Positions 1 through 64,000 of a stretch of DNA of 64,000 bases are shown piece by piece (the first letter of the stretch is position 1; each line of letters opens with the position of its first letter). The stretch comes from Terriglobia bacterium (GTDB taxonomy: Bacteria; Acidobacteriota; Terriglobia; JAJPHL01; JAPKYU01). The position numbers were made by a program, and so were the translations under genes. Under the pieces are notes generated by a model. That model was not told where the DNA came from, made no database searches, and saw only the letters and a program-made list of their open reading frames with translations. The stretch spans positions 512,001 to 576,000 of the forward strand of contig CBDCVK010000010.1 in assembly GCA_965223005.1 (NCBI GenBank), in the 5' to 3' direction.

Positions 1-1
1 G

Positions 2-517
2 AACGCTGTAAAGGAGCACAAACGGGCTGTCGCGCTTGTCATTCATGACAAGAGCCGGTATGACCAGGGCCAGTATGACAAGGACCGGCAGCACCTTCTG
101 GTGGTTCGTAGGCCTCCGGAAGACGACCGACTGCCGAATGTCTGGGGCCTGCCGGCAGCAACGTTGCGGGTGGGGGAAAGCTATGAAGACGCCGCCGTGA
201 GGGCCGGTCAAGAGAAGCTGGGAGTGAAGATTAGGATCGTCGGGGAAATCGCCGAAGGAACTGCGGACCGGGGCGACCACATTCTGCATATGAAGGAGTT
301 CGAAGTCGAGATTGCAGAGGGGACGCCGAGTGTGCCCCAGTCAATCGCCCAACCAATTGGAGGCGTCACCCAGTACGTGGCCTGCAAATGGGGAGAGCCA
401 AATGATCTCATCGAGGCAACTCGGAAGGGCTCGCTGTGCTGCCGGCTGTATCTGTCGAGCATCGGCCAATTTCGGGGAAACCAATCGCAAGCGGATTCCT
501 CACTTGGCCTAGGATGA
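2..517 (+). CDS. NUDIX hydrolase (5'-truncated by window edge)
   Basis: Frame is open from position 2 (NAVKEHKRAVALVIHD...LLVVRRP). Degenerate Nudix box WGLPAATLRVGESYEDAAVRAGQEKLG. Confidence 0.8.
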   Translation, partial: NAVKEHKRAVALVIHDKSRYDQGQYDKDRQHLLVVRRPPEDDRLPNVWGLPAATLRVGESYEDAAVRAGQEKLGVKIRIVGEIAEGTADRGDHILHMKEFEVEIAEGTPSVPQSIAQPIGGVTQYVACKWGEPNDLIEATRKGSLCCRLYLSSIGQFRGNQSQADSSLGLG

Positions 518-544
518 TAGGAAAGGGGAGAGAACGTGGCGCTG

Positions 545-931
545 CTAGCGCTGGCTGATCCGCATGGTTTTGTCCACGCTCAACTCGGGCATGCCAGTGG
601 CCGGCCCGTGATAGCTGGCGGTGATGACGAAGTGGTTGCCGCTAATATCAATGGAGTAGGTGTAGCCCAGGCGCCCCTCGCGGTTCACGTTGATGTGGCC
701 TTCCGAGCTCAGCTCTTCCAGGGTGGCGTACTTGCCGTTCAGCGCCATGTAGGAGCGCTCGGCGTTGGCCATGGACATCAAGTCGTTTTTCACCCCGGCC
801 AGATCGGCTGCGGCCCGCGGGTTGTTGGTGCCCTGGGTGATCGAGCTCTTGCCGGTGAATTGTGCGCGGTAAATGAACATGCCGATGCCCAGAGTCACGA
901 GCAGTCCTATCAAACCCATTACGCCACGCAT
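545..931 (-). CDS. Hypothetical protein, pilin/pseudopilin-like (N-terminal hydrophobic helix)
   Basis: N-terminal TM helix followed by pilin-like DLMSMANAERSYMALNGKYATLEEL. RBS GGAGGT upstream. Confidence 0.6.
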   Translation of the reverse strand: MRGVMGLIGLLVTLGIGMFIYRAQFTGKSSITQGTNNPRAAADLAGVKNDLMSMANAERSYMALNGKYATLEELSSEGHINVNREGRLGYTYSIDISGNHFVITASYHGPATGMPELSVDKTMRISQR

Positions 932-1131
932 GCTGATTTGCTACCTCCCTCCGTTGGGATAGCTCCCCTTGCGATAGCTTGATGGTAGGAGAACCGTTCG
1001 GGAGAGTCAACCGTGAGGCTTCGCGCCTGCCTATTCAAACGGGTGGTCCAGGCGCTCCAATAAAAGCACTTGACAGCTGCGGGCCAACACCTGAAACCTG
1101 ACACCTGACAGTCGGCTGCTACGGGGTAAAA

Positions 1132-2760
1132 GTGAAGATCCTGACTGCTGCACAAATGCGGGAAGTGGACCGCGTCACCATCCAGGAGCTGGGGGTGCCG
1201 GGCGTGCTGCTGATGGAGAACGCCGGCATCAGCGTGGTCCGCGTGTTGGAAGAGCGCTTTCGCCCGTTGGCCCGGCATCGTATCGCCATCCTGTGCGGCA
1301 AAGGCAACAACGGCGGCGACGGCTTCGTGGTGGCACGGCAGCTGTGGATGCGCGGCCTGCGGCCCCGGGTGCTGCTGCTGGCCAATCCAGACAGCATTCG
1401 AGGCGACGCGCGCATCAACTACGACATCATGCTCAAGACAGGCTGCCTGCCCGGTCTGGTGCGCGACCGGAACGACTGGCTGGCCGTGAAGGCTGACCTG
1501 CGCGGGTCCACTCTTCTGGTGGATGCGCTGCTGGGCACCGGCTTGTCGGGGCCGGTCGAAGGCTTTCTGGCTGACGTCCTGAGCGACCTGAACACCGGCT
1601 TTGCCGACGTTCCTCTGGTTGCGGTGGACATCCCATCCGGGCTGCCGAGCGACAGCGGCAGGCCCCTGGGAGAATCGCTCCGGGCCGACATCACCGTCAC
1701 CTTTACGGCACCCAAAGTTGCCCAGATCTTTCCGCCCAACTGCGAGCGCATTGGGGAGCTGGTGGTCTGTCCCATCGGGACACCGCCCGAAGTCTACGAA
1801 CGACGCGCTGAGGTGTGCCTGAATCTGATCACTCCAGCGGAACTGGCACCCTTTGCTGGCCCGCGGGCGCGCGCCGCGCATAAGGGTAACTTCGGTCACG
1901 TACTGGTGGTGTCCGGGGGGCGCGGCAAGACTGGCGCGGCAGCTATGACCGGGGAGTCGGCGCTGAAGATCGGCGCCGGTCTGGTCACTGTGGCGACGGC
2001 GGAAAGCGCGCTGTCGGTGGTGGCGGGCTTCGTGCCGGAGCTGATGACCGAGCCGCTGGCCGAAACCGAAGTGGGCAGCATCTCGGGGAGCGCCCTGGAC
2101 TACGGGCGGTTCCAGCAGGTTCTGGAGAACAAGGACGTGCTCGCCATGGGCCCCGGTCTGTCCACTCATCCTGATACGCTGGGCTTTGTGCGCCGAGTGG
2201 TTCGCGACTTCGCCATCCCTGCCGTGCTCGATGCCGATGCCCTGAATGCCTTCGCCGGGGATCGGGAGCTGCTCCGGGACCGGAGCTCCCCGCTGGTGCT
2301 CACCCCGCATCCCGGTGAGATGGCGCGCCTGATGGAAATTTCCACCGCTGAGGTCCAAGGCAATCGGGTGGAGGTGGCGCGCCGGCTGGCCACAGAGCTC
2401 GGTGTCTTCGTCGTCCTGAAAGGCTTTCGCACCCTGGTGGCTGCTCCCGAAGGTCAGGTTTACGTCAATCCCACCGGGAACCCGGGCATGGCCAGCGGAG
2501 GAACCGGCGATGTGCTGACCGGTTTCATCGCAGGACTGATGGCTCAGTATGCCCACGAGCCTTTGGCCGCCGTGCTGTGCGCCGCCGTCTACGTGCACGG
2601 CCTGGCGGGAGATCTGGCGCTGCCTAAGACCGGCGAGAAGGCATTGGTCGCCACCGATCTGATCCGTTCCCTGCCGCAGGTCTGGGAGGAGCTTGGTGCA
2701 GGCTCGCCCGCTTCCGGCATAGGCGATGCGATGCAGAACAGCGAGCCTCCGCGCTGCTAA
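1132..2760 (+). CDS. nnr: Bifunctional NAD(P)H-hydrate epimerase/dehydratase (YjeF)
   Basis: Motifs LMENAG, CGKGNNGGDG, DALLGTG, DIPSG, HKGNFG, DADALN, TPHPGEM, GGTGDVL. Confidence 0.95.
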   Translation: MKILTAAQMREVDRVTIQELGVPGVLLMENAGISVVRVLEERFRPLARHRIAILCGKGNNGGDGFVVARQLWMRGLRPRVLLLANPDSIRGDARINYDIMLKTGCLPGLVRDRNDWLAVKADLRGSTLLVDALLGTGLSGPVEGFLADVLSDLNTGFADVPLVAVDIPSGLPSDSGRPLGESLRADITVTFTAPKVAQIFPPNCERIGELVVCPIGTPPEVYERRAEVCLNLITPAELAPFAGPRARAAHKGNFGHVLVVSGGRGKTGAAAMTGESALKIGAGLVTVATAESALSVVAGFVPELMTEPLAETEVGSISGSALDYGRFQQVLENKDVLAMGPGLSTHPDTLGFVRRVVRDFAIPAVLDADALNAFAGDRELLRDRSSPLVLTPHPGEMARLMEISTAEVQGNRVEVARRLATELGVFVVLKGFRTLVAAPEGQVYVNPTGNPGMASGGTGDVLTGFIAGLMAQYAHEPLAAVLCAAVYVHGLAGDLALPKTGEKALVATDLIRSLPQVWEELGAGSPASGIGDAMQNSEPPRC

Positions 2761-2766
2761 GACACC

Positions 2767-3219
2767 GTGGGGGAGCAACGCAGGCGCGAGTACATTACCG
2801 AATCGCACGAACAGACGGTGGAACTGGGCCGGGAACTGGCCCAGCAGATGCGCCCGCCGCTGCTCACGCTTCTGGTGGGCAACCTGGGGAGTGGAAAAAC
2901 CACCCTGGCCAAGGGCATCGTCAGCAGCTTGGGCAGCGCCCCGGAAGAGGATGTGACCAGCCCTTCATTCACGCTGATCCACGAATACGGGCGCGGAAGT
3001 TCAAGAGTGTTCCACGTGGATCTGTACCGGCTGGAAAGCCCGCGCGAAATTGACACGCTCGGCCTGGAAGACCTGTTCGACGAGGCCGAGCCGGCCGTCG
3101 TGCTGGTGGAGTGGGGCGAAAAATTGCGTCAGCTGTTGCCGGGGCGGCGCTGGGAGATTCACCTGTCCGATCTGGGCGAGGACCGCCGTAAAATAGTGGT
3201 GGAGGAATGGAATGGTTGA
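2767..3219 (+). CDS. tsaE: tRNA threonylcarbamoyladenosine biosynthesis ATPase
   Basis: Walker A GNLGSGKTT, VTSPSFTL, HVDLYRL, VEWGE. Follows nnr as is usual. Confidence 0.95.
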   Translation: MGEQRRREYITESHEQTVELGRELAQQMRPPLLTLLVGNLGSGKTTLAKGIVSSLGSAPEEDVTSPSFTLIHEYGRGSSRVFHVDLYRLESPREIDTLGLEDLFDEAEPAVVLVEWGEKLRQLLPGRRWEIHLSDLGEDRRKIVVEEWNG

Positions 3220-4015
3220 AAACAACAAGCGGCTGTGGGCGCTGATCTTGGGCGCCTCCAGCGGCTTCGGCGAGGCCAATGCGCGCGAACTGGCGCGGCT
3301 GGGCTACAACATCCTAGGCGTGCACCTGGACCGTCGGGCCACACTCCCGCACGTGGAGGAGATCATTGCGGCCATCCGCGCCGAGGGCTCCGAGCCGGTT
3401 TTTTTCAATGTTAACGCCGCCGACGCCGAAAAGCGAAAGCAGGTGATCACGCAGATCCGGGCCCGGCTGGACGGCAGCCAAGGCCCGCCAGGGACCGTCC
3501 GGGTTCTGCTGCACTCGCTGGCGTTCGGCACGCTGAAGCCGTTCGTCAATATAGAAAACCCAGTAGTGCGGGACCAAATCGAGATGACCGTGGATGTGAT
3601 GGCACATAGCCTGGTCTACTGGGTCCAGGACCTGCTGGCCTGCCACCTGCTAGAGCGCGGAGCCCGCGTTTTCGCCATGACCAGTTCCGGCGGCACGCGC
3701 GTGTTGCCCACCTACGGCCCGGTTTCGGCCGCCAAGGCGGCTCTGGAATCCCACATCCGGCAACTGGCCATGGAACTTGCCCCGCTGGGCATTACCGCCA
3801 ACGCCATCCGCGCCGGTGTCACCGACACCCCGGCTCTGCGAAAGATCCCGGGACACGAAAAGCTGATTGAGTTTGCGCGCCAGCGCAACCCGCACGGTCG
3901 CCTGACCACTCCACAGGACGTAGCGGCCGCCATTGGGATGCTTGCCCGACCGGAAACTTACTGGATCACGGGCAACGTCATCGGTGCGGATGGTGGCGAA
4001 GACGTTGTTGGCTAG
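3212..4015 (+). CDS. SDR oxidoreductase, enoyl-ACP reductase (FabL-like)
   Basis: GASSGFG Rossmann motif, YGPVSAAK (Yx6K as in enoyl-ACP reductases), GVTDTPAL, WITG. Confidence 0.8.
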   Translation: MVENNKRLWALILGASSGFGEANARELARLGYNILGVHLDRRATLPHVEEIIAAIRAEGSEPVFFNVNAADAEKRKQVITQIRARLDGSQGPPGTVRVLLHSLAFGTLKPFVNIENPVVRDQIEMTVDVMAHSLVYWVQDLLACHLLERGARVFAMTSSGGTRVLPTYGPVSAAKAALESHIRQLAMELAPLGITANAIRAGVTDTPALRKIPGHEKLIEFARQRNPHGRLTTPQDVAAAIGMLARPETYWITGNVIGADGGEDVVG

Positions 4016-4046
4016 CAAACAGCCGGTCGCGGCAAGCCGCGTGGAC

Positions 4047-4265
4047 TTAGTCGCCAAAGAGAACCTTCATCGTCACGTAGAATTGTAGCAAGAACAGGGC
4101 CAGCAGCAGCGCCGCGGCCCCGCGCCGGAGCAGGCGGTGGGTGAAAGACAGTTCGATCGGTTCTTCCGAGGCTGGCAGAGGGAGGTGCGCGTCACAGAAT
4201 TCGGCCCCTTCTATAGGGGGCATGGAGCAGTTTCTTCCTCGGGAATCAATGTGGAGGCAGCGCAT
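4047..4265 (-). CDS. Small protein with C-x9-C-x10-C-x2-H motif and C-terminal TM helix
   Basis: 72 aa. Putative Zn-binding CCCH spacing plus hydrophobic C-terminus. Confidence 0.55.
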   Translation of the reverse strand: MRCLHIDSRGRNCSMPPIEGAEFCDAHLPLPASEEPIELSFTHRLLRRGAAALLLALFLLQFYVTMKVLFGD

Positions 4266-4643
4266 CGTCTACAAACAGTTGCTCATTCAAAGTGTGCTTT
4301 AGTTTATCGCAACCCGCCTGCCGAGTGCGGAATGTGCCGCAACCAAGGTTGCGACAAACCAGGCTCGCAACAAAAATGCCCACCTTCCGGTGAGCATTTT
4401 GTGTCCCCTTTTCCTGGGGACCATTAGGGAGAAAAGCCCCGACGAATGCGCAGCCGCCAAAACTTTTCAGGGCCAGTGTATTCCGCGGGTAGGGGGCTGT
4501 CAAGGGAAAACTCCTGCAAATCGTAATCCAATAAGTCTTTTGGATTCAAAAGATTACAGGGAAAAGCCCTTTCTCCTCCGCTTGCCTTCCGAAACCGGCG
4601 ACTCGGCCCGAGAAACCCTATTTCGGAACTAAACAGTGTTTTT

Positions 4644-5837
4644 TCAATGGCTTATGTTGAGGCGAATGATCTCCGTCTCCTCCAACCGGTCGAAGAACCG
4701 CCCAGGGTAGCGCTGCTTCAGCAGCACCCGCAGAAAACCGAATCCCAATCCGGCAATGAGCGCGAACGCAAGCAGCGCTCCGATCAGCGCAATGATGTTT
4801 AAGATCAACTGCGCGAAATCGGATGCGGTCACTTCTTCCACCGGCTCGTTCCACACGACATCGGCGGTGTAGGAGATGCGGTTCAGAAGCTGATCGGCTT
4901 GGCTCTTTTCCGTGGCGCCGAGAACAAATCCCACCAGCGGGCCAACTCGACGAGCGTATAACTGCTGAGCGACCGAGTCGCTACCTCCGGCAGGTAAATC
5001 TTGCCAGGCTTTCATCTTGCTTGCCGCCAGTTGTGCTATGGGATAGCTGAGCAACAGCAAGGTCAACGGTGGCTTTCCCGGAAATTGGTAAAGGGCCAGG
5101 TTGGCTTCGGCGCCCATCTCGAAGTCCACCAGTTCCGACGGTATCTCGGGCGCTAAACGAGCAAGGGCCACTGGCCCCAGGATGTATTTGCGGCTCTCGG
5201 GGAGAACACCACGCTCGGGAAGATACAGTCGCAGGGTCGGCAGCGGACCTCCGCCCAAGGTCTCAAGTCCAGCAGCCAATTCGCGGAGCTCGGCGACGCT
5301 GAGCCGGGCGTTGGACGAGCGCCCCTGCAAAGACGCACGGACCAGCACTTCCTCCTTCCGCAGCAAGAAATCAGTTCTGCGCCAGGCAAGCTGCTCCGTG
5401 CCGGTTTCCCGGGTGGTCCAGTCTTGCCCGCGATATAAGGTGAACAGCCCATAGCTGCCCGAGGCGTTTTTCAGGCGTACGGCTTCCACGCTCAGGGTCT
5501 GGCTCTCTTTGGTGAACTGCCGCCGCTCAGCTCCAACGTACCCGTATTCCACCAGGATGGGCGCTTCGTCTCCAGCCAGCGTGGCCGCGCTGTAGCGCCC
5601 AAAGGTCTGTGCAGCCGTGCCCACCCATCCGGCGAAGGTGTCTGGGAGGATGGTGCCGCGCTTCGGGCCAGTCGTGGGAGTGGAACTCGCAGGCGGCCGG
5701 CTGGCCGTCTTCGCCGCGGCAGGCGGATCGGCGGGAAGCTCCTTCAGCGCCCGCCGGCCTTCTTCGGGTGAAACCAGCGTGACCTGGCCGAAGACTGTGC
5801 TGGAGAAAAGGAAAAGCAGGACATGCCAGGACTTCAT
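4644..5837 (-). CDS. Exported membrane-anchored hypothetical protein (DUF6599-like)
   Basis: Signal peptide from ATG 5837 (MKSWHVLLFLFSSTVFG) and C-terminal TM helix. Family assignment is from recall and tentative. Confidence 0.65.
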   Translation of the reverse strand: MKSWHVLLFLFSSTVFGQVTLVSPEEGRRALKELPADPPAAAKTASRPPASSTPTTGPKRGTILPDTFAGWVGTAAQTFGRYSAATLAGDEAPILVEYGYVGAERRQFTKESQTLSVEAVRLKNASGSYGLFTLYRGQDWTTRETGTEQLAWRRTDFLLRKEEVLVRASLQGRSSNARLSVAELRELAAGLETLGGGPLPTLRLYLPERGVLPESRKYILGPVALARLAPEIPSELVDFEMGAEANLALYQFPGKPPLTLLLLSYPIAQLAASKMKAWQDLPAGGSDSVAQQLYARRVGPLVGFVLGATEKSQADQLLNRISYTADVVWNEPVEEVTASDFAQLILNIIALIGALLAFALIAGLGFGFLRVLLKQRYPGRFFDRLEETEIIRLNISH

Positions 5838-6115
5838 GACGGCCTGAGCTTGATCATAGCGCACCTTGCTCACGCTCGGATAGCTTAAGTGGACTCCTCC
5901 GGAATTCAGGGCTAGCCGACCATACTCCCGCGGTGGGTCGTCCCCGATCATCGCGCCGATGGCTGGTCACCTCGGGCGAACCCGCAAGGGCTCGCAGGCG
6001 GATGGGAAAGACTCTCGGCGCACGGTTGCCCCCGCCCTCTGCGAATTTTGGCCATCAACGCTCTGTTTCCGTTGTATATCTACTTGTCTATCTGGTTGTC
6101 TATCTGGCGGTTCGC

Positions 6116-7483
6116 ATGCTGGCTAACCGGTTGTTGGTAGTTGGAGGACAAGCTGCAGGACTGAGTGCGGCCAGCCGGGCGCGCCGGCTGGACTCGCGGC
6201 TGCATATCACCGTCTTGGAACAAGGGCACCATATCTCCTACAGCGCCTGTGGCTTGGCCTATTTACTCAGCGGGCAGGTGCCGCGAGCCGAGGATCTGCT
6301 GGTGTACTCGGCCGAATTTTTTCGGGAGCAGCGCAACATCGAGGTGCTGGTTGGCATGCGGGTGGTTGAGATCGAGCCGGGACGGCGGAGGGTACGCGCC
6401 CTGGCCGTCGAGACCGGGCAAGAACACCTGTTCCCTTACGACCGGTTGGTTCTGGCCACGGGCACCCGGCCAGACTGGCCCGCCATCCCCGGCATGGATT
6501 CACCCGGCGTCTTCCAAGGGAACAACCTGGCAGGGACGCTGGCCTTACAGGCCTTCCTGGAAACCGGCCAGCGGCCTCGTCGGGCCGTCGTCCTGGGCGG
6601 TGGCTATATTGGGCTGGAGTACGCCGAGGCGTTGCGCCAGCGAGGTCTGCACGTTGTGGTGCTCCACTGCGGCAGCGAGCTATTGGAGGGATTCGATCCG
6701 GAAATCAACGAGCTGGTGGAACAGAGGCTACTGCAACACGGCGTGGAAGTGTTTAAGGGCACTCCGGCTACCGCGATCCTGGGGCAGGGGCGCGTGCAGC
6801 GGGTGCTCTCTGCCGCCGGGCGGCACGAGGCGGACCTGGCGTTAGTGGCCACCGGCGTTGTGCCACGCTCCGAGGTGGCCATAGCCGCCGGCCTATCCAC
6901 CGGGGTGAGGGGTGCAATCGTCGTGGATGAGCGGATGCAAACCAGCCTGCCCGGCGTCTATGCCGCCGGCGATTGTGCTCATACGATTCACCTGGTAACC
7001 GGGCGTCCTGTCTACATCCCGCTGGGCACGACCGCAAACAAACAGGGCCGCGTCGCGGGCGAGAATGCCGCCGGTGGCAACGCGCGCTTTGCAGGCATCG
7101 TAGGCACCACTGTCACCCGGGTGTTCGAATTGGAGTGCGGCCGCACTGGTTTGTCGGAATCCGAAGCGCGCGCCGGAGGCTTCCGCGTGGTCACCGCGGT
7201 CATCGAGCACGGGAGCCGCGCTCACTACTTTGGAGCCAAGCAGATGCGGGTGAAGCTGCTGGCCGACCGCGCCAATGGACGCCTCCTAGGGGGGCAGCTG
7301 CTGGGCGAGGAAGGGGTGGCCAAGCGGGTCGACGTGGTGGCCACGGCCCTGCATGCGCGTATGAATATTGAGCAACTGGCTGGCCTGGACTTGAGTTATG
7401 CGCCGCCTTTCGCCCCGGTTTGGGACCCGCTCCTGACTGCCGCAAATGCTCTGGGCCGGAAACTTCGTGACGGACGTGGCTGA
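6116..7483 (+). CDS. CoA-disulfide reductase / NADH oxidase-family flavoprotein
   Basis: GGQAAGLSAA FAD-binding motif, single redox Cys in ISYSACGL, GGGYIGLE NAD-binding motif, AAGDC, C-terminal LDLSYAPPF. Start taken as ATG 6116. Confidence 0.9.
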   Translation: MLANRLLVVGGQAAGLSAASRARRLDSRLHITVLEQGHHISYSACGLAYLLSGQVPRAEDLLVYSAEFFREQRNIEVLVGMRVVEIEPGRRRVRALAVETGQEHLFPYDRLVLATGTRPDWPAIPGMDSPGVFQGNNLAGTLALQAFLETGQRPRRAVVLGGGYIGLEYAEALRQRGLHVVVLHCGSELLEGFDPEINELVEQRLLQHGVEVFKGTPATAILGQGRVQRVLSAAGRHEADLALVATGVVPRSEVAIAAGLSTGVRGAIVVDERMQTSLPGVYAAGDCAHTIHLVTGRPVYIPLGTTANKQGRVAGENAAGGNARFAGIVGTTVTRVFELECGRTGLSESEARAGGFRVVTAVIEHGSRAHYFGAKQMRVKLLADRANGRLLGGQLLGEEGVAKRVDVVATALHARMNIEQLAGLDLSYAPPFAPVWDPLLTAANALGRKLRDGRG

Positions 7484-7588
7484 CAGTGGCCTGCGTGGCT
7501 GGCAGTGGCCAGCTAGGATAAGCGCCGGCGCAAGTTGACACTTCATGTTCGGCAGGTTATATCCACACTGATAGGGAGGAAGCGGCGT

Positions 7589-8104
7589 ATGAGTGCTTTG
7601 GAGGCAGAGTCGCGGGCGGCGGACTTTCTTCTGCCGGGCCTGGACAACAAGACATATTCGTTGGCGGAATCGTTGAAAGAGGGGCCGGTGCTGGCCGCTT
7701 TCTTCAAGTCAAGCTGTCCGGTCTGCCAACTCACCTTTCCATTCCTGGAACGGTTTCAGCACCATTTCCGCGAAACCAAGGCGCACATCTGGGCTGTCAG
7801 CCAGGATGAGCCGGAGGAGGCGCTAACGTTCGCCACCGAATACGGGCTCAGCATGCCGGTGCTCCTGGAGAATGTAGAACACAACTATCCGGTATCAAAT
7901 GCCTACGGCCTGACTCACGTCCCTACAGTCTTCCTGATCGGTCAGGCCGGTGACATCCTGCAGACCTCGGTCGGTTTCGTACGCAAAGAGCTGGTCCAGA
8001 TGGGCCGTAGGCTGGAGATGCTCACCGGCAGAAAGGGTTTCGTGCCTTTCGGGGAACAGGACGAGGTCCCGGAATGGCAGTCCGGTTGAAGCTCCAAGAA
8101 CTAG
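7589..8104 (+). CDS. Thioredoxin-fold redoxin (TlpA/AhpC-TSA family), predicted selenoprotein with C-terminal Sec (U167)
   Basis: RBS AGGGAGGA, ATG 7589, CPVC motif. TGA 8087-8089 is followed in frame by AGC TCC AAG AAC TAG (G-U-S-S-K-N). SECIS-like hairpin follows and tRNA-Sec is about 300 bp away. Confidence 0.8.
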
Positions 8105-8121
8105 CCCCCGTCGGGGGTTCT
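8090..8121 (+). promoter_or_regulatory. Putative bacterial SECIS element
   Basis: Stem CCCCC(8105-8109)/GGGGG(8113-8117) with a GUC loop starting 21 nt after the UGA. The stem can extend via AGAAC/GTTCT. Fits the bacterial SECIS consensus (loop starting GU, 16-37 nt from UGA). Confidence 0.7.
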
Positions 8122-8411
8122 AATCCCGGTCGACTTCCCGCAGCAGGTTTTTCTTGTGCTTGGGGGTCTTTCGTTTCCGCGTATCCGGAATGGGGCGGGA
8201 GGGAGGAGGCGTGCCCAGGCGCTCGCGCGCGATCGCCCGAACCTCTTTGCCAGAGCTGAACCGGCGGCGGCGCCTACCAGAACGAACCATCGGGTGATCC
8301 CAACCTGAACCAAGCGGTACGACAACTGTTTGCCCTTACCTGATCTTCGCGAGCCCTCGCCGAGGCTTACTCAATCGGCAATCAGCCTATCGGCAATGAC
8401 TCAATCAGAGA

Positions 8412-8506
8412 TGGCGGAAGGTTATGGGAATCGAACCCATCGCTGCTCGTGAGAAACAGCCACCGGCTTTGAAGGCCGGGCGAGTCACCAGACCCGATTA
8501 CCTTCC
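8412..8506 (-). tRNA. selC: tRNA-Sec (anticodon UCA)
   Basis: Reverse complement GGAAGGTAATCGGGTCTGGTGACTCGCCCGGCCTTCAAAGCCGGTGGCTGTTTCTCACGAGCAGCGATGGGTTCGATTCCCATAACCTTCCGCCA: 95 nt, UCA anticodon, extended acceptor stem, long variable arm, GCCA end. Confidence 0.97.
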
Positions 8507-8550
8507 AGGCCCAGTATAGCTCGATATTCGAAGGCGGCAGGCGGCGGCCG

Positions 8551-11025
8551 TCAACGGGAGGCAGTCCGTTCCAGAGCCCGCTCGGTGTACCGATACACCA
8601 GGTGGTTGGTGCATACTTCGTAGTAGCGTCGCTGGGTGTACTCCTTCAAGCTGAAGGAGTGGGCATCCACAAAGGGAATCTGCGCTTCGCGCACCACCAG
8701 CCGCTGGAACACCTCGTTGGGCAAGGGGAAGGCACCACAGTGCAGCGTCACCTTTTCCGGCTGCCAGAGCAAGGGCATTTCCAGCTCGACCGGCTGGAGC
8801 GAAATCTCCTCTTGCAGTTTGTCAAACGCCTCCTCGCTCAGGCAAATCCCGGTGTTGTAGCGGACCAGGAACTCTTCCATGGCGCCTGCGGCGGCCTCTT
8901 CGGTGATGGTCTGGAACACGAACGCCCGGAAGAGCGACTGCTTGCTGTCCAGCGCGCGGCGGGCCAGCTTGCTGCACCCGCTGAGCCGGTCGGCCAGGTT
9001 GATGGCCGAGGAGATCATGATCCGGGTCTCGCCGTCCAGCAGGTACATGGGCGTCGAGTTCTGCCAGCAGATTCCGATGCCAATCTCCAGCCGCGGCAAG
9101 TCCGCCTTCTCGGCCCTCGCATTGTATTGCTCGACCACGGCCATGATCTCCCGCGCCAAGCCACAGGCTCGGGCCACGGGATAACCGCCCAGCGCCGCAC
9201 CTTGTTTCTCGAACATTGCCAGAATCACCGCGTCGCCCTCAATGAACACCTTCTCACCGGCGTACTTGGGCAGCAGCTTGTTCAGCGGTTCGTAAAAGTT
9301 CAGACTGAAGTGGCTGGCCGGATTCAGGCCGCGGGCGAACAGGTCGGCGGTGAGCCGGGTGGAGTCACGCACGTCGGCTTTCAGAATCACGTGGCCTAGT
9401 ATCTGTTCGCCCTGCGGCTTGTCCTCCGCCGGCAGCAGGAACTCGTACAGGGTGTTGTTGATTCGGGAAAGCTGCCGGGTTTTTTCCTCAAACAGCAGGT
9501 TGACCCGCTCCATCAGGCCTTGCAGGGCCTGTAGCAGGCAATTGTCGCGGTGGTGCCGCAGGAAATCGCGAACGAAGCGAACGAGAAAGGCGCGGAGGTC
9601 ACGTGGTTGATAGGTACGCACTCGAGCGGCGGCCTCTTCCAGAGTGGCTACGCTGGCCCGGGTCAGCTTGTAATGCGTGATCAGGTCGGCCACCTTCTTG
9701 AGTTCGGAAGGGTCCAGGAGGGCGCGTTTCAGTTGCTGCGGATGGATCGGCGGGCAGTAGTCCTGGTAGACGTTCGCCGTCTCGTAGGCGGCGGCGAAGC
9801 AGGGCAATAGCCCCAACTGCTGCGCTGCGTTATAAAATTCATCAACTAGCTGGCGCTGGATCTCTAGCCTTTCCTTCAGGGCGCTCAGTTCTTTCCGCGG
9901 TGCCTTTCGCGACTGCGCCTCAGCCAGCAGTTGCTCGGTGCGCACAGTACCGAGCAGCTGCTCCACATTTTCGGGGACGTTGAGCATCTCCGTCAGGTGC
10001 GCGTCATAGGCTTCCGTCGACAGCCGCAGTTGTTCGGCCGACTGCCTCAGTTGTCTCTCCGGCTCCTCTAGGCGCCCCGCAAGATCGGGAGAGGCCGGAG
10101 ACGGGGTCTCGGGGCGGGGACCGAAGAGGCGTCCCAATCCCAATCCCAGCCCGCGCTCGGGAGGCTGGAGCTGGTCGCGCAAAGATGAGGTCCGGCTGGC
10201 CAATTGGTGATGCTCCTGCTGACGGGTCTCCAGCTCACGCGCCTCCGGTCCGACTGCGTCCACCCCCTTGAGCATGGACTTCAGCCAGCGCTCCACGGAT
10301 TCGTACAGGTCCGGGTCGCGGTGGAAGTTGCCCAACATGACGTACTTGGTTAGCTGAATGTAATCGTCACGGCCGGTTTCGGTGAACACCAGCGGGTGAG
10401 AAAAGTAAGTGAACCAGGGACTGGCTTCGTCGCCGAAAAAGGATTCGCGCGTCTTGCGGACCACACCAGCCTGCACTTCGTTAGCCAGCGACAGTAATTC
10501 ATTCGAAACGCGTCGGAAGACGTTCTTCTTGTCGGCCTGAAACTCGCTGAAGATTTCCTTCAGTTGGAAGGCGCGCAAGTTCCGATCGTGGCGCGGCCCT
10601 TCATACATCCGCAGCTTGTTCTTGCCCTCCATCTGGATGCGGCCGTACTGTTGCTGCACTTCCCAGCTCAGGTACTTGAAGAGGGCGACGTTTCCCAATA
10701 GGTCGATGTCGGGGTTGCGCGCCTCCTTGGCGTGGCTGAGCGCACTGAGCAGTACCTCCTGCAACAGACGCTTGAATTCGTTGCGCTCCTGCGGCTTGGG
10801 CGGGCCCGGGTTCTGCTCCGCCAGTTCAGGCGCGCGGCTGTGCTTCATAAAGAGCTTGAGAATGTAGCCCCCGGTGAAGCCGATGAAGCGGGAGCTCAGG
10901 TGGACGTCGTGGCGGACGTTGTCCACGCCCGGCACTAGCGATGGAAAGCGCAGGTCCGGTGCGGACCCGACGAGGTGAACCGCTGCATATACGCGTTCCG
11001 GGCTGGAACGGGAGAACAGCGGCAT
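8551..11025 (-). CDS. Large helical protein with C-terminal class III nucleotide cyclase-like domain
   Basis: Motifs VILKADVRDST, FIEGDAVIL, LEIGIGI, SSAINLADRLS match the class III cyclase catalytic layout. About 540 aa of helical/coiled-coil N-terminus is unassigned. Confidence 0.75.
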   Translation of the reverse strand: MPLFSRSSPERVYAAVHLVGSAPDLRFPSLVPGVDNVRHDVHLSSRFIGFTGGYILKLFMKHSRAPELAEQNPGPPKPQERNEFKRLLQEVLLSALSHAKEARNPDIDLLGNVALFKYLSWEVQQQYGRIQMEGKNKLRMYEGPRHDRNLRAFQLKEIFSEFQADKKNVFRRVSNELLSLANEVQAGVVRKTRESFFGDEASPWFTYFSHPLVFTETGRDDYIQLTKYVMLGNFHRDPDLYESVERWLKSMLKGVDAVGPEARELETRQQEHHQLASRTSSLRDQLQPPERGLGLGLGRLFGPRPETPSPASPDLAGRLEEPERQLRQSAEQLRLSTEAYDAHLTEMLNVPENVEQLLGTVRTEQLLAEAQSRKAPRKELSALKERLEIQRQLVDEFYNAAQQLGLLPCFAAAYETANVYQDYCPPIHPQQLKRALLDPSELKKVADLITHYKLTRASVATLEEAAARVRTYQPRDLRAFLVRFVRDFLRHHRDNCLLQALQGLMERVNLLFEEKTRQLSRINNTLYEFLLPAEDKPQGEQILGHVILKADVRDSTRLTADLFARGLNPASHFSLNFYEPLNKLLPKYAGEKVFIEGDAVILAMFEKQGAALGGYPVARACGLAREIMAVVEQYNARAEKADLPRLEIGIGICWQNSTPMYLLDGETRIMISSAINLADRLSGCSKLARRALDSKQSLFRAFVFQTITEEAAAGAMEEFLVRYNTGICLSEEAFDKLQEEISLQPVELEMPLLWQPEKVTLHCGAFPLPNEVFQRLVVREAQIPFVDAHSFSLKEYTQRRYYEVCTNHLVYRYTERALERTASR

Positions 11026-11449
11026 CGTTTCGGCAGTCTAGCAGAAAAATCGCGACCGAGAGCAACAGAACACTGAGGGCCAAGTTCAAGTTGGAACCGG
11101 GAAGCTATGGTTTAGCCAGAGCTTCCTTGTTGCCAGCTATCGTTGCCAGCCATCACACACAGTGAGTTGCACCAAGCCAAAGAGATGGGAAAAATATGGG
11201 CGCGCGGAAAAGTGATTTTCCGCCCGCAAGAGCCCGTGATGGGGACGTGATCGAAATTGCCAGGGTCAAACTGCCGTTCAGTTTAAGAAAGTAGAGTCGA
11301 ACGTGCACTCACTCGCCCACCAGCCACGTGAACTAGCTCCGCACACAGCATTCTGCTGATGGATTCCCGCCGCTGAAGGATCCTCGAAGGATCGTTGGGC
11401 CACCACTAAATGGCGGCCCTGTAATCGAAGCAGCTCTGCCCGGGGCCGG

Positions 11450-11632
11450 CTATGAGGCTCGAACCAGCAGCGGACGTGCGCGGATGGCTTCCCCCGCTGC
11501 CTCCAGAGCCGCAAGTTCGTTGTCCATCACCACAAGCCGCCGGGAAAAGCCGGCGCAACTCCAGCAAACGGCTCGCTTGATCTCATCCCGCGTCATCAGG
11601 AGTTCTCCGCAGGCGCATTGGTTAGGTTTCAT
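11450..11632 (-). CDS. Small Cys-rich hypothetical protein (CxC...CxxC)
   Basis: Strong RBS GGAGGTG just before ATG. 60 aa with CACG and CWSC. Confidence 0.6.
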   Translation of the reverse strand: MKPNQCACGELLMTRDEIKRAVCWSCAGFSRRLVVMDNELAALEAAGEAIRARPLLVRAS

Positions 11633-11781
11633 CTTTCACCTCCAACGCCTGCAAAGATATGCGCGCTCCACCCGACTGGCAATAGAACGCCCGTCTCATT
11701 TTGCGTGGGACGGCAGTACTGAGTCCGCCCACCCCGATGGTACTGCGTGTCCTAGCTGGCCCGAACCCCGCTGGCTCCCGC

Positions 11782-12327
11782 TCATCCCCCGGCAGACAGA
11801 CGACTGCAAACCGCATAGGCGCCGTTGGGGTCAATCGCGCTCCCGCCTTTCTCGATGTGGCGAATGATCCCCTGCTTATCCACCACGAAGGTGACCCGCA
11901 GAGCGAAGTTGCGCTCGGGATCCAGAATCCCGTATTTCTTGCTGACCTCGCGCATGAAGTCGCTCAGAAGCGGAAACTTCACCCCGAGGTCTTCGGCGTA
12001 ACGACGATTGGCGTAAGAGCTATCCACGCTGATGCCCAGCACCTGCGAGCCGGTCTTTTCGAATTTGGCGATATCATCCTGATACGCCTTCAGTTCCTTC
12101 GTTCAACCACCCGTGAATGCCAGGACGTAGAAGGCCAGTACCACATTCTTCTTCCCCTTGAAATCGCTCAACCGGACCGGCTTGTTGTTCTGATCCGGAA
12201 GCGTGAAATCGGGCGCGGAATCGCCTACTTTCAGATGGGTCATGACGTCGGGTGGCGGCTGAGCCGGGGCCAGACTGAGTGGCGCGGGCAGAATCAAAGC
12301 CAGTGCCAAAGCTGTTCGACAAACCAT
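11782..12327 (-). CDS. Exported peroxiredoxin (AhpE/BCP-like), predicted selenoprotein (U75)
   Basis: Track ORFs 12103..12504 and 11782..12042 are in the same frame and joined by TGA (12105-12103): FYVLAFTGG-U-TKELKAYQDDIAKFEKTGSQVLGISVDS. U sits at the peroxidatic TxxC position. RBS GGAGGT and a signal peptide follow from ATG 12327. Confidence 0.9.
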
Positions 12328-12505
12328 ACGCCTACCTCCAGTTTCTTGCAATTTCGGGATTTGCACAGGATTCCGTCGATGCGCTCGTTCCTTGCACGAC
12401 CCCCGAATTATGTACCCAAATCCTGGCTTCGTCCAGTTTTTGGTAGCGGACACTCCACTGCGGCGAGGGTCCTGCAGCGGCGGTGGGAGTCCACGGCTTT
12501 CCATC

Positions 12506-12534
12506 TTGACACCACGAGGACCCGAAGCTAGGAT
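12506..12534 (+). promoter_or_regulatory. Sigma70-type promoter TTGACA-N17-TAGGAT
   Basis: Perfect -35 (12506-12511), 17-nt spacer, -10 TAGGAT (12529-12534). Confidence 0.7.
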
Positions 12535-12561
12535 GCGCCTACACGAGAAAGGAGGTGGTCG

Positions 12562-12609
12562 ATGTTGCAGGATCCATTATGTAGGCCCCGTGAGGTGGTC
12601 GCGCCTTAG
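12562..12609 (+). CDS. 15-aa small ORF MLQDPLCRPREVVAP
   Basis: Lies after the promoter and an extended SD AGAAAGGAGGTG. Too short for the ORF track. Confidence 0.45.
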   Translation: MLQDPLCRPREVVAP

Positions 12610-12698
12610 GGCGGAATTTGCCTCAGAGCCGTCGTGTTTTCTTTCTGCTTGCCTGTGGCTGTAGAATTCCGCCTCAGGTACTCTTACGCGGCTACCGG

Positions 12699-12736
12699 CG
12701 CCGGGCAGGAGGGGTTGGCCCTTCGGCCCGGCGTTT
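12699..12736 (+). terminator. Intrinsic terminator-like hairpin
   Basis: CGCCGGGC(12699-12706)/GCCCGGCG(12726-12733) with inner GAGGG/CCCTT, followed by TTT. Confidence 0.55.
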
Positions 12737-12843
12737 CGCTTCTATCAGGGTGCTGAAAATTAGCGACTGGATCCGCTCAGAACCGTTTTCTGACGCCCGC
12801 AGTTCCTTAACTGTAACCACTTGTCAAGCCGCAACCCACTGAT

Positions 12844-13917
12844 CTAAAACAGCTTGAACTTGATGGTCAGATACTTTTTCGGGTCCTTCCGGAAGTCGGC
12901 GATCAGGCCGCGCATCTCCAGGCTGAAGGTATTGACGTTCTCATAAAACGCCTGGTCATGAAGGAACCTGCCGAAGGAACCCTCACCGCGTTCCAGCCGG
13001 CCGGCGATCTTGTCAATACGGCCCATCGCGGAATTGGCTCGGTTGTAAAACGATTCGTCCTTCAGCAGCCGGCCGACCGTCCCACGCCCCGCGTTCACGT
13101 CAGTAACCACGCGATTGGCCCGGGTCATCAACTGGTCGGCGTTTTCGTAGAGCCCGGGATCATAGATGAACCTGCCCAGGGAACCCTTGCCCTCGCGCAC
13201 TTCGTCAAGCACTCCGTCCACTTTCGTCACGCTGCTTCGGATCTCGTCGTACAGGTCTTCGGTCATGATCAGCTTGCCCAGGGTCCCCTTTCCCGCAGCA
13301 GCATTGGAAATTAGAAGGCGCGCGTCATTCACGGTCTGGTCCGCCTTCCGCCACAGCGCCTCGTCGTAGAGGAGCTTTCCCAGACTGCCTTCTCCGGACT
13401 CGACCTGCTCTATAACGCGGTCCACACGCCCCGCGATGCGATTGAGTTTGGTCATTGCGTCGGCGCCCGTAGCCAGGACCTCACTGAGTTCCGGGGTTTC
13501 CTTGAGCTTGATCTCCCCGCCGGCCTGGATCAGCGGCTGCCCGGGACTGCCCCGGGTAATATTGATGAAGCGTTGGCCCAGCAGCCCTTCGGCATCCAGG
13601 CGGGCCAGGGAGTCGGTGCGCAGTTCCTGCTGATACTTGCGCAGGATGCGCATGACCACCTCCACCGACCGGTCGGGCTCGTGGCTGCCGGAGACGCGGA
13701 TTTCCGCCACGTTGCCCACGTCAATGCCGGTCAGGCGCACCGGGTCGCCGGTCTTCAACCCGGCGGCGTCCTCCATGAAGACGCTGATGAGATATTTGCG
13801 CTCCAACAGGCCTTCGCCAGTCATCAGGAAGACCACGGTGGCAAAAATGATCAGGCTGGTCAGGACCAACAGGCCAACGCGCAGTTGGGTCCACTGAAGT
13901 TGCTTGGGTTGCGGCAT
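12844..13917 (-). CDS. mlaD: MCE/MlaD-family substrate-binding protein
   Basis: N-terminal TM, MCE motifs AAGLKTGDPVRLTGIDVG and GLLGQRFINI, helical GxLGK repeats. Confidence 0.9.
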   Translation of the reverse strand: MPQPKQLQWTQLRVGLLVLTSLIIFATVVFLMTGEGLLERKYLISVFMEDAAGLKTGDPVRLTGIDVGNVAEIRVSGSHEPDRSVEVVMRILRKYQQELRTDSLARLDAEGLLGQRFINITRGSPGQPLIQAGGEIKLKETPELSEVLATGADAMTKLNRIAGRVDRVIEQVESGEGSLGKLLYDEALWRKADQTVNDARLLISNAAAGKGTLGKLIMTEDLYDEIRSSVTKVDGVLDEVREGKGSLGRFIYDPGLYENADQLMTRANRVVTDVNAGRGTVGRLLKDESFYNRANSAMGRIDKIAGRLERGEGSFGRFLHDQAFYENVNTFSLEMRGLIADFRKDPKKYLTIKFKLF

Positions 13918-13935
13918 GCGACCTCCTCAAGGAAA

Positions 13936-14751
13936 CTACAAGACAAACTTTCGCACGTATGAGTCCTGCGAGCGAAACAGTTCCTGATGGCTGCCGTCGA
14001 AGACGACTTCGCCTTCGCGCAGGACCAAGAACGAAGTGTTGGTGTCCACCTGTCGACCGTCGGAATCAGCGGGCAGCAGGCGACCAGCCGTTTCATCAAA
14101 ATAGTAGTTGGCCACCACGTCGGCGTCCTGGAGGCGGTGCGTCACCAGCAGGCTGCTGACGTCCTGCAGGTCGCCCAGACGGATGATCAACGAGACGATG
14201 GCACGTCCGGTGAGCGGGTCCAGGCCGCCGGTGGGCGAGTCGTAGAGCATCAGTGGCGGCTCGCCGACGAAAGCTCGAGCAATCGCCACCCGGCGGCGCA
14301 TGCCGCCGGACAGCTCCGAGGGCAATTTTTGCATGGCGTCTTCCAGATCCACAAAGCGCAGTGCCTGGCGCACCCGTCGCTCCTCCTCCTCGGGCGGCAG
14401 GGCCCGGTCCCCCTGGAAGACGTAGCCGACGTTCTCGGCCACGCTGAGCGAGTCGAACAGCGCGCTTTCCTGGAACACCATGCCGATTTTCTGCCGGATG
14501 GGCTGCAGTGTCTCCTCGCCGAACCCGGTGATGTCCTCTCCAAAAACCGAGACGCGACCCGAATCGGGACGGAACAGCCCCAGCGCCGTCTTCAGCAACA
14601 CCGATTTGCCCGAGGCCGTGGCTCCCAGCAGAACCTTGGTTTCGCTGCGCGCGAGCCGGAAGCTGATGTCGTGCAGCACCGGTGCATCGTCCAGGGTCAG
14701 TTGGACCCGGTCGAACTCCAGCACTACCTCCGAACTGCGCTCCAGCGCCAT
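13936..14751 (-). CDS. mlaF: MlaF-family ABC ATPase
   Basis: GATASGKS, FQESALFDSL, LSGGMRRR, YDSPTGGLDP. Confidence 0.9.
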   Translation of the reverse strand: MALERSSEVVLEFDRVQLTLDDAPVLHDISFRLARSETKVLLGATASGKSVLLKTALGLFRPDSGRVSVFGEDITGFGEETLQPIRQKIGMVFQESALFDSLSVAENVGYVFQGDRALPPEEEERRVRQALRFVDLEDAMQKLPSELSGGMRRRVAIARAFVGEPPLMLYDSPTGGLDPLTGRAIVSLIIRLGDLQDVSSLLVTHRLQDADVVANYYFDETAGRLLPADSDGRQVDTNTSFLVLREGEVVFDGSHQELFRSQDSYVRKFVL

Positions 14752-15530
14752 TACATGACGGCCAGGAGGAACTTGGTAATGAAGAAATCGGTTGCCAGGA
14801 TCAGCACCGAAGCGGCCACCACCGCTTGGGTCGTCGAGCGTCCCACCCCCTCGGTGCCGCCGCGGGTGGTCAGTCCGAAATAACAGCCCACCATGGAGAC
14901 GATGAAACCGAAAACGAACGGCTTCACCAGGCCCTGGAACACGTCTTCGAAGTGCAGGGCCTGATAGGCGCTGGTCCAGTACTGGATCGGGTCCATGCGG
15001 ATGATGAAGAAGGAAACCACGAAGCCGCCGATCAGACCCACGAAATCGGCGATCACCGTCAGCAGCGGCAACATCGTCACTGTAGCCACCACCCGAGGGG
15101 TCACCAGTTTCTTGCTGGGGTCGGTGCCCAGGGCGCGCATGGCGTCTATCTGCTCGCTCACCGCCATGGAGCCCAGCTCACTGGCCATGCCAGAACTGTT
15201 GCGCCCGGCCACCATCAACGCCGTCAGAACCGGTCCCAGCTCTTTGACTAGCGACAGGGCCACCAGTTGACCGGCGAGGGAGACAGCTCCGAAAGTTTGC
15301 AGCATCTGGGAGGTCTGCAACGCCAGCACCGCCCCGGTGAAGAACCCGGCCAGGATCGCAATAGGCAGCGAGCCTACACCGATGATGTCCATCTGGACCA
15401 GAATGTCGGCCCAATAGCGGGGGCGGGAGAAGAGGTTTCTGATGGCCCGCGCGCCCAGAAAGGTGAACTCCTGGACGGCGAAGACTTTGCCTTTGGCAAA
15501 ATCGGCAGGCAGGGTGAAGATGCGGTTCAA
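14751..15530 (-). CDS. mlaE: MlaE-family ABC permease
   Basis: [37 protein letters not shown]. Start uncertain (TTG 15530 chosen). Confidence 0.9.
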
Positions 15531-15635
15531 GGTGATTCGTTTTTCCTCACCGCGCGGCTTCCAAATTCCAATGTAACACAAACTGCCCGCTCCGACGCAC
15601 ACGCCCCCAGCGGTACAATAGAATGCCAACGAGCG

Positions 15636-16751
15636 ATGAGTATCCGTATCCTGGGCATCGAGTCCTCTTGCGATGAGACGGCGGCCGCGGTCGTCGAACA
15701 GGGGTCACGCGTGCTTTCCAATGTAGTGGCATCGCAGATCGCCACCCATCAGCCCTACGGCGGAGTGGTGCCCGAACTGGCGTCGCGAGAGCACCTGAAG
15801 GCCATCGTGCCGATCGTCGGCAGAGCATTGGCGGAAGCCGGAATCGGCTGCGACGAGCTGGAGGCGGTCGCCGTCACCCAGGGGCCCGGACTGGTCGGTT
15901 CCTTGCTGGTGGGGGTGACTTACGGCAAGGCGTTGGCCTTCTCGCGGAGCTTGCCGTTGATCAGCGTCAACCACCTGGAAGGCCACATCCACGCCGTGCT
16001 GCTAGAGCAGCGACTGGCGGGCAGCCCGGAGGTGGAGTTGCCGGCTCTGGCCCTGGTCGTCAGCGGCGGCCACACTCTAACTTGCCTGGTGGAGCAGGAG
16101 AGTGGCCGCTTCCGGTACCCGGTACTGGGCAGGACCCGCGACGATGCAGCCGGCGAAGCCTTCGACAAGGTAGCCAAGCTTCTGGGGCTCGGCTATCCGG
16201 GCGGCCCAGTCATTGACCGTCTCGCCGCTCACGGCAATGCCCACGCGGTGCGCTTCACTCCGCCAAAGATCAAAGGCAACTCGCTGGATTTTAGCTTCAG
16301 CGGCATCAAGACTGCCGTGCTGCGCTATGTGGAATCCCATGCGCTGGCCGCGGAAATCGAGCGCCGCCGCGTCCTGCTCGACCGCCAACCCCGGGTCCCG
16401 ACTGAGTCTTTCCTGGAGCTATCGAGCCCGACCACGCTGGATCTGGTGGCCAGCTTCCAGCACTCTGTGGTCGAGCAACTGGTGCAACGCACACTGGTTG
16501 CCGCCCAACTGCGCGACGTGCGTGCGATCATTGTTTCGGGCGGCGTGGCCTGCAATTCTCTGCTGCGCGCACGCTTCCAGCAGCTCCCTGGCAACCGGCG
16601 GATTCCCGTGTTCTTCCCCAGCATGGCACTTTCGACCGACAACGCGGTGATGATCGCTGCGGCCGCCTATCCCAAGTTTCTGGCCCGGGATTTCGCCGGC
16701 TTCGACCTGCCCGCAGAGCCGGGCTTACCGCTGGAGGGAAGCGCCGGCTGA
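15636..16751 (+). CDS. tsaD: tRNA N6-adenosine threonylcarbamoyltransferase
   Basis: [52 protein letters not shown]. Start ATG 15636. Confidence 0.96.
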
Positions 16752-16795
16752 TAGGCAGCCCTGGCGACGGGTGCCTATTTGGCGGCGACGCGTGC

Positions 16796-17119
16796 TTACT
16801 TGGCGCGGAACACGACCCAGGAGAAGACGATCGCCGCCAGGACGCTAATGATCAGAAAAATTCCAGTGGGGATGAAGTTCCCGGTCTTGGCTACCCGCAT
16901 GGAGAAATTGATCGTCAGCAACAGCGCCGTCACCGAAGCAATGGCAAACCCCGGCCGTGGTCGGGAGCGGGACACGGCGAAGGCGCCCAGCAACACGATC
17001 GCGCTGCCGAAGCCCCCGATGAGGGAGGCGGTGCTTCCGGCGGCGCGGTAGCCCATGATGCCGCCGATCAGCATCAGCGCCGCGTAAGTTAGAAGAGCAA
17101 TCGTCGCAAATCTGGTCAT
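16796..17119 (-). CDS. TMEM14-family membrane protein
   Basis: YAALMLIGGIMGYRAAGSTASLIGG signature, multiple short TM helices. Confidence 0.8.
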   Translation of the reverse strand: MTRFATIALLTYAALMLIGGIMGYRAAGSTASLIGGFGSAIVLLGAFAVSRSRPRPGFAIASVTALLLTINFSMRVAKTGNFIPTGIFLIISVLAAIVFSWVVFRAK

Positions 17120-17155
17120 TGGCTGGCTCTCAGCGAAAGACAACACGCCGGGGGT

Positions 17156-17905
17156 TCATCGAGCGAGCTTCCGGTAGTCCTCGGCGACGATATCAACCAG
17201 GCGGCACATTTCTTGCAGCCGGGACGTCACTCGCGCTCCCAGGCGCTCTTCGAAGGTTGCATACGTGCGGCGCTTTCCAGGCACGCCGCTCACGGGGTCT
17301 TCCTTCAGATTGGCGGTGAGCAGCGTGGGCTTCTTCTCGTTGTAGCGGTGATTGAGGAGGTAGTTAATGGTGTCTTCCACCCAGTCGGAAACGCGGTTGG
17401 CTCCCAGATCGTCAATCACCACCACTTCGGTCTCCAGTACCGGCCGCATCACCTCACGCTCGGCGGTCAGCGCCTTCGGGTTGTAGCTGGACTGGATGCG
17501 CTTCAGCAGTTCCTGGTAGTCCAGGAACAGGACTTCGGCGCCCTTCTCGACGAGGCCTTTCAGCAGAGCCACCGTCAGGTGGGTCTTGCCGACGCCGGTC
17601 TCGCCCATCAGTAGCAGGCCCTTGCCGTCCACCAGCGGGTAGTCGGCCAGGTACTGATCCACGACGCCTAAAGCTTTCCACAGCGACTCGTTGCGCGGGC
17701 CGCCCCGCGGCGGGTACAGCTCGAAATTGGTGAAGGCGCAGGCCTGGTACCGCGGCGGAATCCGCGCCGCAGCCAGTGCGCGCTCCAGGCGGGTCTGGGT
17801 GCGGCACTCGCAGGGCACCACGGCGTCGCCGGTTCCGCTGGAGCGCCAGCCAGTGCCCGAGCACAGCGGGCACGCCACAGATGCGTCACTGATCGGCGAG
17901 GCCAT
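17156..17905 (-). CDS. DnaC/IstB-like AAA+ ATPase (helicase-loader type)
   Basis: N-terminal CPLC...C-x-C, IPPRY, Walker A GETGVGKT, Walker B VIDDLG, RVTSRLQEMC. Confidence 0.85.
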   Translation of the reverse strand: MASPISDASVACPLCSGTGWRSSGTGDAVVPCECRTQTRLERALAAARIPPRYQACAFTNFELYPPRGGPRNESLWKALGVVDQYLADYPLVDGKGLLLMGETGVGKTHLTVALLKGLVEKGAEVLFLDYQELLKRIQSSYNPKALTAEREVMRPVLETEVVVIDDLGANRVSDWVEDTINYLLNHRYNEKKPTLLTANLKEDPVSGVPGKRRTYATFEERLGARVTSRLQEMCRLVDIVAEDYRKLAR

Positions 17906-18060
17906 GGCATCCAGTCCAAGCTATCCCGACACCGGGCAAATTCCGGTCCCTACAATATCGCCTTGAACGCCATGGGTCAAAGAATGCCGAGTGTCTCCTA
18001 CACAGGCGCCGGAGACGCTCGTAAACACGGTGGTAGTGGCCGGGCTTTAGCTGCTCCAAT

Positions 18061-18927
18061 TCACGGCTTTGTCTTATGAGCGCTAAGCAGAAATCCAGAC
18101 ACGATTCCAATGAGCTGGATTGCTGCTCGCGCTTCTACATCTGAAACGGTCGGCAGCCAAGGTCTTCCGTGTCCAGTACCCTCCTTGTTTCTGAGAGCGT
18201 TCACAGCACAACCAGTCTCGTATAGAGCCCGCGCCAGTCGACGCTGTGGCGGTTCGGTTTGCTGTGGTGCGGTAAGTGGAGTTGCGAGCTCTAATGCTGT
18301 GAACGCCTGACCGAGCAGTGTGGGGAAGTTGGCTTGTTGAGGATACTGTCCGTAGCGTTCATAGATCACGTGAGCCGCTGTGGCCTCCAACAGGTCTTTG
18401 CCCGCGCCCACCAAGAGCGCGGCATCCTGACTTCCTCGTCGGGCACGCCGAACATACGCCTCTAGGGCGCTTGTTAACTGCACACCAGTGAGCGTGTCGA
18501 TACTAGTGGGTTGGAGCTCTCCTTCCGCCGTGAGCACATACCCTTCACCGCGGAATGCGTCCGCAGCATCTGTGATTGCGTCTTCCCTGACAAAGTTGGG
18601 AGACCCGCGGCGGAATCCACCCTTTCCCCGAATCAGCGCAACCAGTGCAGCTAGGAAGACCTCTCCGCTTTCGGGAGCATTATCCAACGCCCAGCTCAAC
18701 ACTGCTCGAACTCTCTTCGCCTTACCGACGATTTGCCCCTGCAATTTGGGATCGCCTGCGCCCAGATCTGCGCGAGTAATCCGGAACTCGATGTCGGAAT
18801 GGCTTGGCTCGCGCGTTTCTGTCTGCGCGTCGTCTACAAGGCGAGCGACCGCGGTTATGATGGCGTCACTGAGCGGCGCGTGCGGTCGTTTTTCTCGTTG
18901 ATTCGTTGTCACACTTGACCACCCCAC
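18061..18927 (-). CDS. Abortive infection family protein (Abi_C C-terminal domain)
   Basis: LVGAGKDLLEATA and VNALRNKEGTGHGR are typical Abi_C motifs. Codon usage looks atypical and lower-GC. Start may be GTG 18912. Confidence 0.8.
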   Translation of the reverse strand: MGWSSVTTNQREKRPHAPLSDAIITAVARLVDDAQTETREPSHSDIEFRITRADLGAGDPKLQGQIVGKAKRVRAVLSWALDNAPESGEVFLAALVALIRGKGGFRRGSPNFVREDAITDAADAFRGEGYVLTAEGELQPTSIDTLTGVQLTSALEAYVRRARRGSQDAALLVGAGKDLLEATAAHVIYERYGQYPQQANFPTLLGQAFTALELATPLTAPQQTEPPQRRLARALYETGCAVNALRNKEGTGHGRPWLPTVSDVEARAAIQLIGIVSGFLLSAHKTKP

Positions 18928-18946
18928 CCAATACCGATGTGAACCA

Positions 18947-19035
18947 GCCTAACGCAATGAAGCTCAGTCGCGCGGCGCCTTCTTGCAGTTCGCTGCATCC
19001 TGGCACTCCACAGCTACGCTTGGTCGCTTCGAGAC
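18947..19035 (-). mobile_element. Degenerate attC-like site
   Basis: Minus strand ...GCGCCGCGCGACTGAGCTTCATTGCGTTAGGC ends in a GTTRRRY core (18953-18947) directly before the Abi_C gene. The inverse core is not recognisable. Confidence 0.5.
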
Positions 19036-19542
19036 CTGGCTCCTCCCCTTATTCCACAGAGCGCCAAGGACCCCCAACCACACGGTCCCGACAAACACCA
19101 TGACCCAAGGGTGAACGCACTTCTCATACAGGTGAACGCACTTCTCATACAAGTTGAACAGTAACTTGACGCCTACCACGGTGAACGAACCCACGAACAT
19201 ATGCCACATGTGGGGCCACCTCGGCGTTGTATCCTGTAGGAAATCCTTGAGTTTCCCTTCTTGTAGTAATTCGTGGTGAAGGCGCGACCGGAAAAATCGA
19301 AAGGTGGCGACGTAATACACCCCCATCACGGTCAAGAGAAGGCCAGCGGACTCAGGCCACAACTCTTCGGCGTTTTTGTCATCAAAGCTAGCCGCGAGCA
19401 GAGCACCAACCCCAGCTGAGAAAATGGTGATTACGACCCATTGGAGTTGGTCATAGTGTCGGCTCCACTCCTGCCCATGCTGGTGCGCATCCTGGTCGGT
19501 TTTCTTTCTTTCTTTTTCCTCGTCTTCCTTTTCCACCGACAC
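18964..19542 (-). CDS. Hypothetical 4-TM membrane protein (cassette-like)
   Basis: RBS GGAGGT lies just after the GTTAGGC core. Four hydrophobic segments, lower GC. Confidence 0.65.
   Translation of the reverse strand: MSVEKEDEEKERKKTDQDAHQHGQEWSRHYDQLQWVVITIFSAGVGALLAASFDDKNAEELWPESAGLLLTVMGVYYVATFRFFRSRLHHELLQEGKLKDFLQDTTPRWPHMWHMFVGSFTVVGVKLLFNLYEKCVHLYEKCVHPWVMVFVGTVWLGVLGALWNKGRSQVSKRPSVAVECQDAANCKKAPRD
19110..19151. repeat. 21-bp perfect tandem duplication (LYEKCVH x2)
   Basis: GGTGAACGCACTTCTCATACA at 19110-19130 and 19131-19151. Confidence 0.95.
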
Positions 19543-19552
19543 CTCCCTTGCA

Positions 19553-19685
19553 GCCTAACTCTTGTTTATGCTGTCCCGCATAAAATCCGTCCCGGTCGGC
19601 ACAAGAGGAAACCCCCACAGCCGGGCTGCGGTGGTGACTTCTGAGTTCAGCGGAATTCGCGTCCGCGTGCAATTATAGCTGACCG
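19553..19685 (-). mobile_element. Degenerate attC-like site
   Basis: Minus strand ATAATTGCACGCGGACGCGAATTCCG...CGGATTTTATGCGGGACAGCATAAACAAGAGTTAGGC is an imperfect inverted repeat ending in GTTRRRY (19559-19553) right before the cassette-like ORF. Confidence 0.55.
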
Positions 19686-19985
19686 AGATGCCTTAGAGCG
19701 GTTGACGATAGTGCGCTATAGCCTTGTAGCCAATCCTTCTTCCCGTGTGCCTGTTGCTGTCGCGAACAGCCCTTTACACCAACAAACGATTACCGCCCAA
19801 TAAACGCTGTTCCCGGATTGTGACTTCGGGCTGGGATGCGCCGGTTTCCAGTTCAAACTGACCGACTAGCGGAGGGGTGGGTCGTTGATGCGGTTAGGGG
19901 CGTGTGCTAGGATGGGCGTCTTGGAAGCCGCCGGGAAAATCTACCGGGGCGGAGCCTTCCCTTTCCGCTCCAAGGAGCTTCTGCC

Positions 19986-22097
19986 TTGAAGGTGTACCAC
20001 GGCAAAGACATCCGCAACGTTGGGGTGGTTGGCCACGGGGATGCCGGTAAGACCACGCTGGTCTCCGGGCTGCTCTACACGGCCGGCATTGTGACCCGGC
20101 TGGGCCGTGTGGACGACGGCAACACGGTGACTGATTTCGACGAGGAGGAAATCCAGCGCCGGGTGAGCATCTCGACCGGGCTGGCCTACCTGGAATGGAA
20201 GAAGGTCAAGGTCAATCTGCTGGATACGCCCGGCTACAACATCTTCCTGAATGACGCCAAAGGCAGTCTGGTCGCCGCCGATACCGCGCTGGTGGTGGTG
20301 GACGGGGTGGCAGGAGTGGAAGTGCAGACCGAAAAAGTGTGGGGCTTTGCCGAGGAGAACAGCCAGCCCCGGCTGCTGGTGATCAACAAGATGGATCGGG
20401 AGCGGGCCAGCTTCGAGCGGGCGATGGAATCCATCGGCAACGTATTCGGCCGCGCGGCCATTCCTCTCCAGTTGCCGATCGGAGAAGAACGCGGCTTCCG
20501 CGGCGTGGTGGATCTGCTGCGGATGAAGGCGTTCACCTACCAGAATGACGGGGACGGCAAGGGAGCGGAAGCCGACATTCCCCCCGAGCTGGCCGAGGCC
20601 GCCGGGGCTGCCCGCGACAAGCTGGTGGAGATGATCGCCGAGGGCAAAGATTCACTCATGGAGGAGTTCTTCGACCAGGGCACCCTGAGTCCGGAACACC
20701 TGCAGGAGGGGCTGCAGGAAGCCATCCGCGCCAGCAGGATTTATCCCGTGTTTTGTGTCTCGGGCTATCACAACGTGGGCAACGACCTGTTATTGGATTT
20801 TCTGGTGGATTTCTTGCCCACCGCGGTCGAGCGCGGTTCGGTCTCTGGCAGCGTTCCGGGAGACGGCGCCGGTCCGCTCGCCCGGAAGCTGGCGGACTCC
20901 GAACCTGTTTCCCTGTTTGTCTTCAAGACCAGCGCCGACCCGTTCGCCGGCCGCCTCTCCTACTTCAAGGTCTACTCCGGAGTGCTGAAGAACGACACCA
21001 CCCTGGTGAATTTCAACAAGGGACACCAGGAGCGGCTTGCCCACATCACGGTGGCGCAGGGCAAAGAGCATGCCGGAGTGCAGGAGATCCGGGCGGGGGA
21101 CCTGGGGGTGGTCACCAAGCTGAAAGACACCGTAACGGGCCAGACGCTGGGGGACAAGGCGGCCCCGATTCTGTATTCTCCCGTGAAGCTGCCCGAGCCG
21201 CTGATTGCCTTCGCCATCCAGCCCAAGTCGCGGGCCGATGAGGACCGCCTGGGCCCCGCCTTGCACAGGATCCTGGAGGAGGACCCGTCGCTGCGCTTCT
21301 ACCGCGACCCGCGAACCCACGAATTCCTGCTAGCCGGGGCCGGGCAGCAGCACGTGGAGGTGATCGTCTCCCGGCTCAAGCGGCGCTACCACGTGGAGGT
21401 GCAGTTGAAGGCGCCCAAGGTGCCCTACCGCGAGACCATCCGCGGCACTGCCGACGTAGAAGGCAAGCATAAGAAACAAACGGGCGGCCACGGCCAGTTC
21501 GGCGTCTGCCAAATCAAGATGGAACCGACGCCGCGCGGAGCCGGCTTTGAGTTTGTCAACGACATCTTCGGCGGGGCCATCCCCAAGAACTACATCCCGG
21601 CGGTGGAGAAGGGCATCGTCGAGTCTGCCCAACGCGGCTTTCTGGCAGGCTATCCGGTGGTGGACTTCCGCGCCACCCTCCATGATGGGAAGTATCACGA
21701 TGTGGATAGTTCAGAGTTGGCCTTCAAGATTGCCGGTTCGCTGGCCTTCAAGAGCGCCATGAAGGAGGCCAAGCCCATCTTGCTGGAGCCGATCATGAGC
21801 GTGGAAGTCCTCTCGCCGGACCAATTCGCCGGCGACCTCATGGGAGACCTAAACTCCCGACGGGGCCGCATCCAGGGCATGGAGAACCGGGGGACGCTCA
21901 CGGTGATCAAAGCGCAAGTGCCGATGGCCGAGATGCTAACCTATGCCACCGACCTGACCTCCAAAACCCAGGGGCGCGCCAGCTATAGCATGGAATTCTC
22001 CCACTACGACACGGTGCCACAGCAGATTGCCGATAAGGTGATCGCTGCCACGAAAGCGGCGCGTGCGGCCGAGGCAGCGGGGGAGGGAGAAGCATAG
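19986..22097 (+). CDS. fusA: Elongation factor G paralog (EF-G2 type)
   Basis: GHGDAGKTT, DTPG, NKMD, HKKQTGGHGQF, HDVDSSE, DLNSRRG. Outside the str operon, with RVSI in place of RGITI. Confidence 0.9.
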   Translation: MKVYHGKDIRNVGVVGHGDAGKTTLVSGLLYTAGIVTRLGRVDDGNTVTDFDEEEIQRRVSISTGLAYLEWKKVKVNLLDTPGYNIFLNDAKGSLVAADTALVVVDGVAGVEVQTEKVWGFAEENSQPRLLVINKMDRERASFERAMESIGNVFGRAAIPLQLPIGEERGFRGVVDLLRMKAFTYQNDGDGKGAEADIPPELAEAAGAARDKLVEMIAEGKDSLMEEFFDQGTLSPEHLQEGLQEAIRASRIYPVFCVSGYHNVGNDLLLDFLVDFLPTAVERGSVSGSVPGDGAGPLARKLADSEPVSLFVFKTSADPFAGRLSYFKVYSGVLKNDTTLVNFNKGHQERLAHITVAQGKEHAGVQEIRAGDLGVVTKLKDTVTGQTLGDKAAPILYSPVKLPEPLIAFAIQPKSRADEDRLGPALHRILEEDPSLRFYRDPRTHEFLLAGAGQQHVEVIVSRLKRRYHVEVQLKAPKVPYRETIRGTADVEGKHKKQTGGHGQFGVCQIKMEPTPRGAGFEFVNDIFGGAIPKNYIPAVEKGIVESAQRGFLAGYPVVDFRATLHDGKYHDVDSSELAFKIAGSLAFKSAMKEAKPILLEPIMSVEVLSPDQFAGDLMGDLNSRRGRIQGMENRGTLTVIKAQVPMAEMLTYATDLTSKTQGRASYSMEFSHYDTVPQQIADKVIAATKAARAAEAAGEGEA

Positions 22098-22339
22098 CCT
22101 GCTCCGGGCAATCTTGTTGATCCCCTGAGCGCGCATTGCTTTCCGTTGTCAACCGGCGGGTTCCAACCGGCTACCATCAAGATTCCATCCTTTTGGCAAA
22201 CCTACACGTCTCTTGGCGGGACACTACCAGCAGGCTATTGGGTTGACCTGTGGCAATCCTGTGTAGTAAACTTTTTTGACGGATTGTAAACGTAGCGAGT
22301 GGGAAGCCAACCTAGAGGGACAGCATTCTTAGGAAATCT

Positions 22340-24169
22340 ATGAAACGGGGAAGTGTTGTCCTCCTGCTTGGGCTAGTGTTCCTGTTGGTGGGGTTGTCGG
22401 GCTGCGAAATGCCCGGCAGAAAAAGGGTCCTGGTCGTTCCTCCCGTTAAACACATTCCTCCTCCTTTGCCCTTAAAGCCGGCCCCTGAGCTGGTGACCGA
22501 GAAGGTGGTAGCGGCTTCTCCCGCGCTTCCACAGCCGAATCCCGCGCAGGAGCTCATTGTCCAGAGTGAGGCCGCGTACCAGGCGGGGGTCGCAGCTTAT
22601 GAGTCTGGCCACCTGGAGCGAGCCAAGCGCGAGTTTGATCAGGCGGTGGACCTCCTGCTGGAGGGGCCAACCGACCTGGCGTCCGACGCCCGGATGGAAA
22701 AGCACTTAGAAAAGCTGGTGGACCAAATTCACAATTATGAGCTGCTGGCTCTACAGGAGGGGGACGGCTTTACCGAGCAGCGCCCTGTGCCGGCTGCGGT
22801 GGACGAAATTGCCGACCTCACCTTCACCTTCTCCTCCAGCCCAATCCTCAAAGAGAGGGTCGAGCAGGAGGTCCGGGAAACAACCTCCGACCTTCCGCTG
22901 GTCATCAACGAGCACGTGCTGGGCTACATCAATTACTTGTCTACCCGGGGCAAAGGCGGCCTGCAGACCACGTTGCAGCGGGCTGGCCGCTACCGGGCCA
23001 TGATCTCCCGCATTCTGCGCGAGGAAGGCGTACCCCAAGACCTGATTTACCTGGCTCAGGCGGAATCGGCCTTTCAGCCCTGGGCGGTTTCTCGAGCCGG
23101 GGCCCGCGGGATGTGGCAATTCATGCGCAGCCGCGGCCGCGAGTATGGCCTAATTATCAACTGGTGGGTGGATGAGCGGCAGGACCCGGAAAAGTCCACC
23201 CGCGCGGCGGCTCGCCACTTGAAAGACCTCCACCAAGCCTTCGGGGATTGGTATCTGGCGATGGCCGCCTACAATTCCGGACCCGCCAGGGTGCAACGCG
23301 CGATTCAACGAACCGGGTATGCCGATTTCTGGGAGCTGCTGAAGCGCAACGCGCTGCCGCGCGAAACCCGGAACTATGTACCGATTATCTTGGCCACCAC
23401 CATCGTGGCCAAAAACCCGGAAAAGTACGGGCTCGACCGTGTCTCACCGCAATTGCCGGTGGCGCTCGAGACGGTGACAATTTCCACTCCTACCGACCTG
23501 CGGCTGATCGCCGAGACCATAGATTGCAGCGTCAATCTGCTGCAAACCGTGAACCCCAGCCTCCTCCGGCTCGTTACTCCCAAAGGGGAGTTCGAGTTGA
23601 AACTGCCTGCCGGGACGAAGCAGCGTTTCCTGGAGCAGATTGCCCGGATCCCGGAGAACAAGCGGGTGTTTTGGCGCTGGCACCGCGTGGCTCCAGGTGA
23701 GAGCCTCGGCAAGATCGCTGGCCGGTACAAGACGACGGTGGCCGCCATCGCCAAGGTCAACGAACTGAAAGTCAAGGCTCCTTTGCCGGTGAACGCCAAG
23801 CTGGTGATTCCGGTCACCAGCAGGCAGGCGGCACAAACAGGGACAGTACGATTGCGCTACCGGATCCGGTGGGGCGATACCCTGTCCGAACTTGCCGAGC
23901 GCTTCGGCGTTTCCATCTCGAACCTCCGCCGCTGGAACCGGATCCGGGGCAGTCGCCTGGTTGCCGGGCGCTTTCTGGTCATTTACGCCAAGCAGCCGGG
24001 CACGGGTCGCACGACCTCCAGGCGGCGCTCCTCCAGCAAGGCGGGAGGAAAGGCGGTTCGCACTTCCGACGCTAACCGCAAGGAAAACAAAAGGTTAGCA
24101 AAGACCAAGACTCCCCCTGCCAACCTTCCCCTGCCCCCTGTGACTGGAACGCGCCCAGCAGTTCGTTGA
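22340..24169 (+). CDS. mltD: Lytic murein transglycosylase D-type lipoprotein with LysM domains
   Basis: Lipobox LSGC, SLT motifs AESAF, GMWQF, AAYNSG, ETRNYV, C-terminal LysM repeats. Confidence 0.9.
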
Positions 24170-24350
24170 AATCATGCCCCCCTTCCTCTCTGACTTTTTC
24201 CTGTGCCACATCTAGTCCGCTCTTGACAGCTTGGCGGCAGTGGAGTTAATTTCGCGCGGGGAAAACGTTTATCCGCGCATTTGTTTGACCAGGGTTCTCG
24301 TTGATCAGGGTTCTCGAAAATCTATACCAAAGCGGTAGTGAGTGGAGCAC

Positions 24351-24830
24351 ATGATGGCGATCGACTATCGGCAGGAGGAAGACAGCGAGATGGAAGAGCT
24401 GGGGTTAGGCTCCCAACACGAGGAAGAAGCGGAGGGGGAAACACTGGAACAAGAAGTGATCGGCGGCGTGCCTGAGCTGTTCCCACCTGTTCCCGTGCCT
24501 CTGCCAGCGCCGGCCGCTCCGGCACCCCCAAGGGTCCGGAGGGCAACGAAGAAGCCGGCCCGCAGGCCAGCCAGGAGAAAGCCGGCCCGCAGGCCAGCCA
24601 GGAGAAAGCCGGCCCGCAGGCCAGCCAGGAGAAAGCCGGCTCGCAGGCCAGCCAGGAGAAAGCCGGCTCGCAGGCCAGCCAGGAGAAAGCCGGCTCGCAG
24701 GCCAGCCAGGAGAAAGCCAGCCCGCAGGCCGGCCAGGAGAAAGCCAGCCCGCAGGCCGGCCAGGAGAAAGTCGGCTAGAGCCAGACCCAAGAGGAGGGCG
24801 AAGGCCAAGAAAATCCGGCGGCGGCGCTAG
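24351..24830 (+). CDS. Histone H1/Hc2-like basic repeat protein with acidic N-terminus
   Basis: GGAG RBS, ATG 24351. E/D-rich N-terminus, Pro-rich linker, 8x KPARRPARR. Upstream TTGACA near 24223. Confidence 0.75.
   Translation: MMAIDYRQEEDSEMEELGLGSQHEEEAEGETLEQEVIGGVPELFPPVPVPLPAPAAPAPPRVRRATKKPARRPARRKPARRPARRKPARRPARRKPARRPARRKPARRPARRKPARRPARRKPARRPARRKPARRPARRKSARARPKRRAKAKKIRRRR
24552..24767 (+). repeat. 27-bp coding tandem repeat x8
   Basis: Unit AAGCCGGCCCGCAGGCCAGCCAGGAGA in three synonymous variants arranged 3+3+2. Confidence 0.97.
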
Positions 24831-25038
24831 GCTAGGCCACGGCAGGACAAATCTTTTGCTGCCCGACTGCTTCCTGATTGGCGTTCCGGCGATTTTTGCC
24901 GCGCTGGGCTTGCTGAGCAGGTGGCTGAGCAACCTTGATTTTCGGCGCAAAGGCAATCCTAGCCGTCCCGGGCTCTGCGGCTTGCTGGCGCCGGCGGAAT
25001 ACCCTTCCGCTTCCGGGCAAGCGCCGTAAGCCAGCTTG

Positions 25039-25260
25039 CTAGGCCGTTTCCACTGCTTTTTCCACCGCAGCCCGGCAACGGGAGTAAAGTTTCAGCAAAC
25101 TCTCAGCTACGTCTTCGCTCTTCTCCGGCTTGGCCTGGAATCCTGCCGAGACAGCCGGGCGGTCGTATCCGGTTGTTATGGCGATGAACTTCATCAAGTC
25201 CAGGGCAATATCCTCCACCCGCCGCGTGCCCGATCCCACCGCAATGGATTCTTCCGGCAT
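25039..25260 (-). CDS. Small hypothetical protein
   Basis: AGGAG RBS, 73 aa, helical (RRVEDIALDLMKFIA...LLKLYSRCRAAVE). Confidence 0.7.
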   Translation of the reverse strand: MPEESIAVGSGTRRVEDIALDLMKFIAITTGYDRPAVSAGFQAKPEKSEDVAESLLKLYSRCRAAVEKAVETA

Positions 25261-25286
25261 GTGTGCTCTCCTAAAGATTTCGTCTG

Positions 25287-25805
25287 ATGGCGCACAGCTA
25301 CTATACTTGCTGTGTGGAAGACTGGGAAAGCGTCGCGTTACCGGGACCGGCGCTGGACTACGACTGGGTAACAGATCGGCTGGCCGTGGGCGGCGCCATT
25401 TGGACCCGCAGAAACATGCAATTGTTGGCCGCCGCTGGCATCACCCATGTCGTGAACATGCAGCTGGAGTTCAACGACTCGCAGATCTCCGACGGCACCG
25501 GCGTGTCCGTGCTGTGGAACCCCTGCGATGACGATTTTCTGGAAAAGCCACCGGAGCTGTTTCGGCAGGGAGTGGAGTTCGCCCTGCATGCCTACCAGGA
25601 GCCTGGCTCGCGGATCTACTTTCACTGCTCGGCCGGCGTTCACCGTGGGCCCATGATGCTGCTGGCGTTTCTGAGCGCCCAGGATATGAGCATGGACGCG
25701 GCCGTGGCCCTGATCCGCAGCAAGCGTCCCGGCGCCGACTTCCCCGCCGTCTACCGGAACAGCGTCGAGCGTTTCCTGGCCACCTACCACAGGCTGTCCA
25801 AGTAA
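25287..25805 (+). CDS. Dual-specificity protein phosphatase
   Basis: CX5R signature HCSAGVHRG, GITHVVN, acidic loop PCDDD. Confidence 0.9.
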   Translation: MAHSYYTCCVEDWESVALPGPALDYDWVTDRLAVGGAIWTRRNMQLLAAAGITHVVNMQLEFNDSQISDGTGVSVLWNPCDDDFLEKPPELFRQGVEFALHAYQEPGSRIYFHCSAGVHRGPMMLLAFLSAQDMSMDAAVALIRSKRPGADFPAVYRNSVERFLATYHRLSK

Positions 25806-25914
25806 CTGGGCTCGTTTTCCCGAGACCAGCCAAGCTTCCAGAATGGGCTGCCGATTCCGGAACTTGCCCCACTGGGCCCGGAATTCGCCGCATTTGAGCT
25901 AAGATGGCGCCGTC

Positions 25915-26730
25915 ATGCCCAGGGCCCTCTTCCAGGTGCAGCGCATGCGCGGCGGAGCCCAATCGCACCTGATTTTCTGTGAAAATGGCAGCTTCTATGT
26001 CGTGAAGTTTCAAAACAACCCCCAGCATGTCCGTGTTTTGGCCAATGAAATGCTAGCTACTTCGCTGGCAAACTTTCTTGGGCTACCGGTCCCCGAGTTT
26101 GCCGAGGTGGAGGTGTCAGCGGAGCTGCTTGAGCGCGCTCCAGAGCTGAGTTTCCAGGCTGTCCAGGGACGTGTGGGTTGCGCCGCCGGCCGGCACTTCG
26201 GCTCGAAGTTGCCGGTTAATCCCTCGCGCGAACCACTCTACGATTTTGTCCCGGACCAGACGCTGGCGCTGTTAGCGAATCGCCAAGCCTTCGCCGGCAT
26301 GTTGGCCTTTGACCAGTGGACGTGCAATGCCGACGCGCGCCAGGCAGTGTTCTGTCGAGCCCCGGATTCGGGGGGTCGTTACCGGGCTCTGATGGTCGAC
26401 CAGGGCTTTTGCTTCAACAATGGCGAGTGGAATTTCCCCGACTCGCCTCTCCGCGGGCTGTATCCGCGGTTGGTCGTTTATGAGGGCGTGACGGGCTGGG
26501 ACAGCTTTGATCCCTGGTTGACGCTGTTGCGCGAGATGGACTGGCGCGTGGCGGAAGAGTTTGCCGGCCGGGTTCCGCCCGCCTGGTACGACGCTGAGGA
26601 CGCGGCCTTACAGAAGTTGGTGGAAGCTCTGGACCGTCGCCGCCGCCGCCTTCCAGAACTCCTGGAGGCCGTGCGGCGGAGCCCGAAGAATCCGTTCCCC
26701 AACTGGCGATTGCAACTGGCCGCCAGGTAA
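25915..26730 (+). CDS. HipA-like Ser/Thr kinase (HipA_2 type)
   Basis: MRGGAQ Gly-loop, YVVKF, LANE, LGLPVP, FDQWTCNADAR, VDQGFCF. Confidence 0.85.
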   Translation: MPRALFQVQRMRGGAQSHLIFCENGSFYVVKFQNNPQHVRVLANEMLATSLANFLGLPVPEFAEVEVSAELLERAPELSFQAVQGRVGCAAGRHFGSKLPVNPSREPLYDFVPDQTLALLANRQAFAGMLAFDQWTCNADARQAVFCRAPDSGGRYRALMVDQGFCFNNGEWNFPDSPLRGLYPRLVVYEGVTGWDSFDPWLTLLREMDWRVAEEFAGRVPPAWYDAEDAALQKLVEALDRRRRRLPELLEAVRRSPKNPFPNWRLQLAAR

Positions 26731-26869
26731 GGAGTGGCGGCCAACGGGCCGCGGATAACCTCCGGTGCATAGCCGCCATAGAATAGCCGGAGATCAGAAG
26801 CGCCGCGGGCAAGCTACGGCGGTAGTCAGGAAGCAGGCGGCAGTGAGGTAGCAGAGGGAGGGGTAGCAG

Positions 26870-27655
26870 ATGGAAACATTTCGATTTCAGTTGCTGCGCT
26901 ACGTGCCCGATCCAGTCAAGAACGAATTTATCAACATCGGCGTGGTGCTGCTGGACGACCTCAGCCATTCGCTGGGCGTCCGCATGGCCAGTGAGGCCGA
27001 CCTGCGCCGCGTGCGCTGTGTCCATCCGGGCGCCGACCTGGACTTGCTTCGTTCCTGGCAGGCCACCGTGGAAGACGAACTGGCTCGCCAGCCCGAGGCG
27101 GCAGGCGAGTGGCTGCGTTCCCTGGAGGAGGTGGCGTCCCACTCGCTTCGCTGGACCTCGCCGGCGGGTTGCCAGAGCCGGGACGCACCGGTCGCACTGC
27201 AGGAACTCTACGAACGGTTCGTGGCCTCACCGCCGCGGGCCGCTGTGGGCGTCCGTCCTGGAACCGCTGCCTGGGTGAAGCGGGAGGCCGACAGCGTATT
27301 CCGGGCTTCGGGGTTGCTGGAGCATTTCCAAAGCGGAGTTTGGGCCCAGCGCTTCACCTATCCGGGCGACCCATTCCGCATTCACTACGCCTATAGCAAT
27401 GGCGCGCCTCGCTACATCCACATGCTCTCTCTTGAGCATTCGATACAGCAGGCCAAGGTCCTGGCATTCACCTTCGAACGCATCCAGCGCAACGGGCAGG
27501 GGGCTCTGACCTCGGTGGTGGAGCCGGAACCCCGGCCCATCCCGACGGTCCAGTTCACGCGTCAGTTGCTGGAACAGAGCGGCATTGAAGTCGTTTCACT
27601 GGACCGCATCCAGGCCTTGGTGCGGAGGGCCAGGGAGGAGCTCCGTCTCGTTTAG
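26870..27655 (+). CDS. DUF3037 domain protein
   Basis: N-terminal LLRYVPDPVKNEFINIGVVL signature. Usual partner of HipA_2 kinases. Confidence 0.85.
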   Translation: METFRFQLLRYVPDPVKNEFINIGVVLLDDLSHSLGVRMASEADLRRVRCVHPGADLDLLRSWQATVEDELARQPEAAGEWLRSLEEVASHSLRWTSPAGCQSRDAPVALQELYERFVASPPRAAVGVRPGTAAWVKREADSVFRASGLLEHFQSGVWAQRFTYPGDPFRIHYAYSNGAPRYIHMLSLEHSIQQAKVLAFTFERIQRNGQGALTSVVEPEPRPIPTVQFTRQLLEQSGIEVVSLDRIQALVRRAREELRLV

Positions 27656-27685
27656 CGATCGCGTTGACCAACCTTCCGCGTTTCT

Positions 27686-27714
27686 ATCTGCGAAATCTGT
27701 GTAAATCTGCCGAT
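27686..27714 (+). repeat. Dispersed intergenic ATCTGCGTA-type repeat, copy 1
   Basis: ATCTGCGAAATCTGTGTAAATCTGCCGAT is near-identical to the reverse complement of 33452-33478. Confidence 0.7.
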
Positions 27715-27784
27715 TGATTCCTGTCTGGTTTTAAGAAACACTGATCAACTGACGGATTTCTGTTAGGACTGAGGAGGTCCCCTA

Positions 27785-28756
27785 GTGGGTGAGGTTATTC
27801 TGCCGGCGGCGGTGCGCGTGCCGGGCTCCAGCGCCAACCTGGGGCCGGGGTTCGACGTGCTGGGCCTGGCACTGGAAATCTACCTGGAGGCGCGAGTCGA
27901 CCGGTCGACACCCGGCAAACCCCCGGTGCGGCTCGCCGGTCCCCACATCGAAGGAATCTCCACCGACGATTCCAACCTGGTGCTGACCGCTTTTCGCACT
28001 GCCTTCCAGCGCACGGGCAAGCAGGCCCCCTCAGTCTGCCTGGAACTGCGCAACGGGATTCCTCTGACACGAGGATTAGGCTCCAGCGGCGCGGCCGCCG
28101 TGGCGGGAGCCACGCTTGCCAACTACTGTGGCCGCCTGGGGTTGTCCCGAACCGACATGGTGGCGCTGGCCGCGGAACTGGAAGCCGGTCATGCGGACAA
28201 CGTGGCCGCCTCCTGCCTGGGTGGTTTGGCGGTGGCCTGCCGGGGTGGCAGCGCGGATGGCGGCGCCGCGGGGGGAATTCAGGTTCTGGCCTTGCCCTGG
28301 CCGCCGGAGATCGTACCGGTGCTGGCGATTCCGCAGTTACACCTCGAAACCCAGGAGGCGCGCAGCGCGCTGCCGAACTCCTACAGCCGCGCCGACGCCG
28401 TGTTCAACCTGCAGCGGGTAGCACTGCTGGTGGGGGCACTGGCTTCCGGGCGCGCGCCCGAGCTGGCCGACGACTCGGAACTGTTCGCCGCCGCGCTCGC
28501 CGACCGCCTGCACCAGCCCTACCGCGCCCCTCTCGTGCCGGGACTTCGCGAAGCGCTCGGGCTCCGTGTCCCCGGCCTGCTCGGCGTGGCTCTGAGCGGG
28601 GCAGGCCCTTCGCTGATTGCCTTCGTCCGGGGGGCGCCTCAGCCCACCGTGGCCGCTCTGGAGCAGCTTTACCGAGACCTCGGGCTCACAGCCGAGGTGC
28701 GGCCGGTGAAGGTAGACACCGAGGGCGCCGTCGTGATTGATTCATTGACGATTTGA
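27785..28756 (+). CDS. thrB: Homoserine kinase
   Basis: PGSSANLGPGFD, IPLTRGLGSSG, GHADNVA, DRLHQPYR, LSGAGPS. Confidence 0.95.
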   Translation: MGEVILPAAVRVPGSSANLGPGFDVLGLALEIYLEARVDRSTPGKPPVRLAGPHIEGISTDDSNLVLTAFRTAFQRTGKQAPSVCLELRNGIPLTRGLGSSGAAAVAGATLANYCGRLGLSRTDMVALAAELEAGHADNVAASCLGGLAVACRGGSADGGAAGGIQVLALPWPPEIVPVLAIPQLHLETQEARSALPNSYSRADAVFNLQRVALLVGALASGRAPELADDSELFAAALADRLHQPYRAPLVPGLREALGLRVPGLLGVALSGAGPSLIAFVRGAPQPTVAALEQLYRDLGLTAEVRPVKVDTEGAVVIDSLTI

Positions 28757-28860
28757 GCTTTGAATCATTGCGGTCCTGAGTCGGGTTGGATCCATCGTTA
28801 ATCCTTCCATCTTCAACGATTCAATTCCCCGCGAATCAGTTCTGTGCTTTCATAGGGTGA

Positions 28861-30171
28861 ATGAACGGTTATTTCCGCTGCGTGCGGGCGAGGTGCGGCG
28901 CCGATTTTTCCCTGAGCGAAAACATCCACACCTGTCCACGCTGTGGCGGCCTGTTGGACGTGCTGTTCGAATTTGACCGGGACGCCGCGCAGCAGTGGCC
29001 GGCGCTGTGGCAGAAGCGCCGGGCCTCGCTCCACAGCCTGGACGCCAGCGGCATCTGGCGCTTCCGCGAACTGATCCCCTTCCTGGACGACTACGGCGCG
29101 GTGGCCACACTCGGGGAGGGGAACACGCCGCTGCTGGAGTCGCCCAGAGCGGCGCGCTTTGCCGGGGCGGAGAACCTTCGCTTCAAGCACCAGGGCTTCA
29201 ACCCTACAGGCTCGTTCAAGGACAACGGGATGACCTGCGGGGTCGCCCGGGCGCGGGCGCTGGACATGGGCCTGGTGGGCTGCGTTTCGACCGGCAACAC
29301 CTCGGCTTCTATGGCCGCCTATGCGTCCCATGCAGGGCTGCGTCCGGTGGTCTTCGTTCCGCACGGCAAGATCGCAATGGGCAAACTGGCCCAGGCGCTA
29401 GAGTATGGCGCCGTCACCTTTCAGGTAGAAGCGAACTTCGACGGGATCCTGCGACTCATTTTGCAGATAGCCGACCAGGTGGGCCTCTACCTGCTCAACT
29501 CGGTGAACCCGTTTCGTTTGGAGGGCCAGAAGCTCATCATGGCTGAGCTGCTGGAGCAGTGCGGGTGGAAAGAGCCCGATTGGATCGTTCTGCCCGGCGG
29601 CAACCTGGGCAACGTCTCCGCTTTCGGCAAGGGGCTGCGGGAACTGTTGGACCTGGGCTTGATTCGCAGGCTGCCGCGGCTGGCGGTGGTGCAGGCCGAA
29701 GGGGCTGCTCCGCTGTATCGCATGCTGTCGGCAGGCGCGGAGCAACTCCAGCCGCTGGAGCACCCACAGTCGCTGGCGACCGCCATCCAGATCGGCGCGC
29801 CGGTCTCCTGGCCTAAGGCCGTCCGCGAATTACGGGCATCGGCGGGGATTTGCGAAATCGTTAGCGAGCAGGAGATCGCAGATGCCAAGGCGGCCATCGG
29901 GCGCGCCGGGATCGGCTGCGAGCCCGCCTCTGCCGCCAGCCTGGCCGGCGTCAAGAAACTGATTGCTTGCGGAAAAATCTCTTCCCACGAGAGCGTGGTG
30001 GCCGTGCTGACCGGCCACCTGCTGAAAGACCCCGACTACATCTTGCGCTATCACGCCGGGGAATTGGAGTGCGCCGGGCAGCTCTTGGAGAGTCGCTTCG
30101 CCAATCGACTCCGACAGGTCCCCGCTGACAGCGCCGAGCTAGAACGCGCCATCCTCTCTATAACGTCTTAG
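28861..30171 (+). CDS. thrC: Threonine synthase
   Basis: LGEGNTPL, NPTGSFKD (PLP Lys), STGNTSAS, PGGNLGN, EPASAA, LTGHLLKD. Confidence 0.95.
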   Translation: MNGYFRCVRARCGADFSLSENIHTCPRCGGLLDVLFEFDRDAAQQWPALWQKRRASLHSLDASGIWRFRELIPFLDDYGAVATLGEGNTPLLESPRAARFAGAENLRFKHQGFNPTGSFKDNGMTCGVARARALDMGLVGCVSTGNTSASMAAYASHAGLRPVVFVPHGKIAMGKLAQALEYGAVTFQVEANFDGILRLILQIADQVGLYLLNSVNPFRLEGQKLIMAELLEQCGWKEPDWIVLPGGNLGNVSAFGKGLRELLDLGLIRRLPRLAVVQAEGAAPLYRMLSAGAEQLQPLEHPQSLATAIQIGAPVSWPKAVRELRASAGICEIVSEQEIADAKAAIGRAGIGCEPASAASLAGVKKLIACGKISSHESVVAVLTGHLLKDPDYILRYHAGELECAGQLLESRFANRLRQVPADSAELERAILSITS

Positions 30172-30379
30172 AACTCAGAAGCAGTCGCAAATCTGTGTAG
30201 TCGGGATTTGGTCGGTGCCGACCAAAAGAAAGTCCCGTGACTTCCGGTTCCGTCGGTAAAACATTCTGCTTGCATTCTGTTCGACTCCGTTCCATTCTAG
30301 CGTGGGGCCTACCTAGACGAGGAACGGAAGGCCCAAGGATGGGCACCAGCGGCCATCTCCGGAGCGTCTCATAATTGAG

Positions 30380-31405
30380 ATGGCAATCCTGACTGTATCT
30401 CGACAGTTCGGCAGCCGCGGGGATGACATTGCCCGGGAGCTGGCGCGGCGCACCGGATTCCGGCTCCTCACCCGAGAAATTGTCGAGCAGCAGATGCGCG
30501 AGCTGTGCGGCGTGGAACCGCCAGCCCTAGCCACCGAAAGTGAAGAACCGGACGTCAACGGGAGTCCTAATGGGCGTCCGGCCGCAGAAGTGACCCTCTA
30601 CGCCGACCTGGTGACCACCGTGGTGGCGGACCTGGCAACGGTTGAGGATTTTGTCTTGGTGGAACTGGGCGGCCAGTGCCTGTTCCACGAGGCGTCCTGC
30701 GCAGCGCACCTGCGCGTGGTGGCGCCGCGCTCCTGGCGCGCTGCGACGGTGGCCGCTGAGCTGGCACTGGCTCCGCCCGCCGCTGCGCAACTGGTGGCTC
30801 GCCAGGACGTCGCCCAGGCGCGGTATCTTCGGATGGTTTTCAGGCGTAGCGCGGAGCGAGCGGATCTCTACCATCTGGTCCTGAACACCGCGGCGCTGGA
30901 TCAGGATCACGCCATGGACCTGGCGATGTCTGCCGTGGATTCCATTCGGTTGCGCAGCGCGGGCCGGCTTTCGGCCGAGGCCGGCGAGCGCATGAAGGTG
31001 CAAAGCAAGATGCGCCTGGCCCGGCACTTTGCCGACCTGCCCGGCTCGGCCCTGCTCGAACGCGTCTCCTTTGCCCACCCCAGCGAGCGCGTCTTCGCCC
31101 GCCTGATGGACTTTTATCGCATCGAGTGGGAGTACGAGCCGCGCACCTTCCCCATCGAGTGGAACGAGCAGGGCGTCGTGGTGGAAGCCTTCACGCCCGA
31201 CTTCCACCTACCCGAACTGGGCTTGTACGTGGAATTGACCACCATGAAGCAATCCCTGGTCACCCGCAAGAACCGCAAGGTCAAGCGGCTGCGTGAGCTG
31301 CATCCGGAGGTCAACATCCGCATCTTCTACCAGAAGGACGTCGAAGACTTGATCTTCAAGCTGGGAGCGCAGTACCAGCGCGAAGAGTTAAGCGTAGGGA
31401 GTTGA
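30380..31405 (+). CDS. Cytidylate-kinase-like P-loop domain fused to a PD-(D/E)xK-like domain
   Basis: N-terminal ILTVSRQFGSRG (Cytidylate_kin2-like). C-terminal SE...WEYEP...FTPDF...YVELTT. Confidence 0.75.
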   Translation: MAILTVSRQFGSRGDDIARELARRTGFRLLTREIVEQQMRELCGVEPPALATESEEPDVNGSPNGRPAAEVTLYADLVTTVVADLATVEDFVLVELGGQCLFHEASCAAHLRVVAPRSWRAATVAAELALAPPAAAQLVARQDVAQARYLRMVFRRSAERADLYHLVLNTAALDQDHAMDLAMSAVDSIRLRSAGRLSAEAGERMKVQSKMRLARHFADLPGSALLERVSFAHPSERVFARLMDFYRIEWEYEPRTFPIEWNEQGVVVEAFTPDFHLPELGLYVELTTMKQSLVTRKNRKVKRLRELHPEVNIRIFYQKDVEDLIFKLGAQYQREELSVGS

Positions 31406-31492
31406 CAATCGCGTCCTGGCGAGTGATGGCGCGTGCCGGGTGGTCTTGGCTTTTAACTTCTCACCCTTCATTCTAAACTGTCCACTCATCCC

Positions 31493-32029
31493 ATGCATGC
31501 GGACGTGGAACGCATCCTGTTTCCCGAAGAAGAAATTCGTCGGCGCGTGGCCGAGGTGGCCGGTGAAATCTCCGCCGACTATGCCGACAAGGAGCTGACG
31601 CTGATCACCGTGCTTCGCGGCGCGCTGTTCTTCGGCGCCGACTTGGCTCGCGCCCTGCGGCCGCCTGTGCGCATGGATTTCCTGGCTGTCTCTCCTTTTC
31701 CACGCGCCGCCGACTCGGGTGTGGTCCGGATTGTCAAGGACCTGGACGAAAGCATTTCCGGAGAAGACGTCCTGCTGGTGGAGGATATCGTGGACACCGG
31801 TCTGACCCTGCGCTACCTGCTCAAGACCCTGGCAGCGCGCCAGCCCAACAGCCTGGCCGTCTGCACCCTGCTGGACAAGACGCCCCGCCGGCTGGTCGAG
31901 GTGCCGGTGCGCTACCGCTGCTTCGAAATCCCCGACCGCTTCGTAGTAGGCTACGGGCTGGACTACCAGCAGCGCTATCGCAACCTGCCCTACGTGGGGG
32001 TGCTCAAGGCGGAGGTGTTCCGCAGCTGA
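31493..32029 (+). CDS. hpt: Hypoxanthine phosphoribosyltransferase
   Basis: PRPP motif VLLVEDIVDTGLT, LLDK, FVVGYGLDY, YRNLPY. Confidence 0.95.
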   Translation: MHADVERILFPEEEIRRRVAEVAGEISADYADKELTLITVLRGALFFGADLARALRPPVRMDFLAVSPFPRAADSGVVRIVKDLDESISGEDVLLVEDIVDTGLTLRYLLKTLAARQPNSLAVCTLLDKTPRRLVEVPVRYRCFEIPDRFVVGYGLDYQQRYRNLPYVGVLKAEVFRS

Positions 32030-32067
32030 GCGTTCTACGGCATTTTGGCTTGCGAGCGTAGCGCCGG

Positions 32068-33402
32068 TCAGAATTTTGTGACTTCGGTGAAGTGGAAGTC
32101 GCGGACCTTCATCGGGGGCACCACCATCTCGAAAGACTCTTCGCCGGCGGCGCGCTCGGCAACTCCAAGCACTTCCACATTGTTGAGCATCTCCACTAGG
32201 CTTTGGTTGAAACGGAAGTTGAAGATACCACGGCGCACCTTCCCTTCTTCCACCAGGAAAGTGCCGTCCCGGGTCATTCCGGTCAGAATCTTCTGGTACG
32301 GGTCCACTTCACGAATGTACCAGAGGCGGGTGACCAGAATACCGCGCTCGGTCGAGGCGATCATGCTGTCCAGCGAGGCGCTGCCGCCGGCGAACACGAT
32401 GTTCATGGGAGCCTCGCCGACCTCGTTGGGAAGGGGAAACCCGTGCCCGGTGGGCTGAGTCTTCATGAGGTGGGCGGTCTGCCGGGAATAGACCAGGTTG
32501 GCGGCCACGCCACGTTCCACCAGCACCACCGGCTTGCGGCATGTCCCTTCGCCATCAAACGGGGCGCCGGATTGCAGCGGGTGGTAGGCATCATCCACTA
32601 CGGTGATGTTCTCGCCAAACAGCTTGGTTCCCAGGCGGCCAGTCAGGAAGCTGCGCTTGTCATACACCGAGCGTCCCGAAAAATCGTAGAACAGGAAGCC
32701 GACCAGGTCCAGCACGGCGGAAGGCTCCAGCAAGACAGTGTAACGGCCGGAAGGAATCTCTGCCGGATCAGCACTGAGCGCGGCCTTGGTGGAGGCGCGC
32801 AGAGCCAGTTCCTCGACCGGGATGCCCCGCACGTCCGGTGCATTGGCTTTGGCCCAGCCCGAGCTGTTTTCCGCCAGCATGGTCACGGAGAACTCCGCGT
32901 CGGTTTCCCTGTGGTAGGCGAACAGGCCGCGGGAATTCAGCATGGCCAGCATATCGGTGCCGCTGGAGAGGATTCCGGCCGCGGTCTGGCCGTGCTGCTG
33001 GGCCACCTGGACCACCTGGCGGACGCCGGTGGCGCGCGCCTCCGGCGTCATGGCGGCAGTGGCTTCAAAATAGCGCTCCACACCGGGACAGTTCTCCGGG
33101 CCGGGCAGGGACGGCAGCTCGGGGTCGGGTTGCTGTTGACGGGCAACGGAAGCCGAAGCGGTCACCACCCGGTGAATGGAATCGTCGTCGAACTTGTTGG
33201 TGGTGGCGCGCGCCGTCCGGCCGCCATAGACGGTGCGCACCGAAAGCACGTAGCCCTCTTCCGCTACATTCTGGTGAATGCTGTTATTGGCAAAGCGGGT
33301 CAGTTCGTGAACGCCGCCCTCGATCAGCGCTTCGGTTTCGTCGGCATCGCTGAACTTTCGGACCTTCTCGAAAATTTCCTGGCAGCGTTCAGGTTCTAGC
33401 AC
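32068..33402 (-). CDS. tldE: TldE/PmbA family protein
   Basis: TRFANNSIHQN, PFDGEG, LTGMTRDG. No HExxH. Confidence 0.85.
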   Translation of the reverse strand: MLEPERCQEIFEKVRKFSDADETEALIEGGVHELTRFANNSIHQNVAEEGYVLSVRTVYGGRTARATTNKFDDDSIHRVVTASASVARQQQPDPELPSLPGPENCPGVERYFEATAAMTPEARATGVRQVVQVAQQHGQTAAGILSSGTDMLAMLNSRGLFAYHRETDAEFSVTMLAENSSGWAKANAPDVRGIPVEELALRASTKAALSADPAEIPSGRYTVLLEPSAVLDLVGFLFYDFSGRSVYDKRSFLTGRLGTKLFGENITVVDDAYHPLQSGAPFDGEGTCRKPVVLVERGVAANLVYSRQTAHLMKTQPTGHGFPLPNEVGEAPMNIVFAGGSASLDSMIASTERGILVTRLWYIREVDPYQKILTGMTRDGTFLVEEGKVRRGIFNFRFNQSLVEMLNNVEVLGVAERAAGEESFEMVVPPMKVRDFHFTEVTKF

Positions 33403-33451
33403 GAGCTTGGTCCTAATCTTCCGGAGTCAGAAAAACTAAATCGAAAAAAAC

Positions 33452-33478
33452 ATCCGCAGATTACGCAGATTTCGCAGA
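33452..33478 (-). repeat. Dispersed intergenic ATCTGCGTA-type repeat, copy 2
   Basis: Reverse complement TCTGCGAAATCTGCGTAATCTGCGGAT. Confidence 0.7.
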
Positions 33479-33564
33479 ACTAAGATCTTTCCATTCCGTG
33501 AAAACTCAGTGGAGCCGCGAAACTTTGTGGATACGTTCGAAATGCGGAATCCCGAAATCCGCAC

Positions 33565-35022
33565 TCAGCCAGAATAGGCTACGCCCACCTTCACGCCACG
33601 GAAGCGGGCCGGGGATGCGCCGTGGCCTGTCCCCATCGCCTGCGACGGCTGGCCCTTACCGCAGTTGGGGGTGCCCCACAACACCCAGTGGTCGCGGTTG
33701 GCAATGGCGTCACAAGAGTTCCAGAACTCGGTGGTGATCCCGCTGTAGCTGGGGTTCTTCACCATCCGGGTCTTCTTGCCGTTCTTGATTTCCCAGCCCA
33801 CCTCGCAACCGAATTGGAAGTGGTAGCGCTTGTCATCAATGGACCAACTCCGGTTGGTTTCCATGTAGATGCCGTTGTCGGTGGAGGCCACGAGGTCTTC
33901 CTGGCTACGGTCTCCGGGCAGCAGGCTGACGTTGGTCATGCGGATCAGCGGGATGCGGTTCCAGCTCTCCGCCCGCATGGTTCCGTTGGAACGCGGCAAG
34001 CCGAGGGCCGGAGCCGTCTCCCGAGAGGTGAGGTAGCCTGTGAACTGCCCATTGCGAACGATGTCGGTCGATTGCGCGGGGACCCCCTCGTCGTCGAACG
34101 CAAACGTGCCCAGCCCGGGGCCATGTTCCGGGCGGGCGTCGGCAACCACGTTGACGATTTCCGAGCCATACTGCAGGCGGCCAAGTTGGTCCAGCGTGAG
34201 GAAGCTGCCGCCGGCGAAATTCGCTTCGGTCCCCAGCACCCGGTCCAATTCGATGGGATGGCCGATGGATTCGTGGATTTGCAACGCCAGTTGTGAGCTA
34301 TCCAGGACCAGGTCTCGCACGCCTTCCGGGCACTGGTGGGCGTGATGCAAAGCCACCGCTTCCTCGGCGATTCGTGGCGCATTCTCCACCAGCCGCAGTT
34401 CTTCAATGAGGTCGTAGCCCCGGAGCTGGTACTGCCCGCCGAAGGAGCTGGGATAGGAGCGCTTCTGGATCTCATTTCCGGAAAAGGCAAAGGCGGCGAA
34501 TCCGCCGCCGGTCACATAGCGAGTCTGGTGAATCACCGAACCCAGCGTGCTCAGGAAGAGCTGCTCCTGGCGCCGGAAATCCAGCGCAGCTTCTGCCAGC
34601 GTGACCCCGGTCACGCGGCGCAGTTCCCTGTCCACTTCGAGCAACAGGGCGATGTTCTCATCAATGCCGGTGGCAAATGGATCCTTACCGACAGGGGACT
34701 CCCAGGCGGCCTCAATCTTTTCTTCGGGGGCCAACACCACATCGCGCTGCTTGACCAGGGCGGAAGCGTGTGCAATGGCCACGGCTTTCGAGGCGGTCTC
34801 TTCGACCCTCGCGCGCGTGAGCGTGTCGGTGGAAGCAAACCCCCAGGCGCCTCCGGCTAGCACCCGGACGCCCAGCCCCAGCGTTTCGCTGACAGCGGCC
34901 TGGCCTACCTTGCCGTTCTTGGTGGAAACAAAGCGCTCCCGCGTCTCTACGACCCGGACGTCCGCATAGCTGGCGCCCAACACTTCGGCGCGATTGAGCG
35001 CCCAAGAGCCCACGTCCCGCAT
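33565..35022 (-). CDS. tldD: TldD family metalloprotease
   Basis: HESIGHPIELD, FDDEG, RMTN, CGKGQP. Confidence 0.92.
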   Translation of the reverse strand: MRDVGSWALNRAEVLGASYADVRVVETRERFVSTKNGKVGQAAVSETLGLGVRVLAGGAWGFASTDTLTRARVEETASKAVAIAHASALVKQRDVVLAPEEKIEAAWESPVGKDPFATGIDENIALLLEVDRELRRVTGVTLAEAALDFRRQEQLFLSTLGSVIHQTRYVTGGGFAAFAFSGNEIQKRSYPSSFGGQYQLRGYDLIEELRLVENAPRIAEEAVALHHAHQCPEGVRDLVLDSSQLALQIHESIGHPIELDRVLGTEANFAGGSFLTLDQLGRLQYGSEIVNVVADARPEHGPGLGTFAFDDEGVPAQSTDIVRNGQFTGYLTSRETAPALGLPRSNGTMRAESWNRIPLIRMTNVSLLPGDRSQEDLVASTDNGIYMETNRSWSIDDKRYHFQFGCEVGWEIKNGKKTRMVKNPSYSGITTEFWNSCDAIANRDHWVLWGTPNCGKGQPSQAMGTGHGASPARFRGVKVGVAYSG

Positions 35023-35034
35023 TTCTATTTAGGA

Positions 35035-36309
35035 TCAGGTCCCTTCTGACCAGGAAGCCAGATAGGCCTCCTGTTCTGGAGTTAAGCGGTCAATTTTCAA
35101 GCCCATGGAATCCAGCTTCAGCCGGGCCACGTTCTTGTCAATTGCCTCGGGCGCCGGGTACACCTTGTTCTCCAGTTGCCCGGCGCTCTTCACCAAGTAT
35201 TCGACCGACAAGGCCTGATTGGCAAAGCTCATGTCCATCACCGCTGCCGGATGGCCCTCGGCGGCGGACAGGTTAATCAGGCGGCCCTCGGCCAGTAGGT
35301 AGATCTTCCGGCCGTCTCGCATGGAATATTCGTCCACAAACTCGCGGGCGGGACGCTTGCCAGAGGCCATCTTTTCCAGCGCGGGAATGTCAATCTCGAC
35401 GTTAAAGTGGCCGGAGTTGGCCAGCACCGCCCCGTTCTTCATATGTTCAAAGTGTTCGCGGCCAATGACGTTCTTATTGCCGGTCACAGTGACGAAAATG
35501 TCGCCAAGGCGGGCAGCTTCAGCCATGGACATGACGCGGTAGCCATCCATGACGGCTTCGAGGGCACGGGTGGGATCGACCTCGGTGACAATAACCTCGG
35601 CGCCCAAGCCGCGTGCGCGCGAGGCCAGCCCGCGACCGCACCAACCGTACCCGCCCACCACGACCTTGAGACCGGCCAGCAACAGGTTGGTCGCGCGCAG
35701 GATGCCGTCAATGGTGGACTGGCCGGTTCCGTAGCGGTTGTCGAACAGGTGCTTGGTGTAGGCATCGTTCACCGAGATCACCGGGTAGGGCAGTACGCCC
35801 TCGCGGGCCATTGCGCGCAGGCGAATGACGCCGGTGGTGGTTTCCTCGGTCCCCCCGATGGTCTCGGCCAGCGCCTCGCGGCGCTTCGTCACACCGGTGG
35901 TGATCAGGTCGGCCCCGTCGTCTACGGTGACCTGCGGCCGATGGTCCAGGGCCGCATCGACATGCGAGTAGTAGGTTTTGTCGTCCTCACCCTTGATGGC
36001 GAATACCGGGATGCTGTAGTCGCGCACCAGCGCGGCCGCCACGTCGTCCTGGGTGCTGAGCGGGTTGGAGGCGCACAAGACCACCTGGGCACCGCCGTCC
36101 CGCAGGGTAATCGCCAGATTGGCCGTCTCGGTGGTGATGTGGAGGCAGCCGGAAATCCGAATGCCCTTTAAAGGCTGGGCTTTGATGAACTGCTTGCGGA
36201 TCAACTGGAGCGCGGGCATGGACTGATTGGCCCAATCGATGCGCCGCTTGCCTGACTCGGCCAGGCCGGGATCCTGAATATCACACGTCATCTTGGGAAC
36301 AGTGGACAT
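35035..36309 (-). CDS. ahcY: Adenosylhomocysteinase
   Basis: [44 protein letters not shown]. Confidence 0.97.
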
Positions 36310-36327
36310 AGTGGGTCTCGAGTTTCC

Positions 36328-37503
36328 TCAGTGGGCTTGGGCTGTCGCGGGAACCCCAGCGGCGCTGCGCAAGACCGCCGCCTTGTCGGTGCGCTCCCAG
36401 GTGAACTCCGGCTCGGTACGGCCGAAGTGCCCGTAGGCCGCGGTCTTCCGGTAAATCGGGCGCCGGAGCTGCAAGTGGTCAATAATTCGCAGGGGGGTCA
36501 GAGAGAAAGTGTCGCGGACCAGTTCGACCAGCCGGTCCTCAGGCATGGCTCCCGTCTCGAACGTGTTCACCATCACTGAGACCGGCTCAGCCACTCCAAT
36601 GGCATACGCCAGCTGAACCTCCGCCCGGCGGGCAAGTTCGGCTGCCACCAGATTCTTGGCAATGTATCGGGCCATATAGGTGGCGGACCGATCCACCTTG
36701 GAGGGGTCCTTGCCGGAAAACGCCCCGCCGCCGTGGCGGCCAACACCTCCATAGGTATCAACGATGATCTTTCGTCCGGTCAGGCCGGTGTCGCCGTGCG
36801 GGCCGCCGCACACGAAGCGCCCGGTCGGGTTGACGTGGAACTTGACTCTACGGTCGCTCAAGTGGGAGGGGAGAACTGGCTTGATGACCTGTTCCAGGAT
36901 GTCCTGGCGGAGTTGTTCCATCGGAACCTGTTCGGCGTGCTGCGCCGAGATCACGACCGTATCCACCCGCACCGGCTGGTCCCCTTCATACTCGACCGTT
37001 ACCTGTGACTTGCCATCCGGGCGCAGGTACTCCAGGAGGCCTTCCTTGCGGCACTGGGTCAGACGACGGGTGAGCTTGTGCGCCAGCAAGATGGGCAGCG
37101 GCATCAACTCCTCGCTCTCGTCCGAGGCGTAGCCAATCATCATCCCCTGGTCGCCCGCTCCCCCTGGATCTACACCCATGGCAATGTCGGGAGACTGCTC
37201 GTGAATGGCGGTTAGCACGGAGCAGCTTTCATAATCCAGCCCGTACCGGGCATCCGTATAGCCCAGCTCCTTGATCGTGTTGCGAACGACCGTGGGATAG
37301 TCCACGACCGCCCTGGTGGTGATTTCCCCTGCAACCAAGGCCAGCCCGGTGGTCAGCAGGCATTCGCAGGCCACCCGTCCGGTGGGATCTTTGGCCAGGA
37401 CCGCATCCAGGACGGCATCGGAAACCTGGTCGGCGATCTTGTCCGGGTGCCCCTCGGTAACCGACTCGGAAGTAACCAGATAGTGAAGACGCGACTTGGC
37501 CAA
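36328..37503 (-). CDS. metK: S-adenosylmethionine synthetase
   Basis: [42 protein letters not shown] start after AAAGGAGG. Confidence 0.97.
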
Positions 37504-37574
37504 TGAAGATGCCTCCTTTGCTCAACCTTACATTCTAAACCAGCAGGGGAGAATCACGACAGGCACCTAGCCTT

Positions 37575-37795
37575 GCCGGTGGCCAGGCGCCGGTGGCCAG
37601 GCAAGGCGTCAACCTAGCAGAGCTTTCGCGGAACTGTCAAACAATTTTCCCCCGGCGGCTCGCGCGCTTCGCTTCAACTGCTTGTCATTGCTTCACCGAA
37701 GGCCATTTGCTGGCTTCACTGAAGGCCGCTTGCGGATGTCCGTAGCCTTGTAGTTTGAAAAGCTTACCGAGCGTAATTTGAAAAGCCTACCGAGC
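37575..37795. repeat. Three unrelated tandem duplications (14, 23 and 23 bp)
   Basis: GCCGGTGGCCAGGC x2 (37575-37602); GCTTCACYGAAGGCC... x2 (37690-37735); GTARTTTGAAAAGCYTACCGAGC x2 (37750-37795). Confidence 0.9.
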
Positions 37796-37923
37796 TGCCA
37801 TCGTCATGGAGCATTCAAGCCAGAGGTCTTCCCAGCCACCTGCCACAAGCAGAACTGCACGCAACTATTGGTGACCTCGGCCCGTCTAACGTGGGCAGGA
37901 CACTTTCAAGGGAGGGTAGCATC

Positions 37924-38184
37924 ATGGCGACTGCTCTTAAGGCGTTGAAAGAGAAGCTGATACGGACGAAGGTCTATTGCACTCTATGCACCCGAACCGT
38001 GGAGGCCCGTGTTGGTTTGACTACCAGCGTGGTGGGCAGGCGGCGTCTGGCTGTGTCTCCCGGGCAGAAGTGCCCACGGTGTGAGGCTCCGCTGGATGCG
38101 GCGTTCGTCCTCAACAAACTCCCATTCGTTGCGGCAGTCTGGTCCTCCCAACCCACCTTGGCCAGCAGTTCGCCGCGCCCGTAG
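37924..38184 (+). CDS. Small zinc-ribbon protein
   Basis: RBS GGGAGG, ATG 37924, CTLC...CPRC. Confidence 0.65.
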   Translation: MATALKALKEKLIRTKVYCTLCTRTVEARVGLTTSVVGRRRLAVSPGQKCPRCEAPLDAAFVLNKLPFVAAVWSSQPTLASSSPRP

Positions 38185-38296
38185 CGCAGCCTGACCGCTG
38201 CAGCCACGGGCCTGGAATCTCCAGACCCTTGCTGAACTTGCAGGTGCAGGACCACCCGCTCAATCATTTAGAACTTCGACAGTACAAATTTCGATT

Positions 38297-38908
38297 TTAT
38301 TGTTTGTTGCAAGATTCCAAGTGTATTCGTAACTCTTGCCATTCCGGCACATCGCGCAAGGGAACTGCCAGTTCCAGCGGCGCCTGTACCTCGCGAAAGG
38401 CGTGGGGAGCCAGCGTGCCGCGCAGTTCAAACAAGAAGGAGGCCAGCGCCGTGCGATCCCGGCTTCCAGCCTGCCGCAGATCCACCCGACAAGAAAGATT
38501 CTCCAGTACCTCTCTGCTATGGTTGGTGACCAGGGCCATGACGCGGGCGCGTGCGGCCCGGTCGGTGTAAATCCGCACACCGGAAACCTCCACGGTCCCG
38601 CGAAGCGGCTCAGCGCGCTCCGGGGGTAACAGCACTAGCTGGGGCGTGGTGGGCGCTGCTGCGGGCACCGGGCGCGCACGCAATTGCCTCAAGGAAGCCA
38701 GCACCGAAGGCAGAGCCAGGTAGACGATAACGGCCAACAGCGCCAGGATTCCACCCATCACCGTCCAGCGCCGCGTCCCGGTCACGCGCACCCGAACACG
38801 CCTGCCGCCGGGCAAAGGTTGCTGACTGGGACGCCCGGCGCACTGCGGACACTCCGATACGGATACGTCCAAGACACGACCACAGCTGTTACAAATCCAC
38901 TGAAACAT
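38297..38908 (-). CDS. Membrane protein with N-terminal zinc ribbon and extracytoplasmic beta domain
   Basis: CNSC...CPQC, TM helix, Pro-rich linker. Confidence 0.65.
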   Translation of the reverse strand: MFQWICNSCGRVLDVSVSECPQCAGRPSQQPLPGGRRVRVRVTGTRRWTVMGGILALLAVIVYLALPSVLASLRQLRARPVPAAAPTTPQLVLLPPERAEPLRGTVEVSGVRIYTDRAARARVMALVTNHSREVLENLSCRVDLRQAGSRDRTALASFLFELRGTLAPHAFREVQAPLELAVPLRDVPEWQELRIHLESCNKQ

Positions 38909-39108
38909 GATTGCCTCTTCCGCGACCACGCTGGCGCTAGGGCATCCAGCATTTTACCGCCGCTCGCCAGCAAACGCGCCCCTTTCACCTTGACACCAAC
39001 TTGATATCGGAGCTATTCTGCAGTTGGCTGATTTGCGCCGCCGACCTCCCTCGGAACGGAGCAGTGGGCACCCTTTTCCGGGTGGCCAGCGGGGCCTGAG
39101 GAGGAGCC

Positions 39109-39459
39109 ATGGCCTCGACATCCTGTATCCTCGCTGTAGTCAGTGAACCCTCAGATTTCGCCACCCTTTCGGCACACTTACAACCCACTGGGCTTACACT
39201 GCACCGCGCGGATGGCCTGCTGGACGCCATCCTGCGCCAGGCTGATTCCCCAGCCAGCGTAATCCTCTGCGATGCCGACGGCCTGGATTGGAAGGAAGCG
39301 GTGAATCTGTTCCGGCGCATGAAAACACCCGGCGTGGAGACGCTGGACGCCGGCGCCTTTGACCTGTTGGAGAAACCCTACCGGCCCGAAGCCCTGTGCT
39401 GGGTGGTGTCTACTGCACTGAAGCGCCGCACGGCACAAGCCGCCAGCAGCGCGGCATAA
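39109..39459 (+). CDS. Single-domain response-regulator receiver, apparently internally deleted
   Basis: RBS GAGGAG, VILCD, GAFDLLEKPY. The beta4 segment expected between them is missing. Confidence 0.6.
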   Translation: MASTSCILAVVSEPSDFATLSAHLQPTGLTLHRADGLLDAILRQADSPASVILCDADGLDWKEAVNLFRRMKTPGVETLDAGAFDLLEKPYRPEALCWVVSTALKRRTAQAASSAA

Positions 39460-39531
39460 GAGTTCCCTCGGATTGCTCAGGCAACTACGCGGAGGCATCC
39501 CACTCAGGGGGGATGCTCTGCGCGACTGCCT

Positions 39532-39663
39532 CTACCGCGCCCGCCGCTTGTTCCTCACCTGGCTGGCCCGCAGCTTGGCTTTCTTGCGTTTCGGCTTGGA
39601 AATCAGAAAGGTGCCGCTGCCCATGTTCTTCGCCTGCCAGGTCTTTTTGGGTTCCTGAGCCAT
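39532..39663 (-). CDS. 43-aa highly basic small protein
   Basis: RBS GAGGA, MAQEPKKTWQAKNMGSGTFLISKPKRKKAKLRASQVRNKRRAR. Third codon positions are GC-rich. Below the ORF-track cutoff. Confidence 0.65.
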   Translation of the reverse strand: MAQEPKKTWQAKNMGSGTFLISKPKRKKAKLRASQVRNKRRAR

Positions 39664-39754
39664 TCAATGTCCTCTTCTTCAGGCGAGCTACAGGGCTCGC
39701 TTCGGGATTTTAATCTTACACTCTCTCACCCGACGCGTCCAGCGGGCGGTAGCC

Positions 39755-41032
39755 TCAATCGGGTACTCGGTAGATCGTTAGGCCGGAGAGAAGCTTCGGG
39801 TAGAAGTCGGTGGATTTCTGCGGGAGCACACCTCCACTGAAGGCGATCTCCCGCATTTGTTCAATCCGCACGGGATTGAGGAAGAAGCAGGCAGCCGCCC
39901 CGTCGGCCACTGCCTTGAGACCCACCTCAAATTCCCGTACGTACTCCAGGAACTTTTGCTCGCGGACGGCCCGCTCGTTGATCCCCAGGCAGCGGGCCAA
40001 GAGCAGACTGTGCAGCACCACCACGTCCAGGCCGCGCTGGGCGGGAGATAATTCAGCCAGCAAGATGGCCAGATCGGTCTCCGAGCGCAAGCGGAGCAGG
40101 AAAAAATCGGGGCCGCCCACGCCGGTAAGCGCGAGGCCGAGAGCCTGGCCGGCGCCATACGTAGCCAACCGCCGCCGACCTTCCTCCGGGCTCATCGGCA
40201 GAGATTCAAAATAACGCCCCACGGACTCCAGCAAAGCGGCTCGGTCCAAGCCCGGCAGCCGCGCCAGCAGGCGGTGGGTGGGCAGGATGGTCAGCCCCGG
40301 TGCCTCCATGTTCACCAAGGTCATCATTACCGCCTCGCACCTGCCACCGGAACGGTGTTCGGGCGAGCGCCGGCATTCCTCCCGAAAGGCCAGCGCTGTC
40401 TCGTAGCGGTGGTGGCCGTCAGCGATTAGCAGCTTCTTGTCGGCCATGGCCCGCTGGATGGCTTCAATGGCCGCAGGCCGTTCCTCACGCCACACTATGT
40501 GCTCGCCGCCATACTCGTCGCTCAGCCGAGTGAGCGGTTCGGCGGCCGTGGCTGTGTCCAGCAGGCGCTCCACTTCCCCAGCCGGGTCGGAATAGAGCAT
40601 AAAAAGCTGGCCGAAGTGAGCGCGAGTGGATCGCAGCAAATCCAGGCGATCCTGCTTGGGACCCGATAGCGTCTGCTCGTGACGGTACACTACGCCGGCC
40701 CGATACTCTTCCAGCCGGCCGGCGGCAACAAACCCCTTGCGAGTGAGCACCTGATCCGAACCGGGCACAGAGTACCTCTGAAAGTAAGGATAGATGGCAG
40801 GGGCGGGATCGGGTCGCAGCGCGCCCTCCGCCAGCCAGCTCTTCAGGCGTGCCCCCGCTCCGGCGTAGTCTGCGGTTTTGAGGACGTGCGCCAGGTTGTA
40901 CGGGCTCAGCCGCTGGTAGCGCGCCAACATCTCCGGAGTGATCTTGTCGTAAGGCTGGGTGATGACGCTCTCCAGGGGGCCTACCTTTTCTGTTACGTAA
41001 CGCAGAGCCGCGAAGGGGAAGACTTGGGCCAA
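39755..41032 (-). CDS. DUF1015 family protein
   Basis: PFAALRY, PYD, HEQT, IADGHHRYETA, LPQKSTDFYPKLLSGL. TTG start after GGAGGAG. Confidence 0.9.
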   Translation of the reverse strand: MAQVFPFAALRYVTEKVGPLESVITQPYDKITPEMLARYQRLSPYNLAHVLKTADYAGAGARLKSWLAEGALRPDPAPAIYPYFQRYSVPGSDQVLTRKGFVAAGRLEEYRAGVVYRHEQTLSGPKQDRLDLLRSTRAHFGQLFMLYSDPAGEVERLLDTATAAEPLTRLSDEYGGEHIVWREERPAAIEAIQRAMADKKLLIADGHHRYETALAFREECRRSPEHRSGGRCEAVMMTLVNMEAPGLTILPTHRLLARLPGLDRAALLESVGRYFESLPMSPEEGRRRLATYGAGQALGLALTGVGGPDFFLLRLRSETDLAILLAELSPAQRGLDVVVLHSLLLARCLGINERAVREQKFLEYVREFEVGLKAVADGAAACFFLNPVRIEQMREIAFSGGVLPQKSTDFYPKLLSGLTIYRVPD

Positions 41033-41070
41033 GGGTGCTCCTCCGTCAGGATGATACAATAGTCCGAGCG

Positions 41071-41778
41071 ATGCAGATTCGCCTGCTGATTTTCGATCTG
41101 GACGGCACGCTGATTGACTCGAAGCTCGACCTGGCGGTAGCGGTCAACGCCACCCGCGCTTCCGTGCATCTGCCTCCCATGGACGAGGAACGAATCTATT
41201 CCTACGTCGGCGAGGGCGCGCCCAAGCTGATCCGGCGGGCGATTGGGCCGAAGTTCACCGAGGAGGAGCTGTCGCGAGCGGTCGAGTTCTTCCTGGCCTA
41301 TTACCGCGACCACAAGCTGGATCACACGCGTTTGTATCCCGGCGTGCCCGAATCTCTGGAGGCGCTCAGCAACCGCATTCTGGCGGTGCTCACCAACAAG
41401 CCGGTGCGCATCAGCCGGGAAATTCTGGAAGAGCTGGGAGTTGCCAGCCGCTTCCGCCACGTCTTCGGGGGGAACAGTTTTACTACCAAGAAACCTCACC
41501 CGGAGGGTGTGTTCACCATCCTTCAAGACACCGGAGTTCCGCCCGAGCAGGCGATGATGGTGGGCGATTCCGGTGTGGATGTGCTCACCGGGCGCAACGC
41601 AGGCATCCAGACCTGTGGGGTCAGCTACGGCTTCGCGCCGGAAACCTTCGAGCAGCACCCACCTGACTTGATGGTGGACAGCCTCTCTGAGCTGGCAGCG
41701 CTGCTGAACTCAGCCCCATCGGAATCCGGTCCAACCTTGGCTGTTCCACTGATCCAGGAGAGCAAGCCCCTTCCTTAG
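41071..41778 (+). CDS. gph: HAD-family phosphatase (phosphoglycolate phosphatase-like)
   Basis: FDLDGTLIDS, LTNK, KPHP, MVGDSGVD. Confidence 0.85.
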   Translation: MQIRLLIFDLDGTLIDSKLDLAVAVNATRASVHLPPMDEERIYSYVGEGAPKLIRRAIGPKFTEEELSRAVEFFLAYYRDHKLDHTRLYPGVPESLEALSNRILAVLTNKPVRISREILEELGVASRFRHVFGGNSFTTKKPHPEGVFTILQDTGVPPEQAMMVGDSGVDVLTGRNAGIQTCGVSYGFAPETFEQHPPDLMVDSLSELAALLNSAPSESGPTLAVPLIQESKPLP

Positions 41779-41844
41779 AAGTTCCCGTTTCCGACAATCC
41801 ATCCTTAGGTGGGCCATCCTTAAGTGAGCCGGCCGGTCGCGGGA

Positions 41845-42159
41845 CTAGCGCGCGACGCGCTTCACGTGGGCCAATTCCCGGTGCTGCTCAGGCGAGATGA
41901 GCCCCAGTTCCAGCGCTTCATCCAGGATGTAGAGGACTTGGGGCGAGGTGGCAGCGGTGTGGGCGTAGAGGTTCCAATAGCGTTTGGAGCGCATCTGGTG
42001 CTGGTGGATCGCTTCGTCCACCGCAAACACAGTCCCCTCGCCCTCGCGCCAGCGCTGGATCGTCTCCTCCACCGGGGCCAGTGATCCCGCCAGCCGACGC
42101 TCGTGCACCTGCGCAATCACGGCGCGGATGCGCCTCTCCAGGCTTTTGGGAAGCGCCAT
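41845..42159 (-). CDS. Hypothetical protein
   Basis: ATG 42159 directly after the gpmI stop, typical codon usage. Confidence 0.65.
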   Translation of the reverse strand: MALPKSLERRIRAVIAQVHERRLAGSLAPVEETIQRWREGEGTVFAVDEAIHQHQMRSKRYWNLYAHTAATSPQVLYILDEALELGLISPEQHRELAHVKRVAR

Positions 42160-42160
42160 C

Positions 42161-43708
42161 TCAGGCGGAACCTGGCAACAGGCGCAGGTCGCTACCACTC
42201 ATCTCTTTCGGCTGTGGCAGGCCGAGCATGCTCAGGACCGTGGGAGCGATGTCGCGCAACGAGCCGTCGGCGCGCAGCTTCCAGGCGGAGGCGCCTTCGG
42301 CGGCGATCAGCAGCGGCACCGGGTTGGTGGTGTGGAAGGTGTGGGGACCACCGCTGGCTGGGTCCACCATGACCTCGGCATTGCCGTGGTCGGCGGTGAC
42401 GATCAGCGCGCCGCCTCTTTGTCGCAGCGCACGGTGAACCCGGCCCAGGCAGGCATCCACCGCTTCGACGGCCCGCGTCGTCGGCTCCAGTTTCCCGGAG
42501 TGGCCCACCATGTCGGCGTTGGCAAAATTGACCACCAGCAAGTCAAAGGAGCCGGCGGCCACCGCCTTCTCCACCGCCTCGGCGATCCCCTCCGCGCTCA
42601 TCTGCGGCATCAGGTCGTAGGTGGCCACCTTGGGGGACGGCACCAGCATGCGCTCCTCCCCGGCATAGGGTTTCTCCACGCCTCCGTTAAAAAAGTAAGT
42701 GACGTGCGCGTATTTTTCCGTCTCGGCCACGCGCAGATTCTTCAAACCCTCAGCGGCCAGGATCTGGGCCAGGATCTTGTCGGAGGATTGGGGCTGGAGC
42801 AGGAAGGGCACGTCCAGGGTCTTGTCGTAGCGGGTCATGCCCACGAAGAACAGGTCGCGGGGCACGGTCGAGCGCGGGGGCTGCTCCAGTTCGGGATCGG
42901 TGAGGGCGCGCGTCATCTGGCGGGCGCGGTCGGCGCGGTAATTGAAGAAGATGACCGCGTCGCCCTCGCGGATGCGAGCCAGCGGCTCGCCGCGTTCGTC
43001 GGTCAGCACGAGCGGTTCGATGAATTCGTCGGTGACGTCGTGCTCGTAACTGGCCCGGACCGCGGCCAGCGGATCGCGGGCGCGGAGGCCTTCGCCCAGC
43101 ACCATGGCGTTGTAGGCGCGCTCGATGCGCGGCCAGCGCTTGTCGCGATCCATGGCGTAGTAGCGCCCGTTGACGGTGGCGAGCTGCCCGACGCCGTAAG
43201 TGCGCATCCGTTGCTGGAGCTGCTCAAGGAACCCGGCGCCGCTGTGAGGCGGCGTATCGCGGCCGTCCATGAAGGCATGGACGAAGGTGCGCTCCACCTT
43301 GTTCTCGGCGGCCATGCGCAGCAGCGCATAGAGGTGCGTCAAGTGAGAGTGAACCCCGCCGTCGCTGACCAGACCCATCAGGTGCAACTGGCGCGGCCGG
43401 GCGCGCTCCATGGCCTGGAGCAGCAGCGGCTGACGAGACAACTCGCCGTTCTCAATCATCAGGTCCAGCCGGGTCACGTCCATGTTGATCACCCGGCCCG
43501 CGCCCATGTTGAGGTGGCCCACTTCGCTGTTGCCCATCTGCCCGTCGGGCAGGCCGACGGCCCGTCCCGAGGTATGGATCAGGGTGTGGGGGAAAGACGA
43601 GGTCAGCTCTTCCCAGGTGGGTTTGCGGGCCAGGGAGATCGCGTTGTTCTCCGCCTTGGGGCTGTGCCCCCACCCATCCAAGATCACCAACACCAGCGGC
43701 CGCGCCAT
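42161..43708 (-). CDS. gpmI: 2,3-bisphosphoglycerate-independent phosphoglycerate mutase
   Basis: [40 protein letters not shown]. Confidence 0.97.
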
Positions 43709-43718
43709 TGTTTTCTCG

Positions 43719-45080
<1,362 letters not shown>

Positions 45081-46334
45081 TCACTCGACGACGAACGCAA
45101 GTTCTTCCCCGAACTCCCGCGAGGCAGCCTCCCGCGGCACCACCACAATCCCCGAGTCGGTGACATGATAGCCGCGGGCCTGGTCCTGCTCCAAGTTAAA
45201 CCCGATCTCACTGTTCTCCGGAATCTGCACGTCGCGGTCAATGATCGCCCGGCGGATACGGCTGTAGCGTCCAACGTTCACCCCGGAGAACAGGATCGAG
45301 CTGTCGACCTCGGAGTAGCTGTTGATGCGCACCGAGTGCGACAGCACGCTGCTGATCACGCGGCCACCACTGACAATGCAACCCGAGCCGACGATGGAAT
45401 TCATGGCAACACCCACGCGGTGGCCTTCGTCGGCAAACACGAACTTGGCGGGAGGCGATTGCGGCTGGTAAGTCCGGATGGGCCAATGCTCATCGTAAAG
45501 GTTGAACACCGGGCTCACCGCCACCAGGTCCATGTTGGCTTCGTAGTAAGCGTCGAGGGTCCCCACGTCGCGCCAGTAAAGCTCTTTCTTGTTCTCATCA
45601 ATGAAGTCGAAGGCATGGACGCGGTACTGCCCAATGGCTCGCGGCAGGATATCATGGCCGAAATCGTGCGCGGAGGTGGCATCCTCGGCGTCCTGGCGCA
45701 GCGCTTCGACGAGCACCTGAGTATTGAAGACGTAGATGCCCATGGAGGCGCTGATCATCTCCGGATTATACGGGGAGCGCGACTGCGGAACCGCCGGCTT
45801 CTCCTCGAACCCGTTCACGCGCCCGTCGCCGTCCACCTCGACCACCCCGAAGCGGTAGGCCTGCTCGGCCTTTTCCTGAATCGTGCCCACCGTAATCTCG
45901 GCTCCGGACCGCACGTGCTGGGCCACCATCCTGGCATAATTCATCTTGTAGATGTGGTCGGCGGCCAGAACCAGTGCGTAGCGCGGCTCTTCCTGTCCTA
46001 CGATGCTGTACAGGTTTTGATAGACGGCGTCGGCGGTCCCCAGATACCAATCTTCACTGATCCGCTTCGTGGGCGGCAGGACCTCGATGAACTCGCCCAA
46101 CTGCGGCGCCAAGATGCTCCAACCCTCGCGGAGGTGGCGATTGAGCGACAGCGCCTTGTACTGAGTCAAGATGAAGATGCGGCGCAGTCCGGAATTAATG
46201 CAATTGCTGAGGGTAATATCAATGATGCGGTAGCTGCCCCCAAAAGTGACGGCTGGCTTGGCGCGGTCACGGGTCAGCGGGTATAGCCGCTCGCCGGCGC
46301 CTCCCGCCAGCAGAAGAGTCAACACCTGATTCAT
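45081..46334 (-). CDS. glgC: Glucose-1-phosphate adenylyltransferase
   Basis: LAGGAGERLYPLT, RAKPAV, GTADAVYQN, DHIYKM, FEEKP, YWRDVGT. Start ATG 46334. Confidence 0.95.
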   Translation of the reverse strand: MNQVLTLLLAGGAGERLYPLTRDRAKPAVTFGGSYRIIDITLSNCINSGLRRIFILTQYKALSLNRHLREGWSILAPQLGEFIEVLPPTKRISEDWYLGTADAVYQNLYSIVGQEEPRYALVLAADHIYKMNYARMVAQHVRSGAEITVGTIQEKAEQAYRFGVVEVDGDGRVNGFEEKPAVPQSRSPYNPEMISASMGIYVFNTQVLVEALRQDAEDATSAHDFGHDILPRAIGQYRVHAFDFIDENKKELYWRDVGTLDAYYEANMDLVAVSPVFNLYDEHWPIRTYQPQSPPAKFVFADEGHRVGVAMNSIVGSGCIVSGGRVISSVLSHSVRINSYSEVDSSILFSGVNVGRYSRIRRAIIDRDVQIPENSEIGFNLEQDQARGYHVTDSGIVVVPREAASREFGEELAFVVE

Positions 46335-46576
46335 GTCGTTTCCGGCCAGAGGACCTTCTTGCCCAGGCTGGTTCGGGCAGCGTTCACCGCAACTCCCTCC
46401 GGCGGCCTGGGCCGACAGGGTGCGCCAAGCGGAAAATCCCCTCGCTAGCTTACCGCACAACATGGTTTCAAAGCCACGCCCAGCAACCCGAAACCCGTCC
46501 ACAACTCCAGCGGGTTTCGCCTGCTGCTATTCGATTTCAGATCTGTCACTTACAAACAAGACGGCGCAGAATTCCC

Positions 46577-46604
46577 TTGACTTCAGTCGGTAAACGCCTA
46601 TGAT
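46577..46604 (+). promoter_or_regulatory. Putative sigma70 promoter of rpsU
   Basis: TTGACT-N16-TATGAT. Confidence 0.5.
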
Positions 46605-46649
46605 TAGCTACCGAAGCTAACTCTACAGTAGCGAGGAGGTGTTTTCCGA

Positions 46650-46847
46650 GTGGCCGAAATCAGGGTGCAAGAGGGAGAATCCCTTGAGAACGCCCTGCGC
46701 CGGTTCAAAAGGAAGGTGCAGCAGGAAGATATTATTAAGGAAGTCAGGCGGCATTCCTTCTATTTGAAACCCGGCGAAAAGCGTCGAACGAAGCAAGCCT
46801 TGGCCAGGAAGCGAAACCGCAAGAAGATGCGGCGCGAACAAGAGTAG
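46650..46847 (+). CDS. rpsU: 30S ribosomal protein S21
   Basis: ESLENALRRFKRKV...FYLKPG. RBS GAGGAGGT. Confidence 0.97.
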   Translation: MAEIRVQEGESLENALRRFKRKVQQEDIIKEVRRHSFYLKPGEKRRTKQALARKRNRKKMRREQE

Positions 46848-47146
46848 CGTCGCCAAGTATGGGTTCTCCGTTCTCTGTGCTGTTGTTTGAACTGGCTAAC
46901 AACCCAGGTCGCCGTGGGCAGCGTGCTGCGCCCCTGGGGTAAGTGAATGCTTCCGGGAGTTGCATATTCTTCAAGCTGTTTACAGGTTTCCCGCGGGCGG
47001 GAAAAAGGCAACCCAAAGGCTGGCAGCACCTTGCGGGGGGATTTTTGTCCCGATTCGGCTCCCTTCTCAAAGCAGAGCTGGGCGCCGAACAGGTCGGAGC
47101 TGCTGGCCGATGACTCGAAACATGGGCTAGAGGGGGCGTGTGTCCA

Positions 47147-47449
47147 ATGGTCGAATACGCGGACAGGATCTTGAACTGCGTGGATTGCGGTGCGGAGTTC
47201 GTCTTCACCGCCGGGGAACAACTGTTTTTCGCCGACAAAAACTTTAAGAACGAACCAAAACGCTGCAAGGCGTGCAAGGGCAAACGAAATACCGCCTTGG
47301 GGGGTGCCGGCCACGTCCGGGTGGAAACCACCACAAAGTGTCATAATTGTGGGAGAGAAACCACCGTTCCTTTCAAGCCCACTCAGGGGCGTCCGGTCTA
47401 CTGCCGGGAGTGCTACCAGCAACGTCGCACGGCCTCGGCGGCAGTCTGA
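47147..47449 (+). CDS. Double zinc-ribbon protein (CxxC-x17-CxxC type)
   Basis: CVDCGAEFVFTAGEQLFF...PKRCKAC and CHNCG...VPFKP...PVYCREC. Confidence 0.9.
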   Translation: MVEYADRILNCVDCGAEFVFTAGEQLFFADKNFKNEPKRCKACKGKRNTALGGAGHVRVETTTKCHNCGRETTVPFKPTQGRPVYCRECYQQRRTASAAV

Positions 47450-47544
47450 AGTCGTACCCTGGCTAATTCAAGGTTGCCGACAACCTCTTAAGGTGACTGC
47501 TCTGTTGACGGTCGCTGGGGCTCATCCCATCTAGAATCAAAAAC

Positions 47545-48918
47545 ATGCCCAGCTTTTTCGTGCAAAACTTTGGCTGCCGAGCTACCCAGGCCGATGGCGC
47601 GGCCCTGGAGCACGAACTGGCGACTCGCGGCTTGGCCCGCGCCGCCGAGGCCCGTACGGCGGACTTGGTGGTGCTAAATACCTGCACGGTGACTGCCTCG
47701 GCCGACGAGGATGCCCGCCAGGCCATCCGACGCCAGTTCCGCAACAATCCCGGTTGCCGCATCCTGGTCACTGGCTGCTATGCCCAGCGCGCGCCGAACG
47801 AGCTGGCTGCGCTTCCCGGAGTGACCTGGGTGGTCGGGAATTCGCACAAGACCCGGATCGGGGAGATTGTGGCGGGCAGCGAAACTCAGGTGCCTTTGTC
47901 GGCGCTCGGCAGGGCGCCAGCCCCGACAGCTTCGCCAGATCCGGAAGCTCCGCCAGATCCGGAAACTCCGCAGGTCATCACCGGGGACATCTTCGCCCAC
48001 ACCCAGCTGCTGGCAGCGCCCGTTTTTGGCGCCGGGGCCGAGCGCACCCGGCCGAACGTGAAAATTCAGGACGGGTGCAACAACCGCTGCTCGTTCTGCA
48101 TCATCCCCGCAGTGCGCGGGCGCAGTCGAAGCCTGCGGCCGGAGGCCGTCCTCGCGCAGGTGCGCGCGCTGGAGCGCGCCGGCTACCGCGAGATTGTCCT
48201 CACCGGCATCAACCTGGGCCGCTACGGCCGCGACCTGGAGCCCCGCCTTAGTTTCCTGGCCATGATGCGCGCCATCCTGAGCGAGACGGTAATCGAGCGC
48301 ATCCGACTCAGCTCGGTCGAGCCGCTGGACTTTACCAACGAGCTTCTGGAGCTGATGGCCAGCTCCTCCCGGATCGCCCGGCACGTGCACGCACCGCTGC
48401 AAAGCGGCTCGGACCGCGTACTGCGCCGCATGCGCCGCCGCTACCGCACCGCGCACTATGAGCAACGCCTGTGGCGTGCGCACCAACTGCTGCCCGAGGC
48501 AGCCTTCGGTGCCGACGTAATGGTCGGCTTCCCCGGAGAAACCGACGAGGACTTTGAGCAGACCCGGGCGTTAGTAGAGCGCCTGCCCTTCACCTACCTG
48601 CACGTGTTCACCTACTCGCGCCGAGAGGGGACTCCGGCCGCTGCGATGGCGGATCAGGTGCCCGCCCGCGTGGCCCGGGAGCGCAACCGCCTCTTGCGCG
48701 AGCTGGCCGCGCGGAAGAATCTGGAATTTCGCCGTCGCCAGGTGGGGCGCCTCCTGGCGGTCATCACGCTTGAGGGCAGCTCGCTTGGGGGCAACCCGGC
48801 TCTCAGCGACAACTACCTGAAGGTTCGCCTGCGCGGATCGCGGCTCGGGCCCAACCGCCTCGTGGAGGCACTGATCACTGACGTCGAAGAACCAGGCCTG
48901 GCGGGCGTGGTCTTCTAG
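47545..48918 (+). CDS. mtaB: tRNA t6A methylthiotransferase (radical SAM)
   Basis: NFGC, NTCTVT, VTGCYAQ, KIQDGCNNRCSFC, LQSGSD, HVFTYS. Confidence 0.9.
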   Translation: MPSFFVQNFGCRATQADGAALEHELATRGLARAAEARTADLVVLNTCTVTASADEDARQAIRRQFRNNPGCRILVTGCYAQRAPNELAALPGVTWVVGNSHKTRIGEIVAGSETQVPLSALGRAPAPTASPDPEAPPDPETPQVITGDIFAHTQLLAAPVFGAGAERTRPNVKIQDGCNNRCSFCIIPAVRGRSRSLRPEAVLAQVRALERAGYREIVLTGINLGRYGRDLEPRLSFLAMMRAILSETVIERIRLSSVEPLDFTNELLELMASSSRIARHVHAPLQSGSDRVLRRMRRRYRTAHYEQRLWRAHQLLPEAAFGADVMVGFPGETDEDFEQTRALVERLPFTYLHVFTYSRREGTPAAAMADQVPARVARERNRLLRELAARKNLEFRRRQVGRLLAVITLEGSSLGGNPALSDNYLKVRLRGSRLGPNRLVEALITDVEEPGLAGVVF

Positions 48919-48948
48919 GCCAACCAAGACAAGTAAGGTCCCGAGCCT

Positions 48949-49326
48949 TCAATCTTCCAGGATCACCTGGGCCACGGCCTGCGTCTGGGTGTGGGTGAGC
49001 GATAAGGCGACGTTGCGCACCTTGTGCTTCTGGGCGATGCGCGCGGCCACTCCCGAAAGCCGCAGTTCCGGTTTCCCCCCGCGCTGGTTCACCACCTCCA
49101 GGTCACGCCACCGCACGCCGCCCCGCCAGCCGACCCCCAGGGCTTTCATGCCAGCCTCCTTGGCCGCAAAGCGGGCGGCGTAACGCTCGAAGCGATTCTT
49201 GTGGCGCTCGCAGTATTCGATCTCGCGCGCGGTGAAGACGCGCTCCAGAAAGCGCTGGCCGTGCCGGGTCACAGCCTGTTCCAGGCGCGCAACCTCGGCC
49301 ACGTCAATGCCGGTGCCGACGATCAT
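48949..49326 (-). CDS. acpS: Holo-ACP synthase
   Basis: GTGID, ARFAAKEA, GKP, LSLTH. Confidence 0.96.
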   Translation of the reverse strand: MIVGTGIDVAEVARLEQAVTRHGQRFLERVFTAREIEYCERHKNRFERYAARFAAKEAGMKALGVGWRGGVRWRDLEVVNQRGGKPELRLSGVAARIAQKHKVRNVALSLTHTQTQAVAQVILED

Positions 49327-49388
49327 TTTGTTCCCAAGAACTTCACCCCAAGCACTTCATGAGGCTGCGAGCTATTATAACGAGCAGG

Positions 49389-50422
49389 ATGGCCAGCGGC
49401 GACTGCGCGCCGCCAGTGATGGGACAACCTTCGAGCTTTAAGATCACAAAGACGCTGCTGGTTGCCCGCTCTTGGCAGCGGCTACCGGCGGTTGTGCACG
49501 GCTTCAGCACGCGCCACAGCTCGCGCCGGGATTTCTTTGCTCGCGTGGCCTCAGACCGAAACCGAGAAAGAGCTACGGCCGGTTGAATTGCGCCAGATCC
49601 ACTCGGCGACGGTACGGACCATCGATGTTGTGCCGGAGTGCGCCTCCCGGTGGGCGACGCCCTGGCAGGAGAAGTTCTTCCCAATTCTTTGCTCGCGTGG
49701 CCTCAGGGGAGAAAGGCGCTCTGCTCCTGTTCGCCGTAGACCGGGAGCTACGGCCGGTTGAATTGCGCCAGATTCACTCGGCGACGGTACGGACCATCGA
49801 TGTTGTGCCGGAGCGCCTCCCGGTGGGCGACGCCCAGGTGGGAGACGCCATGGTCACTGCCACGGCCGGTCTGGCGCTGGCGGTGAAGACGGCGGACTGC
49901 CCTCCCATCCTGCTGCTGGATCCGGTGGCGAGAGCCGTGGGCATCGTGCATGCCGGCTGGCGCGGCACGGTGCGCCGCATCACCGAAAAAACTGTCGGCA
50001 CGATGCGCGCTCACTACCGCGCCGTCCCTTCGCGGATGCGCGCAGTCATCGGACCGGGAATCCGGGTCTGCTGCTATCAGGTGGGCGAGGAAGTGCTGGA
50101 GCAGTTCCGTTCTCAGTTCCCTTACGCTGAGGAACTGTTCTCGGGTCTGGAGCCGGAAAACCCCGCCGATACCCTGCTGCCACGGCAGATCATGAGAGAT
50201 CGCATCTCGATCATGCGCACACTCAACCCCGCCACCGCCTACCTTGACCTGGAGGAGGCCAACCGCAGGCAGTTGCTGGCGTCGGGGCTGAGGCCGAAGA
50301 ACATCGTCACCGGGGCGCCTTGCACCGCTTGTCGCACCGACCTTCTCTACTCTTACCGCCGTGAAGGGACTGCCGCCGGCCGGCTCTACGCTATGATCGC
50401 CCTCCGCCCGGGTAGGAAATAG
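49389..50422 (+). pseudogene. pgeF: Peptidoglycan editing factor PgeF/YfiH, frameshifted by an internal 152-bp duplication
   Basis: N-terminal HGFSTR is in one frame (stop at 49586). QIHS, TADC, HAGWRG, IGPGI and SYRR are in another. Removing 49533-49684 joins them in frame. Confidence 0.75.
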
Positions 50423-50454
50423 TCGCTCGGTCCCGCGTGCTATACTCGCGGCCG

Positions 50455-51756
50455 ATGGCGCTGCGCGGTGACATTGTGCCGCGGCTGGGTGAGTTGGTTG
50501 GTCCGGAACACGTGGCTGGTGACACCGTTTTCCCCGGCACCGCTGAGGAAGTCGCCGCCGTGCTCTCGCTGGCCAACACCGAGCACCTCCGCGTCATCCC
50601 GGCGGGAGGCTCCTCGCAGCAGGAGCTGGGCGCAGCGCTCACCGGCACCGACCTGACCGTGTGCCTGCGGCGCCTGAACCACCTCAAGCAGTACGAACCG
50701 GCGGACCTGACCGCCAGCATGGAAGCAGGTCTGACGGTGGCTGAGCTTTCCGCCGCTCTGGCCCCGCACCGGCAGTGGCTCCCGCTGGGGGTCACCCGCC
50801 CCGAACGTGCCACCATCGGTGGCGCGCTCGCGACCAACTCCAGCGGCCCATTCCGCCTCTTCTACGGCACCGCGCGCGACATGGTGATCGGGATGCACTT
50901 CGCCACCGTCGAAGGGAAGCTGGTGAAGAGCGGCGGCATGGTGGTGAAAAACGTCGCGGGCTACGACATGGCCAAGCTCATGATCGGTTCGCTGGGGACG
51001 CTGGCCGTCATCACTGACGTGACTCTTAAGCTGTTCCCACGCCCCGCTACCGAAACCAGCGTGCTGGTGTTCGGCTCGCTGGCCCATGCGCTGGAGGCGC
51101 GAGGCGCGATCCTGAGGTCGGTGTTCTCGCCACTGGCCCTGGACCTGCTGGACAGCGCAGCCGCCTCGCTGGTGAGCCAAGCCGCTGGCCGGCAGTTACC
51201 GCGCGGCAAGTTTCTGCTGGCGGTGGCCTACGGCGGCGTAGAACGCGTGATCGAGCGCAGCCGCCGCGAGGTAGCCGCACTGGGCCGGGACGCCGGCGCC
51301 ATCGACTCCGACACCCTGGCCGGCGAGCAGGAGTATCACCTGTGGCAGGCCGTTTGCGACCTGCCGGCGACCTTCTCTGCCGCCCATCCACACAGCGCCC
51401 GCCTTAAGCTCTCCTCGACACTGGTAGGGATGCAACCCCTGCTGGAGACCGCCTTAGGCGACCTGCGCCGGCAAGGGGCGGAAACGGCGCTGGTCGCGCG
51501 CGCAGGTTCCGGCGTATCCTACCTGTACGTCTTTGGCTTGTCCGTCAGTGGGACGGACCTGCTCGGGTTTTGCCGAAACACTCAGCAGGTGGCTCTCTCG
51601 CTCGGTGCGCACGTCGTGATTGAATTTGGCCCCCCGCCGATTCAGGCCCAACTGGACGTTTGGGGTCCCCCTCGGGACGACTACGTCATCATGCAGAAAC
51701 TCAAACAGGCCTTCGACCCCAACGGCATCCTCAACCCAGGCCGGTTTGTATGCTGA
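50455..51756 (+). CDS. glcE: FAD-binding oxidoreductase, glycolate oxidase GlcE-like
   Basis: ATIGG, GGMVVKNVAGYD, GSLGTL, FDPNGILNPG. Confidence 0.85.
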   Translation: MALRGDIVPRLGELVGPEHVAGDTVFPGTAEEVAAVLSLANTEHLRVIPAGGSSQQELGAALTGTDLTVCLRRLNHLKQYEPADLTASMEAGLTVAELSAALAPHRQWLPLGVTRPERATIGGALATNSSGPFRLFYGTARDMVIGMHFATVEGKLVKSGGMVVKNVAGYDMAKLMIGSLGTLAVITDVTLKLFPRPATETSVLVFGSLAHALEARGAILRSVFSPLALDLLDSAAASLVSQAAGRQLPRGKFLLAVAYGGVERVIERSRREVAALGRDAGAIDSDTLAGEQEYHLWQAVCDLPATFSAAHPHSARLKLSSTLVGMQPLLETALGDLRRQGAETALVARAGSGVSYLYVFGLSVSGTDLLGFCRNTQQVALSLGAHVVIEFGPPPIQAQLDVWGPPRDDYVIMQKLKQAFDPNGILNPGRFVC

Positions 51757-53132
51757 CCCCTGCAGAGGAAACCACGGTCGGCATCTCTGGCGGCACCTCT
51801 GGCTTCCGGGGTCCCGATCGGCCGCTGTGGGAGGACTACTCCAAATGCATTCATTGCGGGCTGTGCCTGAACCATTGCCCCACCTACCGCGAGCTGGGTG
51901 TGGAAATGGATTCGCCGCGCGGCCGCATCTACCAGATGATCCAGGTGGACCAAGGGCGCCTGCCGCTGGGCGACAACTTCGTAAAGCACATTGACCTGTG
52001 CCTGGATTGTCGCGCCTGCGAAACGGCCTGCCCTTCCGGTGTGCAGTACGGAAGGCTGGTTGAGGCGGCCCGGGCGCAGATCGAACAACGCTACCAGCGG
52101 CCGCTGCTCCAGCGCGCTGTGCGACGTTTCGTCTTCCGGCACCTGCTGAACAGCCCGGCTCTGCTGCAACTGGCTGGCTGGGGCTTGTGGTTCTACCAGG
52201 CTTCCGGCCTACAGAAGATGGTGCGGCGCGCCGACCTGCTGGAACACCTTGGGTTGGCCAGCATCGAGGAATTGTCGCCCCCCGCCGAGCCGCCCTTCTT
52301 TTTCCGCCAGCTCGGCAGGACGTACCCGGCGCAAGGACGGCGTCGCTACCGGGTGGCTCTGTTCGCCGGCTGCATCGCCAACGTCAGCTTCGCCCGGCTG
52401 AACGAAGCCACGGTGCGGGTGCTCACCGCCAACGGGTGCGAGGTCGTCATTCCTCGCGAACAGCTCTGCTGTGGTGCCCTGCACGTCCACGCTGGAGTGC
52501 GCGACGAGGCCCAGCGACTGGCCCGGCGAAACATTAAAGCCTTCCTCGCCGAGCCGTTTGACGCGTTGCTTACCAATGCCGCCGGATGCGGCTCGACGCT
52601 GAAGGAGTACCACGAGCTGCTGGCCGGCGATGAGGAATACGGCGAACGCGCCGCAATTTTTGCGGAGAAGGCGAAGGACGTGACCGAGTTCCTGGCCGAA
52701 GCCGGCTTGGTGCAACCACTGGGAGAAGTGGCTGTACGAGTCACCTACCAGGACCCCTGCCACCTGATGCACGGGCAGCGCGTCCGCTCGGCGCCCCGCG
52801 ACCTGATCCGGCGCGTGCCCGGTCTGGAGTTCCGCGAACTGCCCCTGGCTGAGATTTGCTGCGGCAGCGCCGGCATCTACAATATCGCGCACAACGACCT
52901 GTCCATGGAGCTGCTAGAGAAAAAAATCCAGGCCGTCAACGCCACCGGGGCCGGGCTGGTGCTGACGGCCAACCCGGGCTGCCTGCTGCAGCTTCGCGCT
53001 GGTGTCGCCCGCTGGGGCCACGGCCAGCGCGTGGGGCACGTGGTGGAATTGCTGGATCAGGCGGCTGGCGCTGCCGCAGGGCGGCTGGCAGTCCGCGAGC
53101 GTGTCCCGGCAGCCGGGTCCGGATGGAAATAA
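51750..53132 (+). CDS. glcF: Glycolate oxidase Fe-S subunit
   Basis: CIHCGLCLNHCP, CLDCRACETACP, two CCG domains. ATG 51750 overlaps the end of glcE. Confidence 0.9.
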   Translation: MLTPAEETTVGISGGTSGFRGPDRPLWEDYSKCIHCGLCLNHCPTYRELGVEMDSPRGRIYQMIQVDQGRLPLGDNFVKHIDLCLDCRACETACPSGVQYGRLVEAARAQIEQRYQRPLLQRAVRRFVFRHLLNSPALLQLAGWGLWFYQASGLQKMVRRADLLEHLGLASIEELSPPAEPPFFFRQLGRTYPAQGRRRYRVALFAGCIANVSFARLNEATVRVLTANGCEVVIPREQLCCGALHVHAGVRDEAQRLARRNIKAFLAEPFDALLTNAAGCGSTLKEYHELLAGDEEYGERAAIFAEKAKDVTEFLAEAGLVQPLGEVAVRVTYQDPCHLMHGQRVRSAPRDLIRRVPGLEFRELPLAEICCGSAGIYNIAHNDLSMELLEKKIQAVNATGAGLVLTANPGCLLQLRAGVARWGHGQRVGHVVELLDQAAGAAAGRLAVRERVPAAGSGWK

Positions 53133-53134
53133 AG

Positions 53135-53383
53135 ATGAAAGCCAAAGTCTTCGTCACACTCAAGAGTACGGTACTCGATCCCCAGGGTCAGACCATCCTG
53201 GGGGCGCTTCGTGAGCTCGGGTTTTCCGAGGTCGCCGACGTGCGTCAGGGAAAGTATTTTGAAATTGCGCTTTCTGACGGCCTCAGCGAGGACCAAGCCC
53301 GTGAGCAGATCGAACGCATCGCGCGCGACGTGCTGACCAATCCCGTGATCGAACAGTTCTCCTACCAGCTGAACACAGGCTAG
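53135..53383 (+). CDS. purS: Phosphoribosylformylglycinamidine synthase subunit PurS
   Basis: VTLKSTVLDPQG, VRQGKYFE, LTNPVIE. Confidence 0.95.
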   Translation: MKAKVFVTLKSTVLDPQGQTILGALRELGFSEVADVRQGKYFEIALSDGLSEDQAREQIERIARDVLTNPVIEQFSYQLNTG

Positions 53384-53634
53384 CTGGTCTGCGAAGACAC
53401 CTCCGGGCTGCGAGGGAACGGTTCTTCAGCCGGTCAGGGCACTGGAGCCGACGCGCTCCCAGGGTGCAATTTCGCTATTCCAGGGATTAAATCTTGTTAT
53501 AAGAGGCGGGGGGACGGAAGGCGCCCTTTGTCTTGTATAATGAGGGATTGGCCGGGATGAAAACACCCCGGCTGCCAGCAATCCTCCTAGCCGGACGATT
53601 TAGGAAGGCTCAGGAATTTGGAGAGTTTGGAAAC

Positions 53635-55485
53635 ATGTGTGGGATTGTGGGGTACGTGGGCAAGAAGCCGGCGCTGCCCGTCATCATCGAAGGACTGAAG
53701 CGGTTGGAGTACCGCGGCTATGACTCGGCAGGCGTAGCTGTTGTCAACCACAACGGCATGCAGATGCGCCGTGCGCAGGGCAAGCTGCGGAACTTGGAGG
53801 AAGCCCTCCGGCTGAATCCGATCCACGGCAGCTACGGCATTGGACATACCCGCTGGGCCACACACGGCCGGCCCAGCGAAATCAACTCCCACCCGCATCG
53901 CGACTGCACTGGCGACATCGTTGTGGTGCACAACGGCATTATCGAAAACTACCTGGCTTTGAAAAAGCAACTGAGCGCCGAAGGCCACGTCTTTGCCAGC
54001 GAAACCGACACCGAGATTGCAGCCCACCTGATCGAGAAGTACCTGAAAGGGAACCTGGAGGAAGCGGTGGGCCGCGCCGTACAGGACATTCACGGTGTCT
54101 TTGCCCTGGGGGTGATTTCCACCCGCGACCCCGAGAAAATCGTGGCCGCGCGCCTGGGACCTCCCGCGGTCGTAGGGTTGGGCAAGAATGAGTACTTCGT
54201 GGCCTCCGACATCCCGGCTATCCTCCACCACACACGCGATGTGTTCTTTCTCGCTGACGGCGACCTAGCCGTGATCAGCCCCAACGGCGTGAAGCTGACC
54301 GACTTTCAGGGAAACCCGATTCACCGCGAACTGCACCATATCACCTGGGACCCAATCATGGCTGAGAAGGCCGGCTACCCGCACTTCATGCTGAAGGAAA
54401 TCTTCGAGCAGCCCCGGGGCGTGCGCGACACCGTTCTGGGCCGAGTCAGCCCCGACAAGACTCGTGTGGTTCTGGAGGAAATGCAGATTACCGAGGAGCA
54501 GTTCCGGAACTTCACTGAGATGAAAATTATTGCCTGCGGGACCAGCCTGCACGCCGGCATGACTGGCAAATACATCATCGAGAAGCTGGCTCGCCTGCCG
54601 GTTGAAGTGGATTACGGCAGTGAGTTCCGCTATCGAACTCCGATCATGGGCCCGCACACGCTGACGGTGCCGATCTCCCAGTCCGGCGAGACGGCCGACA
54701 CGCTGGCGGCCCAGCGCGAAGCCAAGGCCAAGGGATCACCCACGCTGGCCATTGCCAATGTGGTCGGTAGCATGGTGACCCGTGAAGCGGCCGGCACCAT
54801 CTATACGCACGCCGGACCGGAAATTGGCGTGGCTTCCACCAAGGCCTTCACCTCGCAACTGACCGCCCTCTACTTGCTCGCCGTGCACCTGGCGACTCTC
54901 CGCGGAACCATCAGCGACGAGCAAGCTCGCTGCTACCTGCAGGAGCTGATGCTGATTCCCGACAAGCTGGAATGGGTGCTGAAGAACGACGACCTGTATC
55001 AGGATCTGTCGCGCCGCTTCTACCGCGCCACAGACTTTCTGTTCCTCGGCCGCAGCATCCATTTTCCGATTGCCCTGGAGGGCGCGCTGAAGCTGAAGGA
55101 AATCTCCTATATCCATGCCGAAGGTTACCCGGCCGGCGAGATGAAGCACGGGCCCAACGCCCTGATTGACGAGAGTCTGCCTGTGGTGGTGCTGAACACT
55201 CGCGAGGACGGGAATCCGGAAAGCGAGCTGCGCTACGAGAAGACGCTTTCCAACATCAAGGAAGTAAAGGCGCGCGATGGCATTGTGATTGCCGTTGTGA
55301 CCGAAGGCGACACGGAGGCCCAGGAGGGCGCGGACCATCTGATTCCGATTCCGCGCTCGGCCGATCTATTCTCGCCGCTGCTGGCAATCGTACCGCTGCA
55401 ATTGCTGGCTTACCACATTGCCGTGCGCCGCGGCTGCGACGTGGACCAGCCCCGCAACCTGGCCAAGTCGGTAACCGTGGAATAG
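53635..55485 (+). CDS. glmS: Glutamine--fructose-6-phosphate aminotransferase
   Basis: MCGIVG start, [38 protein letters not shown]. Confidence 0.98.
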
Positions 55486-55625
55486 ACGGGCGCAACTTCC
55501 GAGGCGGGGACCAACTGGCGACGCCTCTTCAAACGAACCCACCTGGGAAATCTAGAGTTGCATGACAGCCACCAGGCTGCTAGCTTCTGGCCAGACCCAA
55601 TCACGGATTCAACATCCCTACGGAT

Positions 55626-56825
55626 TCAACCCTGCGAAGCCCGGTCTCCTGCGTCTCTCCTGATTTCGAGCGCAAAGGGAAGCAGGATGCAGAACAGCCA
55701 ACTGAACTGTCCACCGCCGAAGAACACCAGATAAAGCTGTGCGAGAGGCAGCAGCACGACCAGCGCCACAGCCGCAAGCCTGGACTTGTCTTGACGGTGC
55801 CTTACAGAGCAGCGGCTGAACAACAGGACGGCGGGCAGTACCAACAGGCTGAGGTCATGGATAAGCGCGTGGTAGCTAACCAGCACGGTGATCACCAGGC
55901 TTGAGGCAAACTGTAAGTCGAGTGTCCGCTCCGGCCTCGCCCAAGTGCTCGTGTCCCACTTTTTCATCGACCAGAACAGAAGGGCCGCGGACCCGATCAA
56001 GACGACCAGTTGCAGATAAGAAGCCGGAAGCCATGCGGCGAACAACGTGTGGGCGAAGCCGCGAAGGTTAGGCATCGTTGCCGGTAAGATGTGGAAGCTT
56101 TGACTTCCTGCTACCGACCTCATTTCCCAGAGCAGGCGCGGGTAGCTGAGCAACCCGTGCCAGCCCATGAGCAGCCAGGAGACCAGCGCGAGCCATGCGC
56201 CAACGACGGCAAACCCCCAAAAGACTCTGGCTTTCTTTCTTGCGCACAATGCGATCAGGAAGGGCAGGACCAGCTGGAACCTGAAAAGACCGGCGGCTAG
56301 GAAACACCCTGCCGCAAACTGCCGGTTGCTTTTCAGACTGAGATACACCAGCGTGTAGACCAGCAACAGCAAGATGGAGTCCTGCCCCTGAAGGAGCGCA
56401 GCCAGCAAAGGCAAAATCGAGATCGCGACCACGAGAAGCCGATCCCCGGTGCCGAAATGGATTGCGTGAGGTTCCAGCAAAAAGGCCACCAGACCCAGAA
56501 CGTACAAGTTGGCAAGGACCCACAGCAGATAGGCCGTCGAGTAGGAGAAATAGGTGAACGGGACGAAGAGGACGGCCTCAAACGGCGGATGGTTGAAATG
56601 GAGGGAGTCGCGGTGAACGGTGTACTCCCGCTGAACTCTTGCTTGCGTCTCGTAGTCGTAGAGATCGCTTGCTGAACCTTGCCGGACAATCTTGCCGGCG
56701 GCGTACAAGTGACTAAAGTCGGCGGAGATGTCGCTCCTAGACGTCTTCAGTGGCCAGAGGAGCAAGAGGAACAGAACGGAGGGTGCAACCAAGACAAAGA
56801 AGACGAACTTCGCTCTTTGGCTCAT
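55626..56825 (-). CDS. Glycosyltransferase family 87 (DUF2029) membrane protein
   Basis: DFSHLY, FNHPPF, QGQDS, many TM helices. Start ATG 56825. Confidence 0.8.
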   Translation of the reverse strand: MSQRAKFVFFVLVAPSVLFLLLLWPLKTSRSDISADFSHLYAAGKIVRQGSASDLYDYETQARVQREYTVHRDSLHFNHPPFEAVLFVPFTYFSYSTAYLLWVLANLYVLGLVAFLLEPHAIHFGTGDRLLVVAISILPLLAALLQGQDSILLLLVYTLVYLSLKSNRQFAAGCFLAAGLFRFQLVLPFLIALCARKKARVFWGFAVVGAWLALVSWLLMGWHGLLSYPRLLWEMRSVAGSQSFHILPATMPNLRGFAHTLFAAWLPASYLQLVVLIGSAALLFWSMKKWDTSTWARPERTLDLQFASSLVITVLVSYHALIHDLSLLVLPAVLLFSRCSVRHRQDKSRLAAVALVVLLPLAQLYLVFFGGGQFSWLFCILLPFALEIRRDAGDRASQG

Positions 56826-56910
56826 GAAGTCTCTGCTGATTTGCAACTCACTATCGAGAGGCGGAGACAAGTCGCCACGTTTAGGCGGTTCCTGACTCGA
56901 CGGTTCCTCA

Positions 56911-57843
56911 TCAGAACTCGGAGGCGTGGTCCAGCCCTCGAACCAAGCCAATCCGCTTCACAGCCGTCACCACGAAAATGTACATGCAGAAATATTCCAC
57001 CGCAAACGGAGGAAACCCAAAATAACCAACCACTGGCATTTCAAAGATTTTTACGCTGGGCAAAATGGGAAAAACATAGATCCACTTTGCCGGCGCCCAG
57101 TAATTCCAGAATTCCCAAAAAACTCCGCACACTGCGCCGGAGACCAGCAGCGCGTAGAGCCGTCCCCGCTGGCCCTGCGCCAGCTCGTTCCCCAGCGAGG
57201 TGGCGCCTAGCCGGGCATTCAGCGGGTCGAGCAGGAAAAAGAAAGCCAGCCAAACCAGGCCGAACAGATACGCAGCAGCAGCGCGCGGCACCACCAGCGG
57301 GATCAGCAGCATCACCGCGCCGATCCCAGGGAACAGCCGGCGGAGGCTAGGGGGAACAGCCAGCGGCGCGTAGGTCTTCTGCCACAAGCCGGCGGCGCGC
57401 AACAGAAAGGCCGTCTCCAACATCGCCGGCCAGATGGTGGAGAAAGCCCAGGCGTAGCCGAAATAGCGCACCGCCAGGTTGAGCGGCAGGTAGGGATAGA
57501 CCCAGTTGTGCAGCCGCAGGTTGTAGGCCTCAAAGATGAGCCAGAAGGGGGCCGACACGATGACGGCGGCCAGGAACTCACGTCCCCGTCCATGGAGCAG
57601 CGATTCCCCGCGCAGTGAGTAAACCGCCGCGTCCACGGCCGCGATGTAGCCGGTCCAGGCAATGGGCGTGAAGAAGGTGGCTACCGGCTCGGTTCCCTGG
57701 AACATCAGCGCCTCGCCCAGCCCAATCACCGCGAGGCCCAGGTAGCCATAGCGTGGGTAGGGACGCAGGTGAGGGCGGCTCAGATACAGCCACACCAACC
57801 ATCCGGCCGTCAGCACCCACAGCGCGATGCCCACTGCCGTCAT
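56911..57843 (-). CDS. Multi-pass membrane hypothetical protein
   Basis: About 9 TM helices with conserved-looking WLIFEAYNLRLHNWVY and WEFWNYWAPAKWIY...FEMP..GYFGFPPFA motifs. Confidence 0.75.
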   Translation of the reverse strand: MTAVGIALWVLTAGWLVWLYLSRPHLRPYPRYGYLGLAVIGLGEALMFQGTEPVATFFTPIAWTGYIAAVDAAVYSLRGESLLHGRGREFLAAVIVSAPFWLIFEAYNLRLHNWVYPYLPLNLAVRYFGYAWAFSTIWPAMLETAFLLRAAGLWQKTYAPLAVPPSLRRLFPGIGAVMLLIPLVVPRAAAAYLFGLVWLAFFFLLDPLNARLGATSLGNELAQGQRGRLYALLVSGAVCGVFWEFWNYWAPAKWIYVFPILPSVKIFEMPVVGYFGFPPFAVEYFCMYIFVVTAVKRIGLVRGLDHASEF

Positions 57844-57927
57844 GCAGCTGCGACTTTACCACGTCAGCGACGGACAAGAACGCCTCTGCCGGCGTGTGGC
57901 CATCATGTAGTAAGCTTCGTCCGGCGC

Positions 57928-58680
57928 ATGAGCGACGTGGCCTCACGAGTTGTGGAAGCACCGGCACTGGTGGCGATTTCCGCTGACTGGTTCCTCATGG
58001 GTAGCCCAGAGGGACACGGCCGTGCCGAGGAACGGCCCGCGCACCGCGTCTGGGTGGACAGTTTTGAAATGGCCCGCTGCCAGGTCACCAACCGCGAGTA
58101 TGTGCGCTTCCTCGAGGCCACCGGACGTCGGCCGCCGCCGTTCTGGAATCAGCCTGAATTTTCCGCGCCAGATCAGCCTGTGGTCGGCACAAGCTGGTTC
58201 GACACCATGGCCTACTGTAACTGGCTGAGCCTGGAAACCGGCGAGTCCTACCGCCTGCCCACGGAAGCCGAATGGGAACGAGCGGCTCGGGGCGGCGCCG
58301 AAGGCTGCTTCTATCCCTGGGGCGACACCGATCCAGCCGGGCGGCCTGCCTACGCGCAGCGCTGGAAGCAGGGGCCCGAACCGGCGGCTACCGCACCGCC
58401 GAATGCCTACGGGCTGTTTGACATGTGCGAAAACGTGCACGAATGGTGCTTGGACTGGTACAATCCCGGTTTCTACGCCACTTCACCGGAACGTAACCCG
58501 GCGTGCGCCCAGCGGGTCACTTCCCCAGCTCGCCGCGCATCGCGTGGCGGTTCGTGGCGCCACCACATTAAGATTTCGCGTTGTGCGGCGCGCAGCAGCA
58601 TTCCTCCGGAGTTTCACTACGCCGACTACGGCTTCCGCGTCGTCCGCAGTGAACTTCGTTTTCCAGCACTCGCGGTTTAG
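57928..58680 (+). CDS. Formylglycine-generating enzyme (FGE-sulfatase/SUMF1) family protein
   Basis: FLMGS, VTNREY, RLPTEAEWERAARGG, NAYGLFDM..NVHEW, RGGSW, GFRVV. Confidence 0.9.
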   Translation: MSDVASRVVEAPALVAISADWFLMGSPEGHGRAEERPAHRVWVDSFEMARCQVTNREYVRFLEATGRRPPPFWNQPEFSAPDQPVVGTSWFDTMAYCNWLSLETGESYRLPTEAEWERAARGGAEGCFYPWGDTDPAGRPAYAQRWKQGPEPAATAPPNAYGLFDMCENVHEWCLDWYNPGFYATSPERNPACAQRVTSPARRASRGGSWRHHIKISRCAARSSIPPEFHYADYGFRVVRSELRFPALAV

Positions 58681-58721
58681 CGCCACGTAGTGCGAAGGCT
58701 GGCGCTACAATAAAGGCTCTC

Positions 58722-59996
58722 ATGGTCTCTGCGAATGGCAATCGTCTGCGGCGCGTGGTGGTAACGGGCATCGGTGCCGTCAGCCCAAACGGAGTGGGCC
58801 GTGAGGCCTTCTGGCAGGCGACCTGCGAAGGACGCAGTGGCATTCGCCGCATCTCGCTGTTTGACCCTTCGTCGCTGGCCGTGCACATTGCCGGGGAAAT
58901 CCCCGACTTCGAGCCGGACCGCTATGTTACTCCCAAGGAACGCCAGCACGTATCACGCGCGGTGCCCGTGGCGCTGGCGGCCTCCGAGGAAGCGCTGGCC
59001 GACGCCGGCCTCGATCCGCACGCAATGGACCTGGAGGCCAAGCGCAACGTAGCGGTGGTGCTGGGCTCGGGCGGCGGCAGCCAGGAGTTCACCGAGGAGC
59101 AGTACCGGCTCTACTACGCCGGCGAGATCAAGAAGGTCAGCGTCTATACGATTCCCTCCTCCACCATCGGCACCCTGTCCAGCGAAATCTCCATGCGCTT
59201 TGGCTTCCGGGGCTTCAGCCACCTGGTCTCCACCGGCTGCACATCCTCGACCGACGCGCTGGGCTACGCGTTCCGCAACATCCAAACGGGAGTGATCGAT
59301 ACGGTGCTGGCCGGAGGCGTGGACGCCCCCATCGCCTACCTGATCGTCCGAGGCTTCCAACTGATGCGGATCCTGACCACCAGTTGGAACCACTCCCCGG
59401 AACGCGGCTCCCGGCCGTTTTCCGCCGACCGCGATGGGTTCGTGCTCGCCGAAGGCGGCTGGATGCTAGTGCTGGAGGAGCGTGAACGGGCCCTGCGCCG
59501 CGGCGCGCCGGTCTATGGCGAAATCGTCGGCTACGGCTCTTCCTGCGAAGCTTACCACCGGGTGCGTCTGGAAGAGTGCGGCGAAGAACCGGCACGCGCC
59601 ATGCACCTGGCCCTGGAAGAAGCCGGCCTGCGCCCCGAGCAGATTTCCTATGCGAACCTGCATGGCACCTCCACCGTGTTGAACGACCGTGTGGAAACGC
59701 GCGCGCTGAAGCTTTGCTTTCAGAGCCACGCCCCGCGCCTGGCGACTTCCGCGTTGAAATCCATGATTGGTCACCCACAGGGAGCCTGCGGAGCCGCCGG
59801 AGTGGCGGCCACGCTGCTGGCGATGCGAGACAGCCTGGTGCCTCCCACCATCAACCTGGATCAGCCGGACCCGGAATGTGACCTCGATTACTCGCCCCAG
59901 CCTGGACGCCGGATGGAAATTCCCTACGCCCTGTGCAACTGCATCGGCTTTGGCAGCAAGAATTCCGCGCTCGTGCTGAAAAACCCCAATGAGTGA
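58722..59996 (+). CDS. Beta-ketoacyl synthase (FabF / type II PKS KS-alpha-like)
   Basis: RVVVTGIG, VSTGCTSS (Cys), HGTST, KSMIGH give a Cys-His-His triad. Confidence 0.9.
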   Translation: MVSANGNRLRRVVVTGIGAVSPNGVGREAFWQATCEGRSGIRRISLFDPSSLAVHIAGEIPDFEPDRYVTPKERQHVSRAVPVALAASEEALADAGLDPHAMDLEAKRNVAVVLGSGGGSQEFTEEQYRLYYAGEIKKVSVYTIPSSTIGTLSSEISMRFGFRGFSHLVSTGCTSSTDALGYAFRNIQTGVIDTVLAGGVDAPIAYLIVRGFQLMRILTTSWNHSPERGSRPFSADRDGFVLAEGGWMLVLEERERALRRGAPVYGEIVGYGSSCEAYHRVRLEECGEEPARAMHLALEEAGLRPEQISYANLHGTSTVLNDRVETRALKLCFQSHAPRLATSALKSMIGHPQGACGAAGVAATLLAMRDSLVPPTINLDQPDPECDLDYSPQPGRRMEIPYALCNCIGFGSKNSALVLKNPNE

Positions 59997-60051
59997 AGAA
60001 TGGGAGTACAGGCTTTCCTTCTTCACTCTTCACTTATAACTTTTGATTGCT

Positions 60052-60735
60052 ATGTTCGTGGCCGACCGGCGCATCCATGTCCAGGAAATGCTCGACGTCG
60101 GCGCGGGTAGTGACGCCGAGGTCGCCGAGAGTCTGGCTGATCTGCGGCGAATCAACCGATTCCTGGGCGGTCGCGGTGTGCTGCGGAAGCTGTTGCGCGA
60201 ACAGGTGCGGCGCACGGGTTTGCGGGCCTTTTCCCTGCTGGACGTAGCCACCGGATCCGGCGATCTGCCGGCAGCGGTGCGGCGCTGGTACCCTCAGGCG
60301 CACGTCACCGCTCTGGAGTTGCACCTGCGCCACCTGCGCCTGGCCCAGACGCCCGGCGTCGGGCTGGTTTGCGGCAACGCCTTCCACGCCCCGTTTGCGA
60401 CGCGCTCCTTCGATTTTGTGGCCGTTTCCCTGTTCCTCCACCATTGGCCCGACGTCGAGGTGCCACACCTGCTGCACGAGCTGGCGCGGCTGGCTCGCCG
60501 CGCTCTGCTAATCAATGACCTGGACCGCCACTGGGTGCCGTTCTACTTCCTCCGCTGGGCGGCGCCGCTGTTCGCGCGCAGTCCGATCACCCGTTTCGAC
60601 GGGCCGGCCTCGGTGCAGCGAGCCTTCGGGCCGGGCGAGCTGAAACAGGCAGCAGGAGAGGCCGGCTTCCGCCACTTCCGGACGCGCTGGCACGTGCCTT
60701 TCCGCAGGTCGTTGGTGGTGGAGCTGGATAACTGA
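60052..60735 (+). CDS. SAM-dependent methyltransferase
   Basis: EMLD, LRRINRFLGG, LDVATGSGD, SLFLHH, INDL, DGPASV. Confidence 0.88.
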   Translation: MFVADRRIHVQEMLDVGAGSDAEVAESLADLRRINRFLGGRGVLRKLLREQVRRTGLRAFSLLDVATGSGDLPAAVRRWYPQAHVTALELHLRHLRLAQTPGVGLVCGNAFHAPFATRSFDFVAVSLFLHHWPDVEVPHLLHELARLARRALLINDLDRHWVPFYFLRWAAPLFARSPITRFDGPASVQRAFGPGELKQAAGEAGFRHFRTRWHVPFRRSLVVELDN

Positions 60736-60807
60736 TTGTCGATTTCGGATTGTCCATTGCCTGTAGCCGAGACCTGATGGCTGAAGGCTGACACCGGAGA
60801 GCCATTT

Positions 60808-61947
60808 ATGTGGGACGTAGCAGTTGTCGGTGCTGGACCGGCCGGATGCGCCGCGGCCATCGAACTGGCGCGGGCAGGCGCCAAGATCGGCCTGTTGGAG
60901 AAAGCGGCCTTCCCGCGCGACAAGCTGTGCGGCGAGTTTCTCTCGCCGGTGGGAGCACGCGTCGTGGAGGAACTGGGTTGTGGCCGGCAGTTTCACGCGG
61001 CGCAACCGGCCCCCATCGAGCGCGCAGTGGTGGTGACGGCCTCGGGCGCGCAATTGGAATTTTCCTTCCCTGCCCGCGCCTACGGCCTGTCGCGCCTGCG
61101 GTTTGATCACCTGCTGGCCCGAGCGGCACAGGCTGCCGGCGCGCAACTGATCGAGAAGGCTGAGATCGTCCGCCTGGAGAATGCTAGCCAGACCCTGTCG
61201 ACGCGTGACGGCCGGAAGTTTCAGTCGCGAATGGTGTTGCTGGCGTCCGGGCGACACTCGCTGCTACAGCCCCTGACTCCCGATTCATCGACCGGTCGCA
61301 CAGCACTCTGGTCTGCCCGGAGGGAAAAGCAGGCCAACCCTGCATATTTCGCTTTCAAAGCGCACTATCGGGGCGAATGCGCCGGCCGGGTGGAACTCTA
61401 CTTCTTCCCCGGTGGCTACTGCGGCCTGGCGCCGATTGAGGGCGGACGGGTGAACTTGTGCTGCTTGGTGGAGAAAGGCCTCCTCGCTACCGGCTCGGCC
61501 GAGCAGGTGCTGGCGCGCGTCCCCGCCCTGCGCGCGCGCCTGGCCGGATGGAGGCGTGAAGAACCCTTTCTGTTCACGGGGCCGGTGTCCATGGGCTGGC
61601 GCCACCCCCCATCCGACCTGCTGGCGGCCGGCGATGCAGCGCTGTTTCCGGATCCGTTTACCGGTCAAGGGATGTCGGTAGCGCTGGAAAATGGGCGCAT
61701 GGCGGCTCGGCATGCGATGTCCGGCAGCGAAGCTGTCTCTGAATCCATCGAAGCCTACTCCCGGGAATTGCAGAGGCGCTTCGGGGGACAACTGCGTGCG
61801 GCCCGCCTGCTTCGCGCAGTCACGACGCCCTGGCTGGAGCGTACACTGCTGCGCGTGTTCTGCTGCGTCCCGCTCCGCCAGGCCGCATGTTGTGCAATCC
61901 GCCATCACAGCAGACTTGCCGTAGCCCGACCAGGTGCGGGACAATAA
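60808..61947 (+). CDS. FAD-dependent oxidoreductase (geranylgeranyl reductase/monooxygenase-like)
   Basis: VVGAGPAG, FPRDKLCGE, SRLRFD, AGDAA..PDPFTGQGM. Confidence 0.88.
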   Translation: MWDVAVVGAGPAGCAAAIELARAGAKIGLLEKAAFPRDKLCGEFLSPVGARVVEELGCGRQFHAAQPAPIERAVVVTASGAQLEFSFPARAYGLSRLRFDHLLARAAQAAGAQLIEKAEIVRLENASQTLSTRDGRKFQSRMVLLASGRHSLLQPLTPDSSTGRTALWSARREKQANPAYFAFKAHYRGECAGRVELYFFPGGYCGLAPIEGGRVNLCCLVEKGLLATGSAEQVLARVPALRARLAGWRREEPFLFTGPVSMGWRHPPSDLLAAGDAALFPDPFTGQGMSVALENGRMAARHAMSGSEAVSESIEAYSRELQRRFGGQLRAARLLRAVTTPWLERTLLRVFCCVPLRQAACCAIRHHSRLAVARPGAGQ

Positions 61948-61956
61948 TCAGAGGAC

Positions 61957-62030
61957 TGCCTGGTCGTTCAATGGTAGGACGCAGGACTTTGGATCCTGTT
62001 ATGGAGGTTCGAATCCTCCCCAGGCAGCCA
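61957..62030 (+). tRNA. tRNA-Gln (anticodon TTG)
   Basis: TGCCTGG acceptor stem, CAGGA-CTTTGGA-TCCTG anticodon arm, GGTTCGAATCC T-arm, encoded CCA. Confidence 0.96.
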
Positions 62031-62090
62031 AGCAGGCCCAGGCAGCCAAGCAGGCCCAGGCGGCCAAAGCGGGCCCAAGCAGCCGAACAG
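62019..62090 (+). repeat. 18-bp tandem repeat starting with the tRNA-Gln 3' end
   Basis: CCCAGGCAGCCAAGCAGG x2 perfect (62019-62054) plus two degenerate copies. Confidence 0.9.
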
Positions 62091-62213
62091 CTAAGCAGCC
62101 TTGGCCTCCACCCGGAGCCGAGAGCATCACCCAGGAAGCGTCAAAGAGTCCGAGGACGTTTGTTTGCCTGCTGAAAGGAAGCCTTTCGTTTTTCTTTGAC
62201 CAGCCCGCCCCTG

Positions 62214-62597
62214 TTAGGCAGAGCTGGCGGCACGGGTGGTTCGAACGTTTGAGTCCTGGAGAACCCCCTGGTCGGACTTGTCTCGAAGGCGCATGAATTC
62301 GTGCCGTTCGATCTTCACGGCGACGCCCATCCGGTTCCGGCGACCGCGGTCCACCCGCACCACACGGCCCACGCAGCGCAACCGCACAGGGGTGGCTTGG
62401 GTGATGAATTCCGGCAGGGTCACTACCAGTTCCATCGTCATCCCCGGATGTACTTCCTCGTCGCAGTGCAGCAAAACGCCAGCGGAGCTGATGTCGCTGG
62501 TATGGACCGTCCGGGGCGACTCCTCCGGATCCTCCGCCATGAGAATCACCGGCAAGGCCAACTCAAAACGGCGAGCGCTACGTTTTTCTTTCCTCAT
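62214..62597 (-). CDS. PilZ domain protein (c-di-GMP binding)
   Basis: RxxxR (RSARR) and DxSxxG (DISSAG) motifs, GRVVR. Confidence 0.88.
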
Positions 62598-62780
62598 GAT
62601 GCGCGTGTACCTCGATCAAGAATGGAGGGCATTGTAGGGAGCCGGTGCCCGGCCTTCAATAGACCGGAAGGCACATTTTTGACGCAGTACGAACTTCCCA
62701 TCTCAGAACCCGGGACTACTAGTACTAGGGGCCAGGGCGATTCCGGAACGGTGATAAAATGTTTGAAGAGAGAATCTTCC

Positions 62781-63986
62781 GTGGAGCAAGCCGTCCTTCT
62801 AAGCGCGGTCCGCACGCCGGTGGGCAAATTTCAGGGAGGCCTGGCTCCGATGCCTGCGACGCTGCTGGGAGCAACCGTCGTGCGTGAGGCGGTTCGCAGG
62901 GCAGGCATCGAGCCGGAGCAGGTGGACGAGGTCATTCTGGGAAACGTGTTGAGCGCCGGATTGGGGCAAAACCCGGCACGGCAAGCGGCGCTCCGCGGCG
63001 GCCTCGCCCACCGAGTTTCCGCCATGACCATCAACAAGGTTTGTGGTTCTGGCCTGAAGGCCGTCGGCCTGGCGGTGCAGGCGATTCAAACCGGCAACGC
63101 GGAAGTGGTGGTGGCCGGCGGTATGGAGTCGATGTCCAACGCGCCCTACCTGATTCCCAAGGCGCGTTCCGGGCTGCGCCTGGGACACGGCGAACTAGTG
63201 GACTCGATGATCCTGGATGGCCTTTGGGATGTCTACGAAGATTGCCACATGGGCATAACGGCTGAAGTGGTGGCGGCGAAGTATGGCATCTGTCGAGAAG
63301 AACAGGATGAGTTTGCGGTTCAGAGTCACCGCAAGGCGGTGGCCGCCACGAGGGCCTGCCGCTTTGAGTCGCAGATGGTCCCTGTGGAGGTGCCGCAGAG
63401 TAAGAGCCGAACGGTTCGGATCGAGAAGGATGAATCGCCGCGCGAGGACAGCTCGCTCGAGGCGCTGGCTCGGCTGAAGCCTGTTTTCCAAAAGGACGGT
63501 ACTGTGACCCCAGGCAATGCTCCGGGAATGAACGACGGGGCGGCGGCTGTGGTCGTGGCCTCCGAATCGGTGGCGAGCCGACTGGGACGCGCCCCCCTGG
63601 CCCGCGTGGTGGGCCAGTCCACCAGTGGCATCGCTCCCCGCATGGTGATGATGGCTCCGGTGGAAGCCGTGAATCAATTGCTGGCCAAGGTCGGTTGGGA
63701 CCGTGGCGGGGTGGACCTCTACGAATTGAACGAAGCCTTCGCCGTGCAGGCCCTGGCGGTGATCCGCGAACTGCGACTGGGCCCCGCCAGGGTCAACGTC
63801 AACGGCGGCGCCGTGGCATTAGGCCACCCCATTGGGGCCAGCGGCGCACGAATCCTGGTGACGCTGCTGCACGAGATGATCGCCCGCAACGTTCGCCGGG
63901 GCGTGGCTGCGCTCTGCCTGGGTGGGGGTAACGCAGTTGCGCTGGCTGTGGAACGAAGCGAATCAAGACTGAAGAGTGCCGCCTGA
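62781..63986 (+). CDS. Acetyl-CoA C-acetyltransferase (thiolase)
   Basis: [40 protein letters not shown] start at 62781. Confidence 0.95.
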
Positions 63987-64000
63987 TCAGGAATCAGGAC

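Follow-up and report, generated by a model that had tools for sequence, protein, structure and literature searches.

The 64,000-nt stretch of Terriglobia bacterium DNA analyzed here (the window) contains a conserved two-gene cassette: a single-cysteine flavoprotein gene, followed on the same strand by a redoxin gene whose last sense codons include an in-frame UGA. The redoxin belongs to a selenoprotein family that a search of current lists did not turn up. With moderate confidence, the flavoprotein in this lineage is its probable NAD(P)H-dependent reductase, in which case the two would form a split TrxR-like system. The region has a UGA recoding signature, homologues with Sec and with Cys at the same position, Sec-decoding machinery encoded in the same genome, and a conserved gene pairing. 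An earlier note, made from the window alone, had recognized four elements here (flavoprotein, Sec-tailed redoxin, selC, and a Sec-containing peroxiredoxin with a signal peptide), and all four are real according to Pfam, ARAGORN/Rfam, and the conservation of the TGA codons. Their positions are given in Table 1.

Table 1. Positions in the window of the cassette, the tRNA-Sec gene, and the peroxiredoxin gene
Feature	Position	Strand	Evidence
CoADR/NADH-oxidase-type FAD flavoprotein, 455 aa	6116..7483	+	Pfam, NCBIfam, solved-chain matches, C45 alignment
Sec-tailed TlpA/ResA-like redoxin, 171 aa	7589..8104	+	CxxC, cis-Pro, Sec tail, TAG stop
UGA read as selenocysteine, U167	8087..8089	+	TGA conservation, Cys homologues at same column
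SECIS-type hairpin AGCCCCC-GUC-GGGGGUU	8103..8119	+	Fold; overlaps TAG stop, extends into 3' untranslated region
tRNA-Sec (selC)	8412..8506	-	ARAGORN, Rfam
Exported peroxiredoxin selenoprotein, known TxxU type	11782..12327	-	UGA, AhpC-TSA, signal-like segment
UGA read as Sec, peroxidatic position (FTGG-U)	12103..12105	-	Orthologue conservation
SECIS-type hairpin GGCGUAUCA-GGA-UGAUAUCGCC, 17 nt after UGA	12067..12088	-	Fold

The UGA codon of the redoxin gene

The redoxin tail reads ...W-Q-S-G166-U167-S-S-K-N, with a TAG stop at 8102–8104. In all 81 redoxin genes compared, the codon following the invariant Gly is TGA, and exactly four codons, [GS]-S-[KR]-N, separate it from the true stop, which is itself variable (TAG in 38, TGA in 30, TAA in 13). 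Behind the TGA there is synonymous variation: Ser is encoded by TCC, TCG, TCT, or TCA, Lys by AAG (40) or AAA (35), and Asn by AAC (60) or AAT (20). Homologues with Cys in place of Sec are of two kinds: three stand-alone proteins (P0423, P0468, and P0475) end in ...GC[ASG]SKN, as LGCASKN, PGCSSKN, and PGCGSKN, and in ten fused proteins the Sec column falls at the Cys of ...KPGC-x-SRH. At all 19 further loci where the redoxin is paired with the flavoprotein, the TGA recurs, again with only a few codons behind it and with a hairpin whose stem differs in sequence yet still covaries. Because the UGA is decoded as Sec167, with the real stop four codons on, the mature redoxin ends in ...G-U-[GS]-S-K-N. 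Both UGAs, in the redoxin and in the peroxiredoxin, are far beyond chance, and on the comparative criteria applied the redoxin gene qualifies, as far as sequence can tell, as a bacterial selenoprotein gene with SelB/SECIS-dependent UGA recoding.

Of 80 distinct sequences, 79 have a hairpin with a stem of 5 bp or more that starts 14–20 nt downstream of the UGA; shuffled sequences gave a mean of 8.8 and a maximum of 15. In 50 of the 80 the loop reads GGUC. The stem arms occur in 34 distinct versions, and each level of the stem covaries (n = 80). At 5–9 bp this SECIS is very small, and no family in an Rfam scan covers it. The redoxin UGA is decoded via this small GGUC-loop hairpin, which straddles the real stop.

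The TGA could conceivably be a plain stop and the hairpin a terminator, in the window perhaps of an antisense selC transcript; a consensus scan did score the window hairpin as terminator-like on the minus strand (8117–8105). This is scarcely credible, however, when all 81 genes have TGA as their first stop yet differ among three codons in the next, the four intervening codons are conserved at the protein level with synonymous changes, and the Cys homologues read through the TGA column. As for termination, the hairpin also occurs at loci without selC, which was present at only 3 of 60 loci scanned, and on the plus strand no U-run follows it. At the comparative level, codon conservation and the Cys homologues refute a plain stop.

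Sec decoding in this organism is otherwise provided for. The selC gene has a tca anticodon (ARAGORN) and scores 78.5 bits against Rfam RF01852, for which the gathering score is 47. The genes selA (551 bits), selB (341 bits), and selD (357 bits), whose presence a selenium-dependent reading of the region had anticipated, are all above curated cut-offs in the same genome; selD itself has one in-frame TGA. selC adjoins the cassette in close relatives only.

Annotation hides the redoxin, as had been expected: the gene is called as a 161–166-aa "TlpA family" protein ending at the UGA. Similar cases are the "-star" selenoproteins, in which Sec stands next to the C-terminus, namely UXX-star families 1 and 2, KCU-star, and GUXX-star (PMC13188914, Table 1). 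In these as in the redoxin, only a few residues separate Sec from the true stop, so that gene calls come out truncated and the SECIS is located at the stop or past it. The "-star" proteins belong to other families, however, none of them a TlpA-type redoxin with an intact CxxC (PMC13188914), and no NCBIfam model for them matched the redoxin. Nor does any NCBIfam model match the Sec-tailed redoxin family, which also has no counterpart among the 119 families of a 2026 review. Clustered at 90% identity, its proteins make up 2010 clusters; 37 of 401 sampled Acidobacteriota genomes have the gene. A common acidobacterial redoxin gene is thus systematically mis-annotated, and its recognition adds a selenoprotein family and enlarges the known selenoproteome of soil Acidobacteriota.

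Fold and location of the redoxin

The redoxin matches the AhpC-TSA and Redoxin models of Pfam (the latter at 52 bits vs. a cut-off of 26.6), with a C43-P-V-C46 motif and P112 as the cis-Pro; C43, C46, P112, G166, and U/C167 are invariant in an alignment of 39 sequences. Its fold is close to that of ResA (Foldseek E 1e-12, TM 0.87). With ResA/TlpA/DsbE proteins (2h19, 1su9, 3gl3) it shares the redoxin fold, the CxxC, and the cis-Pro; unlike them, it has an extra 35-residue C-terminal extension ending in Sec, and no signal peptide or membrane anchor, the N-terminus (MSALEAESRAADF...) having a maximum 12-residue hydropathy of 0.32. An extracytoplasmic TlpA/ResA-type role in cytochrome maturation was considered and rejected, since there is no signal peptide, no ccm/res genes are conserved near the redoxin or pair loci in the neighborhood comparison, and the score against the NCBIfam ResA subfamily model (61.7 bits) is below the cut-off of 170. 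The redoxin is a cytoplasmic TlpA/ResA-fold CxxC protein.

The AF2 model has a mean pLDDT of 95.5, with 96 and 88 for the final tail blocks. DSSP assigns beta bridges at 110–111, just ahead of cis-Pro112, and at 163–164 and 167–168; from this pattern alone, U167 would be predicted to lie near C43. The Sec tail may be an ordered arm within the redoxin's own substrate groove, beside C43, so that C46, C43, and U167 could make up a three-center relay, with peroxide, protein disulfide, or sulfoxide as candidate final substrates.

The flavoprotein

The flavoprotein matches Pyr_redox_2 (E 2.1e-62) and Pyr_redox_dim in a Pfam scan. FAD, NAD, and dimerization domains are all detected, with the redox Cys near the N-terminus in an S-x-x-x-C-G motif. 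That residue, C45 (SYSAC45GLAY), is the only redox Cys and is invariant in alignments of 25 and of 30 relatives; a CxxxxC pair is absent from the sequence, and the one-Cys assignment made earlier stands. Over its whole length the protein aligns with the CoADR/Nox/CoA-persulfide reductase group (6ruz, 3kd9, 4fx9, 8a56, 3icr; E 7e-105 to 4e-79), which has the same single-Cys motif; the nearest solved chains are 6ruz (NADH oxidase) and 3kd9/4fx9 (CoADR). Unlike the rhodanese-fused CoADR relatives, it has no fused rhodanese domain. In an NCBIfam scan it reached 388 bits against the CoADR equivalog TIGR03385 (cut-off 578.8) and 359.1 bits against NF007123 (cut-off 458), below the cut-off in each case.

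Sec forms of the CoADR/Nox flavoprotein family, with the motif UGxP, are included in a 2026 review of selenoproteins, and TGA-containing homologues are present in the sampled Acidobacteriota genomes; the window flavoprotein is the Cys form of this family. There is no Sec at its C-terminus (...RKLRDGRG), and a hydropathy check found no signal peptide in it or in the redoxin; like the redoxin, it is a cytoplasmic protein. In a literature search, no Sec-tailed redoxin neighbor was found described for enzymes of the CoADR/Nox group.

Pairing of the two genes

Among the 19 flavoprotein loci with at least 52% identity to the window flavoprotein, the Sec-tailed redoxin is directly downstream in 17; the other two (L157, L146) have no redoxin within 3 kb. 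At 51% identity or less, it is directly downstream in none of 61. The two genes are adjacent also in genomes G229 and G269. Only the flavoprotein and the redoxin are common to all 20 pair loci, and the flanking genes vary. The paired redoxins have diverged to 36–66% identity, and each deep branch of the family tree, the sister group of the crown clade included, has pair-bearing redoxins.

From the redoxin side, the flavoprotein is present at 4 of the best 80 loci. The crown clade, which accounts for 60 of the tree's 83 Sec-tailed redoxins, is without it and adjoins a MutY-like gene, and the flavoprotein has no match at E ≤ 1e-70 in several sampled genomes that do have the redoxin (including G014, G048, G075, G158, G179, G189, and G279). 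The flavoprotein is therefore not an obligatory partner, and the conservation of the pairing suggested in the earlier note is strong when counted from close flavoproteins and looks weak when counted from redoxins. Intergenic gaps of 80–340 nt make translational coupling unlikely and co-transcription no more than possible.

The genes might be neighbors through co-regulation or synteny only, the flavoprotein serving as an ordinary CoADR, NADH oxidase, or NAD(P)H sulfur reductase with small-molecule substrates and the redoxin being reduced by the general thioredoxin system. Such an arrangement would suit the long gaps, the retention of the redoxin without the flavoprotein by the 60-member crown clade and by genomes such as G014 and G048, and the action of the nearest solved flavoprotein relatives on O2 or CoA disulfide. 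It is nevertheless rather unlikely, given that the redoxin stays directly downstream of 17 of the 19 closest flavoproteins in spite of changing flanks, that the paired redoxins are as diverged as they are, and that the pair recurs in every deep lineage.

A possible electron relay

Given the strong pairing on the flavoprotein side, a split TrxR-like relay is plausible, though the crown clade lacks the flavoprotein. In the window's lineage, the flavoprotein would act as the NAD(P)H-dependent reductase of the redoxin relay: C45 and U167 would form a transient S–Se bond, comparable to the Cys-S-S-CoA of CoADR, for FADH2 to resolve. The relay would be functionally similar to the Sec arm of mammalian TrxR, distributed over two polypeptides.

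A more specific version, put forward tentatively and with less than even confidence, treats the tail as a CoA surrogate tethered to the protein. The tail would insert into the flavoprotein's substrate channel, giving a C45-S-Se-U167 intermediate resolved by FADH2, and then swing back to the redoxin's own groove, where it would reduce the C43-C46 disulfide. In that case the cassette would be a bacterial, two-polypeptide counterpart of the TrxR arm: a self-contained reductase of disulfides or peroxides, driven by NAD(P)H and dependent on selenium, and ancestral to the whole Sec-tailed family.

Alternatively, the Sec/Cys tail may carry sulfane sulfur or selenium as a persulfide or perselenide, like the fused rhodanese of CoADR-RHD and Npsr, and the cassette may be a persulfide or polysulfide reductase. 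Many flavoprotein homologues are 550–1000-aa forms, CoA-persulfide reductase (8a56) and rhodanese-fused proteins (3icr, 3nta) are among the nearest solved structures, and some relatives go by the JGI name "CoA-dependent NAD(P)H sulfur oxidoreductase." An intact, invariant CxxC in a thioredoxin fold points to dithiol/disulfide chemistry instead, however, and no sulfur-metabolism genes are conserved around the 20 pair loci; sulfur transfer by the tail is distinctly improbable.

Comparison with mammalian TrxR

Mammalian high-Mr TrxR has a C-terminal Gly-Cys-Sec-Gly arm on the flavoprotein, plus an N-terminal CxxxxC dithiol (CVNVGC). The cassette resembles it in having Sec a few residues from a C-terminus, on an arm proposed to shuttle electrons to a CxxC, and a pyridine-nucleotide disulfide oxidoreductase as the proposed electron source. 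It differs in that the arm is on the redoxin rather than the flavoprotein, with the two functions on separate polypeptides; in that no Cys adjoins the Sec (G-U-G/S, not C-U); and in that the flavoprotein has one Cys, as in CoADR/Nox, rather than the CVNVGC dithiol. The likeness is functional only, because the Sec sits on a separate redoxin.

To our knowledge, nearly all thioredoxin-fold selenoproteins have Sec inside a CxxC-type motif. The redoxin departs from this norm, with an intact CxxC and Sec added on a C-terminal arm, the feature that makes mammalian TrxR special; the TrxR-like Sec-arm layout has arisen independently here, on the other partner. The cassette offers a two-protein system for asking why a mobile arm should use Sec and not Cys, for which the Cys-tailed and fused relatives are natural controls, and a SECIS compact enough to lie across the stop codon could serve in the engineering of C-terminal Sec tags.

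The peroxiredoxin selenoprotein

The earlier note had the relay continue from NAD(P)H, flavoprotein, Sec tail, and CxxC to the Sec-peroxiredoxin encoded at 11782–12327. The genes are indeed within about 6 kb of one another and of selC, but this extension is very improbable and gains no support from comparison. The peroxiredoxin gene is on the opposite strand, 3.7 kb away, past two genes (selC and one of 824 aa); the protein and four orthologues start with a hydrophobic, signal-like stretch that closes in an A-x-A-type motif, which the redoxin and flavoprotein are without; and in none of 80 redoxin loci is an orthologue found within 4 kb, the sole separate peroxiredoxin hits being 31–34% identical paralogues (L029, L051, L060). 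The peroxiredoxin is a separate, exported, already known selenoprotein, and not part of the flavoprotein/redoxin unit.

Its sequence reads ...FYVLAFTGG-TGA(12103–12105)-TKE..., with an AhpC-TSA match (Pfam, E 5.6e-40). It resembles the TxxU peroxiredoxin selenoprotein PrxU of Eubacterium acidaminophilum in its AhpC-TSA domain, Sec in T-G-G-U, and downstream SECIS; unlike PrxU, it is BCP-like with a signal peptide, has Val in place of the Pro of PxxxTxxU, and scores 76 bits vs. 270 for the PrxU equivalog. The best 25 matches in 201 genomes have one in-frame TGA each. FTGG-TGA and the hairpin are found together in 5 of 6 loci (L109 was missed by the search pattern), and the hairpin is kept in four orthologues with GGCG/CGCC changed to GGCC/GGCC.

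Selenocysteine Genes and Machinery

The strongest and newest result of this analysis is a family of redoxins with a C-terminal selenocysteine (Sec) tail, together with a conserved cassette that joins it to a single-Cys flavoprotein. The four elements on which the earlier note built its proposal, namely a tRNA-Sec gene, the flavoprotein, the redoxin, and a peroxiredoxin, were all recovered where it had placed them. The genome is acidobacterial (Terriglobia-like), 3.24 Mb in size and 96% complete, and also carries selA, selB, and selD, as that note had asked to see confirmed, each scoring above its curated cut-off. The selD gene (G000:C10:916629-917552, outside the window) has one in-frame TGA, and is thus itself a selenoprotein gene.

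Features of the window
Feature	Position	Strand	Characteristics
Flavoprotein, 455 aa	6116-7483	+	Pyr_redox_2 and dimerisation domain; CoADR/Nox motif SYSAC45GLAY
Redoxin	7589-8104	+	C43-P-V-C46; end ...EWQSG-TGA-SSKN-TAG
tRNA-Sec gene (selC)	8412-8506	-	ARAGORN, anticodon tca; Rfam RF01852, 78.5 bits vs. gathering score 47
824-aa protein	8551-11025	-	no Pfam or NCBIfam match
Peroxiredoxin	12327-11782	-	...FYVLAFTGG-TGA-TKE...
Ms_IGR-5 match, intergenic, upstream of the peroxiredoxin gene	12541-12743	+	actinobacterial sRNA family; 31.9 bits vs. gathering score 45, E 2e-4

A reading of selC as part of an island with the redoxin was rejected: a tRNA-Sec gene is near the redoxin in only three of 60 scanned loci (L016, L018, L059), and adjoins it in near relatives only. 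In L016 and L018, the gene for the 824-aa protein comes directly after selC. Homologues of this protein are found within 4 kb of a Sec-tailed redoxin in 24 (by tblastn) to 27 (by clustering) of 80 loci. The Atlas returns unnamed clusters of ~740-820 aa for it, while a Guanylate_cyc (PF00211) cluster at rank 20 scores 0.91 but shares only 154 features, and is to be taken as a lead only.

Recoding of the Redoxin UGA

Codons were tabulated for the redoxin genes of the 80 best genome loci (of at least 586 redoxin stretches) and of the window, 81 in all. In every one, the codon after an invariant glycine is TGA, and the true stop (TAG in 38, TGA in 30, TAA in 13) follows at a distance of exactly four codons. 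The first of these codes for Gly (50) or Ser (29), with two others; the second for Ser in 78 (TCC 24, TCG 44, TCT 3, TCA 7) and Ala in three; the third for Lys in 75 (AAG 40, AAA 35) and Arg in six; and the fourth for Asn in 80 (AAC 60, AAT 20) and Gly in one. At another locus (L113, G269:C2) no stop closes the four-codon tail and the frame continues through the hairpin, as U-AAKNKAPGGSPVASE-stop; the SECIS therefore lies inside the coding sequence there.

The evidence for a SECIS-like hairpin is comparative. Alignment of 45 downstream sequences with MAFFT and RNAalifold gave no consensus structure, because differences in loop length misaligned the stems, and a loop-anchored scan with a shuffle control took its place. 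A hairpin with 5 bp or more that starts 14-20 nt past the UGA was found in 79 of 80 distinct sequences, against a mean of 8.8 and a maximum of 15 in 200 shuffles. GGUC forms the loop in 50 of the 80; there are 34 distinct stem arms, with C-G, G-C, and U-A exchanges at every stem level. Single-sequence fold energies behind the two UGAs of the window are not unusual (z-scores 0.20 and -0.03), and an Rfam scan of it gave no SECIS family match, the only other matches, both sub-threshold, being Ms_IGR-5 and HOTTIP_3.

Cysteine takes the place of Sec in several relatives. The stand-alone homologues P0423, P0468, and P0475 end in ...LGCASKN, ...PGCSSKN, and ...PGCGSKN, and a set of fused forms of ~530 aa has ...KPG-C-x-SRH, with Cys in the Sec column of the redoxin. 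Across a 39-sequence alignment C43, P44, C46, P51, S71, Q72, P112, G166, and U/C167 are invariant. By every comparative criterion applied to these sequences, the redoxin UGA is shown to be recoded.

Family Size and Annotation

Database searches gave 2010 clusters of redoxin homologues at E ≤ 0.001 among 2036 candidates. Twenty-six of 27 aligned homologues end on the same invariant glycine; the other, P0005, is called at 296 aa and departs from the frame. When 1.84 billion representatives were searched with a profile, 330 proteins scored E ≤ 1e-30; many of these (e.g., P0365-P0368 and P0001) align to profile positions 1-165 and go no further, a signature of truncation. Of 401 genomes sampled from the phylum, 52 contain a match at E ≤ 1e-15, in 37 cases with one TGA inside it (one of these genomes, G152, is flagged as unpublished).

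At NCBI, members are named “TlpA disulfide reductase family protein” and given 165 aa. NCBIfam release 20 has no model specific to the redoxin; the best-scoring one, ResA, reaches 61.7 bits where its cut-off is 170. Among the entries in Table 1 of a recent review (PMC13188914) are several “-star” families with Sec at the C-terminus, as well as several UxxC redoxins, but nowhere in that table is there a TlpA-type redoxin that keeps CxxC and adds a C-terminal Sec. No TlpA-type redoxin with a C-terminal Sec, and no pairing of its gene with that of the flavoprotein, was found described in the portions of the literature searched (including PMC9312934 and PMC12013277). Judged from its sequence relatives, the redoxin is a genuine selenoprotein, and its family turned up neither in NCBIfam nor in the literature searched.

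Pairing with the Flavoprotein

The window’s flavoprotein is a Cys form. It aligns over its full length with NADH oxidase 6ruz (355 bits), the CoADRs 3kd9 and 4fx9, NoxA-3 6pfz, and the CoA-persulfide reductase 8a56, and scores under the CoADR equivalog cut-offs; it is therefore labeled CoADR/Nox-like rather than CoADR. PMC13188914 lists Sec-containing members of the CoADR-like family, marked by the motif UGxP, and two homologues with an in-frame TGA in the genome sample (G047, contig C43; G303, contig C3) may be of this kind.

Conservation of the gene neighborhood, proposed in the earlier note as a check on the pairing, was borne out from the flavoprotein side. Among the best 80 of at least 515 flavoprotein stretches, 19 encode proteins at least 52% identical to the window’s, and 17 of these have a Sec-tailed redoxin directly downstream; the two without are L157 (56%) and L146 (52%, from a record assigned to Bacillota). 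At all 61 loci with 51% identity or less, an adjacent redoxin is missing; eight of these offer less than 600 nt of downstream sequence. Gaps between the paired genes are about 80-340 nt (576 nt in L164). KPG-TGA, followed by a short tail and a stop, recurs in all 19 of the pair-linked redoxins checked, and each has a hairpin, with further stem sequences, 15-20 nt past the UGA. The two genes are the only ones common to all of 20 pair loci, whose flanks differ; in the phylum sample, they adjoin in G229, G269, and the window’s genome.

From the redoxin side, the flavoprotein is upstream in four of the best 80 loci (L016, L017, L063, L064) of at least 586 stretches. The list of neighbors is dominated by one crown clade: a MutY-like gene is directly upstream in 54, and an RlpA-like gene (70), an M28 peptidase (42), a HIT protein (40), and a homologue of the 824-aa gene (27) are also frequent. 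This Terriglobales clade (L019-L095, e.g., L088:2302-3942) has the redoxin directly behind the MutY-like glycosylase gene (HhH-GPD and NUDIX_4), with the RlpA-like gene further upstream. The order recalls E. coli mutY-yggX-mltC, where the gene for an oxidative-stress protein follows mutY.

In an IQ-TREE phylogeny of 93 redoxin rows, rooted with the fused Cys forms (support 100/99), the 60 rows of the crown clade lack the flavoprotein and the pair is found in the other deep lineages. With 115 rows in FastTree, 21 pair-linked redoxins are spread over every deep lineage, ten of them forming an all-pair clade (support 0.997) and another, L112, being sister to the crown clade; Cys-tailed redoxins are basal or nested, and several deep nodes are weakly supported. 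Crown-clade genomes (e.g., G014, G048, G075, G158, G179, G189, G279) keep the redoxin and show no match to the flavoprotein at E ≤ 1e-70. On the simplest reading, the Sec-tailed family started out with the cassette, which the crown clade later lost.

RNA-library contigs from a strain with 90-99% similarity (four runs of a single study) overlap the flavoprotein gene in part, as well as 8079-8266 at the 3′ end of the redoxin gene, and selC; they leave the redoxin body uncovered and 7484-7588 unbridged, and so have no bearing on expression or co-transcription.

Predicted Structure and Possible Mechanism

The AF2 model of the redoxin, from the 39-sequence alignment, has a mean pLDDT of 95.5 and a pTM of 0.91. 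Its body matches ResA in Foldseek (E 1e-12, TM 0.87), and its tail is ordered in the model, with values of 96 and 88 for the last tail blocks. DSSP assigns short beta bridges at 163-164, 167-168, and 110-111, the last directly before cis-Pro112. In thioredoxin-fold enzymes, the residues preceding the cis-proline pair with the substrate strand. Because of this correspondence with the bridge pattern, the tail is predicted to occupy the protein’s own substrate groove, with U167 (the UGA at 8087-8089) beside C43.

Both flavoprotein and redoxin are cytoplasmic in character. U167 could form a selenenylsulfide with C43, to be resolved by C46, and in the window’s lineage C45/FAD of the flavoprotein would re-reduce the Sec tail. 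Such re-reduction would resemble that of the Sec arm of TrxR, but with the arm on the other partner.

The Peroxiredoxin

The peroxiredoxin belongs to a known selenoprotein family, listed as “Peroxiredoxin (Prx), TxxU” in Table 1 of the 2026 review PMC13188914. Its 25 best matches across 201 genomes sampled from the phylum (42-63% identical, the window’s own gene included, and with G049 flagged as unpublished) each have one in-frame TGA; Cys forms rank below them. Five of six inspected loci have FYVLAFTGG-TGA, conserved coding sequence after the TGA, and a hairpin 17 nt downstream, the sixth (L109) having been missed by the search pattern used. The hairpin shows a compensatory change, GGCG/CGCC to GGCC/GGCC.

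The window’s protein and four orthologues have a hydrophobic, signal-like N-terminal segment ending in A-x-A/AFAQ, for which reason the peroxiredoxin is most likely exported. Its different compartment, its opposite strand, and the absence of conserved linkage to the redoxin make it an unlikely electron acceptor for the relay, which the earlier note had seen as feeding peroxide detoxification. The observation in that note is confirmed, and its interpretation partly supported.

Fused Cysteine Forms

In the fused Cys family (L096-L105, e.g., L100:1286-2986, - strand; protein P0241), the Cys form of the redoxin (CPTC ... KPG-C-x-SRH) is joined to a domain of ~370 aa. The family is very large (over 7000 clusters at E ≤ 1e-10) and highly conserved, with the C-terminal part 65-89% identical, and its sole annotation is “TlpA family” or “peroxiredoxin”. 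The added domain has no Pfam or NCBIfam match and, used as a query, gave no match in the window’s genome; PF24696 and NF041046 were not found there either, the NF041046 control likewise being without any match. An AF2 model of a 545-aa fusion is poor in this domain (mean pLDDT 63.5). At many positions of the domain, Cys, His, Asp, or Glu is invariant (such as C264, C280-D-E-R-F-N, C362, and C437-P-E-H), and the Atlas gives only unnamed clusters and a weak lead to UGSC (16% of members, rank 26).

Follow-up and report, generated by a model that had tools for sequence, protein, structure and literature searches.

A transcription unit of about 200 nt in a Terriglobia genome is very probably a divergent acidobacterial member of the known sRNA family Ms_IGR-5 (Rfam RF02471), and at the same time a stand-alone RNA with a translated mini-ORF. 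It was found in a stretch of 64,000 nucleotides, referred to here as the window, whose positions are used throughout. The assignment takes the Ms_IGR-5 family beyond Actinobacteria into Acidobacteriota. From 5' to 3', the RNA is composed of an ACAC start, a long Shine-Dalgarno sequence, the mini-ORF, helix strand b, the stop codon, a central hairpin, a joining motif, helix strand b' and a terminator. The unit and its neighbors are located as follows.

11785-12327, reverse strand: selenocysteine peroxiredoxin gene, divergent from the unit.
12506-12534, forward strand: sigma-70-type promoter, with -35 TTGACA at 12506-12511, a 17-nt spacer and -10 TAGGAT at 12529-12534 (10 of 12 consensus matches).
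12541-12743, forward strand: whole small RNA, about 203 nt, probable divergent Ms_IGR-5 (RF02471) homologue from the relaxed Rfam scan.
12546-12560, forward strand: very long Shine-Dalgarno sequence, with 15 contiguous pairs (one G-U) to the 16S rRNA 3' tail of the same genome.
12562-12609, forward strand: mini-ORF of 15 codons plus TAG stop, MLQDPLCRPREVVAP, whose start, frame and stop are kept and whose peptide is not.
12590-12603, forward strand: invariant GUGAGGUG, then helix strand b, GGUGGUCGCG, at 12594-12603; the "second SD" of an earlier note on this DNA.
12610-12673, forward strand: variable central hairpin P2, with a 9-bp base (GGCGGAAUU with AAUUCCGCC) directly 3' of the stop codon.
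12674-12686, forward strand: joining segment UCAGGUACUCUUA, counterpart of the family's conserved AAUCC motif in the 3'-block alignments.
12687-12696, forward strand: helix strand b', CGCGGCUACC, predicted to pair with the last mini-ORF codons or, alternatively, with the Shine-Dalgarno copy.
12698-12743, forward strand: terminator-like GC-rich hairpin at 12698-12733 and U-rich tail at 12734-12743, from fold and sequence.
12844-13917, reverse strand: MlaD-domain ORF, the next gene downstream, convergent with the unit.
12844-15629, reverse strand: MlaE, ABC-ATPase and MlaD genes, convergent with the unit.

The earlier note, made from the sequence alone, had described a promoter, a 15-residue ORF, a long hairpin, a GC-rich terminator hairpin and the absence of a downstream gene on the same strand, and all of these are in place. 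The promoter is one of two promoter-like sites in a region of 1.2 kb, where shuffled sequences contain 0.5 +/- 0.7. Among unique upstream sequences, its layout, TTGNM-N16-19-TANNNT-N5-8-ACAC, recurs in 50 of 53 from acidobacterial copies and in 42 of 54 from actinobacterial ones. The long hairpin is closed by GGCGGAATT (12610-12618) and AATTCCGCC (12665-12673). In the terminator hairpin, GCGCCGGGC at 12698-12706 pairs with GCCCGGCG at 12726-12733, followed by TTTCGCTTCT; a simple terminator scan returned no site in the 1.2-kb region and did not call this GC-rich hairpin, and relatives possess an equivalent hairpin with clearer T runs. The forward strand folds to -90.6 kcal/mol, better than shuffled sequences (z = -2.51, 2 of 200 shuffles as good), while the reverse strand gives z = -0.99 with 31 of 200 shuffles as good.

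For the genomic context, we compared the two longest flanking ORFs per side at 41 acidobacterial and 38 actinobacterial loci. Neighbors are kept only within clades, differ between clades and vary in orientation. No gene neighbor common to both phyla was found among these loci, save a common response-regulator-type cluster in three of them, and no trans target or partner gene emerged from the comparison. Because the promoter is conserved, the terminator is its own, the downstream gene is convergent and the neighbors vary between genomes, the unit is a separately transcribed small RNA gene and not a leader, in line with what the earlier note had concluded from the lack of a downstream gene on the same strand.

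The family assignment comes from the Rfam scan that the earlier note had proposed. At gathering thresholds the locus has no match, and only tRNA-Sec and one further tRNA are reported within the window. When thresholds are relaxed, RF02471 matches 12541-12743 on the forward strand over model positions 1-184 of 184, with 31.9 bits (gathering cut-off 45 bits) and E = 1.9e-5, so the unit can no longer be called unannotated or novel. The match spans the whole model on one strand, is intergenic between two reverse-strand genes, and is the sole match in the genome with E < 0.9. Four other RF02471 matches in the genome (E 0.9 to 6.5) were treated as noise; control genomes also matched at E up to 10, in 7 of 14 cases. 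A Chloroflexi-1 match on the terminator (16.3 bits, E = 1.8) was taken as chance.

Twelve other loci were scanned in the same way. Four actinobacterial copies, serving as controls, reach 98-190 bits. Among the eight acidobacterial loci, three score above the cut-off (60.0, 55.2 and 49.6 bits), three below (40.1, 37.3 and 33.2 bits), and two are not detected; together with the window's copy, three of nine acidobacterial copies exceed the cut-off. Since the window's score lies below the cut-off and the acidobacterial scores straddle it, family membership rests on homology via intermediates. The blocks shared with the family are the 5' ACAC..AAGGAGGUGGUC, the internal GUGAGGUG and, before the terminator, the 3' AAUCC..CAGNCACC; the last of these was placed by eye from same-genus copies, as the sequence profile of the 3' block does not reach the window's copy.

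The distribution of relatives was studied at several taxonomic levels. When the 261-nt unit was used as a BLAST query on 41 same-class genomes, one of them the window's own, 17 genomes matched, and 13 of these contain the 5' block. Of 401 genomes sampled evenly from the phylum, 17 (13 of 228 genera) contain a single exact copy of the 20-mer from the 5' block, and none contains the reversed control pattern; the 17 include one unpublished genome (G188), which enters this count only. Scanning one genome per species with a pattern of the 5' block plus GTGAGGTR revealed at least 117 public contigs. Among the 80 matches listed, 54 belong to Actinomycetota (Mycobacterium, Micromonospora, Rhodococcus, Nocardioides and others) and 26 to Acidobacteriota (Terriglobia, Blastocatellia and Polarisedimenticolia), judged by record title. 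The named relatives of the window's copy are metagenome-assembled genomes of Terriglobia/Acidobacteriota, outside the actinobacterial range that the family name suggests; over 200 nt, the sequence of one same-family relative (L010) does not differ from a record titled Terriglobia (L084). In total, 108 elements were collected, 107 of which are unique.

Four metatranscriptome runs from one study each contain one contig of 152-219 nt that maps without differences to 12553-12771 or 12557-12713; these contigs carry no strand or end information, and DNA may be present in RNA libraries. They do not cover 12330-12552 or positions beyond 12771, and give no evidence of transcript ends. Three further runs, X5-X7, contain 0.06 of the sampled words. 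For the actinobacterial relatives, Ms_IGR-5 is catalogued and has been validated by RNA-seq and Northern blot. Published work reports that RNA-seq confirmed it in S. lividans and that in S. avermitilis it forms a transcription unit of its own (PMC8079986, PMC8780764); ribosome footprints were observed by Ribo-seq on MS_IGR-5 homologues of M. abscessus and M. smegmatis (PMC4974804); and the RNA is identical to ncMSMEG15794c (PMC10454040). It was also captured as an NAD-capped RNA with A at +1, in a report that calls it "validated but yet uncharacterized" (bioRxiv 10.1101/2021.12.14.472595). As the promoter spacing is conserved, the A of ACAC would be at +1 in the window's copy too, which places the predicted transcription start at A 12541. 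Our search of a limited literature library found no paper on the features described below or assigning a function to Ms_IGR-5.

The Shine-Dalgarno sequence is the most conspicuous of these features and starts five bases from the predicted 5' end. The 16S gene of the same genome ends with ...GGATCACCTCCTTTCT, and for this reason the 15-nt pairing of AGAAAGGAGGTGGTC (12546-12560) with one G-U, which the earlier note had drawn against a typical 16S 3' end, is real. Among the 10,703 GGAGG sites that the two strands of the 3.24-Mb genome contain, no other has such a long contiguous complement to the 16S tail once the antisense of the 16S gene is set aside; three sites have a complement of 14 nt. 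The 11-mer AGGAGGTGRTC is not enriched genome-wide (14 sites versus 16 for the reversed control). Thus, only the full 15-mer stands out genome-wide, not its 11-mer core. The stretch ACACNNGRAAGGAGGTGGTC is identical in every homologue collected, but the pattern searches demanded it. Selection on this extreme ribosome-binding site, and on the small ORF behind it, is supported by its rank among the 10,703 sites together with the frame counts that follow.

In the window, the ATG at 12562 lies 6 nt after GGAGG, and the frame closes with TAG at 12607-12609. In each of the 107 elements, an ATG, GTG or TTG lies 5-12 nt 3' of GGAGG and shares its frame with GAG GUG, which is followed by three more codons and a stop, and in all 107 the stop is located exactly 15 nt after GAGGU; 79 of them were chosen by a pattern that demands both motifs (5' block plus GTGAGGTR), and the 28 that were not chosen on the second motif behave alike. 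As a frame control, we used the 97 unique 5' blocks: the start at Shine-Dalgarno spacing reads through the second motif in frame 0 in 97 of 97, and in frames +1 and +2 in 0 of 97 each. ORF lengths range from 11 to 22 codons, and every change of length kept the phase. The stops of the 96 unique ORFs, TAG (82), TGA (9) and TAA (5), are found at one fixed place.

The encoded peptide behaves differently. Variable nucleotides fall on codon positions 1 and 2 as often as on 3, hence there is no third-position pattern, and the residues themselves change: -6 is G, R, C or S, -8 is R, W, G, D, K or L, and -2 is E, A or V. Only the Glu-Val encoded by the second motif is invariant. With the frame strictly kept while residues vary, selection would act on translation of the frame and on RNA motifs rather than on the product. 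Judged from these comparisons, the mini-ORF is apparently under selection for translation (start, phase and stop), not for its peptide.

The second motif had been described in the earlier note as a duplicated Shine-Dalgarno sequence. The 10-mer GAGGTGGTCG does occur twice, 40 nt apart, at 12552 and 12592. This exact duplication is limited to 3 of the 107 copies, namely the window's and those of two genomes of its genus. A 9-mer is common to four further copies, 82 share only GAGGTGG, and the spacing of the repeat varies from 32 to 62 nt. What is conserved is GUGAGGUG, which occupies positions -17 to -11 before the stop and shows no variation among the 96 unique ORFs (96 of 96). Starting at GGUG, the motif pairs with b', CGCGGCUACC, at 12687-12696, directly 5' of the terminator. 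The second copy thus consists of the b strand and the Glu-Val codons, and the putative second Shine-Dalgarno sequence is one strand of a predicted long-range, covarying helix b:b'. The invariance of GUGAGGUG could be structural rather than ribosomal.

The b' strand was located by a sequence profile of the 3' block (AAUCC...CAGNCACC) and not by its pairing. The profile identified it in 100 of the 107 elements; six were placed by eye, and one truncated locus was dropped. The distance between the stop codon and b' in relatives ranges from about 20 to about 265 nt. For the 74 unique b/b' combinations, the native duplexes have a mean energy of -14.45 kcal/mol, compared with -12.21 +/- 0.22 kcal/mol when partners are permuted, and none of 2000 permutations is as good. 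Positions 4-9 of the helix contain several Watson-Crick pair types; position 5, for instance, is GC in 39, GU in 22, CG in 5, AU in 3 and UA in 1. Support is modest when 20 acidobacterial copies are put into a plain column alignment: 72.5% of cells pair versus 70.3% in shuffles (17 of 500 as high), and the covariation score is 0.191 versus 0.159 (0 of 500 as high), because a one-base bulge shifts the register between clades. RNAalifold on a gappy MAFFT alignment missed helix b:b' and returned seven local pairs, none of them covarying, and is uninformative.

When the partner of b was sought anywhere within 500 nt, GC-rich flanking sites were chosen at many loci, and this search was replaced by the profile anchor. 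In the Rfam consensus, the 3' segment is unpaired and the Shine-Dalgarno sequence pairs with the ORF end instead. We rejected this hairpin, as all six of its pairs can form in only 6 of 26 b types; in the window, five of six can.

In the window, the RNA has a second option. The unconstrained best fold (-90.6 kcal/mol) pairs b' with the Shine-Dalgarno sequence, and enforcing b:b' costs 2.8 kcal/mol (-87.8 kcal/mol). With the first 24 nt held single-stranded, the fold amounts to -80.9 kcal/mol, with b:b' and the central hairpin both formed. In the window's genus, b' is thus predicted to pair with either copy of GAGGUGGUCG, and the best fold, Shine-Dalgarno:b', would hinder ribosome binding. The Shine-Dalgarno sequence pairs with b' no less well than b does in 4 of 52 acidobacterial copies and in 0 of 53 actinobacterial ones. 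Since this pairing is much poorer in other clades, the Shine-Dalgarno/b' switch would be a local elaboration.

On the sequence level, the features conserved across both phyla argue for a ribosome-centered function. The complement to the 16S tail, the open frame with its drifting peptide, and the helix that would lock the end of the frame to the terminator region favor a direct interaction with the ribosome over a classical base-pairing sRNA or a micropeptide. We lean, with some reserve, towards the following reading: the unit is the acidobacterial form of Ms_IGR-5, an independently transcribed RNA of about 200 nt that acts by engaging the ribosome, and its own translation unfolds the 3' domain. 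The particular course of a translation-gated unfolding is a tentative model and deserves clearly less confidence. According to this model, the 30S subunit would dock on the long Shine-Dalgarno sequence and the mini-ORF would be translated. Once at the stop codon, the ribosome would have opened b:b' and the central hairpin's base, setting free a single strand of about 35 nt composed of the 3' arm of the central hairpin, the joining motif and b'. This strand could act elsewhere or fold back onto the Shine-Dalgarno sequence; in the window's genus, the closed form (Shine-Dalgarno sequence paired) and the open form would be nearly equal in energy (-90.6 versus -87.8 kcal/mol). The invariant GAGG precedes the last sense codon by 8 nt, so that the anti-Shine-Dalgarno sequence of a terminating ribosome could hold on to it.

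A more far-reaching version, which we consider unlikely, is that of a translation-gated regulator, conserved in both phyla, which would sense the state of the ribosome pool. Here, the 30S subunit would dock through its free 16S tail, the whole of which would pair with the RNA's 5' end, and the ribosome at the (mostly UAG) stop would be held by GAGGUG, 8 nt before the P-site codon. With 11-12 codons, and thus about 30-33 nt between start and last sense codon, the shortest ORFs would just fit a second, initiating ribosome behind it, and the 3' strand, i.e., the joining motif and b', would be free for other RNAs or proteins only when the RNA is ribosome-loaded. If this were true, it would add a new kind to the riboregulators described to date.

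Among the rival explanations, the RNA might simply serve as a ribosome decoy or be stabilized at its 5' end: the Shine-Dalgarno sequence would only hold the 30S subunit, either to titrate it or as a shield from 5'-end-dependent nucleases, and the mini-ORF would provide an orderly exit. The Shine-Dalgarno sequence 5 nt from the predicted 5' end, its pairing with the whole free 16S tail and the lack of peptide conservation are all in agreement with this, and 5'-proximal Shine-Dalgarno stabilizers such as STAB-SD are known. However, it leaves the invariance of GUGAGGUG, the fixed stop distance (107 of 107), the covarying b:b' and the conserved joining motif unexplained, and ribosome titration would need very high copy numbers. 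We regard this rival as improbable. A micropeptide gene, which would act through its 15-residue peptide or at least through the C-terminal Glu-Val portion, was the second half of the earlier note's "stand-alone sRNA or micropeptide gene", the first half of which holds. Although start, frame and stop are strictly kept and Glu-Val is invariant, Glu-Val coincides with the nucleotide motif and the helix strand, codon positions 1 and 2 vary as often as 3, residues -6, -8 and -2 vary, and lengths run from 11 to 22 residues; the lack of conservation in the peptide sequence makes such a product unlikely, and we give this explanation little credit.

The preference for UAG suggests yet another function, a sensor of release factor 1 termination or stalling, in which the upstream GAGGUG and the helix in front would detain a ribosome at the stop, mostly UAG, and the fate of the RNA would report the termination capacity. 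TAG in 82 of 96 unique ORFs and the position of GAGG, in every copy 8 nt ahead of the last sense codon, would fit, but TGA (9) and TAA (5) are used as well, the A and G of UAG are part of the central hairpin base in many copies, so that the preference may be structural, and no linked release-factor gene was found among the flanking ORFs of the 41 acidobacterial and 38 actinobacterial loci. We consider such a sensor very unlikely. Least credible of all is a cis-acting leader or attenuator of a neighboring gene, or a type I toxin-antitoxin locus as the earlier note had also proposed. The order of Shine-Dalgarno sequence, short ORF, hairpins and terminator does resemble ribosome-dependent attenuators; the next gene (MlaD), however, is convergent, and neighbors and orientation vary between clades. 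As for a toxin-antitoxin pair, the peptide MLQDPLCRPREVVAP is short and hydrophilic/polar, and the opposite strand, which folds no better than shuffles (z = -0.99), bears no sign of a structured antisense RNA. Both readings fail the tested features, and chance is rejected as well. For the reading we lean towards, i.e., an RNA that engages the ribosome and is unfolded by its own translation, the conserved features provide concrete mutants that can be tested in M. smegmatis or Streptomyces.

Among known systems, Ms_IGR-5 of M. smegmatis (IGR-5) is the closest to the window's copy. Both share the full-length model match, the ACAC...AAGGAGGUGGUC 5' end, a mini-ORF ending with GAG GUG, three codons and a stop, the AAUCC motif, b' and the terminator, and both are single-copy stand-alone genes. 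They differ in host phylum and central hairpin, in the distance of the start from the Shine-Dalgarno sequence (10-12 nt in Ms_IGR-5, 6-7 nt in the window's copy), and in ORF length (12 versus 15 codons); the window's copy scores 31.9 against the cut-off of 45, and the Rfam consensus structure of Ms_IGR-5 is drawn without helix b:b'. The dual-function sRNAs SgrS/SgrT, RNAIII/hld and SR1/SR1P likewise possess their own promoter, a terminator and a short ORF, whose translation in the window's copy is deduced by comparison. Their peptides are conserved and active and their ribosome-binding sites ordinary, whereas the unit described here has a peptide that is not conserved and an extreme ribosome-binding site. 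With the STAB-SD 5' mRNA stabilizers of Bacillus, it has in common a near-perfect Shine-Dalgarno sequence near the 5' end that pairs with the 16S tail. STAB-SD needs neither start codon nor ORF; in our unit, start, frame and stop are all under selection. In ermC-type ribosome-dependent attenuation leaders, translation of a short ORF remodels downstream hairpins, but these differ from the window's unit, which has no co-oriented gene downstream.

Two minor observations concern the anti-Shine-Dalgarno sequence. The b' strand resembles it. Apart from b', an internal anti-Shine-Dalgarno sequence in the central domain is not evident in the window's copy (z = -0.09, 46 of 100 shuffles as good); such sequences are enriched in 30 of 52 acidobacterial copies, but in only 8 of 53 actinobacterial ones.

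Copies of the sRNA of the Terriglobales type (e.g., L037, L066, L101, and L157-L160) are larger, with a length of about 260-400 nt, and contain the sequence GACCACCUCU, which is a perfect 10-nt complement of the Shine-Dalgarno sequence and mimics the 16S tail. In these copies, a small hairpin located immediately 5' of the joining motif presents this sequence in its loop. When the central domain is compared with the Shine-Dalgarno sequence, 30 of the 52 acidobacterial copies show more complementarity than 95 of 100 shuffles; the window copy does not surpass this level.

Some copies depart from the usual layout. At L012, a locus in genome G005, which belongs to the window's family, only the 3' half of the element was found, with 76% identity to window positions 12643-12741. 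It comprises the 3' arm of the central hairpin, the joining motif, b', and the terminator, and neither a 5' block nor a mini-ORF was identified in front of it. This locus may represent a decayed or rearranged copy. The homologues L146, L147, and L148 have a longer mini-ORF (19 codons), and within it an additional in-frame GAGGUG upstream of the invariant GAGGUG, which lies at a fixed distance before the stop codon.

In the window, the following features surround the sRNA:

8416-8506, minus strand: tRNA-Sec gene, 3.3 kb from the peroxiredoxin gene
11785-12327, minus strand: AhpC/TSA peroxiredoxin gene (Pfam E = 5.5e-40), divergent and upstream of the sRNA
12103-12105, minus strand: in-frame TGA, codon 75 of the peroxiredoxin ORF, in the motif FTGG-U-TKE
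12844-15629, minus strand: Mla-type lipid-transport set (MlaE permease, ABC ATPase, MlaD-domain protein)

The TGA (U) occupies what we take to be the expected place of the peroxidatic cysteine. On the other side, the Mla-type set is convergent with the sRNA and ends 100 nt from its 3' end.

Among the 41 acidobacterial loci whose flanking ORFs were studied, five (L035, L059, L061, L101, and L156) reveal a flavoprotein gene (PF02441) upstream of the sRNA, and four (L017, L046, L066, and L101) a small, convergent NUDIX hydrolase gene directly 3' of it. Some NUDIX enzymes remove NAD caps. According to a preprint, IGR-5 of M. smegmatis is NAD-capped (bioRxiv 10.1101/2021.12.14.472595). The NUDIX neighbour may be linked to an NAD-capped sRNA, or else its position may reflect plain synteny. 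In one metagenome-assembled Terriglobia genome, an RVT_1 reverse-transcriptase gene (L045:700-2259) is located directly upstream of the sRNA.
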